A stretch of 64,000 nucleotides of DNA, from the NCBI RefSeq assembly GCF_042657385.1, contig NZ_JBHSLA010000001.1, positions 376,746 through 440,745 on the forward strand, read 5' to 3'. This document shows, one piece after another, positions 1 through 64,000 of this stretch. The position numbers and the translations under genes were made by a program. Below the pieces are notes generated by a model that did not search any database, was not told the origin of the DNA, and was given only the letters and a program-made list of their open reading frames with translations. The stretch comes from Bizionia hallyeonensis. Lineage in GTDB: Bacteria > Bacteroidota > Bacteroidia > Flavobacteriales > Flavobacteriaceae. Numbering within the stretch: position 1 is the stretch's first letter; the number at the start of each line of letters is the position of its first letter.

Positions 1-818
1 TAAATGGTATTGAAATTGTGCGTCAACTCATTGCAAAAGGCATCAATAAACCAAAATGTGGAACAATTATTTGCATACCTATTATTAATATTTTTGGGTT
101 TATAAATTTAAGTCGAGAGTTTCCTGATGGTCGCGATTTAAATCGGGTTTTTCCTGGTTTAAAAAACGGATCTTTAGCTAGTCGGGTTGCTTATAAACTA
201 GTAAATGAAGTGCTTAATCAAGCCGATTATGTCCTTGATTTTCATACGGGAGGCGCTGGTCGTTTTAATGCACCGCAAGTACGTATTGCTAAAAACAGCA
301 ACAGATTAGACGCTTTAGCTAAAACCTTTGGAGCACCCTTTGTTTTGTATTCTAAAAACTTAAAAAAATCATTTAGAGAAACGGCTTATAAAGCTGGAAT
401 TGCTACCTTATTATTTGAAGGTGGAAAATCACATCACATAGATGTAAATATTACTAATACAGGCGTAAATGGTGCCAAACGGGTTTTACATAGTTTGGGC
501 ATGCTGGGTTCTAAATTTAAAGTAACCGAACCCAAACAAAAACCTGTGTTTATTATGGCTAGTAAATGGCAACGCGCCAATTATTCCGGGATGTTTAAAG
601 CTTCGGTTGCTACGGGGACCAAAGTAAAAAAAGATGATATACTTGGAAATATTACCGATCCTTACGGCAAGTTTAATCATTTTGTACGTGCTAATAGTTC
701 GGGATATATAATTAATGTGAACGAATCGCCATTGGTTTATCAAGGTGATGCCTTATTTCATATTACAGCTCGTTTAAAGCAGCATCATGTTAAACAGGTT
801 GAAAATGACGAAGTCTGA
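1..818 (+). CDS. succinylglutamate desuccinylase/aspartoacylase (AstE/AspA) family protein, 5'-partial. The frame is open to the window edge and the GTG at 18 is probably internal.
   Basis: Motifs DFHTGGAGRFNAPQVRIAK and REFPDGRDLNRVFPG are typical of the AstE/AspA zinc hydrolase family. The reading frame continues upstream to nt 3. Confidence 0.6.
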   Translation, partial: NGIEIVRQLIAKGINKPKCGTIICIPIINIFGFINLSREFPDGRDLNRVFPGLKNGSLASRVAYKLVNEVLNQADYVLDFHTGGAGRFNAPQVRIAKNSNRLDALAKTFGAPFVLYSKNLKKSFRETAYKAGIATLLFEGGKSHHIDVNITNTGVNGAKRVLHSLGMLGSKFKVTEPKQKPVFIMASKWQRANYSGMFKASVATGTKVKKDDILGNITDPYGKFNHFVRANSSGYIINVNESPLVYQGDALFHITARLKQHHVKQVENDEV

Positions 819-1368
819 ATTACGAAAAATCTACAAACAAAAGCGGCAAGCACTTTCATTAGAAACGATTGACGATTTAAGCCTTCAAATTGCAAACAAT
901 CTTTTAGAAATGCCAATTTGGGAGCGTTTATACTACCATATATTTCTGTCTATTACCGAACAAAAAGAAATTAACACGGATTATATTATAAGTATTCTTT
1001 CGGGAAAAGATAAACATACAATCATTTCAAAAAGTGATTTTCAAACCACTGAATTATCGCATTATTTATTGACCGATGCTACAATTATTAAAAAAAACGC
1101 CTATAACATTCCAGAACCTGTTAATGGAATTCCGATAGCTTCCCATGTTATAGATGTCGTGTTTATTCCGTTATTAGCATTTGATAAACAAGGCCATCGT
1201 GTAGGTTACGGAAAAGGTTTTTATGATGGTTTTCTGAAAGATTGCAAACCCGAAACGATTAAAATAGGGCTTTCTTTTTTTGAAGCCGAAAACCAGATTG
1301 AAGGCATTTTTGAAAACGATGTGCCACTGGATTTTTGTGTCACACCAACTAAAACCTATCAGTTTTAG
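787..1368 (+). CDS. 5-formyltetrahydrofolate cyclo-ligase (MTHFS)
   Basis: 193 aa with the C-terminal GYGKGFYDGFL signature (GYGxGxYD) of 5-FTHF cyclo-ligases. The true start may be the internal Met at about 805. Confidence 0.8.
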   Translation: MLNRLKMTKSELRKIYKQKRQALSLETIDDLSLQIANNLLEMPIWERLYYHIFLSITEQKEINTDYIISILSGKDKHTIISKSDFQTTELSHYLLTDATIIKKNAYNIPEPVNGIPIASHVIDVVFIPLLAFDKQGHRVGYGKGFYDGFLKDCKPETIKIGLSFFEAENQIEGIFENDVPLDFCVTPTKTYQF

Positions 1369-1370
1369 CC

Positions 1371-2186
1371 TTATAACCGTTTATATTCTGTTTTTTCTGT
1401 TAGAAATTGAATAGGTTGATTATCACTAATCTTGAATTTAGTTTCCAGTGTTTTTCTGCCTTTTAAGGTTTGAATAAATACAACAAAATGTAAATGGGGT
1501 CCTGTAGACCAACCTACATTTCCACTTTCAGCAATAAACTGATTTTTTTCAACAACATCACCTTTCTTAACTTTAGCGCCCTTCTGTTTTATATGTGTAT
1601 ATTCAGCAAAAGTACCATCGTCATGGTAAATAATAACTTTGTTATTAAACTCCTTGCAGTCTTGGGTTGTACAATTTTTACTAAATTTATCTACAACCTC
1701 AACAACCAAACCACCACGCGCCGCAAGAATTGGAGTGCCAATTGGCATGGAAAAGTCTAAAGCATTCTCATTAGCATGAGATGATTTACCATTATATCCT
1801 TGAGAAAGCATGTAAGCTTCACCTCTATTGAAGGGCAAAACATATGGATACTCTTTTTCATAATCCTTTAAATAATGATCACCATAATTATAGGTGGTAC
1901 TTCCACTAACACCATATTTTCCTTTTTTAATTTGTGTTAAGGTTGTTAGCTTAATGTTTTTTGTATTTGCAGGTAGCAGGAATATTTTATCATTCCCTTC
2001 GGAAGATTTTAAATTTTTTAATTTAAAACTAACTTGAATTGAGACGGGAATGGGTTCATTATTATCAACATAAAATTCATACCCGTTTTCTATATTTTCA
2101 TAACGGGATGCCACATCTAACTGTGCAAATAAGCCTGCTGGAATAAGACACGTCCAGATGAAGTAACTAACTTTTAATAAATTCAT
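1371..2186 (-). CDS. M23 family (LytM-type) metallopeptidase, secreted
   Basis: N-terminal signal peptide. HxxxD-like region NENALDFSMPIGTPILAARGG and the terminal GPHLHFVVF (HxH) motif are characteristic of peptidase M23. Confidence 0.8.
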   Translation of the reverse strand: MNLLKVSYFIWTCLIPAGLFAQLDVASRYENIENGYEFYVDNNEPIPVSIQVSFKLKNLKSSEGNDKIFLLPANTKNIKLTTLTQIKKGKYGVSGSTTYNYGDHYLKDYEKEYPYVLPFNRGEAYMLSQGYNGKSSHANENALDFSMPIGTPILAARGGLVVEVVDKFSKNCTTQDCKEFNNKVIIYHDDGTFAEYTHIKQKGAKVKKGDVVEKNQFIAESGNVGWSTGPHLHFVVFIQTLKGRKTLETKFKISDNQPIQFLTEKTEYKRL

Positions 2187-2235
2187 GTTTTAAGTTTTTA
2201 AATAGATTTTTTTTTACAGTATCGAATAAACACAA

Positions 2236-2853
2236 TTAAGCAAACGCGCGTTTATTAAACACAATTAGCAACCCAAAACCTGTACTAATTGCCATATCAG
2301 CTACATTGAAAACGGGTTCAAAGAATGTGAAATATTCACCACCATAAAAAGGTAACCAATCTGGCAAATAGCCTTTCCATAAAGGAAAATACAACATGTC
2401 TACTACTTTACCATGCAAAAGGCTATCATAGCCACCAGAGGCAGGCATAAAGCTGGCTACTTGGCCATAACTATCATCAAATATTACTCCGTAAAATACG
2501 GAATCGATTATATTACCCATGGCACCAGCAAAAATAAGTGCCACTGCCCAAATTAGTATTTGTGACTGCTGCTTTTTTGTTGCATCATACAACCAGTAGC
2601 CAATTCCAAAAATAGCGACTATCCGGAATAACGTTAAAGAAATTTTTGCTGTTCTGTCTGAAATAAAACTGACAAAATCACTAATCTTGGTTCCCCAAGC
2701 CATACCATCATTTTCAATGAAATAGATTTTAAACCAGCTAAAAACAGTAATATCTTCACCTAAAACAAAATGGGTTTTGATATATATTTTACTCACTTGA
2801 TCTATGAGTAATATGAGAATAATAAAAAGAATGGATTTTTTTAAAGACATCAT
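2236..2853 (-). CDS. lspA: lipoprotein signal peptidase II
   Basis: 205 aa, four TM segments, and the conserved FNVADMAISTG (FNxAD) motif of signal peptidase II. The conserved position next to ileS supports the call. Confidence 0.85.
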   Translation of the reverse strand: MMSLKKSILFIILILLIDQVSKIYIKTHFVLGEDITVFSWFKIYFIENDGMAWGTKISDFVSFISDRTAKISLTLFRIVAIFGIGYWLYDATKKQQSQILIWAVALIFAGAMGNIIDSVFYGVIFDDSYGQVASFMPASGGYDSLLHGKVVDMLYFPLWKGYLPDWLPFYGGEYFTFFEPVFNVADMAISTGFGLLIVFNKRAFA

Positions 2854-2905
2854 GTTTTCTAGTTCTGAAAAACTAATTTGAAATTGAAGGACAAAAATAG
2901 CACTA

Positions 2906-3529
2906 TTATTGGGTTTTTGTTACGCTAATATTTCCGTTTATGGTATGTAATGATATTTGATTTGGTCCTAAAGGTATTTTATCTTGCTTAATACTGCCTT
3001 TCTTCGTGTTTAAATCTAAAAGTCCTGAATAGGTTTCCACTTCTATATTGCCATGTAAGGTATCCACTTGCAAATTACCCACATATTTATGGGCTAAAAA
3101 ATGACCATTTAATAATTCAGACGTTAGAAATTTAAAATTCCCATTAGCAAAAACCGAAGCAATATCACTAGTAATAATGACGGTTAGATTTTCAGGGATT
3201 TCCAATGTTAGCTCAATAGATATTTTTTTATGAGCCGCCAGTTTATCATCAGGCTTTACAAATAAGGGTTGGTACGCACTTCCAATAAAAAGGGTTTGAT
3301 TTTCTTGTCGCGTTTGTAATACAATTTGTTCATTATTTTCCCCTTCAACCTGTAAACCCATTGAAATAACTTGCACTGGTTTTGCAGATATTTTTATTTT
3401 AAACATGGTATTACCTGCAATATCAATGGTTGAAATTTTAGAGGCGTCGACAATCCGTTGCATTCCTTTTTGACCAAAGACGGGCGCAGAAAGCAAAATT
3501 AAAAGGAGGAATGTGGATAGAATTTTCAT
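2906..3529 (-). CDS. secreted hypothetical protein with repeated beta-strand motifs, possibly a DUF4097-like putative adhesin
   Basis: Signal peptide MKILSTFLLLILLSAPVFGQ. Repeated G-N-I-x-V / GNISV-like strands. No catalytic motif recognised. Confidence 0.4.
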   Translation of the reverse strand: MKILSTFLLLILLSAPVFGQKGMQRIVDASKISTIDIAGNTMFKIKISAKPVQVISMGLQVEGENNEQIVLQTRQENQTLFIGSAYQPLFVKPDDKLAAHKKISIELTLEIPENLTVIITSDIASVFANGNFKFLTSELLNGHFLAHKYVGNLQVDTLHGNIEVETYSGLLDLNTKKGSIKQDKIPLGPNQISLHTINGNISVTKTQ

Positions 3530-3588
3530 AAAACTAAAAACGCTCCAATAGACATTGAAGCGTTTATTTATGTTTAAACACGTAAATT

Positions 3589-3972
3589 TTATTGTTGCAT
3601 ATTTTTTGCTTCAATACTTAAGGTAGCATGAGGCACCAATTTTAAACGCTCTTTGGCAATTAATTTATTGGTTACACGACACACACCATAGGTTTTATTC
3701 TCAATACGAATTAAAGCATTTTTTAAATCGCGAATAAACTTTTCCTGACGAATAGCTAATTGTGCATTCGCTTCCTTGCTCATGGTTTCACTACCTTCTT
3801 CAAACGCTTTAAATGTTGGCGATGTATCATCGGTTCCATTATTTAAATCGTTCATGTAAGCACTTTTTATAAGCTCTAAATCATGTGTTGCTTTTTCTAT
3901 TTTCTCTTGAATAAGCATTTTGAATTCAGCTAAATCTTTATCTGAATATCTAACATTGATATCTTCTCCCAT
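3589..3972 (-). CDS. DksA/TraR family C4-type zinc finger-like transcription factor. Start reassigned to the internal Met, which removes a 47-nt overlap with ileS.
   Basis: Begins MGEDINVRYSDKDLAEFKMLIQEK and contains a coiled-coil. The TraR/DksA C-terminus is ...YGVCRVTNKLIAKERLKLVPHATL. The ileS-dksA-lspA neighbourhood is conserved. Confidence 0.65.
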   Translation of the reverse strand: MGEDINVRYSDKDLAEFKMLIQEKIEKATHDLELIKSAYMNDLNNGTDDTSPTFKAFEEGSETMSKEANAQLAIRQEKFIRDLKNALIRIENKTYGVCRVTNKLIAKERLKLVPHATLSIEAKNMQQ

Positions 3973-3976
3973 ATTC

Positions 3977-6900
3977 TTAATGTTTATTAATGGACAATCT
4001 GGTTGTAATTGCATCAAACGCAATTTCTATACCATCTTCAATTTTATCTTTTAATTCTAATGTTTCGGTTAAGGTTTCTGCTTTAATATACGCTAAATTT
4101 TCAGAAACTGCCTCTAAAATTTCATCATGCTTTTGAATAGAAACACTAATTCTATCCGTTACTTCAAAACCTGAATCTTTTCGTAAATTTTGAATGCGGT
4201 TAACTAGCTCACGAGCTATACCTTCATAACGTAATTCTTCAGAAATTGTTACATCTAAAGCAACTGTTAAGGTACCTTCATTTGCTACTAACCAACCTTC
4301 AATATCTTGAGAGGTAATTTCCACATCTGCGCGTTCTAAAGTAATGATTTTTCCGTTAATTTCAACATCAATCTCACCCTTTTGCTCAATTATTTTAATA
4401 TGATTTGCATCAAACTGCTGTATGCTTTTCGCTATCAACTTCATGTCTTTACCAAAACGAGGCCCTAATGTTTTGAAGTTTGGTTTGATTTGCTTCACCA
4501 AAATTTCAGATGCATCTTCTAAAATTTCAATTTCCTTAATGTTAACCTCATGTTTGATAAGATTTGCAACCGCTAGAATTTCTTCCTTTTGTTGTTCATT
4601 ATCCACTGGGATAATGATTTTCTGCAAAGGTTGACGCACTTTAATCTTCTCTTTGGCACGCAAGGACAACACTAAAGATGAAATGGTTTGAGCAGCCTCC
4701 ATTTTTCGCTCTAAAGATTTATCAACGAAACGTTCATTAAACTTTGGAAAGTTGGATAAATGCACACTTTCAAAGGTCTCTTTATTGGTAACTGCATTTA
4801 AATCCATATACAACCTATCCATAAAAAATGGCGCAATTGGAGCTCCCAGTTTAGCAATAGTTACCATACAGGTATAAAGTGTTTGATAAGCCGATATTTT
4901 ATCCGTTTGGTAGTCGCCTTTCCAGAAACGTCTTCTACTTAAACGCACATACCAGTTACTCACATAATCTTGCGTGAAATCGGAAATGGCACGAGCCGCT
5001 CTTGTTGGCTCATATTCTGCGTAAAATGCATCTACTTTTTGAATAAGTGTATGTAATTCCGAAAGGATCCATCGGTCTAATTCTGGACGTTCTTCTAATG
5101 GAATTTCCGCTTCTTCGTAAGTGAATTTATCTAAATTAGTATATAAACTGAAAAACGAATAGGTATTGTAAAGTGTTCCGAAAAATTTACGTTTCACCTC
5201 TTCTATACCTTCTAAATCAAATTTTAAATTATCCCACGGATTGGCATTCGCAATCATATACCAACGTGTGGCATCTGCTCCGTAAGTAGATAAGGTTTCA
5301 AATGGATCTGCAGCATTACCCAAACGTTTGGACATTTTCTGACCATTTTTATCTAAAACGAGTCCGTTAGAAACGACATTTTTATAAGCAACCGAATCGA
5401 ACACCATGGTGCCAATAGCATGAAGCGTATAAAACCAACCTCTTGTTTGATCCACACCTTCCGCAATAAAATCGGCTGGAAAAGATTCGTTGTTATCAAT
5501 TTTTTCTTTATTCTCAAATGGGTAATGCCATTGTGCATAAGGCATGGAGCCCGAATCGAACCAAACATCAATTAAATCTGACTCACGATTCATAGGTTTT
5601 CCTGAAGGTGAAACTAACACGATTTTATCAACAATGTTTTTATGTAAATCTATTTTCGCATAATTTTCATCCAAATTGTTTCCGACTTCAAAATCTTCAA
5701 AAATAGCTTTTGCAAGCACACCGGCATCAACAGCTTTTGCCATTTCAGCTTTTAATTCTTCCACCGAACCAATACAAATTTCTTCTTTTCCATCTTCTGT
5801 ACGCCAGATTGGTAATGGAATTCCCCAATACCGGGAACGGGATAAATTCCAATCGTTTGCATTTGCTAACCAATTTCCAAAACGACCTGTTCCAGTAGAT
5901 TTTGGTTTCCAATTAATGGTTTCGTTCAATTCAAACATTCTGTCCTTAACATCGGTAACTTTTATAAACCAAGAATCTAATGGATAGTATAGAATTGGTT
6001 TATCTGTTCGCCAGCAATTTGGATAACTGTGTTTATATTTTTCCACCTTAAAGGCTTTATTTTCTTCTTTTAATTTAATGGCTAGTTCCACATCTATAGA
6101 ACGTTCTGGTGCTTCACCATCAGCATAGTATTCGTTTTTTACATATTTACCAGCATATTCGCCCATTTCTGGACGGAATTTACCTTGCAAATTAACCAAT
6201 GGCACTAAATTTCCATTTTCATCTTTTACTAACAATGGTGGAATTTCTGGTGTGGCTTGTTTAGCTACCAAGGCATCATCTGCTCCAAAGGTTGGTGCAG
6301 TGTGTACAATTCCGGTTCCATCTTCTGTAGTTACAAAATCGCCAGAGATAATACGGAATGCGTTTTCAGGATTATCATTTGGTAAGGCATACGGCAATAA
6401 TTGCTCATAGGTAATACCTACTAAATCGGTTCCTTTAAATTCTTTAACTACAAAATATGGAATCTTTTTATCGCCAGATTTATAATCTAATAATTCCGGT
6501 TTTGTTTCAACACGTTTAAATTTCCCATCAAATTGATTGTTAACTAGAGGTTTTGCCAATACCACATTTATAGGCTCAAACGTATATTGGTTATAAGTTT
6601 CAACTAAAACATAATCAATTTTTGGTCCAACCGTTAAGGCCGTGTTACTTGGCAATGTCCAAGGTGTCGTTGTCCAAGCTAGAAAGTAAATATCACCTTC
6701 ATCCTTTAAGAAATCTGGTAATGAGTTTTCATTTGCTTTAAACTGTGCTACAACTGTTGTATCTGTAACATCTTGATACGTTCCTGGTTGGTTTAACTCA
6801 TGCGAGCTCAAGCCTGTTCCTGCTTTAGGCGAATAGGGCTGAATGGTATACCCTTTATAAATTAAGTTTTTATTATAAATTTCCTTTAATAACCACCAAA

Positions 6901-7393
6901 CGGATTCCATATATTTTGGGTCGTAAGTTACATACGGATTGTCCATATCCACCCAGTAGCCCATTTTTTCAGTCAGATCGTTCCAAACGTCTGTATACCG
7001 CATAACCGCTTTACGGCAGGCTGCATTGTAATCTTCCACTGAAATAGTTTTACCAATATCTTCTTTGGTAATACCTAATTCCTTTTCAACACCCAACTCA
7101 ATAGGCAAACCATGTGTATCCCATCCAGCTTTACGTTTAACTTGATAGCCTTTCATGGTTTTATAACGTGGAAAAATATCTTTAATAGCACGCGCTAAAA
7201 CGTGATGTACACCTGGTAACCCGTTTGCTGAAGGTGGCCCTTCAAAAAACACAAATGGTTCCGCTCCTTCACGTGTGGTAACACTTTTTTCAAATACGTT
7301 ATGTTGCTTCCAATAATCAAGAATATTACTTGCTACTTGTGGCAAGTCAAGTCCTTTGTATTCAGGGAATTTATTACTCATAATTTCATTCAT
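3977..7393 (-). CDS. ileS: isoleucine--tRNA ligase (type 2, about 1138 aa)
   Basis: HIGH-region PPSANGLPGVHHVL, KMSKS motif KMSKRLGN and the CP1 editing-domain architecture. The length matches Bacteroidota IleS. Confidence 0.97.
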   Translation of the reverse strand: MNEIMSNKFPEYKGLDLPQVASNILDYWKQHNVFEKSVTTREGAEPFVFFEGPPSANGLPGVHHVLARAIKDIFPRYKTMKGYQVKRKAGWDTHGLPIELGVEKELGITKEDIGKTISVEDYNAACRKAVMRYTDVWNDLTEKMGYWVDMDNPYVTYDPKYMESVWWLLKEIYNKNLIYKGYTIQPYSPKAGTGLSSHELNQPGTYQDVTDTTVVAQFKANENSLPDFLKDEGDIYFLAWTTTPWTLPSNTALTVGPKIDYVLVETYNQYTFEPINVVLAKPLVNNQFDGKFKRVETKPELLDYKSGDKKIPYFVVKEFKGTDLVGITYEQLLPYALPNDNPENAFRIISGDFVTTEDGTGIVHTAPTFGADDALVAKQATPEIPPLLVKDENGNLVPLVNLQGKFRPEMGEYAGKYVKNEYYADGEAPERSIDVELAIKLKEENKAFKVEKYKHSYPNCWRTDKPILYYPLDSWFIKVTDVKDRMFELNETINWKPKSTGTGRFGNWLANANDWNLSRSRYWGIPLPIWRTEDGKEEICIGSVEELKAEMAKAVDAGVLAKAIFEDFEVGNNLDENYAKIDLHKNIVDKIVLVSPSGKPMNRESDLIDVWFDSGSMPYAQWHYPFENKEKIDNNESFPADFIAEGVDQTRGWFYTLHAIGTMVFDSVAYKNVVSNGLVLDKNGQKMSKRLGNAADPFETLSTYGADATRWYMIANANPWDNLKFDLEGIEEVKRKFFGTLYNTYSFFSLYTNLDKFTYEEAEIPLEERPELDRWILSELHTLIQKVDAFYAEYEPTRAARAISDFTQDYVSNWYVRLSRRRFWKGDYQTDKISAYQTLYTCMVTIAKLGAPIAPFFMDRLYMDLNAVTNKETFESVHLSNFPKFNERFVDKSLERKMEAAQTISSLVLSLRAKEKIKVRQPLQKIIIPVDNEQQKEEILAVANLIKHEVNIKEIEILEDASEILVKQIKPNFKTLGPRFGKDMKLIAKSIQQFDANHIKIIEQKGEIDVEINGKIITLERADVEITSQDIEGWLVANEGTLTVALDVTISEELRYEGIARELVNRIQNLRKDSGFEVTDRISVSIQKHDEILEAVSENLAYIKAETLTETLELKDKIEDGIEIAFDAITTRLSINKH

Positions 7394-7645
7394 TCGTTTC
7401 GACCCGCGAAATTAATGATTTTTAGATAAATACCTGTTGAATTTAAAGCGAAATAGGGAAGAAAATGCTTAAAGTGTTATTATGGGTAAAAACTTTGGCC
7501 CTAAAACTAAAAACCAAAGTGCAAAACTCACAATTGAAGCGGGAAGTGCAATTATTAAAATTTGCTTCTGCATGTATTTGTTACAAATGTTGAAAAACAG
7601 CATAAAAGCTATAATTAAAATTGCCATATTCTTCAGAAAACTTAT

Positions 7646-8119
7646 TCATTCAGGTAGCGTTTCTATTGCGACATATTTAGCAATTAAAATATAATCTAGC
7701 AGCCGTTCTAGCGTATCAAATAATTGGAAAGAAAAAACGGCTAACAAAATCCAATCAATAAGCTTGAAATCCTGTTTGTCACGGATGCGTTTGAATAAAA
7801 TTACTGAAGCAACAACTGAAAAAATATAAATAAAGTAAAATACAACCGAATGAAAAAACTCAAATCGGTCACCTAAAACTTTTTGAGTCTCCAAGATTTC
7901 TTGACAGCCTATTAAAAACCCTAAATAATTGTAAGTATAAATGTCTGATATAGTTCCTGAATGTAAAATAGCATCCGAAACTATATAAATTAAATTATAG
8001 AACTGGGTTTTAATAGGAAAAAAGAGCAAAAACAAACACAAAATAAACACATGCGATTTTGAAATTTGAAACGCTTTCATAAAAATATTATTACACAATA
8101 AACCCAACCAAATCTTCAA
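7646..8119 (-). CDS. hypothetical integral membrane protein
   Basis: 157 aa with 4-5 hydrophobic helices. Overlaps the radA 3' end by 29 nt, which suggests co-transcription. No motifs recognised. Confidence 0.4.
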   Translation of the reverse strand: MKIWLGLLCNNIFMKAFQISKSHVFILCLFLLFFPIKTQFYNLIYIVSDAILHSGTISDIYTYNYLGFLIGCQEILETQKVLGDRFEFFHSVVFYFIYIFSVVASVILFKRIRDKQDFKLIDWILLAVFSFQLFDTLERLLDYILIAKYVAIETLPE

Positions 8120-9452
8120 TTTTAGAAATCAATTGGATTTTTATGGTCATATTTTTTAAGGAAATCTTATTGTATTTAGACACAAATATGGTTGAAAACC
8201 CTAATTTTTCAGCTTCTAAAATGCGCTGTTCCACACGTTGCACTGGTCGGATTTCTCCAGATAATCCAACTTCGGCAGCAAAACAATAATCTCTTGGCAA
8301 AGATACATCTTCATTAGAGGATAAAATAGCGGCAACCACCGCTAAATCGATAGCAGGATCATCTACAGTTATACCTCCTGTAATATTTAAAAACACATCC
8401 TTAGCACCTAAACGAAAACCTGCCCGTTTTTCTAAAACCGCTAATAACATGTTTAATCGTTTGGCGTTAAAGCCTGTTGCACTCCGTTGTGGTGTTCCAT
8501 AAACCGCTGTACTGACCAAAGCCTGAACTTCAATCATGAGCGGGCGCATACCCTCTAAAGTTGCTGAAATAGCATTACCTGATAAGTCTTCGTCCTTTTT
8601 AGAGATAAGAATTTCCGAAGGGTTTGAAACTTCACGCAACCCAGAACCTTGCATTTCATAAATACCTAGTTCGTTGGTGGAACCAAATCGATTTTTGTTA
8701 GCCCGTAAAATGCGAAAAACATGATTCCGATCGCCTTCAAATTGCAAAACCGTATCCACCATGTGTTCCAAAATTTTAGGACCGGCAATATTTCCGTCTT
8801 TGGTAATATGACCAATTAAAACAACAGGTGTGGCGGTTTCTTTAGCAAATTTTATCAGTTCTGTTGTACATTCCTTAATTTGCGAGATACTTCCGGACGA
8901 GGATTCGATATAATCACTATGCAAGGTTTGAATAGAATCTACCACCACGATATCGGGTTCTAGCTCTTCAATTTGCTTAAAGATATTTTGCGTTTTTGTT
9001 TCGGTTAGAATGTAGCAATTATTACTATTTGGATTAATACGTTCGGCACGCATTTTTATTTGTTTCTGGCTTTCTTCACCTGAAATATACAATGTTTTAT
9101 AAGGCAATTTTAAAGCTATCTGCAGCAACAAGGTGCTTTTTCCAATTCCGGGTTCACCACCTAAAAGGGTTAAAGATCCTGGTACAATGCCACCACCTAG
9201 AACGCGGTTAAATTCGGCGTCGCCTGTTTGCATTCGAGCTTCTTGTGATGCATCAATCTCATTAATTAATAAGGGCTTGGAAACGCGTTTTTTATTTGTA
9301 GATGTTGGTGTTTTCCAATCACTTTTTTCCGGTTTCTGAAGAACTTCTTCCGCAATGGTATTCCACTCCTTACAAGCCGTACATTGCCCTTGCCATTTGC
9401 TGTATTGTGAACCACAATTCTGACAAAAAAATGTTGTTTTTACTTTAGCCAT
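8091..9452 (-). CDS. radA: DNA repair protein RadA (Sms)
   Basis: N-terminal C4 zinc finger CQNCGSQYSKWQGQCTACKEWNT, Walker A GGEPGIGKSTLLLQ, KNRFG motif (ANKNRFGSTNE) and a Lon-like C-terminal domain. Confidence 0.95.
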   Translation of the reverse strand: MAKVKTTFFCQNCGSQYSKWQGQCTACKEWNTIAEEVLQKPEKSDWKTPTSTNKKRVSKPLLINEIDASQEARMQTGDAEFNRVLGGGIVPGSLTLLGGEPGIGKSTLLLQIALKLPYKTLYISGEESQKQIKMRAERINPNSNNCYILTETKTQNIFKQIEELEPDIVVVDSIQTLHSDYIESSSGSISQIKECTTELIKFAKETATPVVLIGHITKDGNIAGPKILEHMVDTVLQFEGDRNHVFRILRANKNRFGSTNELGIYEMQGSGLREVSNPSEILISKKDEDLSGNAISATLEGMRPLMIEVQALVSTAVYGTPQRSATGFNAKRLNMLLAVLEKRAGFRLGAKDVFLNITGGITVDDPAIDLAVVAAILSSNEDVSLPRDYCFAAEVGLSGEIRPVQRVEQRILEAEKLGFSTIFVSKYNKISLKNMTIKIQLISKIEDLVGFIV

Positions 9453-9491
9453 ATTTATTTCCTATAAAAATCGGAATCTTTTCTATTGCGT

Positions 9492-10640
9492 TTAATACCC
9501 GAAATCCGCTTTAATAGCATCTGCACGACGTAACATTTCATCTTTCGTTATACCACCAATTTCTTGCAAAACAAATGCTGTTTGATAGGCTTTCATAGCG
9601 CGCTTCGGCTCGCCTGTTTCTTCATAAAAACGGGCTATATAATAGTTTCCTAAAAGCGTGTCTGGATATTCTTTACGGGCTATCTTCCCTAATTCTTCGA
9701 AATATTCAAATTTTTCAGATTTGTTGATAGCGGCTTCAATGGCATTAAAATCGTTTATTAAAATAGGCTTATCAATATCAAATAAATCCTGAATGGCTTG
9801 ATATTTCTCTGTTAAATACGTGACTGGCGACCCTTCTAACTTAAGAATGGTATCCTTATATTCCGTTTTGCTGATAGGTTGGAATACAAAGAAAATATCT
9901 TCTAAAGCATTTGGTATAGCATGAGCTGGTAATGCGTAATGTGATGCTTTGTCAAACGAATCAAAAGAATATAAGAAGTTTTTATTTTCTACTCCTGAAA
10001 TAGCGGTATTTAAGGCGTCTGTGCTTTCTTTAAGTTTCGCAATATCATTAGTCGAAGTTGCTAAATAATAAAATATTTTGGTTTCAATCTTCGGTAGTTT
10101 CTCGGTTAAATAGGCTTGCATATCTGGTGCTAAATCTGGGCTAATAGCTATGTAAGCTTGAAATAAAGGTTGCCCTTTTAATAGAAAATAATTCATAAAA
10201 TTTGCTGTACGATCATGACCAATAATCACACGAAAATTAACGGTTCGATAGGTATCATTAATATAAGATAACAATTCCATACCTAGAAACTCATAGAATG
10301 CAGCACCTGTTTCAATTGGCAGGGAGTTTTGTTCCGAATACAAAACATCAGCAGAGCGCGTACTGACCTGATTGACACCAACTACAATACTTTCTGGCAT
10401 ATCCTCCCAATAGGAATAATAGTCTACATTTCCTGCTACGGCTTCAAACATATAATCGCCATCCAAGACCACAATTACAGGGTAAGATTTATCGGTATTT
10501 GCATCATAACCACGTGGCAATTGCACTTTAATTTCACGCGTTTCTCCTAATTTAGAAGATTGAAGCGGATGATAAATGACTTGCGACTGTATAGTAGAAA
10601 TACTAAAAAAAAGGACAAATAGGAAGGCTAGTTTTTTCAT
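9492..10640 (-). CDS. secreted alpha/beta-hydrolase (putative esterase, enterochelin-esterase-like fold) with a C-terminal TPR-like segment
   Basis: Signal peptide. PVIVVLDGDYMF is typical of the PF00756 'putative esterase' family. C-terminal YYIARFYEETGEPKRAMKAYQTAF looks TPR-like. Confidence 0.55.
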   Translation of the reverse strand: MKKLAFLFVLFFSISTIQSQVIYHPLQSSKLGETREIKVQLPRGYDANTDKSYPVIVVLDGDYMFEAVAGNVDYYSYWEDMPESIVVGVNQVSTRSADVLYSEQNSLPIETGAAFYEFLGMELLSYINDTYRTVNFRVIIGHDRTANFMNYFLLKGQPLFQAYIAISPDLAPDMQAYLTEKLPKIETKIFYYLATSTNDIAKLKESTDALNTAISGVENKNFLYSFDSFDKASHYALPAHAIPNALEDIFFVFQPISKTEYKDTILKLEGSPVTYLTEKYQAIQDLFDIDKPILINDFNAIEAAINKSEKFEYFEELGKIARKEYPDTLLGNYYIARFYEETGEPKRAMKAYQTAFVLQEIGGITKDEMLRRADAIKADFGY

Positions 10641-10811
10641 GTGTATATTTTTATTATTTTTTTAATTGTCACATGCTTTTCGCTATTAATTGGCATCTAA
10701 ATTGATAAACCGTTTAGCATGCTTGTTTCATAATAAAGCATTAAAATATTTAGGGCAAGTTATGAAAATAAGCCTAAATAATTAATCCTATTAAAAAGAA
10801 AATAAAATGAC

Positions 10812-11792
10812 CTAGTCCTTGGAATCTATTTGGTGTGGCACCTTATTTCTATTGAAAATAGGCAAGTATAATAAGGATAAGCCACCAAATAAAATTATGA
10901 GTAAGGTTTGGGAGGTCCAAATAATCCACCCAAAAGCAATACTTGGTGCTTCGGGAATAGCAAAAATTGAAAATGCCGCATAAATAGCAATTGGGTACGA
11001 GCCAATGCCACCATTGGTAGCTGCAATACTGAAGGTAGCAGAAATAAAACCAATTAAAATAGCGCCAAGCGTTATACCATTTAAAGCTTCAACCGAAAAT
11101 GAAGTAGTATAAAACATCAGCACATACATAGACCAAATGAAAACGGTATGGAATAAAAATGCCCATTTCTTTTTCATTTTAAAAATACTCAATGCGCCTT
11201 CTGCGAGACCTTTTACAAAGTTTTTTATTTTTAATCCGAAACCAGTTTTGCTTTTTCGGATATAAAAAATAAAAACCCCTAAAAGCAAAATAGCCAATAA
11301 AAGATAAATAAGTAAGTTTTTAGGATTAAAACGCTCTATAAAAAAGGCTACGATATAATCGAATTGCAAAAACAGGGTGATTCCAATGATGACTAACAGC
11401 ATAATTAAATCTGCAAAACGTTCGGCTACAATGGAACCAAAACCTTTTTCAAAAGGAACACCTTCATAGGTTGTTAATATAGACGCTCTAGCAACTTCAC
11501 CTGCGCGAGGAATGGTATAATTGATAAGATAAGCCGAAAAAACAGCCATAAAACTATTAGCAAACCGCACTTTATAACCCATAGGCTCTAGCTGAAATAA
11601 CCAACGATAGGATCGAGACAGGTGACTTAAAAGTCCGAAAAACATACCCAACGTTATATAAAAGTAGTTGGCATTTTTAAAATAATCTAGCAATTGGGAC
11701 AGCGGCACTTTGGATAAAGAATACCATATTAAAAAAACTCCCAACAGAATTGGGAGTATAATTTTAAGATATTTTTTTAGTGCAGGGTTCAC
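10812..11792 (-). CDS. lysylphosphatidylglycerol-synthase-TM-domain / flippase-like (UPF0104, TIGR00374-like) membrane protein
   Basis: About 8 TM helices. Conserved N-terminal block SRSYRWLFQLEPMGYKVRFANSFMAVFSAYLINYTIPRAGEVAR matches the UPF0104 family. Confidence 0.6.
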   Translation of the reverse strand: MNPALKKYLKIILPILLGVFLIWYSLSKVPLSQLLDYFKNANYFYITLGMFFGLLSHLSRSYRWLFQLEPMGYKVRFANSFMAVFSAYLINYTIPRAGEVARASILTTYEGVPFEKGFGSIVAERFADLIMLLVIIGITLFLQFDYIVAFFIERFNPKNLLIYLLLAILLLGVFIFYIRKSKTGFGLKIKNFVKGLAEGALSIFKMKKKWAFLFHTVFIWSMYVLMFYTTSFSVEALNGITLGAILIGFISATFSIAATNGGIGSYPIAIYAAFSIFAIPEAPSIAFGWIIWTSQTLLIILFGGLSLLYLPIFNRNKVPHQIDSKD

Positions 11793-11795
11793 TAC

Positions 11796-12146
11796 TTATT
11801 GCAATAGATTATTGTCTTCATTAGGGAAAACTAAAGATGGTTTAAATACTTTAGCTTCTTCAATATCCATAAAAGCGTAGGTAATTAGAATTAAAATATC
11901 ACCTGGAGATACTTTTCGCGCTGCAGCACCATTAAGGGTGATTTCACCGCTATTTCGTGGCCCAGGGATACAATAGGTTTCTAAACGTTCGCCATTATTG
12001 TTATTCACAATTTGTACTTTTTCACCTTGAATAATATTGGCAGCTTCCATTAAATCTTCGTCAATGGTAATACTACCAATATAATGAAGTTCGGCACCTG
12101 TACATTTTACGCGGTGAATTTTAGATTTTACGACTTGAATTTGCAT
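11796..12146 (-). CDS. panD: aspartate 1-decarboxylase
   Basis: 116 aa. [32 protein letters not shown] contains the Gly-Ser self-cleavage site (pyruvoyl formation). Confidence 0.95.
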
Positions 12147-12159
12147 ATGGCAAAGATAA

Positions 12160-13008
12160 TTAATTTAATGCGATATTATCAATTAGTCTAATATCGTCCG
12201 CATAGACCGCTATAAAGGCTCTATACGTTTTGGTTTTTGATTTTCTTGAAACTGGTTTCAGCGTTTCTTCGTCCGCAATTATAAAATACTCTAACTGTAA
12301 TAAGTTATGATTACTAAACGCGTTTTCAACCCACTCCGTAACATATTTAGCACTTTTTGTGCCAAACTGTTTTTTGGCAGATTTTAGCGTTTTATAGATA
12401 AATGGTGCTGCTATTTTATACTCTGGTTTTAAGCGTTCGTTTCTGGAGCTTAATGCCAAACCATCTGTACCTCTAAGAATTGGACATCCGTGTATAGTAA
12501 CAGGAATTTGATGTTTTTCAACCAATTTTTTGATAATTGCTAATTGCTGAAAATCCTTTTGTCCAAAATAGGCATGATCTGGTTTAACTATTTCAAATAA
12601 GCGCTTAACAATGGTACCAACCCCATCAAAATGGCCTTCGCGAAAACGCCCTTCCATTTCAAATTCCAAACCGTCAAAGCTAAAATGTTCTGCTTTGGTT
12701 TCTGTTTCATAAATATCAGAAACTTCAGGCGCATAAATTATAATTTGGTTTGAAACTGTATTTAAAAGTTCGGTGTCGCGCGCTAATGTTCGCGGGTAAT
12801 TATTTAAGTCGGTTGCATTATCAAACTGCGTAGGATTCACAAAAATACTGACAACTACAAAGTCATTTTCCTGGAGCGCCTTTGAAACCAAAGACAAATG
12901 TCCTTGGTGCAATGCTCCCATGGTTGGTACAAAACCAATACTAAACTGCTGGTCTTTTAGACCTTGCAAATGTTTTTCAACTTGCCTCTTTTCTGTAAAA
13001 ACAATCAC
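12160..13008 (-). CDS. panC: pantoate--beta-alanine ligase
   Basis: [16 protein letters not shown] (HIGH-like nucleotidyltransferase motif of PanC). 282 aa. Operonic with panD. Confidence 0.95.
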
Positions 13009-13115
13009 TTAATAAAAATTTAACGCGTGCAAACTTAATATTTTACGGGCAATTAGCATAAAATTTTGTAATTTTGCGTGTTTTTTATTTTGAACTTCAA
13101 AAGCTATTTAATATT

Positions 13116-13925
13116 ATGAAAGATAAGAGGATATTATATGTATCATCTGAAGTAGTTCCGTATTTACCCGAAACTGAAATTTCATCCATGTCATTTGAAA
13201 CACCGCGAATGGTGAATCAATTGGGTGGACAAATTAGAATTTTCATGCCACGATACGGTAATATTAATGAACGCAGACATCAATTACACGAAGTTATAAG
13301 ACTTTCTGGAATCAATTTAGTTATTAATGATTTGGATATGCCACTCATTATTAAAGTTGCTTCCATTCCTAAAGAGCGCATTCAAGTTTACTTTATAGAT
13401 AATGATGAATACTTTAAGCGTAAAGCCACACTCACTGATGAAGAAGGAAATTTATTTCCGGATAATGATGAGCGTGCTATATTTTTTGCAAAAGGGGTTA
13501 TTGAAACCGTTAAAAAATTAAATTGGGCACCAGATATTATTCATGTTCATGGTTGGTTAGCATCCCTATTACCCGTTTACTTAAAAGAATATTACAAAGA
13601 CGAACCTTTATTTAACGATAGTAAAATAGTAACGTCTGTATACAATCAAAGCTTTGATGGTTCGTTAAACAAAGACATGTTTAACAAAATAAAATTTGAT
13701 AACATCAGTGAAGATGCTATAAAAACCCTTAAAGATCCAACCTATAATAACGTAATGAAGGTTGCAATTGATTATTCAGACGCCTTAATTATTGGATCAG
13801 AGGATCTTCCAGAAGATTTAACAAAACATTTAAAAGATTCTAAAAAACCTGTTTTAGATTACAAGCCCAAAGACGAGTTTGGTGAAGCCTATGCTGAATT
13901 TTATAATTCAGAGGTGTTAAGCTAA
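13116..13925 (+). CDS. glycogen/starch-synthase-like short protein. Start moved to MKDKRILYVS.
   Basis: N-terminal MKDKRILYVSSEVVPYLPETEIS resembles the glycogen synthase N-terminal domain. The conserved Flavobacteriia synteny panC / GS-like / DUF4270 / glmS supports it. Confidence 0.6.
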   Translation: MKDKRILYVSSEVVPYLPETEISSMSFETPRMVNQLGGQIRIFMPRYGNINERRHQLHEVIRLSGINLVINDLDMPLIIKVASIPKERIQVYFIDNDEYFKRKATLTDEEGNLFPDNDERAIFFAKGVIETVKKLNWAPDIIHVHGWLASLLPVYLKEYYKDEPLFNDSKIVTSVYNQSFDGSLNKDMFNKIKFDNISEDAIKTLKDPTYNNVMKVAIDYSDALIIGSEDLPEDLTKHLKDSKKPVLDYKPKDEFGEAYAEFYNSEVLS

Positions 13926-13948
13926 ATTATTTGCGCTAAATATTTACT

Positions 13949-15586
13949 ATGAAAAAAACAATAAACCTGTATAAAACAATAGCAGCTGTGGGCTGTTTAT
14001 TACTAACAGTTGTCGCTTGCGAAAAGGATTTCTCAACGATTGAAAGTGAAATTGAAGGCATTAAAGACTTTACTACAGCCGGAAAAATTTTCCCTTCTAT
14101 TATGTATGACAAAAAATTAGAACCTGTTCAAACTAATGGCCTACCATCAAATTTATTAGGAATTTATTTCGATAAAATTTATGGCAGGACAACAGCCAAT
14201 ATCGTAACACAAGTTGTACCATCTAATTTTGAATTTAATTTTGGTGAAGATCCGAAAGTGGAATCTGTTTATTTATCTATTCCTTATTACTCTAGAGTTG
14301 ATGGATCGGATTCAGAAGGAAACAACACATATGTTTTAGATTCTACATTTGGTTCTAATGACACCTATAAATTATCCGTTTATCAAAACAATTATTTTTT
14401 ACGTGATTTTGATCCAGGAACAGATTTAACAGAGCCTCAAAAATTCTATTCTAACGCCAATGAAAACATTAATTTTGATAATTACACAGGCGAATTATTG
14501 TTTGAAGATGACAGCTATATTCCTAGTAATAATCCAACAATAATTACAGAATATAACGAGGAAACAGACACGGAAGAAGAGATTAGTCGTAGTGCACCAA
14601 GTTTACGCGTTCAAATGTTTAACCCAGGTGATTTTTGGGATAATTTATTTTTCTTTAATACGGCAAGTCCAGGCTCACAAACGGAATTGAGCAATGCCAA
14701 TAATTTTAAAAATTATTTTAGAGGTTTATATTTTAAAGTTGAAGACCTTTCTGGAGGGCAAGGAAATATGGCAATGCTTGATTTTTCACAAGGAACAATT
14801 GTAGTTAATTACAGCTCCACCATATCGACCGGTTTTGATGATGAGGGAAATCCCATAGAAGGTCGTGATGAACGTAAAATTACTATGAATTTTTCTGGCA
14901 ATCGTTTAAATACGATTGAAAATTCTGATTCTGTAAAAAACCTTATAAATACGGCTACATCAAACACCGACACTAATAATGGTGACACAAATGTATATTT
15001 AAAAGGTGGCGAAGGTAGTTTTGCTGTTATTGATTTGTTTTCTGGTAATATGGAAGATGATGAAGGCGTTAGTGTTCCGGCTTTAGACTATTTTAAAGGT
15101 AAGAAAGGAAAATGGCTGATTAATGAGGCTAATTTAGTATTATATGTCAATCAAAATGAAGTTAACAATTCGGGACAAGAGCCTGATCGCGTTATAATTT
15201 ACGATTTGAAGAATAATACACCTATTGTTGATTATTTTCTGGATCCCACAGTTAGCACCACAAATCCGCTTTACTCCAGAGTCAATTATTCAGAAAAGCT
15301 TAAACGAGACGGTAATAACAAAGGCTTAAAATATAAATTTCGTTTGACAGAGCACATCAATAATATTCTATTACGTGATTCTACAAATTTAAAATTGGGT
15401 GTTTTTGTAACAACAAATATAAATCTAACTCAAAATGCGAGTGTACTTAATGTACCGGATGAAAAATTATCAAACGGTTCTGTTTTATCGCCAAGAAGTA
15501 CGGTTTTACATGGTAGTAATCCAAGTGTCCCGGACACTAAAAAAGTGAAATTCGAGATTTTTTATACCGAACCAAATAACAATTAA
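13949..15586 (+). CDS. DUF4270-family lipoprotein
   Basis: Lipoprotein signal with cysteine (LLTVVACEKD). Ser/Asn/Thr-rich, 545 aa. Its position between the GS-like gene and glmS is typical for DUF4270. Confidence 0.5.
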   Translation: MKKTINLYKTIAAVGCLLLTVVACEKDFSTIESEIEGIKDFTTAGKIFPSIMYDKKLEPVQTNGLPSNLLGIYFDKIYGRTTANIVTQVVPSNFEFNFGEDPKVESVYLSIPYYSRVDGSDSEGNNTYVLDSTFGSNDTYKLSVYQNNYFLRDFDPGTDLTEPQKFYSNANENINFDNYTGELLFEDDSYIPSNNPTIITEYNEETDTEEEISRSAPSLRVQMFNPGDFWDNLFFFNTASPGSQTELSNANNFKNYFRGLYFKVEDLSGGQGNMAMLDFSQGTIVVNYSSTISTGFDDEGNPIEGRDERKITMNFSGNRLNTIENSDSVKNLINTATSNTDTNNGDTNVYLKGGEGSFAVIDLFSGNMEDDEGVSVPALDYFKGKKGKWLINEANLVLYVNQNEVNNSGQEPDRVIIYDLKNNTPIVDYFLDPTVSTTNPLYSRVNYSEKLKRDGNNKGLKYKFRLTEHINNILLRDSTNLKLGVFVTTNINLTQNASVLNVPDEKLSNGSVLSPRSTVLHGSNPSVPDTKKVKFEIFYTEPNNN

Positions 15587-15589
15587 GAT

Positions 15590-17437
15590 ATGTGTGGTAT
15601 TGTAGGATATATAGGTCATCGTGAAGCCTATCCAATAGTAATTCAAGGACTTAAGCGTTTAGAATATAGAGGTTATGACAGCGCAGGTGTTGCCCTTTTT
15701 GATGGTACCGAATTAAAGGTTTGCAAAACAAAAGGTAAAGTAGCTGATTTAGAAAAACTAGCCGCAAGTGAAATGACAACAAACGGTAATATAGCCATTG
15801 GTCATACACGTTGGGCAACACATGGTGTGCCTAATGATGTTAATGCGCACCCACATTACTCTAATTCTGGCGAATTAGTCATTATTCACAATGGTATTAT
15901 TGAAAACTACGATTCACTCCGAAAAGAATTAACATCTAGAGGTTATACGTTTCAATCAGATACAGATACGGAAGTATTAATTAATCTTATTGAAGACGTA
16001 AAAAAGAAAGAAAATGTAAAATTAGGTAAAGCTGTTCAAATTGCATTAAACCAAGTAATTGGCGCTTATGCTATTGCTGTTTTCGATAAAAATAAACCAG
16101 ACGAAATTGTTATTGCAAGACTTGGAAGTCCATTAGCCGTTGGTATTGGCGAAAATGAATTCTTTATAGCTAGTGATGCTTCACCATTTTTAGAATATAC
16201 AAAAAATGCTGTGTATTTGGAAGATGAAGAAATGGCCATCATTCGTTTAGGCAAAGGTATTAAAGTTAGAAAAATTAAAGATGATTCTTTAGTAGTGCCA
16301 TATGTTCAAGAATTACAAATGAATTTAGAGCAAATTGAAAAAGGTGGTTATCCACATTTCATGCTAAAAGAAATATTTGAACAACCAAATGCCATTAGAG
16401 ACACCTATAGAGGACGCTTATTAGTTAATGAAGGCATTATCAGAATGGCTGGAATTGACGATAATCTTGAGCGTTTTTTAAATGCGAATCGTATTATTAT
16501 TGTAGCCTGTGGTACATCATGGCACGCAGGATTAGTAGCTGAATATATTTTTGAAGATTTAGCACGAATTCCTGTTGAAGTAGAATATGCTTCGGAGTTC
16601 AGATATCGAAATCCAGTTATTACCGATCAAGATGTGGTTATTGCCATTTCACAATCTGGTGAAACTGCTGACACACTTGCAGCTATTAAATTAGCCAAAT
16701 CGCATGGTGCATTTGTATTTGGAGTTTGCAACGTTGTGGGTTCTTCTATTGCAAGAGAAACTCATGCAGGAGCTTATACGCATGCCGGACCAGAGATTGG
16801 TGTAGCATCCACAAAAGCGTTTACAACACAAATTACGTTACTTACTTTAATTGCCTTAAAGTTGGCAAAAAATAAAGGTACAATTTCTAAATCGGATTTT
16901 CACTACCACCTTCAAGAATTAGAATTAATTCCGGAGAAAGTTTCAAAAGCCTTACAATCTGACGAGCATATTAAAGCCGTTGCTGCCATTTATAAAAATG
17001 CCAAAAACTGTTTATATTTAGGAAGAGGTTATAATTTCCCTGTAGCCTTAGAAGGCGCTTTAAAGCTTAAAGAAATTTCATATATTCATGCAGAAGGCTA
17101 TCCTGCTGCCGAAATGAAACACGGACCAATAGCTTTAATTGATGAACAAATGCCTATTGTAGTTATTGCAACAAAAAAAGGGCATTATGAAAAAGTAGTT
17201 AGTAATATTGAAGAAATCAAAGCTAGAAAAGGTAAAATAATTGGTATTGTTACAGAAGGTGACACCAATGTAAAACAATTAGCCGATCATGTTATTGAAG
17301 TTCCAGAAACTTTAGAGTGTTTATCTCCACTATTAACAACTATTCCATTACAGTTATTATCTTATCATATAGCTGTCATGCTAGGAAAAAATGTGGATCA
17401 ACCTAGAAATTTAGCCAAGTCTGTCACCGTTGAATAA
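15590..17437 (+). CDS. glmS: glutamine--fructose-6-phosphate aminotransferase (isomerizing)
   Basis: N-terminal MCGIVGYIG (Ntn Cys1 amidotransferase), two SIS domains, C-terminal ...AKSVTVE. 615 aa. Confidence 0.97.
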   Translation: MCGIVGYIGHREAYPIVIQGLKRLEYRGYDSAGVALFDGTELKVCKTKGKVADLEKLAASEMTTNGNIAIGHTRWATHGVPNDVNAHPHYSNSGELVIIHNGIIENYDSLRKELTSRGYTFQSDTDTEVLINLIEDVKKKENVKLGKAVQIALNQVIGAYAIAVFDKNKPDEIVIARLGSPLAVGIGENEFFIASDASPFLEYTKNAVYLEDEEMAIIRLGKGIKVRKIKDDSLVVPYVQELQMNLEQIEKGGYPHFMLKEIFEQPNAIRDTYRGRLLVNEGIIRMAGIDDNLERFLNANRIIIVACGTSWHAGLVAEYIFEDLARIPVEVEYASEFRYRNPVITDQDVVIAISQSGETADTLAAIKLAKSHGAFVFGVCNVVGSSIARETHAGAYTHAGPEIGVASTKAFTTQITLLTLIALKLAKNKGTISKSDFHYHLQELELIPEKVSKALQSDEHIKAVAAIYKNAKNCLYLGRGYNFPVALEGALKLKEISYIHAEGYPAAEMKHGPIALIDEQMPIVVIATKKGHYEKVVSNIEEIKARKGKIIGIVTEGDTNVKQLADHVIEVPETLECLSPLLTTIPLQLLSYHIAVMLGKNVDQPRNLAKSVTVE

Positions 17438-17593
17438 TCCTCTTTATTAAGGGTATCTCATTCAGGTTTATTTAGTTAGTATCATATTAGAATGACTAAT
17501 TTTTACTATGCTTGCATAAAATTTTAGAATTTTTTATTAAGTTTTGTTATAATTATCTATATTGCTACTATAATAACTAACTTAAACGAAAAA

Positions 17594-20320
17594 ATGAGAT
17601 CAATTCTTTCAATTTTATTGTTGTTTTCCTGTGCGATAACCTTTGCACAAACAACAATTTCAGGAACAGTTGTGGATGGAAGTGAACAACCAATTCCGGG
17701 CGCAAATGTTATAGTAGTAGGAACCGCAACCGGTACAATTACTGATTTTGACGGTGCTTTTACCCTTACAGTATCCCAAGTTCCTCCATTTACAATTCAA
17801 GCAAGTAGTGTTGGATTCGAATCTGCTTCAGTAGAAGTGACTTCAAGTAGCGACTCTGTTAAACTCGTGCTTTCTGAAGGAACTGCTTTGGATGAAGTCG
17901 TTATTTCAGCTTCCAGAACACCAGAACGTATTTTTGAATCTCCGGTAACTGTTGAACGTTTCGGGTTGAAAGAAATTAAAAACACGGCTTCTGCCGATTT
18001 TTATGGTGGTTTAGAAAACTTGAAAGGTGTTGATGTTAACACAAACAGTTTAACCTTTAAATCTATTAACACAAGAGGTTTTGCTGCCTTTTCAAATACC
18101 CGATTTATGCAGTTAGTAGATGGCATGGATAATTCCACACCTGCCTTAAACTTCCCAATTGGAAATTTAGTGGGTATGACTGAAACGGATGTATTAAGCG
18201 TTGAATTATTACCTGGTGCAGCTTCTGCTCTTTATGGTGCTAACGCATTTAATGGTATCTTATTTATGCGTAGTAAAAACCCATTTGACCATGCTGGTAT
18301 TAGCGGTTATGTAAAACAAGGTATTACATCGCAAGACGCGGGTGGTGACAATAGCTATACCGATGTTGGTATCCGAATGGCTTATAAATTTTCAGATAAA
18401 TTTGCCGCTAAAGTTAATTTTGGCTGGTTAAGCGGAACGGATTGGGTGGCCAATAATTATGTAGGAAAACCAGGCACTGGTGCTACAAGAGCTGCTGTTG
18501 ATTATGACGGTTACAATATATATGGTGATGAAGTGTCTACAAACATTAGAGCTGCTTCTGGTGGTTTAGGTATCATTCCAAATGTTGTAGTAAGTAGAAC
18601 GGGATATGAAGAGCGCGAATTAACAGATTACAATGCCGAAAGTATTAAAGCTGACTGGGGTTTATACTACAGACCATGGGCCAGCGATTTTGAAATTGCT
18701 TATGTTGGTAAAATTGGTACAGGTTCTACCCTCTATCAAGGAACAAACCGTTATAACATTGATAACTTTACACAACAACAACATAAAATAGAAGTTAGAA
18801 ATGATAATTTCTTTGTAAGAGGTTATGTGGTAGCTGATAAAGCAGGTGATTCTTACGATATGGTATTTACAGGTATCAACATTAACCGTCAATGGAAAAG
18901 TGACGAAGATTGGTTTGGAGACTATATTAACACCTTTGCTGGTGCAACTTTAGGTGGTGCTACAGAAGCTCAAGCTCATGCAGCAGCAAGACTCGTTGCA
19001 GATGATGGTCGTTTAGAGCCTGGATCAGATGCCTTTAAAAGAGCGTTTGATAAAGTAATTGCTAATCCAGATTTATCAGTAGGATCTCGTTTCCAGGATG
19101 CATCTAAATATTATCATTCAGATGCTAACTATAACTTTAGTCATTTAATCGATTTTGCAGAAATTCAAGTTGGTGGTTCGTTTAGACAATACGACTTAAA
19201 TTCTTCAGGTACCATTTACACGGATTTTGACGGACCAATTCAGTATTCTGAATTTGGTATCTATACTCAAATCCAAAAAGAATTAGAGTTAAACGAAAGT
19301 TTAAAGTTGAAATTAACAGGTTCGTTACGTTATGATAAATCAGAATTATTTGAAGGGTTCTTATCTCCTAGAATCTCAGCTGGTTTTACACTTAACGAAG
19401 ACCACAACATTAGAGGGTCTTTCCAAACAGGATTTAGAAATCCATCAACACAAGATTTATTTATCGGTTTAGATGCCGGCCGCGCTGTATTAGTAGGTTC
19501 AGCTGAATCTAATTTAGATCGCGATGTTAGAACATACCCTATAAGTACAGCTGGTCAACTTGCTAATCAAGGTTCAACTTCAGTAGTTACAGGACGTATG
19601 GCTTATGAAAACTCATTTACATTAAACTCGGTACAAAATGGTGCACCTGTTGCTTCAGATGTAGATATCGTTAAGCCAGAGCAAGTAACATCTATTGAAG
19701 TAGGATATCGTGGTAAAGTAAAGCGATTAATTATTGATGCTAGTGTTTATTTCAACTCGTATTCAGATTTTATTTCAAATGAAACAGTTGTTGTTCCTTT
19801 ATACGGAACAGTTGGAGACAATACCTTATCATTATTAGCACTGCAAAATGGTGACTTTGAAGCATACCAGACATATACAAATTCTGATGCGAATATTGAG
19901 TCTTATGGAGCTGCCATTGGTTTATCAACCAAAATTTTTGGGAATTATGATTTAGGCGCAAACTATACGTTTACAAAACAAGAGTTTGACCAAGCTCAAT
20001 ATCCAGATTTCAGAACAAGCTTTAACACACCAGAGCACAAAGTGAAAATGTCTATCGGCAACACAAATGTTATTAAAAATTTAGGTTTTAATTTAGCATG
20101 GAGATGGAGTGATTCTTATTTCTGGCAAGCAACTTTTGGCGATGGTGAAATTCCATCATACCATACAATAGACGCTCAATTAAGCTATACCCTTCCTAAA
20201 TTTAAATCTGTAATTAAAGTAGGTGCTACCAATTTATTAGGTGACGAATATTACACAGCCATTGGTACTGGTAATATAGGATCTATGTATTACGCCTCAA
20301 TAGTAATTAACAACTTATAA
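17594..20320 (+). CDS. TonB-dependent outer-membrane receptor with an N-terminal carboxypeptidase-regulatory-like domain
   Basis: Signal peptide. CarbopepD_reg segment TISGTVVDGSEQPIPGANVIVVGT...DFDGAFTL. Plug region DEVVISASRTPERIFESPVTVERF. 908 aa of beta-barrel. Confidence 0.8.
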   Translation: MRSILSILLLFSCAITFAQTTISGTVVDGSEQPIPGANVIVVGTATGTITDFDGAFTLTVSQVPPFTIQASSVGFESASVEVTSSSDSVKLVLSEGTALDEVVISASRTPERIFESPVTVERFGLKEIKNTASADFYGGLENLKGVDVNTNSLTFKSINTRGFAAFSNTRFMQLVDGMDNSTPALNFPIGNLVGMTETDVLSVELLPGAASALYGANAFNGILFMRSKNPFDHAGISGYVKQGITSQDAGGDNSYTDVGIRMAYKFSDKFAAKVNFGWLSGTDWVANNYVGKPGTGATRAAVDYDGYNIYGDEVSTNIRAASGGLGIIPNVVVSRTGYEERELTDYNAESIKADWGLYYRPWASDFEIAYVGKIGTGSTLYQGTNRYNIDNFTQQQHKIEVRNDNFFVRGYVVADKAGDSYDMVFTGININRQWKSDEDWFGDYINTFAGATLGGATEAQAHAAARLVADDGRLEPGSDAFKRAFDKVIANPDLSVGSRFQDASKYYHSDANYNFSHLIDFAEIQVGGSFRQYDLNSSGTIYTDFDGPIQYSEFGIYTQIQKELELNESLKLKLTGSLRYDKSELFEGFLSPRISAGFTLNEDHNIRGSFQTGFRNPSTQDLFIGLDAGRAVLVGSAESNLDRDVRTYPISTAGQLANQGSTSVVTGRMAYENSFTLNSVQNGAPVASDVDIVKPEQVTSIEVGYRGKVKRLIIDASVYFNSYSDFISNETVVVPLYGTVGDNTLSLLALQNGDFEAYQTYTNSDANIESYGAAIGLSTKIFGNYDLGANYTFTKQEFDQAQYPDFRTSFNTPEHKVKMSIGNTNVIKNLGFNLAWRWSDSYFWQATFGDGEIPSYHTIDAQLSYTLPKFKSVIKVGATNLLGDEYYTAIGTGNIGSMYYASIVINNL

Positions 20321-20324
20321 AATT

Positions 20325-21971
20325 ATGAAAAAGATAACACGAGAAATCAAATATATTTGTCTACTAGCAGCAACCATTACCTTATCTGCTTGTAGTAGTG
20401 ATGATGATGCTGCATCGGACTCAACAATTCAGTATCCTGCATTAGTTACTGGCGATGCCGACTTTTCTAAATACGTAGCTGTGGGCGCATCCTTTTCAGC
20501 TGGTTTTACCGACAATGCCTTGTTTGCTGCTGCGCAGAACAATTCTTTTCCAAATATGCTCTCGCAAAAATTTGCTTTAGCAGGAGGTGGCTCATTTAGT
20601 CAACCTTTAATGGCCGATAATATTGGCGGCTTATTATTTAATGGAATGCCTGTTTTTGATGCCGATGGTAATAGGCAATTTGGACCTAGACTGTTCTTTG
20701 ACGGATCAGGACCAACACCTTTAAACGCCATGTCAACTACAGAAGCTACAAATGTACTTTCTGGTCCGTTTAACAACTATGGTGTTCCCGGCCTTAAAAG
20801 TTTTCATTTAGGCGTAGCAGGATATGGTTTTGCTAACCCTTACTTTGGCAGAATGGCCTCTAATCCAATGGCCACAGTACTTGGTGATGCTGCCGCTCAA
20901 GCTCCAACATTTTTTAGCTTATCAGAAATTGGCGGTAATGATGTTTTAAGTTATGCTATATCTGGAGGAACAGGTGTAGACCAAACAGGAAATTTCGACC
21001 CATCAACTTATGGTCCTAATGATATTACAGACCCGAATGTGTTTTCAGGTTCTTTTACTGCAGCTGTTAATGCCTTAATTGGAGCCAACAATGCAAAGGG
21101 TGTTGTTACTAACGTACCTTATATAACTACGTTAGCGCACTTTACAACGGTACCTTATAACCCATTAGATCCTTCAGAAAACGATGATTTTGCTGCTCAA
21201 GTTCCAACATTAAACAATGTATTTGGCGCTTTGAACCCAATTTTTAACGCTGTAGACCCAAGCCGTGCTATAGTTTTTTCTGAAACAGAACCAAGTCCTG
21301 TAGTAATTAAAGATGAATCGCTTACAGATATTTCAACTATAATAACCACACAATTACTAGCAAGCCCAACATTCCCTGCATTTATAGCACAATTTGGTTT
21401 ACCGCCTGCAGCGGCACCACTTGTAGCTGGTTTACTAGGTCAAACATATGGTCAATCAAGACAAGCAACTCCAGCTGATTTATTTGTACTACCAAGTAGT
21501 AGTATTATAGGTCAGGTAAATGAAACTTATGCTGGTTTTTTAATTGGACAAGGTTTATCAGCTGCGGTAGCTGGTCAATTTTCTGTAGAAGGTGTTACCT
21601 TGCCATTAGCAGACAAATGGGTTCTTATTCCTAGTGAGCAAGCAGCAATTACGGCAGCTACCGATGCATACAACGCTTCTATTCAAACTATAGCATCAGA
21701 TAATGGTTTGGCTCTTGTGGACTTCAAAGGTATTTTAGAACAGGCTGCTACAACAGGTTATCCTTCAGGGGACTTTATTTACAATACAGCTTTAGTTAGA
21801 GGTGGTTTAGTAAGTTTAGATGGTGTGCATCTAACAGCTAGAGGCTATGCCATAATAGCAAACGAAATGATGAAAGCTATTGATGCTACCTATGGTAGTA
21901 ATTTTGAAGCTTCTGGAAATTTAATTGATCCAGGAACAAAGCCAACAAATTACCCACCAACATTACGCTAA
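20325..21971 (+). CDS. SGNH/GDSL-hydrolase-like surface lipoprotein
   Basis: Lipobox LSACSS. SGNH-like blocks: VAVGASFSAG (block I-like), SLSEIGGNDVL (block III GGND) and DGVHLTARGY (block V DxxH). 4 nt after the TBDR stop. Confidence 0.5.
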   Translation: MKKITREIKYICLLAATITLSACSSDDDAASDSTIQYPALVTGDADFSKYVAVGASFSAGFTDNALFAAAQNNSFPNMLSQKFALAGGGSFSQPLMADNIGGLLFNGMPVFDADGNRQFGPRLFFDGSGPTPLNAMSTTEATNVLSGPFNNYGVPGLKSFHLGVAGYGFANPYFGRMASNPMATVLGDAAAQAPTFFSLSEIGGNDVLSYAISGGTGVDQTGNFDPSTYGPNDITDPNVFSGSFTAAVNALIGANNAKGVVTNVPYITTLAHFTTVPYNPLDPSENDDFAAQVPTLNNVFGALNPIFNAVDPSRAIVFSETEPSPVVIKDESLTDISTIITTQLLASPTFPAFIAQFGLPPAAAPLVAGLLGQTYGQSRQATPADLFVLPSSSIIGQVNETYAGFLIGQGLSAAVAGQFSVEGVTLPLADKWVLIPSEQAAITAATDAYNASIQTIASDNGLALVDFKGILEQAATTGYPSGDFIYNTALVRGGLVSLDGVHLTARGYAIIANEMMKAIDATYGSNFEASGNLIDPGTKPTNYPPTLR

Positions 21972-21995
21972 AAACAATCTTTTTTATATAAATAG

Positions 21996-22022
21996 GAAAG
22001 CCCTCAAATAGAGGGCTTTTTT
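21996..22022 (+). terminator. rho-independent terminator after the lipoprotein gene
   Basis: GAAAGCCCTC-aaata-GAGGGCTTTT followed by TT. Confidence 0.6.
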
Positions 22023-22072
22023 AATGTCAAAAAAAGCCATAATTTTTAATACGGTTTTTAAATTAAAACCCA

Positions 22073-22080
22073 TATATTTG
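22073..22080 (+). promoter_or_regulatory. Bacteroidota-type -7 box (TAnnTTTG) upstream of atpD
   Basis: TATATTTG lies about 60 nt upstream of the atpD ATG. Confidence 0.3.
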
Positions 22081-22138
22081 CAGCGCGAAAACAGTAGGTG
22101 TTTTCATTGAATTAAATTGCATAATATTAAACACATAA

Positions 22139-23650
<1,512 letters not shown>

Positions 23651-23660
23651 ATCTAGTATG

Positions 23661-23719
23661 CAGTTTGCAGTAGCAGTTTGCAGTAGCAACTGATTGCTGA
23701 ATCCTGAATACTGAATACT
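23661..23719. repeat. short tandem repeats in the atpD-atpC spacer: (CAGTTTGCAGTAG)x2 then (CTGAATM)x3
   Basis: Direct 13-mer duplication at 23661-23686 and a 7-mer triplet at 23697-23719, read directly from the sequence. Confidence 0.7.
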
Positions 23720-23727
23720 TATAAAAT

Positions 23728-24021
23728 ATGTATTTAGAAATTGTATCGCCAGAGGCAACGATATTTAGTTCGGAAGTGGACTCTGTAACAGCACCAGGTG
23801 TTGATGGTGAATTCCAAATGTTAAACAATCACGCACCTATTGTATCTATTTTAACTGAAGGTACTATTAGAATTAATACCCATACACAAAGCCATTTGGT
23901 TTTTGATGAGTTACACGGTTCTATTATTCCTCATAAAGACGATAAGAAGGTACTGACAGTTGCAATCAATTCTGGAACCCTTGAAATGAAAGATAATAAA
24001 GTGATTATTTTAGCAGATTAA
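23728..24021 (+). CDS. atpC: F0F1 ATP synthase subunit epsilon
   Basis: 97 aa immediately downstream of atpD. The beta-sandwich N-terminal pattern (MYLEIVSPE...) is typical of short Bacteroidota epsilon subunits. Confidence 0.8.
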   Translation: MYLEIVSPEATIFSSEVDSVTAPGVDGEFQMLNNHAPIVSILTEGTIRINTHTQSHLVFDELHGSIIPHKDDKKVLTVAINSGTLEMKDNKVIILAD

Positions 24022-24050
24022 TTGCTAATTAAAGATTATAAATAATAAAA

Positions 24051-24079
24051 AGACCTTACTTCCCGTAAGGTCTTTTTAT
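24051..24079 (+). terminator. rho-independent terminator after atpC
   Basis: AGACCTTAC-ttccc-GTAAGGTCT followed by TTTTTAT. Confidence 0.7.
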
Positions 24080-24212
24080 ATTACACCTAAAGGTAAATAG
24101 TGTTCATTTATAGCTTATTTTAAAACTATTATTTTAGGTACCACTCTCCTATTTTCATCTTTAAATTCAACGTTTTCATAAGTACTTATTAACTTAAATA
24201 ATCCATTGTAAA

Positions 24213-26024
24213 TTAAAGCACATTCACTTTAATCTTCTTCCATAACTTAACGAGCATAAATCCAAAAATAATTGAGGCGCCTGTTAGCAAAAGGGCATGG
24301 AGATAATCCCCATAAATAAAATACCCTGTTGCAAACATGACACTGTAAATCATGGCACACCCCACTAACATAGCTAAAATGCCTGATGGTACACTCCACC
24401 CTTCTTTGGTATCCACTACTTCCACATTATCAGCACGTGCTTCATGAACCACTTTATTCCAACCTGGACCGCCTGGTTGAATTTTCTTATAAAATTTCTG
24501 CAATACTGTTTTGCTTTCTGCTTGCGTTAAGAATGTTACCGCAACCCATACTATAGTCGTTACTAAAACAATCATGGGGAATTTTGCCCATCCTGGCATG
24601 AGTGCATCATCACCAAAACAATAGGTTCCCAAATCTGTAAAATTCAAAATAATAGAGACAAATCCGGATACAAACATAGCCGAAATTTCACTCCATGCGT
24701 TTATGCGCCACCAAAACCAGCGCAAAATAAAAATCAAACCAGTTCCTGCTCCAAACATTAAAATAATATCAAACAGTTGTAAGGCATTTGTAAGAACCAA
24801 TGCTAATAACGCACTACAAACCATTAAAACAATAGTCGCAATTCGTCCTACAGCAACCAATTGCTTTTCCGAAGCATCTGGCTTAACTTGCTGTTTGTAA
24901 TAATCGTTTACTATATAGGACGCGCCCCAATTTAGGTGTGTTGAAATGGTACTCATATAAGCCGCAACCAACGACGCTAATACCAAACCTAGTAAACCAC
25001 TTGGCAACTTGGTAAGCATAGCGGAATACGCTAAATCGTGACCTAATTTATCTTCAGCAACTAAAGGAAAGGCTTCATGAATACTGGCAATATCCGGAAA
25101 TACCACCAAGGATGCTAATGCCACAATAATCCAAGGCCAAGGACGCAACGCATAATGCATGATATTAAAAAAGAAAGTCGCACCAATAGCATGATTTTCA
25201 TTTTTTGCGGCCAACATACGTTGGGCAATATAACCACCACCTCCAGGTTCCGCTCCTGGATACCAAGAGCTCCACCATTGTACCGCTAACGGAATAATCA
25301 ATAAAGTAATGAGCGCTTCAGTATTGGTAAAATCTGGTAGGATATTTAATTTATCCGCTACATTTTCATGCTGCAACATGGCTTCCAATCCACCTACTTC
25401 AGGCAAACCCACTAAATAATAGGCAGCACCTAACGCACCAGCCATAGCCGTAAAGAATAAAATAAAATCTGTATAAACAACACCTTTAAAACCACCCAAA
25501 GCACTAAAAATAACGGTTATGGTTCCAGCATATATAACGGTTTCCCAAGGTTGTAAGCCCAACAGAATAGCACCAATTTTTATGGCTGCTAAGGTTACGG
25601 CAGACATGGCTAAAATATTAAAAATAATGCCTAGATAAATGGCGCGAAAGGCTCTTAAAAAACGCGCTGGTTTTCCACCATAGCGCAATTCATAAAACTC
25701 GATATCTGTGTTGACTTCCGATTTTCGCCACAACTTCGCATATACAAATACGGTTAATAAACCTGTTAGCAGAAACGCCCACCAAACCCAGTTTCCAGAA
25801 ACCCCATTGGTTCTCACAATATCGGTTACTAAATTGGGTGTATCCGTAGAAAAGGTTGTTGCTACCATAGAAACTCCTAACAACCACCAAGGCATATTCC
25901 GTCCTGACAAAAAATACTCGGAAGCCGATTTTCCAGATTGCTTGGAAACGTAAATTCCTATAAAAAGCGTAATTGCAAAAAATATAATAATTAAAGAGAC
26001 ATCAAGTACAGATAATTCTACCAT
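24213..26024 (-). CDS. sodium:solute symporter (SSS/SLC5) family transporter
   Basis: 603 aa, about 13-14 TM helices. GGFKGVVYTDFILF and the general SSS topology. Confidence 0.85.
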   Translation of the reverse strand: MVELSVLDVSLIIIFFAITLFIGIYVSKQSGKSASEYFLSGRNMPWWLLGVSMVATTFSTDTPNLVTDIVRTNGVSGNWVWWAFLLTGLLTVFVYAKLWRKSEVNTDIEFYELRYGGKPARFLRAFRAIYLGIIFNILAMSAVTLAAIKIGAILLGLQPWETVIYAGTITVIFSALGGFKGVVYTDFILFFTAMAGALGAAYYLVGLPEVGGLEAMLQHENVADKLNILPDFTNTEALITLLIIPLAVQWWSSWYPGAEPGGGGYIAQRMLAAKNENHAIGATFFFNIMHYALRPWPWIIVALASLVVFPDIASIHEAFPLVAEDKLGHDLAYSAMLTKLPSGLLGLVLASLVAAYMSTISTHLNWGASYIVNDYYKQQVKPDASEKQLVAVGRIATIVLMVCSALLALVLTNALQLFDIILMFGAGTGLIFILRWFWWRINAWSEISAMFVSGFVSIILNFTDLGTYCFGDDALMPGWAKFPMIVLVTTIVWVAVTFLTQAESKTVLQKFYKKIQPGGPGWNKVVHEARADNVEVVDTKEGWSVPSGILAMLVGCAMIYSVMFATGYFIYGDYLHALLLTGASIIFGFMLVKLWKKIKVNVL

Positions 26025-26062
26025 AAATCGTGACCGTTTTTCTTTGGAATAGTTAGGCTAAC

Positions 26063-26503
26063 TTACACTTTTTTAATCACATTAGTAACAATACCCCAAA
26101 TAACAAAATCGTTTTCTTCCGTAATTTTTATGGGTTGATACATGGCATTTTCTGGCTGTAACCAAACACCATCTTTTTCAACACGCAGGCGTTTTACCGT
26201 AAATTCGCCATCTAAGAAACAAACAGCAATTCGGTTATTTATGGGTTCTAAACTTCTATCAATAACCAGTAAATCATTATCATCTAAACCAGCATCTATC
26301 ATACTCTGCCCAGAAACACGTGCGTAAAATGTGGTCATTTTATTTTTGACCAACATACTGTCTAATGACAAACGTTCCTCATTAAAATCTTCAACTGGCG
26401 CAGGAAATCCTGCTGATATTCCAGTATCAACAAAAACAGCTCCTGTATTCACAGATAAATCAGGTGTAAAGAAAGTCAAGGGATTGGCGGTTTGAAGTCT
26501 CAT
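26063..26503 (-). CDS. UmuD-like S24 LexA/UmuD-family peptidase (no HTH domain)
   Basis: 146 aa. Ser-Lys dyad region VSGQSMIDAGLDDNDLLVIDRS ... FTVKRL. Lacks an N-terminal DNA-binding domain, so it is UmuD-like rather than LexA. Confidence 0.7.
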   Translation of the reverse strand: MRLQTANPLTFFTPDLSVNTGAVFVDTGISAGFPAPVEDFNEERLSLDSMLVKNKMTTFYARVSGQSMIDAGLDDNDLLVIDRSLEPINNRIAVCFLDGEFTVKRLRVEKDGVWLQPENAMYQPIKITEENDFVIWGIVTNVIKKV

Positions 26504-26705
26504 GGTTTTGGTTTTGAATTATTTATGTCATGCAATAATTTGAATTTGATATGTGAAGGAATCATGTACTAGATTTCATCAAAATAATGCCATTCAAGTG
26601 TGTGCGGTATAAATCTAATAATAAATTCTGAAATCAGACGATAACTAGGTGAAATCTAAAGAATTTATATTTTAAAGGAAAATTCTTTCCGTATTTTTAC
26701 ATATT

Positions 26706-27119
26706 ATGGAAGACACCTTTAAAACCATTACTGTATTTCAGTACACCACAGAAGCCGAAATTATAAAAGGCAGACTAGAAGCCGAAGGCATCGAGGTATT
26801 TTTAACGGACTACACAACAATTGACACCAACCCAATTGTCAGTAACGCTATTGGAGGCGTAAAACTGAAAGTATGTGCCGAACAGGAAGCTGAAGCTATT
26901 GCCATTTTAAAATCTATTTCTAGTTACTCCTTGGATAATGATGGTCATGCCATTAGTTGCCCAAATTGCCAAGAAACTAAAATAGAACTATTTTCAACTA
27001 TTAAAGATTTAAAATCCTTTATGGCATTTTTAGTAGGCTTTGTTTTTGGCACATTGCCATTTCACACACGGTATAACTACCGTTGTGAGAATTGTAAAAC
27101 AGAATTCCCTATAGAATAA
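26706..27119 (+). CDS. DUF2007-like (putative signal-transducing) domain protein with a C-terminal Cys4 zinc ribbon
   Basis: N-terminal VFQYTTEAEIIKGRLEAEGIEVFLTDY resembles DUF2007. C-terminal CPNCQ...CENCK zinc ribbon. Confidence 0.45.
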   Translation: MEDTFKTITVFQYTTEAEIIKGRLEAEGIEVFLTDYTTIDTNPIVSNAIGGVKLKVCAEQEAEAIAILKSISSYSLDNDGHAISCPNCQETKIELFSTIKDLKSFMAFLVGFVFGTLPFHTRYNYRCENCKTEFPIE

Positions 27120-27129
27120 ATTGCGCGTT

Positions 27130-28635
27130 TTAATCACCCTTTTGGCTAACCACAGCATCATAACTTGTTTTTAATTTTTGGACAACTACGCCAATATCGG
27201 CTTCATTTAAATGGCCAAATCCAAGTCTAATAGCGCAAATATCTTTATTTTGATAGAGAATGGTTTTGGGTAAAAACAAATCGTTTTCTTTGGCTTTTTT
27301 AGTCAATTCAACAAGCGAAATCCGCGGTTCTAATCGCAACCAAATAGCCAAACCGCCTGCAGGTAGTTCCCAAGTGGCACGCGATTTAAAATGTTCTTTT
27401 AGTTGTTCGATCAAATAATCACGTCTTTGCTTATAAACAGTAATATTCTTTTTAATTAACCGATGAATTTCGCCTTCCGAAATAAGTTCAGAAAGCATTT
27501 GCTTCTGGATTAAATCGCCTTGTTTATCTAGTATTTGTAAATAGTTTTTCGCTTCGTTTATAATCGTCTCTGGAGCAACTACAAATCCGATTTGAAAACT
27601 CGGAAAAAACGACTGTCCTAATTTCCCTAAATAGATTACAACACCATGCGCATCCGAACTTGCCATAGGTAACATGGCTGAGCCTTCAAATTGAAAATCA
27701 TAATCAAAATCGTCTTCAATAATCGCAAATTGATAGGCTTTTGCTAATTGCAATAATTTTAAACGTCTTTCAGCACTCAACGTTACAGTTGTTGGATAAT
27801 GCCTGTGCGCACAAACATATACACACCTGATGCTGCGCTTGGTAAAATGGGTTTTAATATAATCCACATCAATCCCATGCTCGTCCACTGGAATGGTGAT
27901 AATATTAGCACCAGCTTGTTGAAAAATCATATTCGATTTATAGTGACTTAAATCGGCTACCAAAACCACATCGGCTTGTTTTATTAAAAGTTGCGACACG
28001 ATATATAAACTCATTTCCGTACTTCGTGTGCTCATAATATTTTGCGGTTTAATATGAAAACCACGTGTGGCGTTTAAATAATTACTTAAGTGTAAGTTAA
28101 AGGTTGTTGCCGATTGCTCATTTGTCTGATTCCATTTAGAAATTAAAGGCGCGCGTTTCATAGATGCACTATACCAGCGAGAAAATTGATGCGTTGGATG
28201 CAGCCTTAAATCAGGTTGACCATCATTAATCACATAATTAGTAACCGATATTTCCTGGGTTGACGCTAAATTAAACGACGATTGAAATGGAAATCCGGTT
28301 GTATTTGGATAATCACGCAACTTTTCTAAACCTTGAGATGTAGCTTTTATACTTGCCGTTTTTTGTTCCGGCATCAAGACAAAAGTCCCCTTATTTGGCA
28401 TGATTTCCACCCAACCTTGAGATGCTAATTCTTCATAAACAGCCACAGCTGTATTTCTATTAATGGAAAGTATATCACTTAAAATACGTGTGCCTGGCAA
28501 AGCGGTTCCTTCAATTAAATAACTTCGTTGAATGGCATTAATAATTTGCTGCGCAATTTGAATATACACCGCCGTTACTTGCGATTTTTCGAAGTGAATT
28601 AATTTTTTTAATAAATCATTAACCGGACTATTCAT
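27130..28635 (-). CDS. MocR-family regulator (GntR HTH fused to a PLP-dependent aminotransferase-like domain)
   Basis: N-terminal GntR wHTH (GTALPGTRILSDILSINRNTAVAVYEEL) and a roughly 380-aa class I/II aminotransferase-fold C-terminus. Confidence 0.85.
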   Translation of the reverse strand: MNSPVNDLLKKLIHFEKSQVTAVYIQIAQQIINAIQRSYLIEGTALPGTRILSDILSINRNTAVAVYEELASQGWVEIMPNKGTFVLMPEQKTASIKATSQGLEKLRDYPNTTGFPFQSSFNLASTQEISVTNYVINDGQPDLRLHPTHQFSRWYSASMKRAPLISKWNQTNEQSATTFNLHLSNYLNATRGFHIKPQNIMSTRSTEMSLYIVSQLLIKQADVVLVADLSHYKSNMIFQQAGANIITIPVDEHGIDVDYIKTHFTKRSIRCVYVCAHRHYPTTVTLSAERRLKLLQLAKAYQFAIIEDDFDYDFQFEGSAMLPMASSDAHGVVIYLGKLGQSFFPSFQIGFVVAPETIINEAKNYLQILDKQGDLIQKQMLSELISEGEIHRLIKKNITVYKQRRDYLIEQLKEHFKSRATWELPAGGLAIWLRLEPRISLVELTKKAKENDLFLPKTILYQNKDICAIRLGFGHLNEADIGVVVQKLKTSYDAVVSQKGD

Positions 28636-28715
28636 AAGTTTAAAACTGGACTAGTTTAGTGATCCGGAAAGTTACGACTTTTGCCACCTTATAAAAAACA
28701 CGAATTACCATTCTT

Positions 28716-30530
28716 ATGAAATTATTTCCGTTAGTTACCTTATTGCTTATTTTTTCGTTTAAAGGAAACGCCCAAGAATCACCACAGCAGGCTCTAGATT
28801 CCGTTGTTATCACGTCCAGCCGAATTGATTTACCTTTTAAAGAAAACTCTAGAACCATTTCCATTATAACAAGTGCCGATATAAAAAACAGTGCTACCAC
28901 TAATGTTGCCGATTTATTACAACAAGTTGCAGGTGTTGATGTCAGGCGTCGTGGAGCCGATGGTACCCAAGCCGATTTATACATTCGTGGTGGTAGCTTT
29001 GACCAAACCTTATTGCTTATTGATGGCATGAAACTAGAAGATGCACAAACAGGGCATCACACCTTAAATATGGCATTGCCTTTAGAAGTTATTGAGCGCA
29101 TTGAAGTTATAAAAGGTCCTGCAGCGCGCGTGTTTGGCCAGAATGCCTTTACAGGTGCTATTAATATTATCACAAAAAAACAAACAGATAATATGGTGTC
29201 GCTTGGTGTACAAGTTGGTTCTTTCGGTCAGAAAAATGCGGATATTACAGTTGGAAGCAACTTGGAAAATTCGTCTCATATTATTAGTGTCTCTCGCAAT
29301 CTATCTGATGGTTACCGTTACAATACGGATTATGATAATCAAAGTTACTTTATTAAAAGTATGTTTAATAAGAATAAACTGCCCATTTCATTTATTGCTA
29401 ATTATCAAGAACGCAAATTTGGTGCTAATGGTTTTTATGCATCACCAGCTGCAAAAGATCAATATGAAGAAACCCAAACCAGCTTGGTTGGTTTTTCAAC
29501 AGAAATAAAATCGGAAAAATTTACCTGGAAGCCACGTTTATATTGGCGTAGAAACCAAGATATGTACGTGTTTATTCGAGATAATCCATCGGTTTATAGA
29601 AATTTACATCAAACCAATAAAATTGCAGCTGAAGTCAATGCATCCTATAAATCAGCATTAGGAATTACGGGTTTTGGTGTCGATTTATCACAAACCTATA
29701 TTGCTAGTAATAATTTAGGCAACCATAACCGTTTTGCTACCAACCTATTTTTAGAACATCGGTTTACGTTTTTAAATGATGCACTTTCAATAACACCAGG
29801 AATTGCGGTTAGTTATTTTTCTGACTTTAAATTTCATGCTTTTCCAGGTGTGGATATCGGTTATCAAATGTCGGATAATTTTCAATTGTATGGAAACATC
29901 GGTTACACCTATCGGGTTCCAACCTACACGGATTTGTATTATTCAAGCCCAACAGAATTGGGTAATGACAATTTAGATCCGGAAGAAGCCATTTCGGAAG
30001 AATTTGGCATAAAGTTTCATCATAAAGGATTCCGTATTTCTGGTGCATTTTTTAACAGAGATTCTAAAAAATTAATCGACTATGTAAAGGACGATATTGC
30101 AGATCCATGGCAAGCCACTAATATAGCGGAATTGAATACTATGGGTTTTGAAGCACAAACAGATTACACCTTTTTCATGGCCAATTTTACGCAGAACATG
30201 AGTTTTGGCTACACCTTTTTAGAAGACGATTTAAAAGATGTATCATCTAACTTTTCACGCTATTCAATAAACTCGTTAAAGCATCAATTTGTGGCAACTT
30301 TTAGGAGTCAATTTTTCAAAAACCTATCACAATCCATCGTATATCGTTATGCCGAACGGACTATTGGTGACAGTTACAATGTGTATGATGCCAGTATTAA
30401 TTACGAATTCAACGCCTTTCAGTTTTCAGTAACCGCTAACAATATTTTTCAAGCAGACTATACAGAAACCAATTTAGTACCTGCTGTAAAAGGGCTTGTT
30501 TTGTTCGGATTAAAATACAACTTTAAGTAG
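28716..30530 (+). CDS. TonB-dependent receptor (small, about 600 aa, BtuB/siderophore-receptor class)
   Basis: Signal peptide. Plug with TonB-box-like DSVVITSSRIDLPF. Barrel ending ...GLKYNFK. Confidence 0.8.
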   Translation: MKLFPLVTLLLIFSFKGNAQESPQQALDSVVITSSRIDLPFKENSRTISIITSADIKNSATTNVADLLQQVAGVDVRRRGADGTQADLYIRGGSFDQTLLLIDGMKLEDAQTGHHTLNMALPLEVIERIEVIKGPAARVFGQNAFTGAINIITKKQTDNMVSLGVQVGSFGQKNADITVGSNLENSSHIISVSRNLSDGYRYNTDYDNQSYFIKSMFNKNKLPISFIANYQERKFGANGFYASPAAKDQYEETQTSLVGFSTEIKSEKFTWKPRLYWRRNQDMYVFIRDNPSVYRNLHQTNKIAAEVNASYKSALGITGFGVDLSQTYIASNNLGNHNRFATNLFLEHRFTFLNDALSITPGIAVSYFSDFKFHAFPGVDIGYQMSDNFQLYGNIGYTYRVPTYTDLYYSSPTELGNDNLDPEEAISEEFGIKFHHKGFRISGAFFNRDSKKLIDYVKDDIADPWQATNIAELNTMGFEAQTDYTFFMANFTQNMSFGYTFLEDDLKDVSSNFSRYSINSLKHQFVATFRSQFFKNLSQSIVYRYAERTIGDSYNVYDASINYEFNAFQFSVTANNIFQADYTETNLVPAVKGLVLFGLKYNFK

Positions 30531-30706
30531 GAAGCTATTGCATTGTTCTAAATCTAACAGGTTTTAAAAAGCCTGTTAGGTTTGCATAGGTCTGGGCTTG
30601 TTTTGTAACAAAAATCTATTTAAAGCTACTTATATAATAAATTCTTTAAATGCATTGTAGGAATGCCTTAAAGGTTTATATTTAAAACTTATAATCTGTA
30701 CATGTT

Positions 30707-31276
30707 ATGATGGAGTGGTTTTCAGCTTTAGAATTATTTGCGAAATTTTATTGGGCAATAGCATTAATTGGTTCGCTTTTCTTTTTATTTATCATCATTA
30801 CAACCTTTATGGGTGCTGATGGCGGCGAAGATATTGATGATATTAACGCAGAAGCTGGTATTGAATTTCAATTTATCACCTTTAAAAACCTCGTCGGTTT
30901 CTTCACCATTTTTGGCTGGAGTGGAATTGCCTGTTTAGATGCTGGCCTTTCAAAACCTGTAACCGTTATTATTTCATTCATTAGTGGTTTATTAATGATG
31001 ACCATTATGGCGGCCATGTTTCACTACATGAAAAAATTAACTTCTAGTGGTACCTTAGATTATAAAAATGCTATTAATGCGGTTGGCGAAGTATATTTAA
31101 CTATAGGCGCTAATCGGTCCAAAATTGGTAAAGTCAGTGTTAATATCCAAGGATCGCTTCGCGAATTAGATGCTTTAACCGATTGTAAAACCGCCCTTAA
31201 GTATGGAACCGTTATTACTGTTTTAGACGTAACTTCTAATGGTATTTTAATAGTTGATACGCATAAAACCACATAA
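30707..31276 (+). CDS. NfeD-like membrane protein (N-terminal TM helices plus C-terminal OB-fold), flotillin partner
   Basis: Three hydrophobic helices followed by a soluble beta-rich C-terminus (KIGKVSVNIQGSLRELDALTD...VITVLDVTSNGILIV). Lies 18 nt upstream of the flotillin gene, the classic NfeD-SPFH arrangement. Confidence 0.55.
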   Translation: MMEWFSALELFAKFYWAIALIGSLFFLFIIITTFMGADGGEDIDDINAEAGIEFQFITFKNLVGFFTIFGWSGIACLDAGLSKPVTVIISFISGLLMMTIMAAMFHYMKKLTSSGTLDYKNAINAVGEVYLTIGANRSKIGKVSVNIQGSLRELDALTDCKTALKYGTVITVLDVTSNGILIVDTHKTT

Positions 31277-31294
31277 ATCTAACTCCTTAACCTT

Positions 31295-32707
31295 ATGACA
31301 TTTCTTTTTACCCAAGCTTTTAATTTAGGATTTCCTATTGCCATAGTTGCAGCCATTCTATTTGTTTTTGTTTTCATAGTTGTACTTATCAGGCGCTATA
31401 AAAGGTGTCCTTCTGACAGGATTTTAGTTGTTTATGGAAAAGTAGGCGGTGGTCAATCGGCCAAATGTATTCATGGTGGTGCTGCATTTATTCTCCCTGT
31501 AATTCAAGATTATGAATTCTTGGAATTAACTCCTATTTCCATTGAAGTGAATTTGGTTAACGCCTTATCAAAACAAAATATCCGTGTTAACGTACCATCT
31601 CGTTTCACCATTGGTGTGTCAACAGAACCGGGTGTGATGCAAAATGCTGCGGAACGTTTATTGGGTTTAGGGCAAAATGAAATTCAGGATTTAGCTCAAG
31701 AAATTATATTTGGTCAGTTACGTTTAGTAGTGGCATCTATGGATATTGAAGAAATAAATAATGATCGCGATAAATTTTTAACTAACATTTCAGAAAGTGT
31801 AGAAACCGAATTAAAGAAAGTAGGTTTAAAATTAATCAACGTAAACATTACAGATATTGTTGACGAGTCTGGTTATATTGAAGCTCTTGGTAAAGAAGCT
31901 GCTGCACATGCTATTAATGCCGCGCGTAAATCGGTTGCCGAGAAAACAAGAGATGGATCTATTGGAGAAGCCAATGCGGTTCAAGATGAAAGAAGTCAAG
32001 TTGCTGCTGCCAATGCACAAGCTGTAGAAGGTGAAAATACCGCAAAAATTGCCGTTGCAAATTCAGATTCTTTACGTCGTCAACGTGAAGCTGAAGCAGA
32101 ACGTATTGCCAATGCATCGGAAAAAGTTCAAGCAGCAAAAGCATTAGAAGAATCGTATGCAGCCGAGCAATTGGCAGAAACGGCAAGAGCCGAACGTGAG
32201 CGTTCTTCTCAGCTAGCGGATGTTATTGTACCTGCAGAAATTGATAAACGAAAAGTTGAAATTGATGCTGAAGCCGAAGCTGAGCGTATTCGAAGACTTG
32301 CTAAAGGTGAAGCAGATGCTATTTTATTTAAAGCTCAAGCTGAAGCTCAAGGTTTATATGAAGTACTAACCAAACAAGCAGCTGGTTTAGATGAGATTGT
32401 AAAAGCTGCTGGTAACAACTCCAAAGACGCCGTATTATTACTTATTGCTGATAAATTACCAGAATTGGTGAAAATGCAAGCGGAAGCTATTAAAAATATT
32501 AAGATTGATAAAGTAACCGTTTGGGAAAATGGTGGTGGAAAAGATGGGAAAACCTCAACTGCCAATTTCCTTTCAGGTATGTACAAATCAGTGCCGCCAC
32601 TACAGGAAATGTTTAACATGGCCGGAATGGAATTACCAGAATATTTAAAAGGTAAAGATATTCCGGAAGCAGAAGTTACGGACAAAACAAAATCAGACAA
32701 CAAATAA
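31295..32707 (+). CDS. flotillin-like SPFH/band-7 protein (YqiK-like)
   Basis: N-terminal TM, SPFH domain, then a long Ala/Glu-rich coiled coil (EAEAERIANASEKVQAAKALEE...). 470 aa. Confidence 0.85.
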   Translation: MTFLFTQAFNLGFPIAIVAAILFVFVFIVVLIRRYKRCPSDRILVVYGKVGGGQSAKCIHGGAAFILPVIQDYEFLELTPISIEVNLVNALSKQNIRVNVPSRFTIGVSTEPGVMQNAAERLLGLGQNEIQDLAQEIIFGQLRLVVASMDIEEINNDRDKFLTNISESVETELKKVGLKLINVNITDIVDESGYIEALGKEAAAHAINAARKSVAEKTRDGSIGEANAVQDERSQVAAANAQAVEGENTAKIAVANSDSLRRQREAEAERIANASEKVQAAKALEESYAAEQLAETARAERERSSQLADVIVPAEIDKRKVEIDAEAEAERIRRLAKGEADAILFKAQAEAQGLYEVLTKQAAGLDEIVKAAGNNSKDAVLLLIADKLPELVKMQAEAIKNIKIDKVTVWENGGGKDGKTSTANFLSGMYKSVPPLQEMFNMAGMELPEYLKGKDIPEAEVTDKTKSDNK

Positions 32708-32814
32708 TTCAAATTGTTTCTTAAGGGTTCAAATTTAGACATAAATTGAACGGTAGTTTCACCATTTTGTTTGCTTACAATTCCTTAACTTTGATGTTCT
32801 AAAAGTTTTGAGCA

Positions 32815-33669
32815 TTGACATGGAACCTACAGACAATTCCGCGCGTAAAAACAATTACTAAAGCGGATTTTATAAAGCATTATTTTAAGCCGCAAAAACC
32901 TGTGGTTATTGAACAATTTATTGAAGATTGGCCAGCCTATACCAAATGGAATCTAGATTATATAAATCAGGTTGCAGGTGATAAAGTGGTACCGCTGTAT
33001 GATGACAGACCTGTAGATTATAAGGATGGTTTTAACGAACCGCATGCCAAAATGAAAATGAGCGAATACATTGATTTGCTTAAAAAAGAACCGACTAAAT
33101 ACCGCATTTTTCTTTGGAATATTTTAAAAGAGGTTCCGGAACTTCAAAATGATTTTTCCTATCCCGATTTTGGCTTAAAACTTATGAAAGCTATGCCTAT
33201 GCTGTTTTTTGGCGGCAAGGATTCACACACTTTTATGCATTATGATATTGATTTAGCCAATATATTTCACTTTCATTTTCAAGGCGAAAAGGAAATTATT
33301 TTATTCGATCAAAATCAGAATGAGTACCTCTACAAAATTCCTCACGCTTTAATAACACATGAAGCTATTGATTTTTCGAACCCTGATTTTGAAAAATGGC
33401 CAGCATTAAAGAATGCTAAAGGCTTTAAAACAAATTTGAAACATGGCGAAATTTTATACATGCCTGAAGGTTATTGGCATTATATGAAATACTTAACACC
33501 AGGTTTTTCTATGAGTCTGCGTGCCATTCCTCGAAATCCTAAAAATTTCGGAAAGGCAATCTATAATCTATTTATCATGCGAAATTTTGATAATTTAATG
33601 CGCCGAATACGCGGGCAAAAATGGATTAATTGGAAAAACGAACAAGCCGTAATTCGCACTAACAAATAG
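32815..33669 (+). CDS. JmjC/cupin-like domain protein (Cupin_8 family)
   Basis: FMHYDIDLANIFHFHFQGEKEIILF and the later ...MPEGYWHYM match the JmjC double-stranded beta-helix His/Asp...His pattern. Confidence 0.65.
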   Translation: MTWNLQTIPRVKTITKADFIKHYFKPQKPVVIEQFIEDWPAYTKWNLDYINQVAGDKVVPLYDDRPVDYKDGFNEPHAKMKMSEYIDLLKKEPTKYRIFLWNILKEVPELQNDFSYPDFGLKLMKAMPMLFFGGKDSHTFMHYDIDLANIFHFHFQGEKEIILFDQNQNEYLYKIPHALITHEAIDFSNPDFEKWPALKNAKGFKTNLKHGEILYMPEGYWHYMKYLTPGFSMSLRAIPRNPKNFGKAIYNLFIMRNFDNLMRRIRGQKWINWKNEQAVIRTNK

Positions 33670-33786
33670 AGTTATTTCACAATTGGTAAAGAGCCAATAA
33701 AGAGTTGTTCTTTAAAAATAATTTGCGCACTACACCTTTTATTTTAAATCAATTACAGCAACACTTCATTAAAATTATTAATATCT

Positions 33787-34347
33787 TTGCAAACTAATTT
33801 TAAAAATAATATCATGAAAAAATTACTGGTTGTTGCAGCTATTTTAACCGTTTCATTTGCAAATGCACAAGCATTTTCAGGTAAAGGTGACCAAAAATTT
33901 CAAGTAGGTGCTAATTTTCAATCACATGCTACAGGACTTAATGTAAGTTATGACTATGGATTAGGCGAAAATATTTCAGTTGGTATTAGCTCTAGCTATG
34001 CATTAGGTGTTTCTGGCGACTTACAGGATGGTGTAAAAGAACCAATAACAGGTATAACTTTAGTTGACAAAGCTGGTTTTGATGACCGTTTTGATTTAAA
34101 AGCGCGTTTTAATGCAAACATTGGAAACGTTTTAAAAATTGATGAGAATTTTGATTTATACCCAGGTTTAAGCTTTAGTATGAAGAATTTTGGTGGCCAT
34201 GTTGGCGCCCGTTATTTCTTTACTTCTGGTTTTGGTGTGTATACAGAAGCCCAATTTCCTATTGCTAAATATAAAGACAATTTAACGCCTGCTCAAGAAT
34301 TAAATAATCAGTTTTCTATGAATTTAGGAGCTGTTTTTAATCTTTAA
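33787..34347 (+). CDS. small outer-membrane beta-barrel protein
   Basis: Signal peptide ending ANAQA, alternating amphipathic beta strands, C-terminal aromatic ...GAVFNL. Confidence 0.5.
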   Translation: MQTNFKNNIMKKLLVVAAILTVSFANAQAFSGKGDQKFQVGANFQSHATGLNVSYDYGLGENISVGISSSYALGVSGDLQDGVKEPITGITLVDKAGFDDRFDLKARFNANIGNVLKIDENFDLYPGLSFSMKNFGGHVGARYFFTSGFGVYTEAQFPIAKYKDNLTPAQELNNQFSMNLGAVFNL

Positions 34348-34362
34348 TACGCATTAACATTA

Positions 34363-34404
34363 TATTAAAAAGCCTTTCAGTTTTAATTGAAAGGCTTTTT
34401 TTAT
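34363..34404. terminator. bidirectional rho-independent terminator between the convergent OMP gene and recX
   Basis: AAGCCTTTCA-gttttaat-TGAAAGGCTT flanked by A-run and T-run. Confidence 0.7.
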
Positions 34405-34886
34405 GGAATTAATTCAGCTGCTTTAGCATAAACCAAATGACTTTCCCAACCGCGATACAGCAAATAATCGGCTAGTTTTTTGCGTTTTTTCCATTTGTCT
34501 GTTTCCCTTTCAATGGACTTGAGTCTTTTTTCAGCAAGATCGTTAAACGTTTCCAAGTAATCGGACTCTGAAATTTCTTTCATGGCCAAATCGATATTGT
34601 ATTTACCAATATCCCGTTTTTTTAGCTCCTGTTTTAGGCGCTGCCGTCCCCATTTTTTAATATTAAATTTCCCACGTACATAACTTTGGGCAAAACGGGT
34701 TTCGTTTAAAAAATCATGTTTAAGCAGGTGCACAATAATAACATCAATGGCCTCTGGAATCATGCGCATGCTATACAATTTATTGGTAACTTCCTGATGG
34801 CAGCGCTCCTGATACGCACAATAACGCTCAATAGTACGCTTGGCTTCTTCAACAGTATAGGTTTTCACGTGATTCATAACAGGCAA
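34401..34886 (-). CDS. recX: recombination regulator RecX
   Basis: 161 aa. MPVMNHVKTYTVEEAKRTIERYCAYQERCHQEV... matches the RecX three-helix repeat family. Confidence 0.75.
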   Translation of the reverse strand: MPVMNHVKTYTVEEAKRTIERYCAYQERCHQEVTNKLYSMRMIPEAIDVIIVHLLKHDFLNETRFAQSYVRGKFNIKKWGRQRLKQELKKRDIGKYNIDLAMKEISESDYLETFNDLAEKRLKSIERETDKWKKRKKLADYLLYRGWESHLVYAKAAELIP

Positions 34887-34994
34887 GATAATAACAATTT
34901 GTTAATAATTAAGAAACCGTAAAACATTGTGTAATAATGGTTTTAACGTATATTTGATTCCTTAAATTATTTAAATAATAGCAAGATTACGTTT

Positions 34995-37900
34995 ATGAAA
35001 CATAAATACGCCCTCATATTTATTACTTTTTTGTGTGCTGTTTTGTCTGGGTTTGGGCAAGTGACTTTACATTCGGAAACATTTGAAGGGCTAATTAATG
35101 TTGGTTATTCATCCACTGGTGTATTTTCTGATGGATCAAAAGACTATTTCACTTTAATAGACAATGGATCTGACCCTTCAGGATTACCATCTTACACAAA
35201 TTTTGGAGGGGTCAAATTTTGGGCTGGTGAAGACACACAAGATGCCGGTAATCCAAATACGTCAGGGATATCGAATGTCAGTATTTCTTCAATTAATATT
35301 TCAGGTTATTCATCAATAAATATTTTAGGTTTATTTGGAGCTGGAAGTTCTTCCGCATTTGATAATGAAGATTATATCAGAATATATGCTCAAGTTGATG
35401 GCAGTGGTTACACATTGATTGGAGCTTTTGAAGGAACTGGCGGATTTAACACATCGTTAAATCAAGACACTAACCTTGATGGTACAGGTAATGGCACAGC
35501 TTTAACAACTGCATTTCAACAATTCTTATTTCCAATAGGCTCTACGGGTAGTAATTTAGATTTAAGAATCGATATTTTTATGACTTCTGGAGATGAAGCA
35601 GTTGCCTTTGATAACATTGAGGTTGAAGGTATTCTTTCCTGCACACCACCTGTAGATCCAAATGGAACAATTACAGGAACAACACCTGCTTGTACCAATA
35701 CAATATTAACCTATTCTGGAACAACAATACTAGGTACAATTGATTATTGGCAAACTACGGCCACGGGAACCTCAACGGCTAACAATGCCACAGGAACTTT
35801 TAATGCAACCGCCACTGGAACATATTATGTAAGAAGATTTTTAACAGCAACTTCTTGTTGGTCTGCAGGAACTGCAAGTTATGCTGTTGTAATAAATTCT
35901 GCACCAAGTATATCAACACAACCAGCTAATGCTACAAGAGTCATTCCTAACAACGCCACGTTTTCTGTAGCGGCAACAGGAACGCCTGCACCAACTTACC
36001 AATGGCAAGTCTCAACAAATGGCGGCACCACATGGACTAACGTAACAGGAGGCTCCGGCGCAACTACAAATACGTATACAACGGGAGCAACTTCGGCGCC
36101 AATGAATGGTAATCAATACCGATGTGTTGTTACTAATAGTTGTGGCGCTGTAACATCTGCTGCTAGAACTTTAACTCTTAGCAATAACTCTCCGACTAAT
36201 GCGCAAAATTTAACCGGTTGTTTTGAAGACACATCGGCTACTTTAACATGGAATAACCCTTCAACACCGCCAACTGGAGGATATATCATTTTTGCTTTAG
36301 AAGGAACTGTACAACCTTCAGCACCATCAAATAACGCAAATACATATACAGCTAATCCTAATTATAATGCTGCACCATTTGAAACACCACCTAGTTTAGG
36401 AAAAGTAATATATAAAGGAAATGGAACAACGGCAGCTTTAACAGGTTTAACCGAAGGCACAACATATTCTTTTAGAATTTTTGCTTACAATGGTGAAACT
36501 CTAACAGGTTGGTCCAATGGTGCTTCTGGTGGGAGTAATTTGGAAGATATTGCTCAAGGCGATGTGCGTAATTTAGTGGCTACACCTTTAACAAATCAAG
36601 TTAATTTGAGTTGGAATAACCCATTACCAACATCTTGTTTTGATCAATTAATCATTGTAGCAAATGCAGGTGCGGTTACATTTACACCTACTGGGACTTA
36701 TCCTAATATAGATGTAAATTATACAACACCAAGTACCATTTTATATTCAACCACAGCACCGGTGAGTTCAAAAGCAATGAATGGTTTAACCAATGGTACC
36801 AATTATTGTTTTAAAATATTTATTCGACGAGGTGCAACTTGGTCAGAAGGTGTTGAAGTTTGTGCGGTACCATCATTGACATATTGTAGTGCTAGTGGTA
36901 ATACATCCTACGATACAGGAATAACTGGTGTTACTTTCAATACTATTAATAATATAGGAACCTCTGCAAATAATGCTTACACCAACTACACAATGCAGTC
37001 TACGATTGTTACATTGGGTAACAATTACAATCTAGGTGTTGTTATAAATATTGATGGTGCAGTTGACGTTTACACGCGAGCATGGATTGATTGGAATCAA
37101 AATGGAAGCTTCAATGATTCGGGCGAACAATATGAATTGGGCATGGATACCAATACAAGCTCATCAATAGATTTAAATACGGCAACCGCTAATTCCCCAA
37201 TTAATATTGAAGTCCCAACCGACGCTGTTTTAGGAGCTACCAGAATGCGTGTGTTTACACAATATAATAATTTACCAACATCTTGCGCAACAGGCAATAG
37301 TGGCGAAGTAGAAGATTATACGATTAATGTGGTGCAACCTGTGAACGCAGAAATCAATATTAAAGGAAATAACATTTCTATTGCCAACGGATTTAATGCA
37401 CCTTATGGATTAAACAATACGTTGTTTGCTAGCACACCTTTAAACACAGATTCTGTTGAAAAAGAATTTACCATAGAAAATATTGGTTTAGCAAATTTAC
37501 TATTAACAGGTTCGCCTATTATTCAATTAGAAGGTACAAACCCAACAGACTTTATTGTAACGCAGCATGCAACATCACCAGTTGTGAATGGCACAAACAC
37601 AACTTTTAGAATTAAATTTCACCCAACCGTTGCCGGTACGAGAACAGCAAAAGTGAGAATTGAAAATAATGATTCTGATGAAAATCCTTATCTTTTCACC
37701 ATAGAAGGTGAAGGTAATTGTACAACTGCTCCAACTGTTGCTACTTTTCCAACATCTGGTCCAGCAAATACATTGGTGACTTTTACTTCAGCAACAAGCA
37801 ATCTTATAGGAGCCACAATTACATATAATAATATAGCAGTTCCTACTGTTTCTAATACATCAGACACTATAGAAGTATTGATTCCTTCAGATGCTAATGA

Positions 37901-40616
37901 TGGTAATTTTGTTATTCAACTAGCAACAGGTTGTAGTGCTACACAATTTTTCGATGTAATTGATACAGACCTTACTGCATGCGATACTGCAGTTGGTGGT
38001 GGTGATGCTACCGATTTAATTATCTACGAAGCGTATGATGAAAATGGCGGATCTGGTGGTGTAATAACCATATATAACAACACAGGAGCTTCTGTAAATT
38101 TAAGTGGGTATTCCATTCAAAGAGCTGGAGATTATGGAGGTACTTATTCAACTTATGCAAATTTAAGTGGTACACTTGCAGCAAATGCAGTCGCCATTAT
38201 TTCTGTATCTAGTTCATCTTGTGGTTACACACCTACAGGAAATGGAAGTTTAGGTTCGGCCGGTTTTAATGCAAATGATGGTTTGAGATTAATGAATGGT
38301 ACTACGGTTATTGATGATGTACATGCACCAAATTATGTAGGGTATTATTTAAAAAGAAAGAATACAAATTTTTATCCAAATACCACTTATACTGCTACCG
38401 AATGGACAGCTCAAAGTTTATCCGACGATGAATGTTTAGCAGGCGTTGGTACTGTACCGCTTGTTAAAGTGCCACCTGTGGTAATAACTCACCCACAATA
38501 TGTGGCAGATTGTTCAATAACGGGTACATCTTTAACAGTTGCAGGATCCGAAGGCGTTTCGGGTGGATTGGGACTTGCTTATCAATGGTATGTTTTAGGA
38601 ACTTCTGGTAACTGGACAGCTGTGTCAAATGGCGGAATATATTCCGGTTCTACAACGTCAACATTAGATATTTCGGATCTTGCTGGTTTAGACGATTATC
38701 AATATTATTGTCAAATTAGAGAAAACACTGCTACATGTTACGCAGCGAGTAATGCTGTAAAAATAGAATACATAGCTGCTGTTTGGGATGGCACAGCTTG
38801 GTCATCAACTCCTACCTCTAGTAAAATTGCGATTATAAATGGAGATTACGATACAAGTACAAATGTTAACGGAGAAACAAGTTTTGAGGCTTGTCAATTA
38901 TTTGTAGCTGCTGGAAGCCTGCTTACGGTTTCTGAAGGTGATTATGTTGAAGTTATAAACAGCGCTGTCGTTAATGGCGATGGAACAAATCTAGACGGTA
39001 TATTAGTTGAAGACAAAGGCAGTTTTGTACAAAGAGGCGAAGGTGTAAATGCTGGAACATATACGTTGAATACAAATGCTAGAACCCAAGTCAACAAGAA
39101 AACAGCTCCTTTGAATAATTATTATGAATACACCTATTGGAGTTCACCAGTTGCCAATGAAACTATTGAAAACGGATTGAATGATGCACACCCAACCAGA
39201 CGCTATTGGTATAATGGTAAAAACTATTTAGATGCTATGGCTGAAACCAATAACAACAATGGAACTGTTGCTGGACAAGATGATGTAGATGATAACGGTG
39301 ATGATTGGCAACCTACAAGCAATACTGATATTATGATTCCAGGTAAAGGCTATGCTGCTATGCACAGTCCATCGGGAATTATTGGTATAGGTATTAATTA
39401 TGAATACACGTTCAATGGCGCTTTAAATACAGGTGATTTTACGGTTCCTATTTACAGAAATGATTCTGAAATGGCTGATAACAACTGGAATTTTATTGGG
39501 AATCCATATCCATCCGCTATTGATGCCGATTTATTTCTTTCAGCAAATGCATTGATTGATCAGAATGTTACAGAGTATCCGCAACCAACTGGAGTAACGA
39601 ATGGTGCCATATTTTTATGGTCGCAAAATTCAGCACCATCAAATACCAATAACGGAAATGAGGCTTTAAATTTTGCACAATCGGATTATGCTGTAATAAA
39701 CGGCACCGGACAAACAGCTGGTGGTGATGGGGTTATGCCTAGCCGATTTATTCCTTCTGGACAAGGCTTTTTTATTACATTATCTAATGCCGCAACGGTT
39801 TCAACTGTTTCTGGAGACATAAAAACTGCAGATGTTATTTTTCAAAATAGTATGCGTGTTACAGGAAATAATAATCAATTTTTCAGGAACACAAATGAAA
39901 ATCAAAATGAAAAATTATGGCTTAATTTCACCTCAGACATGGGTGTTTTCAACCAAATTTTAATTGGCTATGTTGAAGGTGCAACCAATGGTAATGATGA
40001 TATGTATTTTGATGCTCCTAAAAACTTGTCTTCAGACTCCTATGTATATTTCTATTCGCTTATAGAAGAAGAATTGGAAGCAGATAAAGTAGCTATACAA
40101 GGAAAGGCGCCTGAAAGCTTAAACATGGATGAAATAATTCCGTTAGGTTTTAGTACAACCGTTAATCAAGCCACGATTTACACAATTAGTATTGCACAAT
40201 TTGAAGGTGATTTTTTAAGTATAAATACTATTTATTTAAAAGATCAATTATTAAATGTAATCCACAATTTATCGAATACGAATTATAATTTTACATCTAC
40301 TGTTGGCGAATTCAACGATCGTTTTGAAATTGTATTTAGAGATAGTACTTTATCGGTTGATGATTATGTAATTAGTAACATCAATTTATCTATTATTGAA
40401 TTGATGGATAATAACGTTAAATTTAGTATTGGGTCTAACCATGCAACCATTAAATCAGTTGAAATAATTGATATGTTGGGCAGAACCTTATACAAGTTTA
40501 AAGGGTCAACTAATACGGAGACTTATAATCTATCTAACTTAAGTAGTGCCACATATATTGCTAAAGTAACCTTGTCTAATAATCAAGTGTTAGTTAAGAA
40601 AGCGGTGAAGAAATAG
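34995..40616 (+). CDS. giant (1873 aa) T9SS-secreted multi-domain surface protein: Ig-like repeats, FN3, GEVED domain, lamin-tail domain and a T9SS C-terminal sorting domain
   Basis: Signal peptide. Two Ig-like repeats with the YQWQV...NGG.TW / Y.C.V.N..G signature. FN3-like block (TLTWNNPSTPPTGGY...YSFRIFAYNG). GEVED motif ATGNSGEVEDYTINV. LTD-like block LIIYEAYDENGGSGGVITIYNNTGASVNLSGYSIQ. C-terminal sorting domain ...IKSVEIIDMLGRTLYKF...VKKAVKK. Confidence 0.8.
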   Translation: MKHKYALIFITFLCAVLSGFGQVTLHSETFEGLINVGYSSTGVFSDGSKDYFTLIDNGSDPSGLPSYTNFGGVKFWAGEDTQDAGNPNTSGISNVSISSINISGYSSINILGLFGAGSSSAFDNEDYIRIYAQVDGSGYTLIGAFEGTGGFNTSLNQDTNLDGTGNGTALTTAFQQFLFPIGSTGSNLDLRIDIFMTSGDEAVAFDNIEVEGILSCTPPVDPNGTITGTTPACTNTILTYSGTTILGTIDYWQTTATGTSTANNATGTFNATATGTYYVRRFLTATSCWSAGTASYAVVINSAPSISTQPANATRVIPNNATFSVAATGTPAPTYQWQVSTNGGTTWTNVTGGSGATTNTYTTGATSAPMNGNQYRCVVTNSCGAVTSAARTLTLSNNSPTNAQNLTGCFEDTSATLTWNNPSTPPTGGYIIFALEGTVQPSAPSNNANTYTANPNYNAAPFETPPSLGKVIYKGNGTTAALTGLTEGTTYSFRIFAYNGETLTGWSNGASGGSNLEDIAQGDVRNLVATPLTNQVNLSWNNPLPTSCFDQLIIVANAGAVTFTPTGTYPNIDVNYTTPSTILYSTTAPVSSKAMNGLTNGTNYCFKIFIRRGATWSEGVEVCAVPSLTYCSASGNTSYDTGITGVTFNTINNIGTSANNAYTNYTMQSTIVTLGNNYNLGVVINIDGAVDVYTRAWIDWNQNGSFNDSGEQYELGMDTNTSSSIDLNTATANSPINIEVPTDAVLGATRMRVFTQYNNLPTSCATGNSGEVEDYTINVVQPVNAEINIKGNNISIANGFNAPYGLNNTLFASTPLNTDSVEKEFTIENIGLANLLLTGSPIIQLEGTNPTDFIVTQHATSPVVNGTNTTFRIKFHPTVAGTRTAKVRIENNDSDENPYLFTIEGEGNCTTAPTVATFPTSGPANTLVTFTSATSNLIGATITYNNIAVPTVSNTSDTIEVLIPSDANDGNFVIQLATGCSATQFFDVIDTDLTACDTAVGGGDATDLIIYEAYDENGGSGGVITIYNNTGASVNLSGYSIQRAGDYGGTYSTYANLSGTLAANAVAIISVSSSSCGYTPTGNGSLGSAGFNANDGLRLMNGTTVIDDVHAPNYVGYYLKRKNTNFYPNTTYTATEWTAQSLSDDECLAGVGTVPLVKVPPVVITHPQYVADCSITGTSLTVAGSEGVSGGLGLAYQWYVLGTSGNWTAVSNGGIYSGSTTSTLDISDLAGLDDYQYYCQIRENTATCYAASNAVKIEYIAAVWDGTAWSSTPTSSKIAIINGDYDTSTNVNGETSFEACQLFVAAGSLLTVSEGDYVEVINSAVVNGDGTNLDGILVEDKGSFVQRGEGVNAGTYTLNTNARTQVNKKTAPLNNYYEYTYWSSPVANETIENGLNDAHPTRRYWYNGKNYLDAMAETNNNNGTVAGQDDVDDNGDDWQPTSNTDIMIPGKGYAAMHSPSGIIGIGINYEYTFNGALNTGDFTVPIYRNDSEMADNNWNFIGNPYPSAIDADLFLSANALIDQNVTEYPQPTGVTNGAIFLWSQNSAPSNTNNGNEALNFAQSDYAVINGTGQTAGGDGVMPSRFIPSGQGFFITLSNAATVSTVSGDIKTADVIFQNSMRVTGNNNQFFRNTNENQNEKLWLNFTSDMGVFNQILIGYVEGATNGNDDMYFDAPKNLSSDSYVYFYSLIEEELEADKVAIQGKAPESLNMDEIIPLGFSTTVNQATIYTISIAQFEGDFLSINTIYLKDQLLNVIHNLSNTNYNFTSTVGEFNDRFEIVFRDSTLSVDDYVISNINLSIIELMDNNVKFSIGSNHATIKSVEIIDMLGRTLYKFKGSTNTETYNLSNLSSATYIAKVTLSNNQVLVKKAVKK

Positions 40617-40635
40617 AACCTTTTTTTAAAAGTAT

Positions 40636-40672
40636 AAAAGCGGTTGCGTTTAAAATTCAACCGCTTTTTTTA
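40636..40672. terminator. bidirectional terminator shared by the adhesin gene and the convergent TBDR gene
   Basis: AAGCGGTTG-cgtttaaaattc-CAACCGCTT followed by TTTTTT. The TBDR stop codon overlaps the T-tract. Confidence 0.7.
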
Positions 40673-43069
40673 TAGTGTATAGTGTAAAGACACCACAAAA
40701 TTTCTTCCAGGAGATGCAATTCCGGAGGAATAGGTTTTATACCGTTGATCCGTAATATTTTCCAATCCTGCTGTAACGGCAATACCGTCCTTAAATTGAT
40801 AATGCGTTCGGACATTCAAGGTGTACCACGAAGGTGAAAAAGGATTTCCATTGGAATCTTTGGCATATAAATAATCTTTAGCCTGTTCTGAAGGTGCTAA
40901 TTGTTGGTATGATAATTCGCCATTAAAGTTCACAAACCCATCAATTTTAAAACGTTGCTTTTGCCATACTACATGCGCATTACCAAAGCGTGGCGCAACA
41001 TGACGAATAGGAACTTCAATACGGTCGTCTTCTTCCGTACCTCCAATAATATTGTACTGTGATAAGAATTTAACCGATTTTGAAAAATTGATATTTAGTC
41101 CCACTTCAAAACCATAAATCCATGCTTTTGATGCATTTTGAATAGCTTGAACCGTACTCATTTCACCATCATATAAAATTTCAGATGCACCGTTTATGGT
41201 ATAATCTCTTCGAACTAAAGCATTATCTAGAAATGTGTAATACGTTGCTAAATCTAAAATTACCACATCACTAAAGTTTAAGAGTAAGCCCAATTCACCA
41301 CCATAAGCATATTCCGATTTCAAATTATTATTGGGCAGCACAACACTGCCTGGTTCAGAATCGAAAACCTTACCAATATCATCAACATTTGGCGCTCTAA
41401 AAGCGGTTGACGCATTCAATTTCCATTGTATCATGTTGCTAGGCATCCAGCTAATACCAGCTGTTCCCGTAAAGGCACCCGAATTAATTTCAGCTGTATT
41501 AAAAGGCAAGTTTAAATAGGCATTGTTTTCTGTGAAATCAGCTTTTGTTAAAACCTGATTATAGCGGATACCGGTTTGAAAAATAAGCTCGGAAGTCGGC
41601 TTGTATTTCAAACTCGTATAAGCAGCTAATGATTGCCAAGTAGCACCATCTGGATATCTAGAAACCGTTGGAATGCTAATTCCTGTGCTAATATCCTCTT
41701 CGTTACCACTAGAGTTTACCAAATTATACACATATTCGGCGCCATAAAAAAGGGCTGTTTTAGGGCTTAATTGTTTCTCCAAATCCAAGTTTGCCGAAAA
41801 AGCATTTACTTGCTCTTCCCTATTGTTTTTTATAACAGATTGAAAATCCCGATCATGACGACTTTCCTTAAAGTGTTGAAATGCAAATGTAGCTTGAGCT
41901 TTATCATATAACATAGATTTGCTATTGGACTGCGTAACTTGCAAATTACTCATAAACCATGCTTGCGGACCATAGTACCATTCGGCCGCTCTTAAGTTTC
42001 CATTTTTATATCGGATCAGTCTATCATAACGCGGATAATCTGACGTGGTAGAATAATAGGCTCCAAAATCTACAAGCAGGTCATCGTCAGCTTCAAACCG
42101 GACTTTTTGAATGGCATGAAATTGATTGAAACCAGTTGGTTTTTGAATTTTAGAATTTTCATTTATAATCACCTCATCTATACCGTTGACGGTTTGTACG
42201 TATTCCGGGCGTAAATAGTCTGTTGGGCCATGACTTCCCATTCGTAAATCGTCAAAATCACTATAACTAATACTGGTTAAAAACGCCCATTTTTTTAGTC
42301 CAAAATTAATATCTACATGACCTGTTTTTTCATTGTTGGCTGTTGCATATCGCGCTAAAGTATGACCTTTAATATAAATCTCATCTTTATAAGATAACTG
42401 TGGTTTTTTGGTATAGAAACCCATTACGCCTCCTATGGCATCACTACCATAAACTACAGAACCTGCTCCTAACGTAATTTCCGTGTTTTGAATACTTAAG
42501 GGATCTATAGAAATAACATTTTGAAGGTTTCCACCTCTAAAAATGGCATTATTCATCCGAACACCATCAACGGTAATTAAAAGTCTGTTAGTTGAAAATC
42601 CACGAATCATTGGGCTTCCACCTCCTAACTGACTTTTTTGAATATAGACATTTCCGGTTTCCTGCAGTAAATCAGCACTTGTTTGTGGGTTATCAAATTG
42701 GATTTCTTTAGCTGAAATATTGACAATCTTTTGAGGAATATCGCGTTTACTTTGCTCGAATTTTGAAGCTGAAATTACAACCTCATCTAGTCCAACACGA
42801 CCTTTTAATGTGATGACATTATTCTGAATTTGATTTTTGGGCAACTCTAAAAGATGGTAATTATCAGCTTGAAATTCTAGGATATCTTGACTAGAAAACG
42901 CATCCAAATGGGCCTCACCATTTAGATTTGTGATTACAGATTCAGTCGTATTTGAAATGATAACACCAGGAATTGGTAAGTTGGTATCTGTTTCTAAAAC
43001 TGTTATTTGCTGGGCTTGACTAAAAAACACGCAAAGCAAACACAAACTGAAAACAAATTGAACTTTCAT
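40670..43069 (-). CDS. TonB-dependent receptor with N-terminal CarbopepD_reg domain
   Basis: Signal peptide. ITVLETDTNLPIPGVIISN (CarbopepD_reg). Plug DEVVISASKFEQSKRDIPQKIVNISAKEI. 799 aa. Confidence 0.8.
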   Translation of the reverse strand: MKVQFVFSLCLLCVFFSQAQQITVLETDTNLPIPGVIISNTTESVITNLNGEAHLDAFSSQDILEFQADNYHLLELPKNQIQNNVITLKGRVGLDEVVISASKFEQSKRDIPQKIVNISAKEIQFDNPQTSADLLQETGNVYIQKSQLGGGSPMIRGFSTNRLLITVDGVRMNNAIFRGGNLQNVISIDPLSIQNTEITLGAGSVVYGSDAIGGVMGFYTKKPQLSYKDEIYIKGHTLARYATANNEKTGHVDINFGLKKWAFLTSISYSDFDDLRMGSHGPTDYLRPEYVQTVNGIDEVIINENSKIQKPTGFNQFHAIQKVRFEADDDLLVDFGAYYSTTSDYPRYDRLIRYKNGNLRAAEWYYGPQAWFMSNLQVTQSNSKSMLYDKAQATFAFQHFKESRHDRDFQSVIKNNREEQVNAFSANLDLEKQLSPKTALFYGAEYVYNLVNSSGNEEDISTGISIPTVSRYPDGATWQSLAAYTSLKYKPTSELIFQTGIRYNQVLTKADFTENNAYLNLPFNTAEINSGAFTGTAGISWMPSNMIQWKLNASTAFRAPNVDDIGKVFDSEPGSVVLPNNNLKSEYAYGGELGLLLNFSDVVILDLATYYTFLDNALVRRDYTINGASEILYDGEMSTVQAIQNASKAWIYGFEVGLNINFSKSVKFLSQYNIIGGTEEDDRIEVPIRHVAPRFGNAHVVWQKQRFKIDGFVNFNGELSYQQLAPSEQAKDYLYAKDSNGNPFSPSWYTLNVRTHYQFKDGIAVTAGLENITDQRYKTYSSGIASPGRNFVVSLHYTL

Positions 43070-43090
43070 AAAATGAGGGTTAATTGGTAT

Positions 43091-43807
43091 TTATCTAAAC
43101 ACTTGGTTAAATATTTGCAGAGATTTTGGTTTTCTAAAATACCCCAAGTGTAACTCGTAATATTGCATAAGCATATTAAGGAAAGCTTGGCGTTGTTCTG
43201 CTTGTAATTTAACTGTATTTAAGGCATCAAAATTCATGCCTAACAACTCTTTTAATAAGATATTGTTTTCAGCTGAAACCGCATATATATGGGTTTTACT
43301 CGGTTCAAAATATCCCGATTGCAAATTAAAAACACCTGTTTCTACATGATCAGTATCTGGATAAAAACCCAAATATTTAGTGAGCTTTAAAAGAAATAAC
43401 AAATGAAAATTAGCATAATTGGGTTCAGAGTCCAACCATTGTAAAGCGGTTTCCAAATAATCGAAAAGTAGATTATTCTGTTCTTCCTCTTTTAACACAT
43501 TGGCTAATACTTCTGATAAAAATAACACGATACTACTCTTTATAACGTTGGTGTGGAGTGTGTTATAAATAAAACTCGATTTCACTTCTTTTATATAATG
43601 AAGCGACTGATTGGGCTTATAGATTTCTACAATTTCAATCTGCGACAATAACTGGTAATAGGCAATGGATCCAGAGCGTTTACTTTTAAACGCACCGCGG
43701 ATTAAATAACTAGACAAACCTCTGTGTTGCGTATAACAGTTGACTATTAAATCATTATCACGATATTTGATTTTTGATAGTACAATGGCTTTTTCTGATG
43801 CAGACAT
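43091..43807 (-). CDS. recO: DNA repair protein RecO
   Basis: 238 aa. N-terminal OB-fold MSASEKAIVLSKIKYRDNDLIVNCYTQHRGLSSYLIRG typical of RecO. Confidence 0.8.
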   Translation of the reverse strand: MSASEKAIVLSKIKYRDNDLIVNCYTQHRGLSSYLIRGAFKSKRSGSIAYYQLLSQIEIVEIYKPNQSLHYIKEVKSSFIYNTLHTNVIKSSIVLFLSEVLANVLKEEEQNNLLFDYLETALQWLDSEPNYANFHLLFLLKLTKYLGFYPDTDHVETGVFNLQSGYFEPSKTHIYAVSAENNILLKELLGMNFDALNTVKLQAEQRQAFLNMLMQYYELHLGYFRKPKSLQIFNQVFR

Positions 43808-46182
43808 TAGCGCACAACCATTACTTTAATAACCTTTGTTTCAAAGGTATCCAAATCGGAAAGCATTACTAGATAAACACCTGTTTTTACAACATTATTT
43901 GCTAGGTTATTACCATTCCAATACGCAATTCCACCATCAATTTCTAAATTGTAACCTTTGTATCTTGAGTTGGTTCTGGATTGGGCTTCAGCCACCAAAT
44001 TCCCTTCAATATCGGTAATTTTAATATTGACGTTTTCAGAAATATCTTTAATTTTTACTTTTTCTTCTGTGATATTAAATGTTGGTCGCACAGGATTTGG
44101 ATATACATAAGCATTTGCCAAGGTTTGTTGGGTTTCTGAACTACCAGAACCGAAGGATACCAGACCATTTCGAGTCGCAAAATACACATCACCATTTATC
44201 TCGTCTATTGAAATATCCGTAATGTCATTACTTGGTAACGGTGAATTATCTTTTGTAAAATGACGAATGGTATTTTGACCATCAGCTGAAAAATAAAAAA
44301 CCCCCGAACCAATGGCGGCAATCCATTTGTTATTAGCACCATCCACTTCAATATCGGATACAAACTGCTGATATAATAATTCTTTTGGGACACCATCTTC
44401 CAAAATGATAATATCTTGAACCTGCGGATTACTTTCCGAAAAGAAACTAGTAGTATTATATATAACACGTAAACCATTACTGGTTCCTATCCATACTTGA
44501 TTGTTTTTATCCATGGCTACAGATGTCACATAGGGTGTTGGCATGTTTTGACTGTCTTCCACTATGTTTTTAAATTCGCCGTTTCCACTTAAGTTTAACC
44601 CAATTATCCCAGCACTATAGGAACCAAAAAATACGTTCCCCGATCGATCAAAAACAATATCTGAAAACCCTAAATTACTAGTGGGTGAATTTATTATATT
44701 TGTTAGATCATATGATGTCCAGAAACCATCTTTAAATCTATTTAAAGGGCTTTCAACACGTCCGTTGGTAACCCACAAGGCACCTTCTCGATCGTAATCT
44801 GCAGTCAGTGTCAAACATAATTCGGCTGCAAAAGGGACAATGGTACTATTGTTTTCGTCGTATATACCCATAATTTCATTATTTTGAATATCCAATAATC
44901 CCGAATAATATGAGCTGATATAAACTTGTTCAGGATTAAAAGGGTTAATGGCTATATCAGATAAATAAAAAGGAATTTGTACAGCTGCTAAAATAGAATC
45001 GTAAGGCTTATTAATCCATTGTTCATTTTTATAATTACTTAAACCAGTTCTAGCAATGCCCCCAGCAAAACTAAAAGAAGCTGAAAAGCCTCCAAATGTG
45101 CACCAAAGATTACTGTTTTCAATTTCGACAGAAAAAACTGTGTTTAACAATGGTCCATCCGGATGGATTTCATTAAAATTTGTTAAATCGTTTAAATTAG
45201 TTTCTAAAATTCCAAAACCAGGTTTTCCTTGATTAAAAATATTTTTGGTCCCAATATAAAGTTGATTGTCATTAAAAATTGTAGCACATGAAAATTCAGT
45301 TGGATAGTCTGCAGTGGGATTTACTACAGCTATTTCACTAAATTCATTATCGTAAATGAACGCTTTATTCTTTTCAGTAACTAATAATTTATTATCTACG
45401 CTCGTCATATCATTTGGTAATGTATTATACCTAATTAAAACAGAAAACAGATTATCTTCACCAATCCTATATAGATAATGGTCATTTCTTATTGTGTACA
45501 AATTATTTTCAACTTCTTGAATAAACCGATAATTTCCTGCTCGAATCCTATTCCACTCCTGAAAATCAATTAAATCTGGACTTGATATTAAAGCCTTTCT
45601 AACACCTCCATTATCATAACATGCTGCGTAAATAAAATCATTGTAAACAGCGGTTTGGTTAACCTGTATTTGAGAACCACCGTCTCCTATAAAATAGGTG
45701 TCACCAAATTCCAAATTCTCTAAATCGTACACTGAAATACCATAATCCGTGGACACATATACGAGATTATTTACCACATTAAAATGATTAATTCTTTTCC
45801 TATCTGGCGGAATATTTTGCTTGTCTTTAATATCTACAATACTTAAAATATCAACATCATCTTCAAAAAATAGTTCCATTAATCCATTCTCAAAACCAAC
45901 AAGCACTAAACCATAAGCCTCACTGTAATAAATTGTGGTGATTAGCTCCCCAGATAACCCATTAATGGTAGTAATTTGTTCCATTTCTCGCGAAACAGTA
46001 TCAAAACTAAAGATGGCATTATCTGATGCGACATACATTTTAGTTTCACCTCTTGAAACACTCTGAATATTTAGAAATGAGAAATGCCCTTTCCAATCTG
46101 CTGAATAATCTTGGCTAAAAACCATATTAGACACTAGAAAAAGTGCTAAAATAAAAAATAGCTTGTTTTGAATTATCTTCAT
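43807..46182 (-). CDS. two-component-regulator-propeller (Reg_prop) beta-propeller protein with T9SS C-terminal domain. PorZ-like.
   Basis: Signal peptide. Reg_prop blade motifs NNQVWIGTSNGLRVI, NKWIAAIGSGVFYF and GDVYFATRNGLVSF. C-terminal sorting domain with the YVYPNPVRP signature. Its TAATG stop/start overlap with recO suggests an operon. Confidence 0.55.
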   Translation of the reverse strand: MKIIQNKLFFILALFLVSNMVFSQDYSADWKGHFSFLNIQSVSRGETKMYVASDNAIFSFDTVSREMEQITTINGLSGELITTIYYSEAYGLVLVGFENGLMELFFEDDVDILSIVDIKDKQNIPPDRKRINHFNVVNNLVYVSTDYGISVYDLENLEFGDTYFIGDGGSQIQVNQTAVYNDFIYAACYDNGGVRKALISSPDLIDFQEWNRIRAGNYRFIQEVENNLYTIRNDHYLYRIGEDNLFSVLIRYNTLPNDMTSVDNKLLVTEKNKAFIYDNEFSEIAVVNPTADYPTEFSCATIFNDNQLYIGTKNIFNQGKPGFGILETNLNDLTNFNEIHPDGPLLNTVFSVEIENSNLWCTFGGFSASFSFAGGIARTGLSNYKNEQWINKPYDSILAAVQIPFYLSDIAINPFNPEQVYISSYYSGLLDIQNNEIMGIYDENNSTIVPFAAELCLTLTADYDREGALWVTNGRVESPLNRFKDGFWTSYDLTNIINSPTSNLGFSDIVFDRSGNVFFGSYSAGIIGLNLSGNGEFKNIVEDSQNMPTPYVTSVAMDKNNQVWIGTSNGLRVIYNTTSFFSESNPQVQDIIILEDGVPKELLYQQFVSDIEVDGANNKWIAAIGSGVFYFSADGQNTIRHFTKDNSPLPSNDITDISIDEINGDVYFATRNGLVSFGSGSSETQQTLANAYVYPNPVRPTFNITEEKVKIKDISENVNIKITDIEGNLVAEAQSRTNSRYKGYNLEIDGGIAYWNGNNLANNVVKTGVYLVMLSDLDTFETKVIKVMVVR

Positions 46183-46270
46183 TAAAGTTCGGTGTTTTTT
46201 AAAGCGTATAGTTTAAACCAAAAATACTATATTTTATTGTATTTTTGGTTTTATTAACTAGGCTTATTTA

Positions 46271-47695
46271 ATGTTATTTAGCAGTCCTATATTTTTATTT
46301 TTATTTCTTCCGCTTGTATTGTTTGTCTATTTTTTAACACCTAAAAAATTTAAAAACTTTACACTTTTAGCTTTTAGCCTTGTTTTTTATACGTGGGGAG
46401 AAAAAGAATTAGTCCTGCTAATCCTACTATCAGCGGCTGTAGATTACATTAGCGGTTTAATTATCAGCAAAGGAAAAAGGAAACTTGGTTTATATATTTC
46501 TATTACATTTAATATATCCATTCTACTCTATTTTAAGTATGCCAATTTTATTTCCAGTAACCTAATTAGCCTTTTAGAAGGTTTTAATATGAGTCCAGAG
46601 GGTGCTTTAAATTTCTCCAATATTGCGCTGCCAATAGGTATTAGTTTTTACACCTTCCAAACCATGTCTTATACCATTGATGTCTATCGCGGTCAGGTAA
46701 AAGCATGTAAAAATTTTATTGATTTCGCAACTTATGTCACTTTATTTCCACAACTCATTGCTGGTCCAATTGTAAGGTATGCTGTAATTGAAAAAGAGTT
46801 AAAAAGTAGAACGGTAACCACATCGCTTTTCTATGAAGGCGCAGAACGTTTTATAATTGGTCTTTCTAAAAAAATGATTATCGCCAATAATTGTGCGGTT
46901 TTGGCAGACGCCATTTTTAATTTACCACCATCTGAATCTTCTATGCTTATTGCTTGGCTGGGAACTATAGTTTATAGTTTTCAAATTTATTTCGATTTTT
47001 CAGGATATTCTGATATGGCAATAGGATTAGGCAAAATGTTTGGTTTTAATTTTCCCGAAAACTTTAATTACCCCTATATTTCGAAATCCATCAGAGAATT
47101 TTGGAGACGTTGGCATATAACACTTTCAAATTGGTTTAAAGATTATTTATATATTTCCCTTGGAGGAAGTCGAGAAGGCAAATGGCGCACCTACACCAAT
47201 TTAATTATTGTATTCTTTGTTACAGGCTTATGGCATGGTGCTAATTGGACTTTTATATTTTGGGGACTTTTCCATGGTTTATTTATCATCATTGAATGGA
47301 ATTTTAAAGACACGGATTCAAAGCGCCCGGCGTTTTTATCGCATTTATATTTTCTTTTCGTTTTAAATATTTCTTGGGTGTTTTTTAGAAACGACACCAT
47401 GACTGATGCGTTCCATTATTTGATGACCATGTTCAATTTCTCACTTGAAACCAATACAGCTTTTTTAAGCTTTTATTTAACCAAAGAAATGTTAATTGTA
47501 CTATTTGCCGCACTTTTACTATCCACACCAATTTATAAAAAGATAGTTTCTGGTGTTTTTAACTCCAACCTAACATCGGGCACTAAAAACATGTTTTTAC
47601 CATTAAAATTAATTGGTCTTTTTATTCTCTTATTTATATGTTTCACTTACATAGCAACCGATTCTTATAACCCGTTTATATATTTCCGCTTTTAA
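46271..47695 (+). CDS. MBOAT-family membrane O-acyltransferase (AlgI/DltB-like)
   Basis: FYTFQTMSYTIDVYRG, WRRWHITLSNWFKDYLYISLGGSR and a conserved His in ...GLWHGANW. 474 aa, multi-TM. Confidence 0.9.
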   Translation: MLFSSPIFLFLFLPLVLFVYFLTPKKFKNFTLLAFSLVFYTWGEKELVLLILLSAAVDYISGLIISKGKRKLGLYISITFNISILLYFKYANFISSNLISLLEGFNMSPEGALNFSNIALPIGISFYTFQTMSYTIDVYRGQVKACKNFIDFATYVTLFPQLIAGPIVRYAVIEKELKSRTVTTSLFYEGAERFIIGLSKKMIIANNCAVLADAIFNLPPSESSMLIAWLGTIVYSFQIYFDFSGYSDMAIGLGKMFGFNFPENFNYPYISKSIREFWRRWHITLSNWFKDYLYISLGGSREGKWRTYTNLIIVFFVTGLWHGANWTFIFWGLFHGLFIIIEWNFKDTDSKRPAFLSHLYFLFVLNISWVFFRNDTMTDAFHYLMTMFNFSLETNTAFLSFYLTKEMLIVLFAALLLSTPIYKKIVSGVFNSNLTSGTKNMFLPLKLIGLFILLFICFTYIATDSYNPFIYFRF

Positions 47696-48759
47696 TGAAA
47701 AACAAACAAAACATATTACATTGGCTTTTTATTATCATTTTTATAATGATGATAGTAGCACCTAATGTGGTTATGTTTTTCAAATTGGAAACAACGGAAA
47801 ATAATGAAAATAGAGCTTTTCAAGAAGTACCAAATTTTGATTTAAACCAACCAATCCATTCCCTTACTGAATTTAAAAATTACTACACAGAAAACTTCGG
47901 ATTAAAAACCACATTGGTAAACAACTATATTGATTTTAAATCTCATACGCTTCAAGAAACTCCTATGCCAAATAAAGTGGTAAAAGGTTTAAATGGCTGG
48001 TATTTTTTAGGAAACAGCTATAACAATTCACTTAATAATGCCTTTGGAAACAATACTTTTAATACAGAAGAACTCCAAGAAATTAGTAGAAGAATTTTAG
48101 AACTTAAAACCTATTTAAACAACCATAATATTGCATTTTATATCGTTGTGCCACCTAATAAAAACACGGTTTACAGGGAACAATTACCATACCAATTTAA
48201 GGTCTATGAATCCAATTTAAGTGTCTTAAAAAATTATTTAAAAGCACAAATAAATTTCGAAATCATAGATTTAACTAGGTCAATGATAGCCGAGAAAAAC
48301 ACCAATCAATTATACTTAAAAACAGATTCCCACTGGAATGAATTTGGTGCATTTATTGGTTATCAAGAAACCATGAAGACTATAAATAAAGATTATGCGA
48401 TTCCAACTGTTACCCTAGAAGATTATAACATTCAAGTTAAGCCCGTTAAGCAAGGTGATATTATAAAAATGATTAATCTGAATATAGAAGAAACTGCGCC
48501 AACACTTACAAAAAAAGCATCATCAATTAATGCTGCTAAAAACAACCATGCTAACCCGAAGCTTTTTATGCATTATGATTCATTCTCTTATAATTGGATG
48601 CCCTATTTTAATGAAAGTTTTCACGCTATTAATTATGTGAAAAATTACACTGTAAATAAAAAACAGATTGAAGAAGAAAAACCTGATATCGTAATTTTCG
48701 AAATTGTTGAACGAAATATAGATGTTCTGTTTAAGAAAAAAAGCCTCCTAGAAAACTAG
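47695..48759 (+). CDS. AlgJ/AlgX-like SGNH-type partner of the MBOAT acyltransferase
   Basis: N-terminal TM anchor. KTDSHWNEFGAFIGYQ contains the D-x-H-W motif of AlgJ/AlgX-type proteins. Start overlaps the MBOAT stop by 1 nt. Confidence 0.5.
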   Translation: MKNKQNILHWLFIIIFIMMIVAPNVVMFFKLETTENNENRAFQEVPNFDLNQPIHSLTEFKNYYTENFGLKTTLVNNYIDFKSHTLQETPMPNKVVKGLNGWYFLGNSYNNSLNNAFGNNTFNTEELQEISRRILELKTYLNNHNIAFYIVVPPNKNTVYREQLPYQFKVYESNLSVLKNYLKAQINFEIIDLTRSMIAEKNTNQLYLKTDSHWNEFGAFIGYQETMKTINKDYAIPTVTLEDYNIQVKPVKQGDIIKMINLNIEETAPTLTKKASSINAAKNNHANPKLFMHYDSFSYNWMPYFNESFHAINYVKNYTVNKKQIEEEKPDIVIFEIVERNIDVLFKKKSLLEN

Positions 48760-48762
48760 GAG
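48736..48762 (-). terminator. rho-independent terminator of gdhA (minus strand), overlapping the 3' end of the AlgJ-like gene
   Basis: On the minus strand: CTCCTAG-tttt-CTAGGAG followed by GCTTTTTTT. Confidence 0.55.
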
Positions 48763-48790
48763 ACCCTTTATATCCAAGTGTTTCATTAAT

Positions 48791-50134
<1,344 letters not shown>

Positions 50135-50328
50135 TTATGTTTTACTTTAAAAAATTTTATAATAATTAGTTATATAGCTACAAATATACATTATCTTTAA
50201 AAAACATCGTTTATTTTTTTATTATTCATAATTGTAACATCTTTAAAATAATTTGTTTTTTTAAGAGTTAATTACATACATTTATACTCGTAATTGCGAA
50301 ATAAATTTGGGTAGTTACGTCTATTTTA

Positions 50329-50336
50329 TATATTTG
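50329..50336 (+). promoter_or_regulatory. Bacteroidota-type -7 box TATATTTG upstream of the 50372 gene
   Basis: TATATTTG lies about 36 nt upstream of the ATG at 50372, in a 237-bp AT-rich divergent intergenic region. Confidence 0.3.
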
Positions 50337-50371
50337 TTAGTAATTTGCTCTAAACACATGAGAATCAGACT

Positions 50372-51172
50372 ATGCTCAAATTGAAACTATTACCTGTTTT
50401 TATACTCCTGTTTGCTGGTTTGCATTCCGGATATTCGCAATTAGGATTTTCACATGAAATAGGTGCCATTGTTGGACCTGTTCAGTTTAGATCGGATTTT
50501 GGTGTTCGTAATCATGAAGGCACCAACTACGGAAACTCCGGTTTTGGTATTGGTATTGTTCACTATATAAATTTTGCCTACAGAGCAGATTGTAACTGTT
50601 ATTCTACAGACACTTATTTTAATGATCACTTTAAATTACGAAGTGAAATATCTTTCAATAAAACAAAATTAGATCACCATGGCCAATGGGCAGAAGGTAG
50701 TGGCGAAAATGCAGAAAAACTACGAAGACATACTGGTGAAGCAAATAATTTTGACATTGGTATGCAACTGGAATATTTCCCGTTGAGCATTAGAGAATTT
50801 CAATCTTTTAGTTACCGATTAGCGCCATTTATAAGTCTTGGTGCTCACTATACCTCGTATAACCCTAAAGCCTATACTACATATGTTGATCCCGCCACTG
50901 GCATAGCAGATAACAATATTCTTAATGCTAATAATTTTTGGGACGCTTGGGAGCCAGGCTCTATCAATCCCTCTTCAGGAAGTGCTTGGTCCATGGTAAC
51001 GAGTGTTGGTGTGCGTTACAAATTAACCACATTATCAGATTTAATGCTAGATTTACGACTACAAACGTATTTTAGTGACTGGATAGATGGTTTAAATCAC
51101 CAATTAGAATCCAATAAAAACAACGATTATTTGCTTTGGCTTAACGTTGGATACATTTATTATTTAGATTAA
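50372..51172 (+). CDS. hypothetical secreted/outer-membrane protein
   Basis: Signal peptide (MLKLKLLPVFILLFAGLHSGYSQ). Beta-strand-rich. C-terminal ...GYIYYLD. No motif recognised. Confidence 0.4.
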   Translation: MLKLKLLPVFILLFAGLHSGYSQLGFSHEIGAIVGPVQFRSDFGVRNHEGTNYGNSGFGIGIVHYINFAYRADCNCYSTDTYFNDHFKLRSEISFNKTKLDHHGQWAEGSGENAEKLRRHTGEANNFDIGMQLEYFPLSIREFQSFSYRLAPFISLGAHYTSYNPKAYTTYVDPATGIADNNILNANNFWDAWEPGSINPSSGSAWSMVTSVGVRYKLTTLSDLMLDLRLQTYFSDWIDGLNHQLESNKNNDYLLWLNVGYIYYLD

Positions 51173-51339
51173 AAAAGAAACCTTCCACCGTCTAAAAAAG
51201 CTACCTAAAAGTGTCCAGGTATAGCTAAACGCTATCAAAGTTTTTAAATTTTGAAACCCTAATATTTCAACTGCGCTTAATGTGACATTTAAAGTAAAAT
51301 TTGACATTTTAGATAGCCACTTTCTTTTCTTCTGATTCG

Positions 51340-52479
51340 TTAACCGATAGCCTGTTTTAAATCGGCAATTAAATCGTCTATATCTTCAATCCCAACACTC
51401 AACCTTATTAAGGAGTCTACAACGCCTGTTTTTTCACGTTCTTCTTTCGGAACACTCGCATGGGTCATACTAGCCGGGTGTCCAGCCAAGGATTCCACAC
51501 CACCTAAAGATTCCGCTAAAGTGAAAATTTTCAACTTTTCCACAATTTTTATAGCGTCTTCATAATTATTCCCTTTCGTGGTAAATGAAATCATAGCGCC
51601 AAAATCTTTCATTTGTGTTTTGGCAATCACATGGTTTGGATGATTTTCAAATCCTGGCCAATACACGTTTTCTATTTTAGCATGTGTGCTTAAATATTCA
51701 GCAACCGCACGACCATTTTCACAATGACGTTGCATTCTAATATGCAATGTTTTGATACCTCTTAAAACTAAAAAACTATCCTGCGGACCACAAACAGCAC
51801 CACTGGCATTTTGAATAAAGTATAATTTATCAGCAAGTTCTTTATCTTTTACAGCCAAAACACCCAATACCACATCACTATGACCACCCAAATATTTGGT
51901 TGCAGAATGCATAACAATGTCAGCTCCTAATTCCAATGGCTGCTGTAAATAAGGTGTAGCAAAGGTATTATCTACTGCTAATAACAAATTATGCTTTTTG
52001 GAAATTGCAGCACACGCCTTAATATCAATAATATTCATCATTGGGTTGGTTGGTGTTTCTAACCAAAGCAGTTTTGTGTTGGCATTCACATAGTTTTCAA
52101 TTGTATTGGCATTTTTCATATCAACAAAATGAAAAGTAATACCGAATTTCTTAAATATAGATGTAAACAATCGATATGACCCACCATATAAATCGTTTGA
52201 AGAAATAACCTCATCACCCGGCTCCAACAACTTGATTACGGCATCAATTGCTGCCAATCCCGAACCAAAAGCCATTCCGTAATTACCATTCTCAATACTA
52301 GCAACGGCGTTTTCTAATGCACTCCGGGTTGGGTTCTTACTGCGTGAATATTCAAATCCTTTATGTCCTCCAGGCGTGCTTTGTGCATACGTTGTTGTTT
52401 GATAGATTGGTGGCATCACGGCACCATAAGCTGGGTCCAGTTTTTGCCCACCGTGAATTGTTTTGGTATTGAATTTCAT
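51340..52479 (-). CDS. PLP-dependent trans-sulfuration enzyme (cystathionine gamma-synthase/beta-lyase family)
   Basis: MKFNTKTIHGGQ...PPIYQTTTYAQ N-terminus and the PLP-lysine region HSATKYLGGHSDVV. 379 aa. Confidence 0.85.
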   Translation of the reverse strand: MKFNTKTIHGGQKLDPAYGAVMPPIYQTTTYAQSTPGGHKGFEYSRSKNPTRSALENAVASIENGNYGMAFGSGLAAIDAVIKLLEPGDEVISSNDLYGGSYRLFTSIFKKFGITFHFVDMKNANTIENYVNANTKLLWLETPTNPMMNIIDIKACAAISKKHNLLLAVDNTFATPYLQQPLELGADIVMHSATKYLGGHSDVVLGVLAVKDKELADKLYFIQNASGAVCGPQDSFLVLRGIKTLHIRMQRHCENGRAVAEYLSTHAKIENVYWPGFENHPNHVIAKTQMKDFGAMISFTTKGNNYEDAIKIVEKLKIFTLAESLGGVESLAGHPASMTHASVPKEEREKTGVVDSLIRLSVGIEDIDDLIADLKQAIG

Positions 52480-52619
52480 CTTTTATAGTGTTCATTGCAA
52501 AGTTTTATTAAATATAAAACTTCATGTATGATTAAATAATATTTTCATAAAGTTAGGGTTTAATTCGGTGTATTCAAATGCAATAATTATCTTTAATAAT
52601 TAATTAACGCACTATCTTT

Positions 52620-53333
52620 ATGCAACGCTCAATTGTACTCTTATCTCTTATTTTTCTTATTTTTTCGTGTGAAGATGAAGAAACAAAAATCACATTTTCA
52701 GAAAAAAACTTTACCACCAATCAAAACAAGATTGTTGAAATAAATATACCTCAAGCAGAAGGCGTTGAAACTGTAAAAAACAACATCAATGCATCTATAG
52801 AAGCTATGATTAGTGCAAGTTTAAATTTGGATGAAGATTCGGTTGCAAAAAATATGTCCATTTCAGAAAGCATCGACAAATTTAATTCAGAATACGCAAG
52901 TTTTAAATCTGAATTTCCTGAAAGTGCTTTAGAATGGGAAGCACAAATTGATGGTGAAATTATGTATCAATCTGAAGCCGTTATTTCTGTTGTTATTACC
53001 AATTATCTCAATACAGGAGGTGCTCATGGCAGCTTGGTTGTTTCGTTTTTAAATTTTGATGCCTTAACAGGTCAATCACTTAAAAACGAACAATTATTTA
53101 ACGATATGAATGCCTTTAAAACAGTGGCAGAGGATTATTTTAACGATCAAATAGCGGACAAAAAAGAACTCTATTTTGAACCTGATAACTTTGTCCTCCC
53201 TCAAAATATAGGCTTTAATGATACCGGCGTTATTCTACTTTACAACAGTTATGAAGTAGCGCCATATTCCACAGGTTTAACCGAATTCACCATTCCTTTT
53301 GATGATTTAGTACCATATTTAAATTTTATGTAA
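52620..53333 (+). CDS. DUF3298/DUF4163 (RsiV-like) domain lipoprotein
   Basis: Lipobox IFSCEDE. C-terminal YNSYEVAPYSTGLTEFTIPF is typical of DUF3298. Confidence 0.6.
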   Translation: MQRSIVLLSLIFLIFSCEDEETKITFSEKNFTTNQNKIVEINIPQAEGVETVKNNINASIEAMISASLNLDEDSVAKNMSISESIDKFNSEYASFKSEFPESALEWEAQIDGEIMYQSEAVISVVITNYLNTGGAHGSLVVSFLNFDALTGQSLKNEQLFNDMNAFKTVAEDYFNDQIADKKELYFEPDNFVLPQNIGFNDTGVILLYNSYEVAPYSTGLTEFTIPFDDLVPYLNFM

Positions 53334-53449
53334 TAAAAGGCTAGATTCACTTTCACCTTTACACCCAAACAAAGCGACTGGCTATAATCTTGTTTTTTTC
53401 TATAAATGGGATTACTTTGTGCCGTATTCTTAAAACAGCCTTTATATTT

Positions 53450-53803
53450 ATGAAAAAAGTTTACTTTCTAAAAACCTGCAATACCTGTACACGTATAATT
53501 AATAGCATCAATTGGCCTTCTGGCTTTGAGTTTCAAGATATAAAACAGGACGCTATAACGGTTAAACAGCTTGAAGCCATGCAGAAACTATCTGGTAGTT
53601 ATGAAGCACTTTTTAGCAAGCGTGCAAAACTGTATAGCGAAATGGATTTAAAAAATGCTAACGTAACCGAAGCTGATTATAAACAATATATTCTAGAACA
53701 CTATACCTTTTTAAGCCGACCAGTTGTTATTTTTAATGATCAGATTTTTATAGGGAATTCCAAAAAGACAATAGAAAATTTAAAGGCAGCTTTAATTGAA
53801 TAA
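53450..53803 (+). CDS. ArsC/Spx/YffB-family thioredoxin-fold protein. Start moved to MKKVYFLKTC.
   Basis: MKKVYFLKTCNTCTRI (CxxC-type N-terminus of the ArsC family). About 117 aa. Confidence 0.65.
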   Translation: MKKVYFLKTCNTCTRIINSINWPSGFEFQDIKQDAITVKQLEAMQKLSGSYEALFSKRAKLYSEMDLKNANVTEADYKQYILEHYTFLSRPVVIFNDQIFIGNSKKTIENLKAALIE

Positions 53804-54076
53804 TACACGGGTTATTGCGCTTATTGCCGTTTTCTTGATTCAGGTTATTTATGGTTTTAACTTCACCTTTACAAAATGATGTCCTAGATGCAGACCATAT
53901 AAAACCCAATTTTCCCTGCACCATTTAAAGGCATCTGTAGTTAGTTTTTGTATACGCAACCTATTATTGCTTACAATTTCGCCATATTAATAGGCAGTAA
54001 CACCATGAATGTGGTAAAACTTGTAGCTGCAGGATTTATAATTACTAGTGTTTATTTAGTAACTAAAAAACCAAAA

Positions 54077-54556
54077 TTAAATATTTAAATGCACGGGCTT
54101 TTTGCTTCCTACGCGTGTGTCTTCTTTTGTTAAATACTTGAAATTTTTTGTCTTCGGAAACGTCTCGGCTTGCTCTAATAACTCCGCAGGTAAATCGACT
54201 AATTTTCGTGTTTTTAAATCCATCCAAGCACCAAGCATTTCACAATGTGCTATATTTTCGCCTTTATGGTTGTAGAAATTATGGTCGAATTTAAAAAACA
54301 TACCAGCTTCACTCAATCCAGAAACTTCCAAACTTACCGTTAATGGTTTTCCCATAAACACTTCTTTAAAATAATACATGTGTTCATAAAAAACCACTGG
54401 ACCAATATTAAAATGTGCAAGCTCCTTCATAGAAAACCCTTTTTCAATTAAAAAAGCCATTCGCGTGTGACTCATAAAATTGGTATATGCACTATTTGCT
54501 AAATGTCTGTTGGCATCCACATCGCTCCAACGAATTTCGAATTGTTTGGTATACAT
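54077..54556 (-). CDS. acyl-CoA thioesterase (hotdog fold, YbgC/4HBT-like)
   Basis: MYTKQFEIRWSDVDANRHLANSAYTNFM, the catalytic Asp region of 4HBT thioesterases. 159 aa. Confidence 0.8.
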   Translation of the reverse strand: MYTKQFEIRWSDVDANRHLANSAYTNFMSHTRMAFLIEKGFSMKELAHFNIGPVVFYEHMYYFKEVFMGKPLTVSLEVSGLSEAGMFFKFDHNFYNHKGENIAHCEMLGAWMDLKTRKLVDLPAELLEQAETFPKTKNFKYLTKEDTRVGSKKPVHLNI

Positions 54557-54672
54557 TTTTATAAAAAAATTAGTTACAAAATTACATAAATCTACTTGCT
54601 ACGCATAATATTCGCTCACAGTTTTCTAAACCTTCAGTTTTAATTACCTTTGTGCAACTTTATTTAAGAATT

Positions 54673-55530
54673 ATGATACATTCAATGACTGGTTATGGGA
54701 AATCTGTTTTACAGTTACCAACCAAAAAAGTAACGATTGAAGTAAAATCGTTAAATAGTAAAAACCTAGATTTGAATGCCAGAATGCCTTCAATTTACAG
54801 AGAAAAAGAATTGAGTTTACGCAAGTTAATTGGTAATCAATTAGAACGTGGTAAGATTGATTTCTCTATTTATGTGGAAATGACTGGCGAAGAAACCAGC
54901 ACACAAATTAACAAACCAGCTGTAAAACAATATATGAAGCAGCTCAAAGAATTGGTGGATGGTGATGATACGGAACTGCTAAAAATGGCTGTACGTTTTC
55001 CAGATGCGTTAAATACCGAACGTGAAGAAATTGATGAAAACGAATGGAACCTTATTTTAAATGAAGTAAAAATAGCTTTAAAAAATATTGACACCTATCG
55101 TTTGGATGAAGGGAAAGCTCTAGAATTGGATTTTAGAAATCGTGTTCAAAATATCGCTGATATTTTAGAAGACATTATTGCCATGGATCCAGACCGTATT
55201 GAAGGTGTTCGTGAGCGTTTACGCAAAGGTGTTGAAGAATTGAAAGAAAAAGTTGACGAAAATAGATTTGAGCAGGAACTAGTTTTCTACATCGAAAAAT
55301 TTGATATAACGGAAGAAAAAGTGCGCTTAAAAAACCATTTAGATTATTTTATTCAGGCTTTAGATTCTGACGATTCCAACGGTAAAAAATTAGGATTTAT
55401 TGGTCAGGAAATGGGTCGTGAAATCAATACCATTGGATCCAAAAGTAATTATGCACCTATGCAGAAATTAGTCGTGCAAATGAAAGATGAATTGGAGAAA
55501 ATAAAAGAACAACTCTTAAACGTACTATAA
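54673..55530 (+). CDS. yicC: YicC/YloC-family stress-induced protein
   Basis: MIHSMTGYGK start, coiled-coil middle, C-terminal DUF1732-like region. The yicC-gmk synteny is conserved. Confidence 0.8.
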   Translation: MIHSMTGYGKSVLQLPTKKVTIEVKSLNSKNLDLNARMPSIYREKELSLRKLIGNQLERGKIDFSIYVEMTGEETSTQINKPAVKQYMKQLKELVDGDDTELLKMAVRFPDALNTEREEIDENEWNLILNEVKIALKNIDTYRLDEGKALELDFRNRVQNIADILEDIIAMDPDRIEGVRERLRKGVEELKEKVDENRFEQELVFYIEKFDITEEKVRLKNHLDYFIQALDSDDSNGKKLGFIGQEMGREINTIGSKSNYAPMQKLVVQMKDELEKIKEQLLNVL

Positions 55531-55570
55531 TAGATAATCCTTTTCTATCCGTTTTTAAAATAAAATTACT

Positions 55571-56161
55571 TTGACACAAGAAACCAACAACCATACAGGT
55601 AAACTTATTGTATTCTCTGCTCCTTCAGGATCTGGAAAAACCACTATTGTCCGTCATCTTTTAGGGTTAGACGCTTTAAATTTGGAGTTTTCTATTTCTG
55701 CTACCTCTCGTGAAAAACGCGGTGACGAAATAGACGCTAAAGACTATTATTTTCTGTCGGCTCAGGAGTTTAAAAACAAAATTAAAGCGAATGAATTTCT
55801 TGAATGGGAAGAGGTATATCGTGATAATTTTTATGGCACTTTAAAAACGGAAGTGGAACGTATTTGGGCGCAAGGCAAACATGTGATTTTTGATATTGAC
55901 GTCTCTGGCGGTTTACGTATTAAGCGGAAATTCCCAAAGGAAACTCTCGCTGTTTTTGTAAAACCACCCAGCATTGACGAATTAAAAATTCGACTAAAAA
56001 AGCGTAAAACAGAAACAGACGATAAAATAAATATGCGGATTGCTAAAGCATCTGCAGAATTAGCAACAGCACCCCTTTTTGATGTTATTATTGAAAATGA
56101 TAACTTGGAAAAAGCATTGGTAGAAGCCGAAAGTTTGGTTTCTAATTTTTTAAAATCTTAA
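55571..56161 (+). CDS. gmk: guanylate kinase
   Basis: P-loop GKLIVFSAPSGSGKTTIV. 196 aa. Confidence 0.95.
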   Translation: MTQETNNHTGKLIVFSAPSGSGKTTIVRHLLGLDALNLEFSISATSREKRGDEIDAKDYYFLSAQEFKNKIKANEFLEWEEVYRDNFYGTLKTEVERIWAQGKHVIFDIDVSGGLRIKRKFPKETLAVFVKPPSIDELKIRLKKRKTETDDKINMRIAKASAELATAPLFDVIIENDNLEKALVEAESLVSNFLKS

Positions 56162-56170
56162 ATAAAACCC

Positions 56171-56749
56171 ATGAAAATAGGCTTATACTTCGGAACCTTT
56201 AACCCTATTCATATTGGACATCTTATTATTGCCAATCAGCTTGCTGAACAAAGTGATTTGGATCAAATTTGGTTAGTTGTTACACCACAAAGTCCGTTTA
56301 AAAAGAAACAATCCTTATTAGATAATTACCAACGTTTGGAAATGGTTTTTCGCGCCACCGAAGAGTATGACAAACTCCAACCAAGCGATATTGAATTTGC
56401 ATTGCCACAACCCAATTACACGGTAAATACTTTGGCACATTTACAGGAAAAATATCCTCATCATGAATTTTCCTTAATTATGGGTGAAGACAATTTAAAA
56501 AGCTTTCACAAATGGAAAAACTACCAAGTTATTTTGGATAATCATGATATTTACGTCTATCCTAGAATTTCTGAAGGCATCATTGAAACCCAATTTGATG
56601 GCCATAAACGCATTCATCATATAAATGCGCCTATTATAGAACTATCTTCTACATTTATCAGGCAATCTATAAAAGACGGAATCAACGTAAAACCCATGTT
56701 GCCTCAAACCGTTTGGCAGTATATTGACGAGATGAATTTTTATAAATAA
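56171..56749 (+). CDS. nadD: nicotinate-nucleotide adenylyltransferase
   Basis: MKIGLYFGTFNPIHIGH (HxGH nucleotidyltransferase motif). 192 aa. Confidence 0.9.
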   Translation: MKIGLYFGTFNPIHIGHLIIANQLAEQSDLDQIWLVVTPQSPFKKKQSLLDNYQRLEMVFRATEEYDKLQPSDIEFALPQPNYTVNTLAHLQEKYPHHEFSLIMGEDNLKSFHKWKNYQVILDNHDIYVYPRISEGIIETQFDGHKRIHHINAPIIELSSTFIRQSIKDGINVKPMLPQTVWQYIDEMNFYK

Positions 56750-56763
56750 ATCCTTTCAACCAA

Positions 56764-58563
56764 CTATAAAACAGGAATTTCAATACTATTTATAGCCTGC
56801 TCATAAACCATAATATCAGCCTGAATTACAGTTGTATTTGGCTCCATCGTTTCCTTAAACAGCTTTTGATAATAGCCCACACCTTCTAATAAATTAGCTT
56901 TAAAGATTGTCCATTTTTTAATTTGCTTCGCGGATAAATCATCTGTAAACATGGCTATGTCATTCTTTAAATAATCCACATACATTTTCAGCTCTTTTAC
57001 AAACATATTCGGTCTGTAAGTATCCGATAAAACGGATGTTTTTCCATAAATATGCTTAACCATTTGTGCCAATGAAACCTCTTTATCGAAATAAGCTAAA
57101 TTGGGTCCCGGACAAATTACCACACCTTGCTGTTGCCCTTTTATAGGCATATCATTTTCCAGATAAGATGCATTGGCAAGACCAACACAAAGACAGGCTT
57201 TTTCAGTAATTTTGTTTTTTGTCATTTCAAAAACAGTAGCCGTCAACGTTTCTTTTTTCGCCTCCAATTCCTCCAATTTTACATCCTGATATTTTTTGGA
57301 TGCCGTACAAATACCTTCTGGCCCAAACTCTTTACTCAAGGCTAAAAACTTTTTAGGACAGGAACTTCCCGCTTTGTTGTTATCAATACGGGTTTGCTTA
57401 TAAAACTCGTTAGAGGTTCCCTTAATGGTATTAAAAGGCACGCCTAATGGCGAAATACCGCTTAAATACAAATCGGATTCTTTAGCTTCTGCCAATAACT
57501 TGCGTGTTTCGATGTCCACAGATGTAGCTTCTGGAACTAATAAAAATGGACTGCCCCAACCTACAGAATCTACCTGATAATTGTCAATTAAAAAATCGTG
57601 TTCCGCAGCCGTACCAACACCACCTTGAACGGTTATTTTTATATCTAATGGCTTTTCTGGGATATACAACGCTTTATCTGTTAATGCTTTTACAAAAACG
57701 TTATGTGTGTCTTGTATTAGTTCTGATTTTTTGCTTTTAAATTCTTCTAAAATGGGTCCCAACAAATGCCCGTCTGTAGCAAAGGCATGACCACCACAAT
57801 TTAAACCAGATTCAATTCGGTATTCAGACACCCAAAGACCCCTTTTAGCTAAAAATTTCCCCTGAATTATAGCAGAACGGAAATCGCTTACTTTTAAAAT
57901 AATTTTCTTTTTAATCTGATTTTTGGCATTGGGATAAAAATCGATGAAATTTTCAAAATAACTATACAATCTTGGGTTCATACCTGCCGAAAGCACCACA
58001 GACGAACTTAAATTACTATTAGCAAAACCGCGAAGTGATGCGTGTGCATCATTAAATTCTACTGGTAATTGTTCCGATTTAATAAAGTTTTCTTTATCAA
58101 TTTTGGTCATGATATTCACATCAATTTCACCAGCCGATAAATGAGAGTCTACATAGTTTTTAATGCTATCTTTAAGCATCAAACCTTCATCTAACAAATT
58201 TGAAAGTCCTTGTTTGATGTTGGACTTATTGGGAAGCATATCTATAAAATTCTCTAAAGCCGATTTACTTTCTGAAATTTCTTCTTTAAATTTTACAAAC
58301 TTATTTTTAACAATGGTATCAACCAAGTTTAAATATGCTGTAATACGTTTAGCACGATAATCGTCCACCTTTTTAGAAATTTCCTGATAAGGCAGACTAA
58401 ATTTTTCACTATAAAAAGCGTTCATACGTTCTAAAAGCTCATCGTCAATAATTGAAATTACAGACGAAATCCCGTATTGCGCCACACGAATAGGGCTATC
58501 TATGGTATAGGCTAAACCCATAACAGGAATATGGAAATTATGTGTGTGGTTGGATGCTCTCAT
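56764..58563 (-). CDS. uncharacterized 599-aa protein with a C-terminal (beta/alpha)8-barrel phosphate-binding-like motif (NMO/IMPDH/FabK class)
   Basis: QGGVGTAAEHDFLIDNYQVDSVGWGSPFLLVPEATS follows the GG(I/V)-x-T...V-x-x-G(S/T)-x-FL-x-x-E pattern of FMN/IMP TIM barrels. The N-terminal roughly 250 aa are unrecognised. Confidence 0.45.
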   Translation of the reverse strand: MRASNHTHNFHIPVMGLAYTIDSPIRVAQYGISSVISIIDDELLERMNAFYSEKFSLPYQEISKKVDDYRAKRITAYLNLVDTIVKNKFVKFKEEISESKSALENFIDMLPNKSNIKQGLSNLLDEGLMLKDSIKNYVDSHLSAGEIDVNIMTKIDKENFIKSEQLPVEFNDAHASLRGFANSNLSSSVVLSAGMNPRLYSYFENFIDFYPNAKNQIKKKIILKVSDFRSAIIQGKFLAKRGLWVSEYRIESGLNCGGHAFATDGHLLGPILEEFKSKKSELIQDTHNVFVKALTDKALYIPEKPLDIKITVQGGVGTAAEHDFLIDNYQVDSVGWGSPFLLVPEATSVDIETRKLLAEAKESDLYLSGISPLGVPFNTIKGTSNEFYKQTRIDNNKAGSSCPKKFLALSKEFGPEGICTASKKYQDVKLEELEAKKETLTATVFEMTKNKITEKACLCVGLANASYLENDMPIKGQQQGVVICPGPNLAYFDKEVSLAQMVKHIYGKTSVLSDTYRPNMFVKELKMYVDYLKNDIAMFTDDLSAKQIKKWTIFKANLLEGVGYYQKLFKETMEPNTTVIQADIMVYEQAINSIEIPVL

Positions 58564-58827
58564 GATGTGTATTTTAAAAAATAATTAAGCCGCAAAAGTG
58601 CTAAATGTAAACTTCCTAAAAGATGATAAATATCATACCTTTTAGTCTTTTATTATTTTAGATTAGAAAATTTTAAAAACAATTGTTGATATACGTCAAG
58701 CCTTTACCTTTCTGCATTTATCTTTTCAGAAGAAATATGTACACCAATAGGTTTTAATTATTACTTTTAAAAACTGTAACATGTACCTATCTATTTCATG
58801 TTCTGCAATCTGCCATAAAACCACCGC

Positions 58828-59320
58828 ATGACTACCTTCCCTGTTTCTGCCTCAACTCTCTCTGAAACCGCTTTAGGCAACTTCATAAAAGACACGTATC
58901 AACTAGCGGCAAATTTTAGCTGTAAGTTATACCGAACAGGTTTAAACCATACCTACTTTATTACAGATGGGCAAACCACTTATGTTATTCGGGTTTACTG
59001 CTATAACTGGCGAACAAAAACGGAAATTCAGGAAGAATTACGTTTATTAAACCAACTTAAAAACAACAACCTTTCGGTTTCATTTCCTATTGCTGACAAA
59101 AATGGGATCGTAATTCAAGACATTCAAGCACCAGAAGGACTGCGCCATGTGGTACTTTTTTCCTTTGCTAAAGGGGTGACAAAATTCGCGTTATGAAACC
59201 AGACACCTGTTTTGCTATTGGCGAAATTATGGCCAAAATTCATAATGAAACCGAAGGACAGAATTATGAACTGTACAGCCCAAACTTTGATTTTAAAAAT
59301 AGTGGGTAAGATTTTCGTTC
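58828..59320 (+). pseudogene. disrupted phosphotransferase-family (APH / homoserine-kinase type II-like) gene, with a -1 frameshift near 59172-59196 and a 3' truncation
   Basis: Frame 1 encodes an APH-like N-lobe (GLNHTYFITDGQTTYVIRVY...EIQEELRLLNQL...RHVVLFSFAKG) and stops at 59196. Frame 0 continues MKPDTCFAIGEIMAKIHNETEGQNYELYSPNFDF (APH brace region lG..lA.lH) and stops at 59320. The catalytic HGD/N and DxD regions are absent. Confidence 0.6.
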
Positions 59321-59403
59321 CGAAAATCCGCTAACAAAAACCCGCACTTTTCATTCACAAAACCGTTGGATTAAATTTAACAGTATCATTAAAAAGTAAA
59401 CCT

Positions 59404-59498
59404 AATTGTTTACTTTTTTTATTTATTGTAAACATATAAGATTACTTTTTTATATATTTGTAAATGCATATGTTTACAATTTTATTATTTTGTAAACT
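59404..59498. promoter_or_regulatory. nested inverted repeats (GTTTAC/GTAAAC half-sites) upstream of the HTH gene. Putative operator/promoter.
   Basis: aattGTTTAC (59404-13), ttgTAAACatat (59425-36), atatGTTTACaa (59468-79), ttGTAAACtt (59489-98). ATTGTAAACATAT and ATATGTTTACAAT form a 12-bp perfect inverted repeat. Confidence 0.35.
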
Positions 59499-59514
59499 TA
59501 AAGCTTTACAAAAA

Positions 59515-59976
59515 ATGAGAAATAAGCACAAACTTTTAATTGAGCAGTTAGACCAAAAGCTTCGTCCATTCGCTGAAACCCGAAAGATCATGGTTCCACA
59601 ACGCGGATGGATAAATACAATTAGAACATCTCTCAATATGACAATGGCACAACTTGGCGCCAAATTAAATATAACACGACAAGGTGTAAAAAGAATTGAA
59701 GAAAGTGAGGCTAATGGTTCCATAACGCTCAAATCTTTAAAAGATGTAGCCCATGCACTGGATTTAAAATTAATATATGCACTAGTGCCAATAAATGGGA
59801 CCATCAACGATTTAGTTGAAATAAAAGCAGAAAATCTGGCCAGAAAGATTGTATTAAGAACCAATCAAAATATGAAATTAGAAGACCAAGGAATTGGCGA
59901 TGAAAAACTAGCTAAAACAATAGAGGAACTGGCTAGTGAAATAAAACGCGAGATGAAAAAATCATTATGGGATTAG
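59515..59976 (+). CDS. XRE-family HTH protein of the 'mobile mystery protein A' type, partner of the downstream Fic protein. Start moved to MRNKHKL.
   Basis: HTH MTMAQLGAKLNITRQGVKRIE. About 153 aa. Overlaps the downstream Fic gene by 10 nt. The pairing with a short Fic protein is the A/B family signature. Confidence 0.65.
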   Translation: MRNKHKLLIEQLDQKLRPFAETRKIMVPQRGWINTIRTSLNMTMAQLGAKLNITRQGVKRIEESEANGSITLKSLKDVAHALDLKLIYALVPINGTINDLVEIKAENLARKIVLRTNQNMKLEDQGIGDEKLAKTIEELASEIKREMKKSLWD

Positions 59977-60563
59977 AATTTGATTATAAAGTAGGACAAA
60001 CACCTTTAGACGAAGTTGAAAAGGAGGGTCTTAAAATGAAGTCAATTACTACGCAAGGGGAACTGGATGAATTTGAGCAATTGAATATTGAAAAAGCTGT
60101 CGAATGGACCATTCATACAAAATTGAAACCTGAAAAAATTTTAACGGAAAAATTTGTAAAAGACTTACATAAAAAAATGTATGGCGATGTATGGAAATGG
60201 GCAGGTGAATTCAGAATGACTGAAAAAAACATTGGAATCCCTTGGACACAAATTGGAATTGAATTAAAAAATTTACTGGACGACACGAAATACTGGATAG
60301 AACACAAAACTTTTCCGCCTGAAGAAATAGCTATAAGATTTAAACATCGCATAGTATCCATTCATTGCTTTCCAAATGGAAATGGAAGGCACTCCCGAAT
60401 GATGGCTGACATTATTATGGAATCCATATTCGGGAATGACATATTTACTTGGCATCAATCAAATACGGTAAAAGCTAGCGAAACACGAAATAAGTATATA
60501 AAATCCTTGAGAGAAGCTGATAATGGTAATTTTACATCGTTAATTGAATTTGCAAAAAACTAA
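59967..60563 (+). CDS. Fic/Doc-family protein of the 'mobile mystery protein B' type (putative AMPylating toxin)
   Basis: Fic active-site motif HCFPNGNGRHSR (HxFx[D/E/N]GNGRxxR). 198 aa. Confidence 0.75.
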   Translation: MGLEFDYKVGQTPLDEVEKEGLKMKSITTQGELDEFEQLNIEKAVEWTIHTKLKPEKILTEKFVKDLHKKMYGDVWKWAGEFRMTEKNIGIPWTQIGIELKNLLDDTKYWIEHKTFPPEEIAIRFKHRIVSIHCFPNGNGRHSRMMADIIMESIFGNDIFTWHQSNTVKASETRNKYIKSLREADNGNFTSLIEFAKN

Positions 60564-60584
60564 AATTAGCTTAAACTGAAAAAG

Positions 60585-61244
60585 ATGCTGAACTACAACA
60601 AAATATTTCTGATTAGAGAATCTTATTCTAATCGTCCATTTAGAGGTGTTATTGAAAATTTTGATTTGGCCGAACCTAAAATTTCAAGAGGAGAAAAACA
60701 CATAACAGAAACGGTTACGGTAAAACATATAATGGGTGGACAAACCCTTTATGATATAATTTGGACAACCAATGCTTTTCCGCTAATAGTTAGCGAAAGA
60801 GTAATTAGGTTATTTAAATCAAATGGAATTACAGGTTGGAAAACATACAATGTTGAAATTCGCTCAAAAAAGAATGAATTGATTGACCAAAATTTTTTCG
60901 GACTTATTATAACTGGTCGCTGTGGCCATCGAGATTATTCTAAAAGCTCAATAGTATTAAGCAAAATTGGAGTGTACACCAAACCTCACATTAAAGGTTT
61001 TTATTTTAACGATGATTCTTGTGACGATTCTGATTTATTTATGAGTAACCCAGATGACGAAGGACATTCAACTATGCATCGTTTTTGCTCACAAAATGTT
61101 GTAAACCTATTTCAAAAAGAAAAAATAAAGAATATTAATTTTGAAAACCTAAATGAGTCAACATTGGCAATTGAATTACACCAAATACCCCTGACTGACA
61201 AACAAAAATCTGAAATGGAAAAATTAAAAACCAACGGTAAGTAA
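60585..61244 (+). CDS. hypothetical 219-aa protein, possibly an immunity-protein-like (DUF1629/Imm-type) fold
   Basis: 21 nt downstream of and co-oriented with the Fic gene. PLIVSERVIRLFKSNGITGWKTYNVEI and SDLFMSNPDDEGHSTMHRFCSQNVVNLFQKEKIKNINFENL resemble the v-S-E-x-l...G...f blocks of some polymorphic-toxin immunity families. This is from memory, not verified. Confidence 0.35.
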   Translation: MLNYNKIFLIRESYSNRPFRGVIENFDLAEPKISRGEKHITETVTVKHIMGGQTLYDIIWTTNAFPLIVSERVIRLFKSNGITGWKTYNVEIRSKKNELIDQNFFGLIITGRCGHRDYSKSSIVLSKIGVYTKPHIKGFYFNDDSCDDSDLFMSNPDDEGHSTMHRFCSQNVVNLFQKEKIKNINFENLNESTLAIELHQIPLTDKQKSEMEKLKTNGK

Positions 61245-61275
61245 TGAACAACTCCTATTTAAATCAAGTAAACGT

Positions 61276-61674
61276 TTATTCCAAAGAATATTCTGCAACC
61301 AATTTCACAAAATCCAAAGAACTAATCATGCCTACTATATTTCCTTCGTCCATTACAACCATGTGGTGTACGTCGTGCCTCAGCATCATTTTAGCGGCCG
61401 CATTAGCGCTTGAATTCATATGGACTACATGAACTCTAGATGATGTCATGACATCTTCCACAGTCGTGCTTTCTTGAACATCTTTATTCATATCCGTCGT
61501 GGTGACAATACCGCGTATAATCATCTCCGTATCTAATATGTCTTTGGAATAGGATATAATGGGAATAGCATTAATTCCTTTATCCTTCATTCGCGCTCTT
61601 ACCTCAATAACACTGTTTTCTCCTTTAGCTGTAATAACTGGTGCTGACATAAAATCTTTTACTTGTATTTTCAT
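61276..61674 (-). CDS. CBS-pair domain protein
   Basis: 132 aa with two CBS repeats (VKDFMSAPVITA... and VEDVMTSSRVHVVH...). Confidence 0.8.
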   Translation of the reverse strand: MKIQVKDFMSAPVITAKGENSVIEVRARMKDKGINAIPIISYSKDILDTEMIIRGIVTTTDMNKDVQESTTVEDVMTSSRVHVVHMNSSANAAAKMMLRHDVHHMVVMDEGNIVGMISSLDFVKLVAEYSLE

Positions 61675-61943
61675 AAACTCTTGGTTTAAATTTTATAATA
61701 CTAAAAGCAGAAATAACCATCCACTCGCCATAATTGTAAATATAAGATTATGTGAGCCTAATTCATATGATATTAATCATATTAAGTTGAATAGACAATG
61801 TAGAAAATAAAGAAGTAGCAACTAAAACACTTTTTAGCTTTTTCTGTTGTATGCTTCCACAGTTGATAAAATGAGATGTGAATTAAACAGGCGACGTTTT
61901 AAGCGTTTATCATTCAAATGTTCGACCTATGCTTGACCTACCT

Positions 61944-61978
61944 AAAAAACAAAAGCCTTTACATTTCTGTAAAGGCTT
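61944..61978 (-). terminator. rho-independent terminator of tRNA-Asn
   Basis: On the minus strand: AAGCCTTTACA-gaaa-TGTAAAGGCTT followed by TTGTTTTTT, 12 nt past the tRNA 3' end. Confidence 0.65.
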
Positions 61979-61990
61979 TGTCTAACTGTG

Positions 61991-62064
61991 CTCCTCCTCT
62001 TAGGCTCGAACTAAGGACCCTCTGATTAACAGTCAGATGCTCTAACCAACTGAGCTAAGGAGGA
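61991..62064 (-). tRNA. tRNA-Asn (anticodon GUU)
   Basis: Minus strand: TCCTCCT-TA-GCTC-AGTTGGTTA-GAGC-A-TCTGA-CTGTTAA-TCAGA-GGGTC-CTTAG-TTCGAGC-CTAAG-AGGAGGA-G. This gives a 7-bp acceptor stem, a canonical cloverleaf and the anticodon loop CT-GTT-AA. CCA is not encoded. Confidence 0.9.
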
Positions 62065-62158
62065 GTGTTATCGCTTTTGCGAGGGCAAATATATATATAT
62101 TTTTAATTACAACAAAACAAGATTTGATTTTTTCTGAAAAAAATTTTCATCTTTATTG

Positions 62159-63487
62159 TCATTCAAAAATCGCTTTGTAAATATCATTTCCATTTGCAAA
62201 CAACACCAAGGATATAAGTAGTATGAAACCAACTAGTTGCGCATACTCCATAAATTTATCGCCCGGTTTTCTACCCGAAATCATTTCGTAAATTAAAAAC
62301 ATAACATGACCACCATCCAAGGCAGGAATCGGCAATAAATTTAAAACACCTAACATAATAGATAGGAAAGCGGTAATAGCCCAAAAAGCTTTCCAGTTCC
62401 ATGATGGTGGAAACATATTTCCAATGGCTGCAAATCCACCCACTTGAGCTGCACCTTTTTTCGTGAAAATGTATTTAAACTGTGCCAAATAATCCTTAAT
62501 AGTCCAATAACCTAATGCGGCCCCTTTAGTAATACTTTCGCCAAAGGAATAATCCTTATGGTTAATTTTTACATAGTCTGGATCGGTTCCTTTGGTTATT
62601 ATACCAATAGTAGCATCATCACTTGGAGTTACTTTTAAAATTTCATTTTCGCCATTACGTTCTACAACAAGACTTACTTCTGGTGCTTGTGTGTTTTTCA
62701 GTACAAAAGACAAATCCGTTAGGTAATTTATTTCTATTCCATTAATATTAACTAATTTATCCGTAACCAAAAGTCCTGCTTTTTCAGCTGGGGAATCTGG
62801 CACAATAGAATCTAATACAAATGGTGTTCGTGGTGCCATGGCAGGTAAATCGCCAGCCTCAAACAACTGCGTTCCTATATCTTCTGGCAATGTTAGCGTT
62901 TCGGTAACTCCGGATTCACGTTCTACTTGTATTTCTTTAACATCTCTAAATAGTAAGTGGGACGTAATATCTGTAACTTCAGAAAAAGGCTTGCCGTCTA
63001 CCGATACTATTTTGTCACCTTGTTGGAAACCGTATTGCTCCATAGTTTTAGTAACACCAAAACCATATTTAATATCGTCCTTAGTTGTGTAGTCCGTTCC
63101 CCAAACAAACAATATCATCATATAAATAACGAAACCTAATACGAAGTTTACAAATACACCACCAAGCATAATTATTAAGCGTTGCCATGCTGGCTTGGTT
63201 CTAAATTCCCATGGTTGTGGTGGTTGAGCCATTTGTTCCTTATCCATGCTTTCATCAATCATTCCAGCAATTTTTACGTAACCACCTAATGGCAACCAGC
63301 CGATTCCGTAAACGGTATCGCCAATTTTTTTCTTGAATAATGAAAACTTAATATCGAAAAACAGGTAGAACTTTTCTACACGTGTTCCGAATAATTTTGC
63401 AGGAATAAAATGACCTAATTCATGTAAAACAATAAGAATAGACAGACTTAAAAATAATTGTGCTGCCTTTATTAATATAATTGTCAT
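62159..63487 (-). CDS. rseP: RIP zinc metalloprotease RseP (site-2 protease, M50 family)
   Basis: HELGHFIPAKLFG (HExxH) in TM1, PDZ domain in the middle, C-terminal LDGG motif (NLLPIPALDGGHVMF). 442 aa. Confidence 0.9.
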   Translation of the reverse strand: MTIILIKAAQLFLSLSILIVLHELGHFIPAKLFGTRVEKFYLFFDIKFSLFKKKIGDTVYGIGWLPLGGYVKIAGMIDESMDKEQMAQPPQPWEFRTKPAWQRLIIMLGGVFVNFVLGFVIYMMILFVWGTDYTTKDDIKYGFGVTKTMEQYGFQQGDKIVSVDGKPFSEVTDITSHLLFRDVKEIQVERESGVTETLTLPEDIGTQLFEAGDLPAMAPRTPFVLDSIVPDSPAEKAGLLVTDKLVNINGIEINYLTDLSFVLKNTQAPEVSLVVERNGENEILKVTPSDDATIGIITKGTDPDYVKINHKDYSFGESITKGAALGYWTIKDYLAQFKYIFTKKGAAQVGGFAAIGNMFPPSWNWKAFWAITAFLSIMLGVLNLLPIPALDGGHVMFLIYEMISGRKPGDKFMEYAQLVGFILLISLVLFANGNDIYKAIFE

Positions 63488-63560
63488 AAGAGATTCTTCT
63501 TTTTATAGCGCACAAAAGTAGTGTTTTAACACCATTTAGAAAACTATAAGCGCTTTATTG

Positions 63561-64000
63561 CTATTTTTTTAACACGGTTTTGTTTATAATACCACTATTC
63601 GTTTCAAACTTAACAAATAGTATTCCAGAAGCGTAGCCGGAAAAATCCATGCTAGAACTCCATGAACGCGTTTCCAAAAGCTGCCCTAATGCATTGTAAA
63701 TTTTCACATTATTAATCTGCAAGCTTTCTGGCTTCTGAATATGAATCCTATTAGAAGTTGGATTTGGATACACCATTAAATTGGCTTCTAAATCAAAGTT
63801 TTCCGTGGATAGTGTTACCGAATTGTTTTTGGATATGATATCACTTTCAGGATCAAAAAGCACATCAGCAACCGTAAAATTGACGGTTTTTAAAAAGCCT
63901 TGATTATTACTAGTATTATCTAAAATAACATCTAGTGTTTCGCCATTGGTGCCAATCAATCGGACAGGAATTGGCACTTCAAAAAAGCTGACAGACGCAT
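63561..64000 (-). CDS. 3' end of a T9SS-secreted protein (C-terminal sorting domain only). The gene continues beyond the window.
   Basis: LMVYPNPTSNRIHIQ...ILFVKFETNSGIINKTVLKK is the T9SS type-A CTD signature. The ORF is open to the window edge. Confidence 0.6.
   Translation of the reverse strand, partial: ASVSFFEVPIPVRLIGTNGETLDVILDNTSNNQGFLKTVNFTVADVLFDPESDIISKNNSVTLSTENFDLEANLMVYPNPTSNRIHIQKPESLQINNVKIYNALGQLLETRSWSSSMDFSGYASGILFVKFETNSGIINKTVLKK

What the first reader, a model, noticed from the sequence alone, without database searches (positions are those of the whole stretch)
58828..62064. Accessory cassette between a decayed kinase gene and tRNA-Asn: pseudogene + HTH/Fic pair + orphan Imm-like gene + CBS gene, with no integrase
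This is the only stretch of the window that is not obviously core. An APH-family gene is frameshifted and loses its catalytic half at 59320. Immediately after it lie an AT-rich repeat-bearing region, an XRE-HTH/Fic pair of the 'mobile mystery protein A/B' type (so named because they recur on mobile elements), a co-oriented unknown gene 21 nt further on, and a convergent CBS gene. The tRNA-Asn 3' end abuts this block at 61991. tRNA 3' ends are classic integration sites, and the block lies on the 3' side of the tRNA. No integrase, transposase or direct repeat of the tRNA 3' end is visible. The cassette therefore looks like a decayed island or a recombined-in defence/toxin module. Taken together, HTH + Fic + Imm-like could be a three-component Fic toxin system that has not been described as such.
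Basis: partly seen in the sequence, partly recalled or inferred. Interest (0 to 1): 0.8.

Follow-up and report, generated by a model that had tools for sequence, protein, structure and literature searches.

The report
Decayed cassette array with Fic module
This stretch is a decayed row of mobile gene cassettes: a broken kinase gene, a self-contained two-gene Fic enzyme/regulator pair and a stray immunity gene, which sit side by side through insertion and deletion and do not form a new three-part toxin system.

Summary
All the described features are present in this Bizionia hallyeonensis window.

**Variable interval.** The stretch between the tRNA-Asn terminator and a conserved 599-aa gene differs completely between sister species. 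Only B. algoritergicola shares this content. Relative to it, the window lacks 2,138 bp, which truncates the kinase gene.

**Three-component idea refuted.**
- In 80 metagenome loci with close mystB relatives, mystA lies upstream in 79. The Imm11-like gene lies downstream in 0 of 55.
- The Imm11-like family occurs without Fic in 7 of 7 other contexts.

**What the two units are.** In other Flavobacteriaceae both are separate integron-type gene cassettes with attC-like hairpin sites. The structure is 84.5% paired and has 12 covarying pairs. A covariance model finds 94 sites, all on the gene strand.

**State in the window.** The window keeps the mystAB 5' boundary (GTTGGAT) and the promoter leader with four 32-nt-spaced palindromes. 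The attC between mystB and the Imm11-like gene is lost, which fused the two cassettes. No attC in the window is functional.

**Most likely roles.** MystAB is most likely an autoregulated Fic toxin-antitoxin-like pair. The 219-aa gene is an orphan immunity gene; its only significant PDB fold match is MXAN_0049.

The parts
58828..59263 (+). 5' part of an APH-family kinase pseudogene. It carries a +2 nt frameshift at 59173-59176 and is cut off by a deletion.
   Evidence: Pfam APH and NCBIfam thrB_alt give N-terminal hits only. The orthologous frame in L001 covers APH profile positions 11-239 of 239 (E 2e-15), but it carries one in-frame TAA itself. DNA alignment.
59263..59264 (.). Junction of a 2,138-bp deletion relative to B. 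algoritergicola (L001 9299..7162), with 1 nt of microhomology. The deletion removed the kinase 3' half, a 314-aa aspartyl-protease gene and most of a 180-aa membrane-protein gene.
   Evidence: blastn and MAFFT against L001. ORFs of L001. Asp_protease_2 at E 6e-13.
59264..59309 (+). Last 14 codons plus stop of the 180-aa membrane-protein gene, left behind by the deletion.
   Evidence: Matches the L001 C-terminus ...YELYSPNFDLKNSG*.
59310..59371 (+). Decayed attC-like site. Only the 3' half is recognisable. It ends in the core GTTGGAT (59365-59371), which marks the 5' boundary of the mystAB cassette.
   Evidence: The covariance-model hit at 59277-59371 is only E 0.58, and the stretch does not fold (z -0.4 to -1.0). 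The GTTGG core nevertheless lies 143 nt before the mystA ATG. Intact attC sites end 134-172 nt before it in about 31 other loci.
59396..59509 (+). mystAB leader. It holds four GTAAAC-N6-GTTTAC palindromes at 32-nt spacing. They overlap a Bacteroidetes-type -7 box (TATATTTG, 59453-59460), which I identified from my own knowledge of the TAnnTTTG consensus. These are the putative operators and promoter.
   Evidence: Palindrome type matches the HTH recognition-helix variant in 64 of 64 loci.
59515..59976 (+). mystA. It has an XRE helix-turn-helix plus a C-terminal helical part with the motif NMKLEDQ (residues 119-125). It is the putative repressor and antitoxin.
   Evidence: TIGR02612 E 2e-43 and HTH_3 E 2e-6. 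The family motif is [T/S/N]-M-x-L-E-[D/N/A/G]-Q, with E in 122 of 131 representatives.
59967..60563 (+). mystB, a Fic-fold enzyme with active-site motif HCFPNGNGRHSR. Its gene overlaps mystA by 10 nt.
   Evidence: TIGR02613 E 6e-75, Fic E 2e-10, PADLOC PDC-S04 E 2e-18. Family alignment.
60564..60584 (+). Fusion junction. It holds a degenerate core ATTAGCT (60565-60571; GTTACCT elsewhere) and the conserved leader of the Imm11-like cassette. The roughly 130-nt attC of mystAB is missing.
   Evidence: Seven other contexts share ...GTTACCTGCAAGCTGAAAAA-ATG, with unrelated sequence upstream of the GTT. An attC starts 0-8 nt after the mystB stop in 33 other loci.
60585..61244 (+). Orphan Imm11/Imm43-superfamily immunity-protein gene (219 aa).
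   Evidence: Of 42 family members, 36 hit Imm11 and 20 hit Imm43. The AF2 model (pLDDT 79) has a single significant PDB match, 6a4c MXAN_0049, at E 8e-9. No toxin gene lies adjacent.
61243..61280 (+). 38-nt remnant of the attC of the Imm11-like cassette (AATGAACAAC...AAACGTTTATT). It is not functional.
   Evidence: Covariance model E 0.71; no fold. Intact attC sites start at the stop codon in L087, L093 and L085.
61276..61674 (-). Stand-alone CBS-pair protein gene, convergent with the cassettes. It is accessory and its origin is unresolved.
   Evidence: Pfam CBS E 9e-19. It is present at this locus only in L001.
61990..62064 (-). tRNA-Asn (GTT). Its terminator hairpin lies at about 61953-61981. 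It is a conserved flank and not part of the accessory block.
   Evidence: ARAGORN. Conservation of the tRNA and about 90 nt downstream in L001-L004, L017, L018 and L020.

Best explanation
The block is the fossil of an integron-type cassette array. It sits in a hypervariable interval between the tRNA-Asn terminator and a conserved 599-aa gene. It holds independent accessory units that are neighbours by history, not by function.

1. **Kinase pseudogene.** It was truncated by a 2.1-kb deletion.
2. **mystAB cassette.** This is an autonomous two-gene module of about 1.2 kb with its own promoter.
   - MystA most likely represses the operon by binding four palindromes through its XRE domain.
   - MystA most likely holds the Fic enzyme MystB inactive through a conserved C-terminal glutamate helix. 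This would be class-I-type Fic inhibition.
   - If MystA is lost, MystB would modify a cellular target and stop growth. That would stabilise the array or abort phage infection.
3. **Orphan Imm11-like immunity cassette.** It probably protects against a nuclease-type toxin delivered by competitors. It became fused to mystAB when the attC hairpin between them was deleted.
4. **CBS gene.** Its origin is unknown.

Shown: the anatomy, the cassette nature of both units elsewhere, the lack of co-occurrence, and the deletion history.
Inferred: toxicity, inhibition by the glutamate, operator binding, and the immunity function.
For: **Variable interval.** RseP-tRNA-Asn-[variable]-p599 is conserved. The content of the variable part is unrelated in L002, L003, L004, L017 and L018.

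**Deletion and frameshift.**

**mystAB is a two-gene unit.**
- mystA lies upstream in 79 of 80 loci, and no third gene recurs.
- Four plasmid contexts show only the A+B pair, out of 269 plasmid records with mystB.
- Homology to the window ends within 2 nt of the mystB stop codon (60561-60567) in 76 of 80 loci; three alignments run on to 60585.

**attC-like sites.**
- In the 20-site alignment, 84.5% of cells are paired, against 25-32% when the partners are slid.
- 12 pairs show compensatory change. The covariation score is 0.322 against 0.106 in shuffles, reached by 0 of 500 shuffles.
- The covariance model finds 94 sites at E<=0.01, all on the gene strand, in arrays with 0.5-1.4 kb spacing.
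- They fold as single-stranded DNA hairpins (z -2.5 to -5.5).

**Cassette logic.**
- mystAB has 5' core GTTGGC(T/A) and 3' AGCCAAC.
- The Imm11-like cassette has 5' GTTACCT and 3' AGGTAAC, which overlaps its stop codon.
- In both, homology to other contexts breaks upstream of GTT.

**Same interval in relatives.** L004 carries a strong attC in the equivalent interval (E 2e-15).

**Regulation.** The four palindromes are unique to the leader. Recognition helix ITRQGVKRIE goes with the GTAAAC type in 32 of 32 loci. LTKGAIQKIE goes with the ATAC..GTAT type in 32 of 32 loci.

**Inhibitory motif.**

**Immunity.**. MXAN_0049 is the immunity protein of the T6SS nuclease toxin MXAN_0050 (PMC6627406). 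In Aquimarina the family sits in an attC-separated array with SUKH-4, SMI1/SUKH and Imm33 genes.

**Literature.** Xre-Fic pairs were predicted as toxin-antitoxin systems in 2009 (PMC2701414). TIGR02613 is listed under Fic/Doc TA (PMC8649781).
Against: - No attC in the window reaches significance (best E 0.57-0.71 in 3.8 kb), and none folds. The cassette origin of the window copy therefore rests on boundary homology.
- There is no integron integrase in the window. The recombinase next to flavobacterial arrays scores below the IntI cut-off (200 against 265 bits) and lacks the IntI-specific insertion.
- The kinase, protease, membrane-protein and CBS genes were not shown to be cassettes.
- The mystA motif in this genome (NMKLED) departs from the canonical (S/T)xxxE(G/N) at both ends.
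- MystB has N where canonical AMPylating Fic enzymes have D/E, so its chemistry may differ.
- Nobody has shown toxicity for this family. One test of a PDC-S04 candidate found no phage defence (bioRxiv 10.1101/2024.12.20.629700).
- The helix/palindrome association could simply reflect two clades inheriting gene and promoter together.
Confidence: 0.7

Rival explanations
1. HTH + Fic + Imm-like form one three-component Fic toxin system. The Imm-like protein would be a second antidote or a sensor.
For: In the window and in L001 the three genes are co-oriented. Only 21 nt and no terminator separate mystB from the Imm11-like ORF, so they are probably co-transcribed here.
Against: - None of 55 close mystB loci with enough downstream sequence has the gene.
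- None of 7 other contexts of the 219-aa family has mystA or mystB.
- Each unit has its own cassette boundaries and its own attC elsewhere.
- The 21-nt spacer is the Imm11 cassette leader plus a degenerate core site, that is, a deletion scar.
Confidence: 0.03
2. The block is the remnant of a genomic island that integrated into the tRNA-Asn 3' end through a tyrosine integrase and later lost its integrase and att sites.
For: The block lies on the 3' side of tRNA-Asn. B. arctica (L020) carries a partial duplicate of the tRNA-Asn 3' end, so such elements exist in the genus.
Against: - The window has no duplicate of the tRNA 3' end.
- About 90 nt after the tRNA are conserved across species, and in L020 the partial tRNA copy lies upstream of that conserved stretch. 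tRNA-targeted elements therefore insert on the other side of it.
- There is no integrase remnant.
- The internal unit boundaries are attC-type.
Confidence: 0.1
3. MystAB is primarily an anti-phage abortive-infection or defence module of the SoFic / PDC-S04 type, rather than an addiction module.
For: - MystB hits PADLOC PDC-S04 (E 2e-18) and SoFic (E 2e-11).
- SoFic AMPylates EF-Tu (bioRxiv 10.64898/2026.07.09.737422).
- From my own knowledge, not checked here: integron cassettes have recently been shown to carry defence systems.
- MystB is absent from phage genomes.
Against: PDC-S04 is an unverified candidate, and one native-host test found no defence. The PADLOC models are for single genes, whereas mystB is always paired with mystA. 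This reading is compatible with the best explanation rather than opposed to it.
Confidence: 0.3
4. MystAB is a non-toxic regulator-enzyme pair. MystB would reversibly modify a host protein, and MystA would be only its transcription factor.
For: - The Fic motif has N instead of the metal-binding D/E.
- MystB is very conserved (80-91% identity in 80 loci).
- Some Fic enzymes switch between AMPylation and deAMPylation (papers listed).
Against: - The unit is promiscuous on plasmids and in cassette arrays with unrelated flanks.
- The genes overlap with the small HTH gene first.
- MystA carries a conserved C-terminal LE-Q motif outside its DNA-binding domain.
- All three features are typical of toxin-antitoxin modules.
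Confidence: 0.15

Closest known systems
Class I Fic toxin-antitoxin pairs (VbhT/VbhA, FicT/FicA)
   Same: - A separate small upstream gene overlaps a Fic-fold enzyme gene.
- The partner has a conserved helix motif with an invariant glutamate: [S/T]MxLE[D/N]Q compared with (S/T)xxxE(G/N).
- They are carried on plasmids and mobile DNA.
   Different: - MystA is 153 aa and has an N-terminal XRE DNA-binding domain.
- The residue after the Glu is mostly D, not G/N.
- The Fic motif has N instead of D/E.
- No structure, target or toxicity is known. Only remote PDB sequence hits were found (FICD, E 5e-5).
Toxin-antitoxin cassettes of sedentary chromosomal integrons, such as the Vibrio superintegron (from my own knowledge)
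   Same: - It is a two-gene cassette with its own promoter inside an array of otherwise promoterless cassettes.
- attC follows directly after the stop codon.
- Such cassettes are thought to stabilise arrays.
   Different: - The host is Flavobacteriaceae, the attC class is lineage-specific, and the adjacent recombinase is not a canonical IntI.
- In the window the attC sites have decayed, so the cassette is immobile.
CALIN (cluster of attC sites lacking an integron integrase), a degraded integron
   Same: - Co-oriented small accessory genes with no integrase.
- Relatives have genuine attC arrays in the same interval (L004).
   Different: The window has no attC site that passes any threshold. It is one step further decayed than a CALIN.
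MXAN_0049, the immunity protein of the Myxococcus T6SS nuclease toxin MXAN_0050 (PDB 6a4c); Pfam Imm11/Imm43
   Same: - It is the only significant fold match (E 8e-9, TM 0.57).
- Most family members hit Imm11 and Imm43.
- The family occurs in arrays of orphan immunity genes.
   Different: - Sequence identity is 14%.
- The window protein is 0.6 bit below the Pfam gathering score.
- No cognate toxin is adjacent in any context examined.
SoFic / PADLOC PDC-S04 Fic defence candidates
   Same: Fic core similarity (E 2e-18 and 2e-11).
   Different: Those are single-gene systems with an internal inhibitory helix. MystB is always paired with MystA.

Membership tests
Mobile mystery protein A/B (TIGR02612 / TIGR02613) | Whole-protein score above the curated NCBIfam cut-offs | tested here: met
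   147.7 against 122.6 bits, and 251.1 against 124.4 bits.
Mobile mystery protein A/B (TIGR02612 / TIGR02613) | A and B encoded as an adjacent pair, with A first | tested here: met
   The window has a 10-nt overlap. The same holds in 79 of 80 metagenome loci and 4 of 4 plasmids inspected.
Fic family (AMPylating type) | Active-site motif HxFx(D/E)GNGRxxR | tested here: not met
   The motif is HCFPNGNGRHSR. H, F, GNGR and R are present, but D/E is replaced by N, which is invariant in 6 of 6 diverse family members. The Pfam Fic domain itself is met (E 2e-10).
Class I Fic toxin-antitoxin | Inhibitory motif (S/T)xxxE(G/N) on a separate partner protein | tested here: inconclusive
   Across 131 representatives the first position is T/S in 91, the Glu is present in 122, and the last position is D in 56, N in 20, A in 14 and G in 10. 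The window has NMKLED.
Type II toxin-antitoxin system | The toxin arrests growth and the antitoxin neutralises it | not testable with these tools
No report was found in the library.
Type II toxin-antitoxin system | Autoregulated bicistronic operon with operator repeats | tested here: inconclusive
   Four palindromes overlap the putative promoter. The palindrome type tracks the recognition helix in 64 of 64 loci. Binding was not shown.
Integron gene cassette | An attC site (R''...AAC, L boxes with bulges, variable loop, GTT...R') directly 3' of the ORF | tested here: not met
   In the window the best hits are E 0.57-0.71 and do not fold. For the same two gene units elsewhere the feature is met: 33 loci for mystAB, and L087, L093 and L085 for the Imm11-like gene.
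Integron gene cassette | The 5' boundary lies at a GTT core that is complementary to the cassette's own 3' R'' box | tested here: met
   The window has GTTGGAT at 59365-59371. Elsewhere GTTGGC(T/A) pairs with AGCCAAC, and for the Imm11-like cassette GTTACCT pairs with AGGTAAC.
Integron (complete) | An integron integrase (IntI, with its specific insertion) next to the array | tested here: not met
   There is none in the window. In the Olleya, Tenacibaculum and L154 arrays a Xer/IntI-like recombinase lies upstream in the same orientation. It scores 200 bits on TIGR02249 against a cut-off of 265, the match skips profile positions 178-242, and the gene is frameshifted or truncated.
Pfam Imm11 immunity protein | Score at or above the gathering score | tested here: not met
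   21.5 against 22.1 bits for the window protein. 36 of 42 homologues match at E<=0.01, with a best E of 3.6e-6. The fold matches MXAN_0049.
Polymorphic-toxin immunity gene | A cognate toxin gene immediately upstream | tested here: not met
   No toxin domain was found next to it in the window or in 7 other contexts. It is therefore an orphan.
tRNA-integrated genomic island | An integrase plus a direct repeat of the tRNA 3' end at the distal border | tested here: not met
APH / homoserine-kinase-II-like kinase | Complete kinase fold with the HxDxxxxN and DFD motifs | tested here: not met
   The window keeps only the N-lobe. The L001 frame has both motifs but also an in-frame stop.

The most novel reading that the evidence does not exclude
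Marine Flavobacteriaceae may carry a widespread integron-like cassette system that has not been described.

Its features would be:
- a lineage-specific attC class (R'' AGCCAAC / R' GTTGGCT, 52-180 nt);
- arrays co-oriented with an upstream Xer/IntI-like recombinase that lacks the IntI-specific insertion and is often frameshifted or truncated;
- cassettes that include orphan immunity genes;
- mystAB as the resident stabilising module. MystAB would be a new variant of class I Fic toxin-antitoxin, in which the inhibitory-glutamate helix is fused to an XRE repressor.

The window would then be a fossil of such an array.
Probability: 0.35. Interest if true: 0.7.

Novelty: new member of a known kind. 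Interest (0 to 1): 0.4.

Why it matters
**For this genome.** The result replaces an attractive but wrong idea, a new three-part toxin system, with a concrete history. Separate cassettes were fused and immobilised by deletions.

**Beyond the window.** Two leads are testable.

1. The 'mobile mystery' proteins have carried that name in databases for years without a described function, as far as I know. They now have a specific mechanistic hypothesis: an autorepressor whose C-terminal glutamate helix gates a Fic enzyme with an unusual N-type motif.
2. The attC-like arrays in Flavobacteriaceae suggest that integron-type gene capture is common in this phylum. The IntegronFinder 2.0 survey reported almost none there: previously only integrases without cassettes, plus one complete integron in Salinibacter (PMC9024848). 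If correct, this bears on how marine Bacteroidota trade immunity and defence genes.

Tried and rejected
- **The 17-nt direct repeat flanking the block (58698 and 61953) as an att site.** Rejected. It is half of the tRNA terminator hairpin, the left copy is not conserved in L001, and similar hairpins terminate other genes.
- **A duplicate of the tRNA-Asn 3' end.** None in the window.
- **Rfam.** No family matches the attC-like sites.
- **A complex model of MystA+MystB.** The afdb50 fold library was unavailable.
- **PDB sequence searches.** They gave only remote Fic hits for MystB and nothing useful for MystA or the 219-aa protein.
- **IntI1-like hits near p599 in Winogradskyella.** These turned out to be an ordinary integrative-element integrase.
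- **The 180-aa membrane protein as a conserved third partner of mystAB.** It is present upstream in L154 only, 1 of 76 loci.
- **Phage carriage of mystB.** None found.
- **Two protein look-ups (P0004, P0010).** They returned no contig.
- **Literature.** Searches for the family name found only annotations in passing. Searches for integrons in Flavobacteriaceae found nothing specific.

Full report
**Identity of the window and check of the observation**

The 219-aa protein is 100% identical to a Bizionia hallyeonensis protein. The neighbouring 599-aa gene (p599) is 95% identical to that of B. algoritergicola APA-1, which is locus L001.
- an APH-family N-terminal fragment at 58828-59196;
- mobile mystery protein A (TIGR02612, 147.7 bits, cut-off 122.6);
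- mobile mystery protein B (TIGR02613, 251.1 bits, cut-off 124.4; Pfam Fic E 2e-10);
- a 219-aa ORF starting 21 nt after mystB, with a sub-threshold Imm11 hit;
- a convergent CBS-pair gene;
- tRNA-Asn at 61990-62064 on the minus strand.

No integrase, transposase or tRNA 3'-end repeat is present.

**Comparison with relatives**

The order RseP - tRNA-Asn - [interval] - p599 - nadD is conserved in Bizionia and Xanthomarina. The interval itself is completely different in B. echini, B. myxarmorum, a related MAG that carries an IS3 element there, and Xanthomarina. In one Xanthomarina species it is only 1.2 kb long.

Conservation resumes about 100 nt upstream of the p599 start, near window position 58665. 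It also resumes about 90 nt downstream of the tRNA, near 61900, a stretch that includes the tRNA terminator.

Only B. algoritergicola shares the window's content, and it has 2,138 bp more. That extra DNA holds the rest of the kinase gene, a 314-aa aspartyl-protease gene and a 180-aa membrane-protein gene.

In the window the deletion junction is 59263/59264. Positions 59264-59309 are the tail of the membrane-protein gene, not of the kinase. The kinase also carries a +2 nt frameshift at 59173-59176. In B. algoritergicola the kinase frame is complete (APH profile 11-239 of 239) but contains one in-frame TAA. The gene is therefore decaying in both genomes.

**Test of the three-component hypothesis**

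The 219-aa family is small (42 clusters) and, among the named homologues, is found only in Flavobacteriaceae genera. In seven contexts outside Bizionia it never lies near mystA or mystB. These contexts are Tenacibaculum, Aquimarina, two Maribacter-like genomes, Marixanthomonas and two metagenome contigs.

In the other direction, 80 metagenome loci encode MystB relatives of 80-91% identity:
- 79 have mystA directly upstream; the exception has too little sequence upstream to tell;
- none of the 55 loci with at least 700 nt downstream has the Imm11-like gene;
- no other gene recurs, the commonest neighbour appearing in 6 of 80 loci.

On plasmids, mystB occurs in 269 records. The four I inspected (Sphingopyxis, Vibrio, Coxiella QpH1 and an Agrobacterium Ti plasmid) show just the overlapping A+B pair. 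The three-gene system is therefore refuted.

**What the Imm-like gene is**

Of the 42 family members, 36 hit Pfam Imm11 and 20 hit Imm43. An AlphaFold2 model (mean pLDDT 79) has one significant match among solved structures: 6a4c, MXAN_0049 (E 8e-9, TM 0.57). MXAN_0049 is the immunity protein of the T6SS-delivered nuclease toxin MXAN_0050 of Myxococcus (PMC6627406).

In Aquimarina the gene lies in a row with SUKH-4, SMI1/SUKH and Imm33-like genes. No toxin gene is adjacent anywhere. It is best read as an orphan immunity gene.

**How the units move**

Homology between the window and the 80 mystB loci ends within 2 nt of the mystB stop codon (60561-60567) in 76 of them; three alignments run on to 60585. 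It begins 80-170 nt upstream of mystA.

Directly after the stop codon, most loci carry an imperfect palindrome with this layout: AGCCAAC - 3 nt - stem with bulges - variable loop - stem - 5-6 nt - GTTGGCT. Its length is 52-180 nt.

The evidence that this is a structured element:
- On an alignment of 20 such sites, 84.5% of cells form pairs, against 25-32% when the partners are slid.
- 12 of 20 pairs show compensatory changes.
- The AAC and GTT triplets are nearly invariant (A-U 20/20, A-U 19/20 plus one G-U, C-G 20/20).
- The covariation score is 0.322 against 0.106 in shuffles, reached by 0 of 500 shuffles.
- The sites fold as single-stranded DNA hairpins with z-scores of -2.5 to -5.5.
- No Rfam family matches them.

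This is the architecture of integron attC sites, a comparison I make from my own knowledge of R and L boxes, extrahelical bases and the variable terminal structure.

A covariance model built from these sites finds 94 more at E<=0.01 in the 80 loci. All lie on the gene strand, in arrays spaced 0.5-1.4 kb apart. In 33 loci a site starts 0-8 nt after the mystB stop. In about 31 loci a site ends 134-172 nt before the mystA ATG.

The same model finds sites directly after the stop codon of the Imm11-like gene in L087, L093 and L085, and between the immunity genes of the Aquimarina array.

Both units obey cassette logic. The 5' boundary is a GTT core complementary to the cassette's own 3' box:
- for mystAB, GTTGGC(T/A) pairs with AGCCAAC;
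- for the Imm11-like gene, GTTACCT pairs with AGGTAAC, and the latter overlaps the stop codon.

Sequence upstream of the GTT is unrelated between contexts.

**State of the window**

The window has GTTGGAT at 59365-59371, 143 nt before the mystA ATG, where the cassette boundary is expected. Just before it lies the recognisable 3' half of an attC. The site as a whole scores only E 0.58 and does not fold.

The 21-nt spacer between mystB and the Imm11-like ORF consists of a degenerate core (ATTAGCT, where other contexts have GTTACCT) and the conserved Imm11 cassette leader. The whole attC of mystAB has been lost, which fused the two cassettes.

After the Imm11-like stop, only a 38-nt remnant remains (E 0.71, no fold). 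The window therefore contains no functional attC and no recombinase. It is one step more decayed than a CALIN.

A strong attC (E 2e-15) lies in the equivalent interval of the related MAG L004. Further sites lie near p599 in Mangrovimonas and B. saleffrena.

**The recombinase**

In Olleya sp. Bg11-27, Tenacibaculum tangerinum and metagenome locus L154, a tyrosine-recombinase gene lies upstream of the arrays in the same orientation.
- The Olleya gene is split by one frameshift in a poly-A run.
- Reconstructed, it scores 200 bits on the integron-integrase model (cut-off 265) and 208 bits on the XerA/integron-integrase model (cut-off 220).
- The match skips the profile segment that holds the IntI-specific insertion.
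- The Tenacibaculum copy is a mutated C-terminal stub.
- The best 120 database relatives of the C-terminus are all 175 aa or shorter.

Membership in integrons in the strict sense is therefore not established. 'Integron-like' is the defensible term.

**Likely mechanism of mystAB**

MystA starts at 59515 and is 153 aa long. It has an XRE helix-turn-helix and a C-terminal part with a family-wide motif, [T/S/N]-M-x-L-E-[D/N/A/G]-Q. The Glu is present in 122 of 131 representatives at 50% clustering. This resembles the Fic inhibitory motif (S/T)xxxE(G/N), which class I antitoxins supply on a separate protein (PMC3667792, listed).

MystB has the motif H-[P/C]-[F/Y]-[P/V]-N-G-N-G-R-x-x-R. An invariant Asn replaces the metal-binding Asp/Glu. 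I found no internal inhibitory motif by eye.

The leader carries four GTAAAC-N6-GTTTAC palindromes at an exact 32-nt period. They are the only four matches in 64 kb, and they overlap a TAnnTTTG box.

Across 64 loci the palindrome type tracks the recognition helix perfectly:
- ITRQGVKRIE goes with the GTAAAC type in 32 of 32 loci;
- LTKGAIQKIE goes with the ATAC-N-TATA-N-GTAT type in 32 of 32 loci.

These may be just two clades, so the association is not independent proof.

I infer an autorepressed toxin-antitoxin-like pair that stabilises cassette arrays, acts in abortive infection, or both. Toxicity, target and binding are all untested. PADLOC's related PDC-S04 candidate showed no defence in one study.

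**Comparison with what is known, and novelty**

Xre-Fic pairs were predicted as toxin-antitoxin systems in 2009. TIGR02613 is filed under Fic/Doc TA among the Tn7 cargo genes surveyed. The family is named but, in the searchable literature, uncharacterised.

The window's genes are therefore new members of known kinds.

The less expected result lies outside the window: abundant attC-like arrays in Flavobacteriaceae. The IntegronFinder 2.0 survey reported only In0 elements and a single complete integron, in Salinibacter, for Bacteroidetes. I found no paper describing such arrays. I cannot exclude that metagenomic cassette surveys have already seen them.

Noticed in passing
L094-L175 (for example L173 25-6940, L097 745-5548, L174 12893-19877, L053 15032-20456): Marine Flavobacteriaceae carry arrays of attC-like hairpin sites, all on the gene strand. 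They separate small, diverse ORFs such as immunity genes, acetyltransferases and PIN proteins. No Rfam family matches them. The literature I could search reports almost no integrons in Bacteroidetes.
   Followed up: partly
L174 9343-10525; L175 10001-10363; L154 3-299; remnants at L145 3-107 and L142 2341-2430: A Xer/IntI-like tyrosine recombinase sits upstream of these arrays in the same orientation. In Olleya it is frameshifted in a poly-A run, and in Tenacibaculum it is truncated and mutated. It lacks the IntI-specific insertion. All 120 best database relatives of its C-terminus are 175 aa or shorter, which suggests systematic disruption or a recoding site.
   Followed up: partly
L001 12273-17508 (B. 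algoritergicola): About 5.2 kb is inserted between nadD and the 599-aa gene, together with a second copy of the nadD 3' end. It looks like an element that integrated into the end of nadD.
   Followed up: no
L020 ~95-150 (B. arctica): There is a partial copy of the tRNA-Asn 3' end followed by the conserved terminator. This is an att-type remnant showing that tRNA-Asn is an integration site in the genus. The element itself lies outside the fetched locus.
   Followed up: no
window 56764-58563 (-): A 599-aa protein with no significant Pfam or NCBIfam match (only weak hits far below the cut-offs) is 54-95% identical in 80 Flavobacteriaceae genomes. attC arrays or variable DNA often lie within 10 kb of it.
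   Followed up: no
L001 ~7002-7031 compared with window 59420-59495: B. algoritergicola lacks 66 nt of the mystAB leader. The deletion lies between operator repeats and removes the putative -7 box, so its copy may be silent or read through from upstream.
   Followed up: partly
L154 2736-3263 and L001 7115-7657: Homologous membrane proteins of about 180 aa (32% identity, E 1e-22) lie directly upstream of mystAB in both loci. This is not seen in the other 75 loci. It may be a two-cassette block that moved together.
   Followed up: yes
window 59396-59509: The four palindromes are spaced exactly 32 nt apart, about three helical turns. All bound repressors would then sit on one face of the DNA.
   Followed up: partly
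window 40632-40742 (-): A weak match to the attC model (E 3). Probably chance.
   Followed up: no
L076 6837-18112 (B. saleffrena): Five attC-like sites on one strand lie on both sides of the 599-aa gene homologue, which suggests a larger array around it in that species.
   Followed up: no

What the first reader, a model, noticed from the sequence alone, without database searches (positions are those of the whole stretch)
59515..60563. XRE-HTH + Fic two-gene module with a variant Fic motif (HCFPNGNGRHSR) and a 10-nt coding overlap
The HTH gene comes first and is translationally coupled to the Fic gene, which is the antitoxin-then-toxin order of type II TA and Fic/anti-Fic modules. Position 5 of the Fic motif is Asn rather than the usual Asp/Glu (HxFx[D/E]GNGRxxR). 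No recognisable inhibitory S/TxxxE(G/N) alpha-inh helix is obvious in either protein on a by-eye read. The Fic protein may therefore be constitutively active and controlled only at the transcriptional level by the HTH partner.
Basis: partly seen in the sequence, partly recalled or inferred. Interest (0 to 1): 0.7.

Follow-up and report, generated by a model that had tools for sequence, protein, structure and literature searches.

The report
Mobile mystery protein A/B pair
This is an ordinary copy of a widespread, already named but never characterised two-gene cassette (a DNA-binding protein followed by a Fic enzyme).

Summary
A 153-aa XRE-HTH gene (59515-59976) overlaps a 198-aa Fic gene (59967-60563) by 10 nt, and the Fic motif reads HCFPNGNGRHSR.

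It is not new. The two proteins score above the curated cut-offs of NCBIfam TIGR02612 and TIGR02613 (mobile mystery proteins A and B). Proteins up to 98% identical are already annotated that way in Bizionia. Relatives of B sit on 262 plasmids and on no phage.

The Asn at motif position 5 is a family hallmark (113 of 120 diverse members). The AMPylase CccR, described in the literature, has the same Asn.

The Fic family has no conserved internal inhibitory motif. Its predicted structure is closest to VbhT, a toxin that is inhibited by a separate antitoxin.

The HTH partner has a conserved C-terminal extension with the motif (S/T/N)-M-x-L-E-x-Q. The Glu was invariant in all 80 sequences examined. 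The motif resembles the inhibitory S-x-R-L-E-G of VbhA and EcFicA, but homology was not detectable.

Four 18-bp palindromes lie exactly 32 bp apart upstream of the HTH gene. Across relatives the palindrome arms change together with the HTH recognition helix.

Best reading: an autorepressed, plasmid-type Fic toxin-antitoxin module whose antitoxin both represses the operon and inhibits the enzyme directly. Toxicity, enzyme activity and target are untested.

The parts
59396..59413 (.). Operator-like palindrome O1: GTAAAC-CTAATT-GTTTAC (perfect arms)
   Evidence: This is the only 0-mismatch match to GTAAAC-N6-GTTTAC in the 64 kb window.
59428..59445 (.). Operator-like palindrome O2: GTAAAC-ATATAA-GATTAC, 32 bp after O1
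   Evidence: 1 mismatch.
59453..59460 (+). TATATTTG, which matches the Bacteroidota -7 promoter element TAnnTTTG and overlaps O3 by one base
   Evidence: Read from the sequence. The consensus is recalled from the literature on Bacteroides and Flavobacterium promoters; no transcription start site was determined.
59460..59477 (.). Operator-like palindrome O3: GTAAAT-GCATAT-GTTTAC, 32 bp after O2
   Evidence: 1 mismatch.
59492..59509 (.). Operator-like palindrome O4: GTAAAC-TTAAAG-CTTTAC, 32 bp after O3 and ending 5 nt before the ATG
   Evidence: 1 mismatch. The four sites are the only matches with at most 1 mismatch in the window.
59515..59976 (+). Mobile mystery protein A: 153-aa XRE-HTH protein, proposed autorepressor and antitoxin
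   Evidence: TIGR02612 scores 148.2 bits against a cut-off of 122.6. Pfam HTH_3 matches residues 36-86. There are 1994 homologues, mostly 153 aa.
59620..59772 (+). HTH_3 domain of A (residues 36-86). The predicted recognition helix lies around T54-R-Q-G-V-K59.
   Evidence: The helix residues co-vary with the operator half-site across 72 loci.
59869..59889 (+). N119-M-K-L-E123-D-Q125, the candidate inhibitory (alpha-inh-like) motif in the C-terminal extension of A
   Evidence: M120, L122, E123 and Q125 are invariant in 72 of 72 sequences and in 8 of 8 distant plasmid copies. The motif resembles VbhA S-Q-R-L-E24-G and EcFicA S-R-R-L-E28-G.
59967..59976 (+). 10-nt overlap ATGGGATTAG (A stop codon and B start codon), consistent with translational coupling
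   Evidence: Kept as ATGGGAYTAR in 72 of 76 pairs. The proteobacterial plasmid copies checked overlap by 4 nt or 1 nt.
59967..60563 (+). Mobile mystery protein B: 198-aa Fic-fold enzyme, proposed toxin
   Evidence: TIGR02613 scores 251.1 bits against a cut-off of 124.4. Pfam Fic. AlphaFold pLDDT 94.1 and pTM 0.90. The best Foldseek match is VbhT.
60363..60398 (+). Fic active-site motif H133-C-F-P-N137-G-N-G-R141-H-S-R144
   Evidence: Conservation across 120 members: H 110, F 110, N137 113, G 118, N 117, G 116, R141 119, R144 118.

Best explanation
The two genes are a chromosomal copy of the mobile mystery protein A/B cassette (TIGR02612/TIGR02613). I read it as a plasmid-type, type II toxin-antitoxin-like Fic module.

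Shown:
- Family membership of both proteins.
- Strict pairing of the two genes, with start/stop overlap.
- B has a Fic fold with a complete catalytic His, GNGR anion hole and second Arg, and no internal inhibitory motif.
- Asn at motif position 5 is the family norm.
- An array of four phased palindromes lies upstream of A, and the palindrome arms co-vary with A's recognition helix across relatives.

Inferred:
- A binds the four operators as a dimer and represses its own operon. O3 abuts a candidate -7 box.
- A also binds B through its conserved C-terminal extension (helix ending at E123, second helix ending in the invariant W152).
- A places E123 in the ATP gamma-phosphate site against R144, as VbhA E24 and EcFicA E28 do. 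This would block AMP transfer and could convert the complex into a de-AMPylase, as shown for Fic-1-AntF.
- Loss or titration of A would free B to AMPylate an essential target, which is unknown here.

The confidence of 0.55 is for the mechanism as a whole. Family membership alone is about 0.97, direct neutralisation of B by A about 0.6, and E123 as the inhibitory Glu about 0.45.
For: Family membership:
- Both proteins exceed the curated NCBIfam cut-offs.
- Homologues at 85-98% identity are already named mobile mystery protein A/B.

Linkage of the two genes:
- A lies directly upstream of B in 78 of 80 loci. The two exceptions showed no A in the DNA held; for one of them the match starts at the contig end.
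- The overlap is kept in 72 of 76 pairs.
- Identities of A and B to the window correlate at r = 0.92, and A is the less conserved partner in 68 of 69 pairs.

Mobility:
- B relatives lie on 262 plasmids, including pTiC58, Rhizobium, Coxiella QpH1, Vibrio and Rickettsia, and on no phage.

The Fic protein:
- The fold is modelled with confidence (pLDDT 94.1, pTM 0.90).
- The best structural matches are the class I toxins VbhT (TM 0.66-0.70 over 181-184 columns), EcFicT and Fic-1, plus the FICD core.
- No (S/T)xxxE(G/N) is conserved anywhere in B (at most 3 of 120 at any position).

The candidate inhibitory motif in A:
- E123, M120, L122, Q125 and W152 are invariant, including in eight pairs from plasmids of Alpha- and Gammaproteobacteria.
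- The motif shares [ST]-x-[RK]-L-E with VbhA and EcFicA.
- Sequence after the Glu is rich in helix breakers (D-Q-G-I-G or D-Q-E-N-S).
- A low-confidence model ends a helix exactly at residue 123.

Autoregulation:
- Four palindromes lie at an exact 32-bp pitch and are unique in the window.
- Two to four such palindromes, spaced about 32 bp apart, occur upstream of A in other clades.
- Arm sequence tracks the recognition helix: GTAAAC with T(R/K)QG(V/A)K, GTCAGG with T(K/R)QS(V/I)Q, (T/C)ATAC with (T/S)KGA(I/V)Q, GTAAAG with TKQAVM.

Compatibility of Asn with catalysis:
- CccR has the motif HPFGNGNGRTVR and AMPylates FtsZ (PMC9755527).

Complex as a de-AMPylase:
- Precedent is Fic-1-AntF with Glu28 (PMC13327609).
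Against: - No experiment exists on any member of the family. A literature search found only four passing mentions.
- The window's own motif, N-MKL-E-D, fails the strict (S/T)xxxE(G/N) pattern. Only 6 of 72 family members pass it strictly.
- The C-terminal part of A shows no detectable homology to VbhA (hhalign probability 1.5%), to any Pfam family or to any PDB chain.
- I could not model the A-B complex.
- The model of A alone is unreliable (pLDDT 43.9).
- In Coxiella, CRISPRi of every QpH1 ORF gave a growth defect only for the HigA2-like antitoxin (PMC10098735). This is weak evidence, because knock-down of A is polar on B and the Coxiella B is annotated as an N-terminally truncated 159-aa protein.
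- The chromosomal copy is syntenic in a second Bizionia genome, so it is not obviously mobile here.
Confidence: 0.55

Rival explanations
1. B has no protein inhibitor at all, is constitutively active, and is kept in check only by transcriptional repression from A.
For: The strict inhibitory regex is absent from both window proteins. There is no detectable homology of A to VbhA-type antitoxins. Operator evidence shows that A is a DNA binder.
Against: A carries a roughly 60-residue C-terminal extension beyond the HTH. It has five invariant residues, including a Glu in an alpha-inh-like context, and these are kept across phyla. Repressor function alone does not explain that conservation. Strict co-occurrence, start/stop overlap and co-evolution of the pair are what a stoichiometric protein partner predicts. 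B is structurally nearest to toxins that use a trans inhibitor.
Confidence: 0.12
2. Not a toxin-antitoxin pair. A-B is a stable two-subunit regulatory enzyme, for example a reversible AMPylase/de-AMPylase acting on a non-essential target, or on A itself to tune its DNA binding.
For: The copy is stably syntenic in two Bizionia genomes. B is very highly conserved across Flavobacteriaceae genera (85-98%). Precedents are Fic-1-AntF acting as a de-AMPylase and the Fic-HTH protein CccR acting as both regulator and enzyme. No growth defect was reported for the QpH1 copy in the CRISPRi screen.
Against: Enrichment on plasmids (262 records) next to conjugation, partition and recombinase genes and the patchy distribution fit an addiction or selfish module better. 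The architecture (repressor-antitoxin first, overlapping enzyme second) is the type II TA pattern.
Confidence: 0.15
3. An anti-phage abortive-infection module. B is a defence Fic effector, related to the PADLOC candidate PDC-S04 and to SoFic, that is released when phage infection depletes or inactivates A.
For: B matches the PADLOC models PDC-S04 (E 2.3e-18) and SoFic (E 1.9e-11). A Vibrio copy lies beside a type I restriction subunit gene, and a Bradyrhizobium copy beside an AbiEi-family antitoxin gene.
Against: PDC-S04 is an unverified candidate and showed no defence activity when tested in one native host (bioRxiv 10.1101/2024.12.20.629700). PADLOC models have no curated cut-offs, and any Fic protein is expected to hit them. 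In this window the neighbours are housekeeping genes. This rival does not exclude the TA reading.
Confidence: 0.12

Closest known systems
Mobile mystery proteins A and B (NCBIfam/TIGRFAMs TIGR02612 and TIGR02613, type 'hypothetical equivalog')
   Same: Both window proteins exceed the curated cut-offs over the full length. Gene order, sizes (153 and 198 aa) and the HTH plus Fic composition match. Near-identical proteins are already annotated this way.
   Different: Nothing differs; this is a member. The family name itself records that its function is unknown.
Class I FicTA modules: VbhT-VbhA (Bartonella), EcFicT-EcFicA/YhfG (E. coli), Fic-1-AntF (Pseudomonas)
   Same: A small upstream gene overlaps the Fic gene. 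The Fic protein lacks its own inhibitory helix. VbhT is the best structural match to the B model. The partner carries [ST/N]-x-[K/R]-L-E with an invariant Glu.
   Different: The partner is 153 aa with an XRE-HTH domain, not a 55-62-aa helical peptide. The residue after the Glu is D/N/A/R, not G. There is no detectable sequence homology to VbhA. The Fic motif has Asn rather than Asp/Glu at position 5. B is only 16-19% identical to these toxins. Target and activity are unknown.
CccR of Yersinia pseudotuberculosis (Fic plus HTH in one chain; probably PDB 7xux)
   Same: Same Asn-containing motif (HPFGNGNGRTVR). It combines Fic chemistry with autorepression by an HTH. The B family profile hits 7xux at E 8e-10.
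   Different: CccR is a single 380-aa class II protein with an internal inhibitory helix and a C-terminal HTH, and it is secreted by a T6SS. Here the HTH is on a separate upstream protein.
Phd-Doc
   Same: A Fido-fold toxin with an upstream DNA-binding antitoxin that autoregulates the operon.
   Different: Doc has the motif HxFx(D/N)(A/G)NKR and is a kinase of EF-Tu. B keeps GNGR, the AMPylase-type anion hole.

Membership tests
TIGR02613 mobile mystery protein B | Full-length match to the family HMM above the curated cut-off | tested here: met
   251.1 bits against a cut-off of 124.4; residues 12-197 align to positions 2-186 of 186.
TIGR02613 mobile mystery protein B | Encoded immediately downstream of a mobile mystery protein A gene | tested here: met
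   A ends at 59976 and B starts at 59967. The same arrangement holds in 78 of 80 loci.
TIGR02612 mobile mystery protein A | Full-length match to the family HMM above the curated cut-off | tested here: met
   148.2 bits against a cut-off of 122.6; residues 5-153 align to positions 2-149 of 150.
Fic/Fido AMPylases | Fic fold | tested here: met
   Pfam PF02661 E 2.1e-10. AlphaFold pLDDT 94.1. Foldseek probability 1.00 to VbhT, FICD, EcFicT and EfFic. The family profile matches FICD at E 6e-18.
Fic/Fido AMPylases | Canonical motif HxFx(D/E)GNGRxxR | tested here: not met
   H, F, GNGR and the second R are present, but position 5 is Asn137. Asn is the family consensus (113 of 120) and occurs in the active AMPylase CccR.
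Fic/Fido AMPylases | AMP transfer to a protein target | not testable with these tools
   No biochemical data exist for any family member.
Class I FicTA (VbhTA type) | Upstream partner gene, co-translated, and a Fic protein without its own inhibitory helix | tested here: met
Class I FicTA (VbhTA type) | Partner carries (S/T)xxxE(G/N) | tested here: inconclusive
   The window has N-MKL-E-D, which fails the strict pattern. In the family the Glu is invariant in 72 of 72, Ser/Thr sits at -4 in 38 of 72, and the strict motif occurs in 6 of 72. Among distant plasmid copies 7 of 8 have Ser/Thr at -4, and Coxiella is exact.
Class I FicTA (VbhTA type) | Partner homologous to VbhA/FicA antitoxins | tested here: not met
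   hhalign probability 1.5%. No Pfam or PDB hit for the C-terminal part.
Class I FicTA (VbhTA type) | Toxicity of the Fic protein and its neutralisation by the partner's Glu | not testable with these tools
Class II / class III Fic (intramolecular inhibition) | N- or C-terminal helix with (S/T)xxxE(G/N) in the Fic protein itself | tested here: not met
   No aligned position has the motif in more than 3 of 120 members. In the model, residues 1-29 are coil plus a 4-residue helix, and the chain ends with the core helices.
Doc kinases | Motif HxFx(D/N)(A/G)NKR (Lys in place of the second Gly) | tested here: not met
   The window has GNGR; G140 is kept in 116 of 120 members.
Type II toxin-antitoxin operons in general | Antitoxin is a DNA-binding autorepressor with operators in its own promoter | tested here: inconclusive
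   The computational support is strong: four unique palindromes at a 32-bp pitch, and arms that co-vary with the recognition helix in 72 loci. No binding or expression data exist.
PADLOC PDC-S04 / SoFic defence candidates | Match to the model and demonstrated phage defence | tested here: inconclusive
   HMM hits at E 2.3e-18 and 1.9e-11, without curated cut-offs. PDC-S04 showed no defence activity in the one native-host test found.

The most novel reading that the evidence does not exclude
Mobile mystery A/B would be a distinct fourth layout of Fic control. The inhibitory glutamate helix would be fused to an XRE autorepressor that reads a phased four-operator array. One protein would then couple transcriptional repression, direct active-site obstruction and possibly de-AMPylation. 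The family-wide Asp/Glu-to-Asn change at motif position 5 would retune metal or nucleotide use. This would assign a mechanism to a cassette carried by Ti plasmids, Coxiella QpH1, and Vibrio and Rickettsia plasmids.
Probability: 0.35. Interest if true: 0.5.

Novelty: already known. Interest (0 to 1): 0.3.

Why it matters
As a sequence feature it does not matter much. It is one more copy of an annotated cassette with thousands of relatives. The residual value is that the cassette has never been studied, although it sits on well-known plasmids (pTiC58, QpH1). This analysis gives three concrete, cheap-to-test hypotheses:
- E123 of protein A is a trans-acting inhibitory Glu.
- The Asn137 variant is compatible with AMPylation.
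- A reads a 32-bp-phased array of 18-bp palindromes.

Tried and rejected
1. Modelling the A-B complex.
- I then tried the natural read-through fusion P0328 as a stand-in. MAFFT placed the A fragments and the B N-termini on the wrong columns, in the tool and in my own trials with several modes and subsets. Such an alignment would have corrupted exactly the motif columns, so I dropped this route.
- The other fusion, P0253, has lost the Glu.

2. Modelling A alone. The accepted shallow alignment (79-88% identical rows) gave a useless model (pLDDT 43.9). Only its helix boundaries are quoted, as weak evidence.

3. Sequence homology of A's C-terminal part to antitoxins. PDB profile search, Pfam at E up to 10 and hhalign against VbhA were all negative.

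4. An intramolecular inhibitory Glu in B.
- The N-terminal G10-x-T12-P13-L14 segment loosely recalls the E-G-N-T-L that follows the inhibitory helix in FICD (FICD sequence from memory). However, position 9 is acidic in only 46 of 120 members and is Val here, with no Ser/Thr at -4.
- E16-xxx-E20-G21 is not conserved.
- T28-xxx-E32-L aligns to the start of core helix alpha1.
- All three were rejected.

5. I recalled a Coxiella QpH1 TA study as possibly being about this pair. It concerns a HigB2/HigA2-like pair instead.

6. The first attempt at search for related loci with the 86-sequence alignment failed for lack of a conserved stretch. A 13-sequence alignment worked.

7. The downstream 219-aa ORF as a third component was rejected. 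It is absent from all the other related loci searched and accompanies the pair only in the Bizionia relative.

8. An Rfam scan of 58500-61800 found nothing at E up to 1.
Full report
**1. Observation**

- The window holds an ORF at 59515-59976 (+, 153 aa) and an ORF at 59967-60563 (+, 198 aa). They overlap by the 10 nt ATGGGATTAG.
- A longer reading of the first ORF from 59464 is unlikely. The TIGR02612 profile aligns from residue 5 of the 153-aa form. Most of the 1994 homologues are 153 aa. The upstream ATG lies inside an operator palindrome.
- The Fic motif H133-C-F-P-N137-G-N-G-R-H-S-R144 is encoded at 60363-60398.
- Pfam assigns HTH_3 to the first protein and Fic to the second, both above gathering scores.

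**2. What it is**

- NCBIfam identifies the pair as mobile mystery protein A (TIGR02612, 148.2 bits, cut-off 122.6) and mobile mystery protein B (TIGR02613, 251.1 bits, cut-off 124.4). Both models are of type 'hypothetical equivalog'.
- The 5.8-billion-protein search returned 7994 relatives of B out of 8000 candidates scored. The best 120 are all 85-98% identical and 198 aa long. They come from Flavobacteriaceae (Bizionia best), and NCBI and JGI already name many of them 'mobile mystery protein B'. The same holds for A.
- The exhaustive search of 50%-identity representatives found 2389 clusters at E up to 1e-3 and 243 at E up to 1e-30.
- A tblastn search found B on 262 plasmids and on no phage. 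The plasmids include Agrobacterium Ti plasmids (pTi of C58), Rhizobium and Sinorhizobium, Coxiella burnetii QpH1-type, Vibrio and Rickettsia.
- The plasmid copies are annotated A then B. They often lie among conjugation, partition, recombinase or transposase genes.
- The literature library holds only four passing mentions of the name and no functional study.
- Makarova et al. 2009 already listed Fic/Doc-Xre as a recurrent gene pair in their TA survey (PMC2701414).

**3. Local context**

- The neighbours are housekeeping genes: YicC, guanylate kinase, a cytidylyltransferase-like gene, a CBS-domain protein and an M50/RseP protease.
- A Bizionia relative (GCA_001678685.1) has the same locus with the same flanks. 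This copy is therefore chromosomal and syntenic within the genus.
- Relative to that genome the window lacks about 2.1 kb just upstream of A, which truncates an APH-like gene. The relative in turn lacks 64 bp, two operator units, of the promoter region.
- The 219-aa ORF downstream (weak Imm11 hit, below cut-off) accompanies the pair only in the Bizionia relative. It was found in none of the other related loci, so I do not count it as part of the module.
- No Rfam family matches the region.

**4. The 'variant' Fic motif**

- I aligned 119 full-length cluster representatives (37-65% identical to the window protein) with the window protein, 120 sequences in all.
- Motif position 5 is Asn in 113 of the 120. 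The catalytic His (110), Phe (110), G-N-G-R (116-119) and second Arg (118) are also conserved.
- The Asn therefore defines the family and is not a local change.
- It is not without precedent. CccR of Yersinia pseudotuberculosis has H192-PFGNGNGRTV-R203 and is reported to AMPylate FtsZ (PMC9755527).
- The B family profile hits a 380-aa 'Fido domain-containing protein' (PDB 7xux), probably CccR, at E 8e-10.
- B keeps GNGR, so it is not of the Doc kinase type.

**5. Is there an inhibitory helix in B?**

- In the 120-member alignment no position carries (S/T)xxxE(G/N) in more than 3 sequences.
- The AlphaFold model of B is confident (pLDDT 94.1, pTM 0.90). It shows coil for residues 1-15, a four-residue helix at 16-19, and then the core helices to the C-terminus, with no additional N- or C-terminal helix.
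- Foldseek against the PDB ranks VbhT first (E 1e-6, TM 0.66-0.70, 181-184 aligned columns of a 185-199-residue chain). VbhT is the class I toxin that is inhibited by the separate antitoxin VbhA. FICD cores, EcFicT, EfFic and Fic-1 follow.
- B therefore looks like a toxin that expects an inhibitor in trans.

**6. The partner protein A: conservation**

- I recovered 80 genome loci (Bacteroidota, Ignavibacteria, Chlorobiota; B 54-91% identical).
- A lies directly upstream of B in 78 of them. The two exceptions showed no A in the DNA held; for one of them the match starts at the contig end.
- The 10-nt overlap is kept as ATGGGAYTAR in 72 of 76 measurable pairs. In seven of the eight proteobacterial plasmid copies the overlap is 4 nt or 1 nt instead; in the Coxiella copy the annotated genes are 112 nt apart. 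Coupling is therefore general, while the 10-nt form is specific to this clade.
- A is the faster-evolving partner in 68 of 69 pairs, and the two identities correlate at r = 0.92.
- Beyond the HTH domain (residues 36-86), A has a conserved C-terminal extension. A109, I112, M120, L122, E123, Q125 and W152 are invariant in 72 sequences.

**7. The partner protein A: candidate inhibitory motif**

- The local motif is R-T-(S/N)-x-(T/S/N)119-M-(K/R)-L-E123-(D/N)-Q.
- The eight distant plasmid copies keep it:
  - Coxiella T-MEL-E-N-Q, an exact (S/T)xxxE(G/N).
  - pTiC58 T-MRL-E-A-Q.
  - Vibrio S-MFL-E-A-Q.
  - Rickettsia S-MLL-E-D-Q.
  - Bradyrhizobium T-MRL-E-D-Q.
- The solved class I antitoxins read A-S-Q-R-L-E24-G (VbhA) and A-S-R-R-L-E28-G (EcFicA). 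The shared core is [ST]-x-[RK]-L-E.
- The window's version is N-M-K-L-E-D.
- The residues after the Glu are helix breakers. The model of A, which is unreliable (pLDDT 43.9), ends a helix at residue 123.
- Against this, no profile method detects homology between this segment and VbhA or anything else, and I could not build a model of the complex.
- I therefore treat 'E123 is a trans-acting inhibitory Glu' as an inference at roughly even odds, not as a result.

**8. Autoregulation**

- Upstream of A lie four 18-bp palindromes with 6-nt arms and 6-nt spacers: 59396-59413, 59428-59445, 59460-59477 and 59492-59509. Their starts are exactly 32 bp apart.
- They are the only matches with at most one mismatch to GTAAAC-N6-GTTTAC in the 64-kb window.
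- TATATTTG at 59453-59460 fits the Bacteroidota -7 element TAnnTTTG (consensus from memory) and abuts O3.
- Other loci have two to four palindromes of the same geometry, usually 31-33 bp apart, upstream of A.
- The arm sequence changes with the predicted recognition helix of A:
  - GTAAAC or GTAAAT with T(R/K)QG(V/A/I)K.
  - GTCAGG, GTCAGT or GTCAAT with T(K/R)QS(V/I/L)Q.
  - GTAAAG with TKQAVM.
  - ..(T/C)ATAC with (T/S)KGA(I/V)Q.
  - TTAAGG with (A/P)QS(V/T/A)K.
- This co-variation is good computational evidence that A binds these sites and represses its own operon.

**9. Mechanism proposed**

- Shown: family membership, strict pairing and overlap, the Fic fold and an intact catalytic motif with a family-wide Asn, the absence of an internal inhibitory motif, the conserved C-terminal extension of A, and the operator array with helix/half-site co-variation.
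- Inferred:
  - A dimers occupy the phased operators and shut off the operon.
  - A's C-terminal extension binds B and inserts E123 against R144 and the gamma-phosphate site, as VbhA and EcFicA do.
  - The complex may de-AMPylate, as Fic-1-AntF does through AntF Glu28 (PMC13327609).
  - Free B AMPylates an essential target.
- The target cannot be inferred. Known options among relatives are GyrB/ParE, EF-Tu and FtsZ.

**10. Rivals**

- A non-toxic regulatory enzyme pair.
- An abortive-infection defence module. PADLOC PDC-S04 and SoFic models hit B, but PDC-S04 is unverified and gave no defence activity in one native-host test.
- The Coxiella CRISPRi screen of QpH1 found a growth defect only for a HigA2-like antitoxin (PMC10098735). 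It is weak evidence against toxicity of the QpH1 copy, because knock-down of A is polar on B and that B is annotated as truncated.

**11. Verdict**

- The finding is real but ordinary. It is an already annotated, very common cassette, and its supposedly unusual motif is the family consensus.
- The family remains biochemically uncharacterised. The hypotheses above are testable and mildly interesting to people who work on Fic and TA systems.

Noticed in passing
window 58828-59263 (compare L089 3237-5374): Relative to a Bizionia genome (GCA_001678685.1) the window lacks about 2.1 kb just upstream of the A promoter. The missing piece holds the 3' part of an APH-like gene, a 98-aa ORF, an Asp_protease_2 gene and a 180-aa ORF. 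The ORF at 58828-59196 is therefore a truncated APH-like remnant.
   Followed up: partly
window 59396-59509 versus L089 5490-5548: The number of operator units varies between close relatives. The window and the Polaribacter and Aquiflexum loci have four 32-bp units. The Bizionia relative has two, which is 64 bp shorter and loses the TATATTTG box.
   Followed up: partly
window 60585-61244 (+): A 219-aa ORF 21 nt after B has a weak Imm11 (immunity protein) hit at E 1.7e-4, below the Pfam cut-off. It is kept in the Bizionia relative but was found in none of the other related loci, so it is probably unrelated to the module.
   Followed up: partly
window 56764-58563 (-): A 599-aa ORF has no Pfam match at E up to 1e-3. 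It is conserved (599 aa) at the same place in the Bizionia relative.
   Followed up: no
P0253 (315 aa) and P0328 (267 aa), from the 50% representative library: Natural A-B read-through products exist. P0253 joins A residues 1-125 to B residues 12-198, with the Glu replaced. P0328 joins only the C-terminal segment of A (RTDSSMKLENQ, an exact inhibitory-type motif) to B. Its odd C-terminus suggests assembly frameshifts.
   Followed up: partly
L081 (Coxiella burnetii QpH1-type plasmid NZ_CP020617.1) 79-1129: The Coxiella copy of B is annotated as 159 aa and starts 112 nt after A. It appears N-terminally truncated compared with the family. Its A carries the exact motif T-MEL-E-N.
   Followed up: partly
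L001-L080, 140 nt upstream of each A gene: The operator half-site and the HTH recognition-helix residues co-vary across clades, giving at least five half-site/helix classes. This is a ready-made natural specificity series for an XRE repressor.
   Followed up: yes

Follow-up and report, generated by a model that had tools for sequence, protein, structure and literature searches.

Orphan immunity genes are believed to influence which bacteria survive contact-dependent warfare, and unlinked toxin/immunity pairs are known to occur. The closest described protein to the one considered here is MXAN_0049, the prototype of Imm11 (PMC12077181), which was shown experimentally to be the immunity protein of the AHH nuclease MXAN_0050 (PMC12077131). 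Homologues in M. xanthus bind and neutralise their toxin, and M. xanthus Imm proteins are reported to be acidic (PMC12077131). The double_CXXCG family (PF09535/TIGR02264) is a Pfam clan-mate of Imm11 in clan CL0767 (PMC12077181). Orphan immunity genes carried on mobile arrays have a precedent in Bacteroidales (Ross et al., 10.1101/471110). There, an rAID-1 locus is recognised by at least 2 co-oriented genes of low GC behind a XerD-like recombinase, which lies 5′ of them in the same direction and is >44% identical to BF9343_RS08045 (10.1101/471110). In gut Bacteroidales, orphan immunity genes accumulate in such "integron-like" rAID clusters, whose mechanics are unclear. Integrons themselves are almost absent from Bacteroidetes in IntegronFinder surveys made with standard tools.

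The stretch analysed here, termed the window, is 64,000 nt (64 kb) of Bizionia hallyeonensis DNA. Its features around a 219-aa ORF, termed the Imm gene, are as follows.

59327..59373, + strand: possible attC-like relic, internally deleted, at the 5′ boundary of the HTH-Fic cassette (from the covariance model and position)
59425..59480, + strand: promoter/operator of the HTH-Fic cassette (-7 box and 13-bp inverted repeat)
59464..59976, + strand: HTH_3 gene, "mobile mystery protein A" (TIGR02612 2e-43, residues 22-170)
59967..60563, + strand: Fic-domain gene, "mobile mystery protein B" (Pfam Fic 2e-10, TIGR02613 6e-75; Fic motif HCFPNGNGRHSR)
60564..60584, + strand: inter-cassette junction, 21 nt (from the similarity limits of both modules and a junction line-up)
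60585..61244, + strand: 219-aa ORF with an ATG start; probable Imm11-clan (MXAN_0049-like) immunity protein, without a signal peptide
61230..61244, + strand: degenerate 3′ box of the Imm cassette (from the 3′-end alignment, the motif table and a covariance model search of the window)
61276..61674, - strand: CBS-domain gene, convergent, the housekeeping flank to the right of the cassette relic (Pfam CBS 9e-19; syntenic in locus L001)

The Fic stop codon TAA (60561-60563) is followed by 21 nt and then by the start of the 219-aa ORF, and no terminator-like site was found between the two genes. Coordinates and terminator search agree in this with an earlier note made from the sequence alone, which described the ORF as co-oriented with the Fic gene, 21 nt past its stop and with no terminator in between. 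The same note allowed for a random ORF. However the protein has 42 homologous protein clusters, with identities of 37-100%, its N-terminus and length are kept among homologues, and a profile search with the family gives 1560 representatives at E<=1e-3. Thus the ORF does not represent a chance reading frame.

The earlier note also saw in two blocks of the protein a resemblance to DUF1629/Imm-type immunity proteins, and this is borne out. Pfam PF07791 (Imm11) matches residues 67-188 of the protein (positions 71-191 of the 194 in the profile) with E=1.7e-4 and 21.5 bits, a borderline result for this protein itself as it lies 0.6 bits under the gathering cutoff of 22.1. In the wider family, 37 of 112 members match Imm11 at E<=1e-3, with a best value of 9.4e-12. 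The broader family profile, A2, reaches the sequence of the MXAN_0049 structure (PDB 6a4c) with E 4.9e-7; the narrow profile, A1, has no match among PDB sequences, 6a4c included. At the level of fold, the unique match of the 219-aa protein is also MXAN_0049. The invariant or near-invariant family columns G84, W85, D150, F152 and M153 fall in both of the blocks that had been pointed out. The borderline Pfam match, the unique fold match and the profile-to-sequence match support an assignment of the protein as Imm11/DUF1629-like. PADLOC and NCBIfam scans of the ORF gave no matches, thus the protein is not a known defence-system component.

There are differences from the prototype. The 219-aa family has an invariant G-R-C-G motif that is absent in MXAN_0049, and the pI of the protein is 8.6, mildly basic, whereas the M. 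xanthus proteins are acidic. Unlike the MXAN_0049-0050 pair, which belongs to a T6SS AHH nuclease system, the gene has no linked toxin, PAAR or T6SS gene, and the toxins linked to its relatives score nearer to DUF2380 than to Pfam AHH. DUF2380 is of interest with respect to double_CXXCG, which is the partner of SitA6/DUF2380 lipoprotein toxins, as it is the best match of the toxin domains linked to relatives of the 219-aa gene. The T-G-R-C-G of the protein also resembles one CXXCG. However the protein displays this single Cys-containing motif, with the first Cys changed to Thr, where double_CXXCG proteins require two CXXCG motifs. The double_CXXCG model has no Pfam or NCBIfam match to the protein at E<=1 and none among the 112 family members at E<=1e-3, and the protein is not assigned to that family.

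Taken as a whole, the 219-aa gene is probably an orphan Imm11-clan immunity gene directed against nuclease toxins, which stands in a fossil cassette pair beside the Fic gene. The toxins are seen in relatives from other phyla, which sit directly downstream of polymorphic toxins with an AHH motif. An HMM of the toxin C-terminal domain matches the ORF immediately upstream of the Imm homologue in 13 loci, all of them loci of distant homologues, and where a toxin is present in relatives it is always in this position. The N-terminal parts of the 13 toxins are unrelated delivery parts (subtilase plus fn3, RHS or myxobacterial). Their common end is a domain of ~100 aa in which "AHH" is invariant and a His follows downstream. 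The domain has a weak relationship to two Pfam families, DUF2380 and AHH, both predicted to be nucleases of the HNH/EndoVII type. In one locus (L030) the toxin is followed by three tandem Imm paralogues.

The Flavobacteriaceae copies show none of this linkage. The toxin-domain HMM has no matches in the Flavobacteriaceae loci or in the window, and no toxin remnant was detected 5′ of the 219-aa ORF or elsewhere in the window (best window E 1.1). A toxin-domain profile search for a Bacteroidota partner returned short, mostly unnamed metagenome proteins and no named match from Bacteroidota. Neighbours of the Flavobacteriaceae copies are variable and include the immunity families SUKH-1, Imm33-like, SUFU, Imm30 and WapI. 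No recurrent upstream partner gene was found among them; neighbour clustering gave only locus-pair synteny. The earlier note had offered, as a second reading, an orphan immunity gene retained after loss of its toxin. The orphan state is supported, given that relatives follow toxins and that no toxin domain was found next to the Flavobacteriaceae copies or in the window. The loss is not quite right, as the Flavobacteriaceae gene moves by itself, in a cassette of one gene, and thus a local loss of toxin need not be assumed.

By extension from its relatives, the Bizionia protein would bind a predicted nuclease domain of the AHH type 1:1 in the cytoplasm and block it. Since no cognate toxin is linked to the Bizionia gene, its role would be that of an orphan immunity protein that counters toxins delivered into the cell by competing bacteria. 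It could be argued that B. hallyeonensis has a matching AHH/DUF2380-type toxin elsewhere, and that the gene guards against the cell's own toxin or that of sibling cells. Unlinked pairs do exist and the toxin search covered 64 kb of the genome. However such a pairing is unlikely in view of the best E of 1.1 in the window, the lack of a linked toxin in all Flavobacteriaceae copies, the movement of the gene as a single-gene cassette, and the immediately upstream position of the toxin in relatives.

The two genes that precede the Imm gene form an independent HTH-Fic cassette, of which Fic is the second gene. They overlap by 10 nt, and both are full-length members of the "Mobile mystery protein A/B" families (TIGR02612/TIGR02613), with scores above the curated cutoffs. 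The ATG at 59515, at residue 18 of the ORF, is likely the true start of the HTH gene. Before this gene, at 59453-59460, lies a -7 box of the Bacteroidetes type, TATATTTG, and the two arms of a perfect 13-bp inverted repeat with half-sites TGTAAAC/GTTTACA stand on either side of the box (59425-59437 and 59468-59480). It should be noted that the -7 motif occurs over the whole window at chance frequency (101 vs 108 expected) and is meaningful by position only; 64 of 70 Fic loci have it, at 23-56 nt 5′ of the HTH start. A sigma-70 promoter scan was uninformative (20 sites vs 17 expected). No exact -7 box is present on the + strand from 59461 to 61135. Judging from these sequence features, transcription that reads through into the Imm ORF likely starts at the HTH-Fic promoter, and the Imm ORF, which appears to have no promoter of its own, would now be transcribed in this way.

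In marine Flavobacteriaceae, the Imm gene and the HTH-Fic pair are found as separate integron-type cassettes in co-oriented arrays. Each cassette has a 3′ box that overlaps the stop codon, followed by an attC-like hairpin of ~135 nt. The spacer hairpin of one multi-cassette array, L004, folds with a z of -7.3, and every cassette of this array is bounded by complementary ends of its own. The attC-like structure comprises 19 pairs, of which 15 are compensatory, and covariation among 22 sites is 0.56, vs 0.15 in shuffled sequences (0/500). The covariance model recovers 129 sites (45 + 84), every one of them on the + (sense) strand; 286 kb of control sequence from other phyla yielded none. An attC-like site begins at the Fic stop codon in 28 of 72 Fic loci.

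The ends of the cassettes are also informative. The 5′ and 3′ boxes of the Imm cassette, GTTA[N]CTGC and GCAG[N]TAAC, are complementary in 11/11 scored loci and covary, with C:G, G:C and T:A variants. They are complementary in loci L125-L127 as well, where the 5′ box is further upstream. For the HTH-Fic cassette, 16/64 loci have end boxes with an exact 7/7 complementarity, against 2/64 in the null. Direct repeats near the modules were short and at chance level, and no target-site duplications beyond these were found. Complementarity of the 5′ end to the cassette's own 3′ box is a property of the homologous loci; the two Imm boxes of the window are degenerate. Likewise, co-oriented structured sites with R and L stems are present at the family level and not in the window.

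At the Bizionia junction, the Fic stop is followed by "A", then by what is left, in degenerate form, of the Imm cassette 5′ box (ATTAGCTT, 60565-60572), and then by AAACTGAAAAAG, the conserved leader. An attC-like site of ~135 nt usually follows the Fic stop and is missing here. Thus the 21-nt gap between Fic and Imm represents the deletion of the attC-like site between two cassettes. At the other end, the Bizionia 3′ box reads ACCAACGGTAAGTAA in place of the consensus GCCAGCAGGTAAC, and a 1-nt deletion in this box has changed the C-terminus from ..KASR* to ..KTNGK*. From the Imm stop to the stop of the convergent CBS gene there are 31 nt, without an attC-like site.

The covariance model search found no intact or significant attC-like site in the window, and none is present in L001; the cassette origin of the Bizionia genes is thus drawn from homologous loci. 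A possible relic lies at 59327..59373, with an R″-like CGCTAAC ... CAAAACC and an R′-like GTTGGATTA (59365-59373). Its covariance model score of 9.9 bits (E 3.1) is not significant alone, and the region 59296-59392 folds no better than shuffled sequences. The relic ends 142 nt before the HTH start, and elsewhere attC-like sites or complementary boxes end with a mode at ~140-148 nt upstream of HTH.

The decay of the boundaries bears on whether the gene still matters to the cell. A stranded cassette that has lost its recombination sites could be in slow decay, its protein unimportant, and both degenerate boxes, the rewritten C-terminus and the lack of any remaining attC-like site would fit such a state. 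Compared with the sister species B. algoritergicola, the ORF has 11 non-synonymous and 8 synonymous codon differences, with a rough dN/dS of ~0.4, thus the constraint on the protein may be relaxed. However this value is below 1, both Bizionia species keep an intact ORF, with an amino-acid identity of 96%, all invariant family residues are present in the Bizionia protein, and the position of the ORF makes read-through from an active-looking promoter likely. A functionless gene is therefore improbable.

More doubtful still is that the Imm11-like fold serves a non-immunity role in Flavobacteriaceae. The subfamily keeps 60-84% identity across genera with no toxin partner in any Flavobacteriaceae locus, and the conserved TGRCG motif and basic pI are unlike those of MXAN_0049. 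However the same TGRCG-bearing family (alignment A2) includes members located after toxins, some Flavobacteriaceae copies lie among other immunity families, and Bacteroidales offer the precedent of orphan immunity genes on mobile arrays (10.1101/471110).

The position beside Fic had led the earlier note to propose the protein as a possible third component of the Fic/HTH system. Among the homologue loci of the Imm gene, Fic/HTH is nearby in only 1 of 42, and that locus is the syntenic one of B. algoritergicola. From the Fic side, 80 relatives were taken from metagenomes, with identities of 80-91%. HTH lies upstream of Fic in 76/76 loci and is an obligate partner, whereas tblastn and a profile HMM detected no Imm11-like gene downstream of these close relatives (0/64). 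Downstream of the Fic module, the flanking sequences sort into 39 clusters that are unrelated to one another, and the 219-aa gene is outside the module in every other locus examined. DNA similarity to the Fic module stops at 60560-60569 in 77 of 80 loci, and similarity to the Imm cassette begins at 60566-60594 in 14 loci. The adjacency to Fic is thus shown to be historical and not functional. That the protein works with HTH-Fic as an extra antitoxin, immunity or specificity factor is largely refuted by co-occurrence from both sides and very improbable, despite the co-orientation, the probable co-transcription over a 21-nt gap free of a terminator and the same arrangement in the sister species, as similarity to each module ends within a few nt of the junction and the usual inter-cassette site has simply been deleted in Bizionia.

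The probable orphan immunity gene and its neighbours are then best described by a short series of events. In the Bizionia lineage, an HTH-Fic cassette and an Imm cassette have come to be adjacent, the attC-like site between them has been deleted to leave 21 nt, and the site after the Imm gene has been lost too. For annotation, the consequence is that the gene should not be listed as a new part of a Fic system but as a probable orphan immunity gene from a known clan.

A wider proposal is put forward tentatively. Marine Flavobacteriaceae may possess a widespread, and maybe undescribed, integron-like capture system with its own class of ~135-nt attC sites (R boxes of the GTTACCT/GTTGGCT type), which would stockpile orphan immunity genes and self-promoted HTH-Fic modules. 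As read from the sequences, this could be a marine counterpart of rAID-1, and Bizionia a fossil in which two cassettes were welded into a new operon. The cargo of these arrays is similar to that of the gut clusters, and covarying end boxes and R/L stems allow the recombination sites of the arrays to be resolved at the level of single bases. If the proposal is true, the sites together with candidate tyrosine recombinases offer a testable model for the acquisition of defensive genes by Bacteroidota, and the covariance model can be used to find such arrays.

With respect to integrons (Cury 2016; Neron 2022, PMC9024848), the likeness is in the cassettes and in the sites. Cassettes are mostly promoterless single ORFs, the exception being the HTH-Fic cassette with its own promoter, and a GTT-initiated 5′ box is complementary to an ..AAC 3′ box over the stop codon. 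The sites are imperfect hairpins, built of R and L stems with variable loops and with spacers that stay unpaired; they all point the same way, and folding is better for the bottom strand. As in fused integron cassettes, site loss fuses neighbouring cassettes. However the boxes GTTACCT/GTTGGCT fit the canonical GTTRRRY poorly, the site length in Flavobacteriaceae is tightly ~135 nt, and no bona fide IntI, attI or Pc was identified in the Flavobacteriaceae arrays. Divergent tyrosine-recombinase fragments do adjoin the Imm cassette in L125/L126, with similar scores for the competing models, of 168 bits (XerA/integron integrase), ~160 (XerC/D) and 144.5 (TIGR02249); all are below cutoffs because the fragments are truncated.

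With respect to the AID/rAID-1 clusters, the hosts differ in order, being marine Flavobacteriales and not Bacteroidales, and the L125/L126 fragments are divergent and not co-directional 5′ genes. Genes unrelated to immunity are also part of the Flavobacteriaceae arrays (HTH-Fic, zeta toxin, GNAT and DUF genes), and the window holds a two-cassette fossil rather than an array. However both belong to the phylum Bacteroidota, both have a tyrosine recombinase next to arrays, in some of the Flavobacteriaceae cases (L125/L126), and in both, orphan immunity genes that lack toxins are gathered in mobile arrays whose intergenic sequences are repetitive and integron-like.

The ORF that follows the Fic gene in the window is a real gene. 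The genes concerned are as follows.

59464-59976, + strand, HTH_3 gene
59967-60563, + strand, Fic gene
60585-61244, + strand, immunity-like (Imm) gene of 219 codons with an ATG start
31 nt past the Imm stop, opposite strand and convergent, CBS-domain gene (Pfam)

The HTH and Fic genes, which overlap by 10 nt, encode full-length versions of 'mobile mystery protein A' (TIGR02612) and 'mobile mystery protein B' (TIGR02613), respectively. The Fic stop codon TAA at 60561-60563 leaves a spacer of 21 nt, and no terminator-like hairpin was found between the Fic and Imm genes; coordinates and hairpin scan thus agree with the co-oriented, closely spaced layout first described in the earlier note. The annotation of Bizionia hallyeonensis carries a protein identical to the Imm product. 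Homologues form 42 clusters with 37-100% identity, most of 218 aa and with a shared N-terminus, and a profile built from them finds 1560 representatives at E<=1e-3, showing a conserved and not a random ORF. The two sequence blocks that had been singled out hold the invariant family columns G84, W85, D150, F152 and M153. A 62-aa ORF at 61244-61432 (+) begins at the final base of the Imm stop and overlaps the conserved CBS gene in antisense; a Pfam search gave it no match, and it is probably spurious.

The sole Pfam match of the Imm protein is Imm11 (PF07791, formerly DUF1629), where its 21.5 bits fall short of the gathering score, 22.1, and place it just outside the family under the strict Pfam rule; NCBIfam and PADLOC scans gave no match. 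Further tests place it within the Imm11 clan, in keeping with the resemblance proposed earlier. A broad family profile of 112 sequences recovers the sequence of PDB entry 6a4c (MXAN_0049) at E 4.9e-7, and 37 of the 112 members match Pfam Imm11 individually (best 9.4e-12); a search with a narrower profile did not recover 6a4c. MXAN_0049 is the Imm11 prototype (PMC12077181) and an experimentally characterised immunity protein against the T6SS-delivered AHH nuclease MXAN_0050 (PMC12077131). The absence of a signal peptide, by inspection, suits a cytoplasmic nuclease inhibitor. However the protein has a pI of 8.6, whereas the M. xanthus immunity proteins are acidic (PMC12077131). The gene is a divergent member of an already known kind.

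Homologous loci, one genome per species, number 42, with 27 outside and 15 within the Flavobacteriaceae. In 13 of the 27 the ORF directly upstream carries a shared C-terminal domain of ~100 aa (HMM E 1e-50 to 7e-8), although three of these ORFs are truncated remnants. The remainder of the upstream protein varies: in Paenibacillus alvei it is a subtilase with fn3 repeats, in Acidobacteriota and Verrucomicrobiota it has RHS repeats, and Myxococcota show other architectures. A common C-terminal domain joined to a differing remainder, with the homologue directly after it, is what defines a polymorphic toxin and its immunity gene. In the P. alvei locus (L030, from a MAG; 1491-7388) a 1246-aa subtilase and fn3 protein with an AHH-motif toxin domain at its end is followed by three tandem 212-aa immunity paralogues, a homogeneous polyimmunity array. 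The shared domain has invariant H28/H29, an Ala before them ("AHH") and a conserved His downstream. Its Pfam matches are a weak one to DUF2380 and, once, AHH (E 0.0085); members of the wider family bear the annotation DUF2380, some of them together with a PT-TG pre-toxin domain. DUF2380 is the SitA6 toxin family, whose usual immunity partner is double_CXXCG, a Pfam clan-mate of Imm11 (PMC12077181). In this branch, then, the immunity protein is Imm11-like and its partner is an AHH toxin of DUF2380-like type.

Two observations are added here. Past the P. alvei immunity paralogues a 225-aa ORF repeats part of the middle region of the toxin. In the Imm family the motif TGRCG (residues 110-114, window 60912-60926), with G-R-C-G invariant and the preceding Thr nearly so, resembles half of the CXXCG motif of the double_CXXCG family, and the branch that bears it may be an evolutionary intermediate.

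The toxin-domain HMM found no match in the 15 Flavobacteriaceae loci or the 64-kb window (best window E 1.1), and no toxin was seen in five further Flavobacteriaceae contexts retrieved by protein identity. These results favour the orphan immunity gene that the earlier note had offered as its alternative. Neighbours are locus-specific (SecA, a type I R-M subunit, a zeta toxin, a DUF4145/HEPN protein), with no recurrent upstream partner found. The Aquimarina gene is flanked by SUKH-1 and Imm33-like genes, and SUFU, Imm30 and WapI-like immunity families are near others. Between the window and its sister species, Bizionia algoritergicola, the Imm ORF shows 8 synonymous and 11 non-synonymous codon differences. 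Rough dN/dS values are ~0.4 for Imm, ~0.3 for Fic and ~0.2 for CBS; the gene is under constraint, though perhaps a loose one.

The proposal that the Imm protein is a third component of the Fic system is refuted by co-occurrence: among the 42 loci, tblastn with the window Fic and HTH proteins matches only B. algoritergicola (L001), a locus that shares synteny and ~93-95% DNA identity with the window, and a metagenome scan for Fic proteins (80 loci, 80-91% identical) shows the HTH partner in 76/76 loci with upstream room but the Imm gene, by tblastn and the broad profile, in 0/64 with downstream room. The 61 usable downstream Fic flanks sort into 39 clusters that are unrelated to one another. 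In 77 of 80 loci DNA similarity to the Fic module ends at 60560-60569, and the Imm genes of 14 further Flavobacteriaceae resemble the window only from 60566-60594 to 61226-61251. Thus the two modules are independent and meet to within a few bases.

As for the Fic protein itself, the canonical AMPylating motif is HxFx[D/E]GNGRxxR, and the window motif, HCFPNGNGRHSR at 60357-60392, has Asn at the Asp/Glu position. No inhibitory motif [S/T]xxxE[G/N] was obvious by eye in the HTH partner.

Both modules occur as integron-type cassettes in other marine Flavobacteriaceae. Alignment of Imm gene ends across other Flavobacteriaceae shows a conserved box, GTTACCTGC, ~12 nt 5′ of the ATG, the reverse complement of which, GCAGGTAAC, overlaps the stop codon. 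The boxes covary, with the pairs GTTACCTGC/GCAGGTAAC, GTTAGCTGC/GCAGCTAAC and GTTATCTGC/GCAGATAAC all observed, and all 11 loci scored by script are complementary at the variable position. So are three others (L125-L127), whose 5′ box is found 45 nt before the start as called. A 3.7-kb Aequorivita scaffold (L004, 1-3714) is an array of at least four cassettes with five attC-like sites, the cassettes having their own complementary ends (GTTACCTGC..GCAGGTAAC twice, GTTCTATGC..GCATAGAAC and GTTACCCAA..TTGGGTAAC). Two of these cassettes are separated by a 136-nt spacer that forms a long, imperfect hairpin with its boxes paired (-32.0 kcal/mol; z -7.3 for the bottom and -4.4 for the top strand). 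Ochrovirga (L011) has eight sites in 7.3 kb (515-6449). The HTH-Fic pair is a cassette too: a model-significant site starts at the Fic stop codon in 28/72 loci (TAA[A/T]GCCAAC...) and one ends ~140 nt (mode) before the HTH start in 25/60. The reverse complement of each cassette's own 3′ box lies ~148 nt upstream of HTH with a 7/7 match in 16/64 loci, against 2/64 by chance, and these end boxes covary as well. In marine Flavobacteriaceae such arrays, in which ~135-nt attC-like hairpins of one orientation stand between single ORFs, were seen in L003, L008, L013 and L014 as well as in L004 and L011, with zeta toxin, DUF1643, GNAT, SUKH-1 and Imm33-like genes among the cargo.

A structural alignment of 22 non-redundant sites shows that all share one structure. 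Its R stem has 6 bp and its L stem 13 bp with interruptions, the unpaired spacers are unequal and the loop is variable; 15 of 19 pairs have compensatory changes. Paired cells amount to 90.9% against 68.3% in shuffles, but the percentage paired is inflated, as the sites had been chosen beforehand for being hairpins whose R boxes are complementary. Covariation scores 0.56, against 0.15 shuffled (reached in 0/500 shuffles), and slid registers give <=0.11. A covariance model (CM) built from the 22 sites is a fairer test. It finds 45 sites at E<=0.01 in 20 Flavobacteriaceae Imm loci and 84 in the 80 Fic loci, all 129 on the sense strand and the majority outside the training set; 286 kb of loci from other phyla gave no match at E<=1, and the 64-kb window nothing significant. 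A weak match (15.6 bits, E 0.18) at 37380-37432 (-) has good R boxes (AGCAAAC ... GTTGGCAAT) with only 19 nt between the arms, and may be an internally deleted site relic.

Past the Fic stop the window reads TAA-A-ATTAGCTT-AAACTGAAAAAG-ATG, whereas other Fic loci have TAAAGCCAAC followed by the ~135-nt site, and other Imm loci ...CC-GTTA[N]CTGC-AAGCTGAAAAAA-ATG. Thus the inter-cassette site has been deleted; what remains is the Imm leader, preceded by a degenerate 5′ box at 60565-60572. The window Imm 3′ box is also degenerate, a 1-nt deletion turning ..KASR* into ..KTNGK*, and the CM found no attC-like site after it. Upstream of HTH, CAAAACC-GTTGGATTA contains an R′-like box (59365-59373) that ends 142 nt before ATG 59515, the likely HTH start; 142 nt is the modal position of site ends there. 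The CM aligns 59327-59373 as an internally deleted site (E 3.1), which is suggestive, not proof, of a further relic. B. algoritergicola has this junction too, so the site loss predates the split of the two species. Taken together, these results make it quite likely that the Imm gene, of the Imm11 clan, is an orphan gene for immunity to AHH/DUF2380-type nuclease toxins, and that it is a relic single-gene cassette which came to be fused behind the HTH-Fic cassette when the recombination site between the two was lost.

Farther upstream, B. algoritergicola has an extra ~2.1 kb, which holds the rest of an APH-like (phosphotransferase) gene, an ORF of 314 aa that is aspartyl-protease-like (Asp_protease_2) and another ORF, of 180 aa. 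In the window this APH-like gene is cut to a 122-aa ORF (58828-59263 vs L001:2185-4756), and it seems split in B. algoritergicola also.

A Bacteroidetes-type -7 box, TATATTTG, at 59453-59460 has a perfect 13-bp inverted repeat on both sides, and such a box is present in 64/70 Fic loci; from these sequences the HTH-Fic cassette would bring its own promoter. No exact -7 box was found on the + strand between 59460 and the Imm start, and with no terminator in between the Imm ORF is probably transcribed by read-through from the HTH-Fic promoter. Co-transcription with Fic is thus a likely by-product of the lost site. Around this promoter (window 59403-59500; 80 Fic loci, L043-L122) the operator-like repeats belong either to a TGTAAAC/GTTTACA family, which is that of the window, or to a ATACATATAAGTAT/ATACTTATATGTAT family. 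Which family is present seems to follow the divergence of the HTH protein (~80-90% vs ~65% identity), with the Fic protein remaining at 80-91%, and this suggests that repressor/operator specificity switched within one cassette family.

No paper on such arrays in Flavobacteriaceae was found in the literature searched, which is not proof of novelty. Almost no integrons are reported in Bacteroidetes by IntegronFinder 2.0 (PMC9024848), and integron-like repeats were noted in the Bacteroidales rAID-1 orphan-immunity clusters by Ross et al. (10.1101/471110). No secure integron integrase was found in the loci examined. In two loci divergent, truncated tyrosine-recombinase genes lie ~160 nt upstream of the Imm cassette (L125:4557-4838 (-) and L126:19-570 (-)), a layout that recalls the intI, attI, first-cassette order of integrons; these fragments, of the Xer/integron-integrase superfamily, are indistinguishable from Xer recombinases. 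As in integron cassettes, the 5′ end of the elements described here derives from their own attC, their arrays are co-oriented and the bottom strand is favoured, but their boxes are a poor match to the canonical GTTRRRY. More interesting than the gene itself is a by-product of the analysis, the evidence that marine Flavobacteriaceae may have an integron-like cassette system with an attC class of its own.
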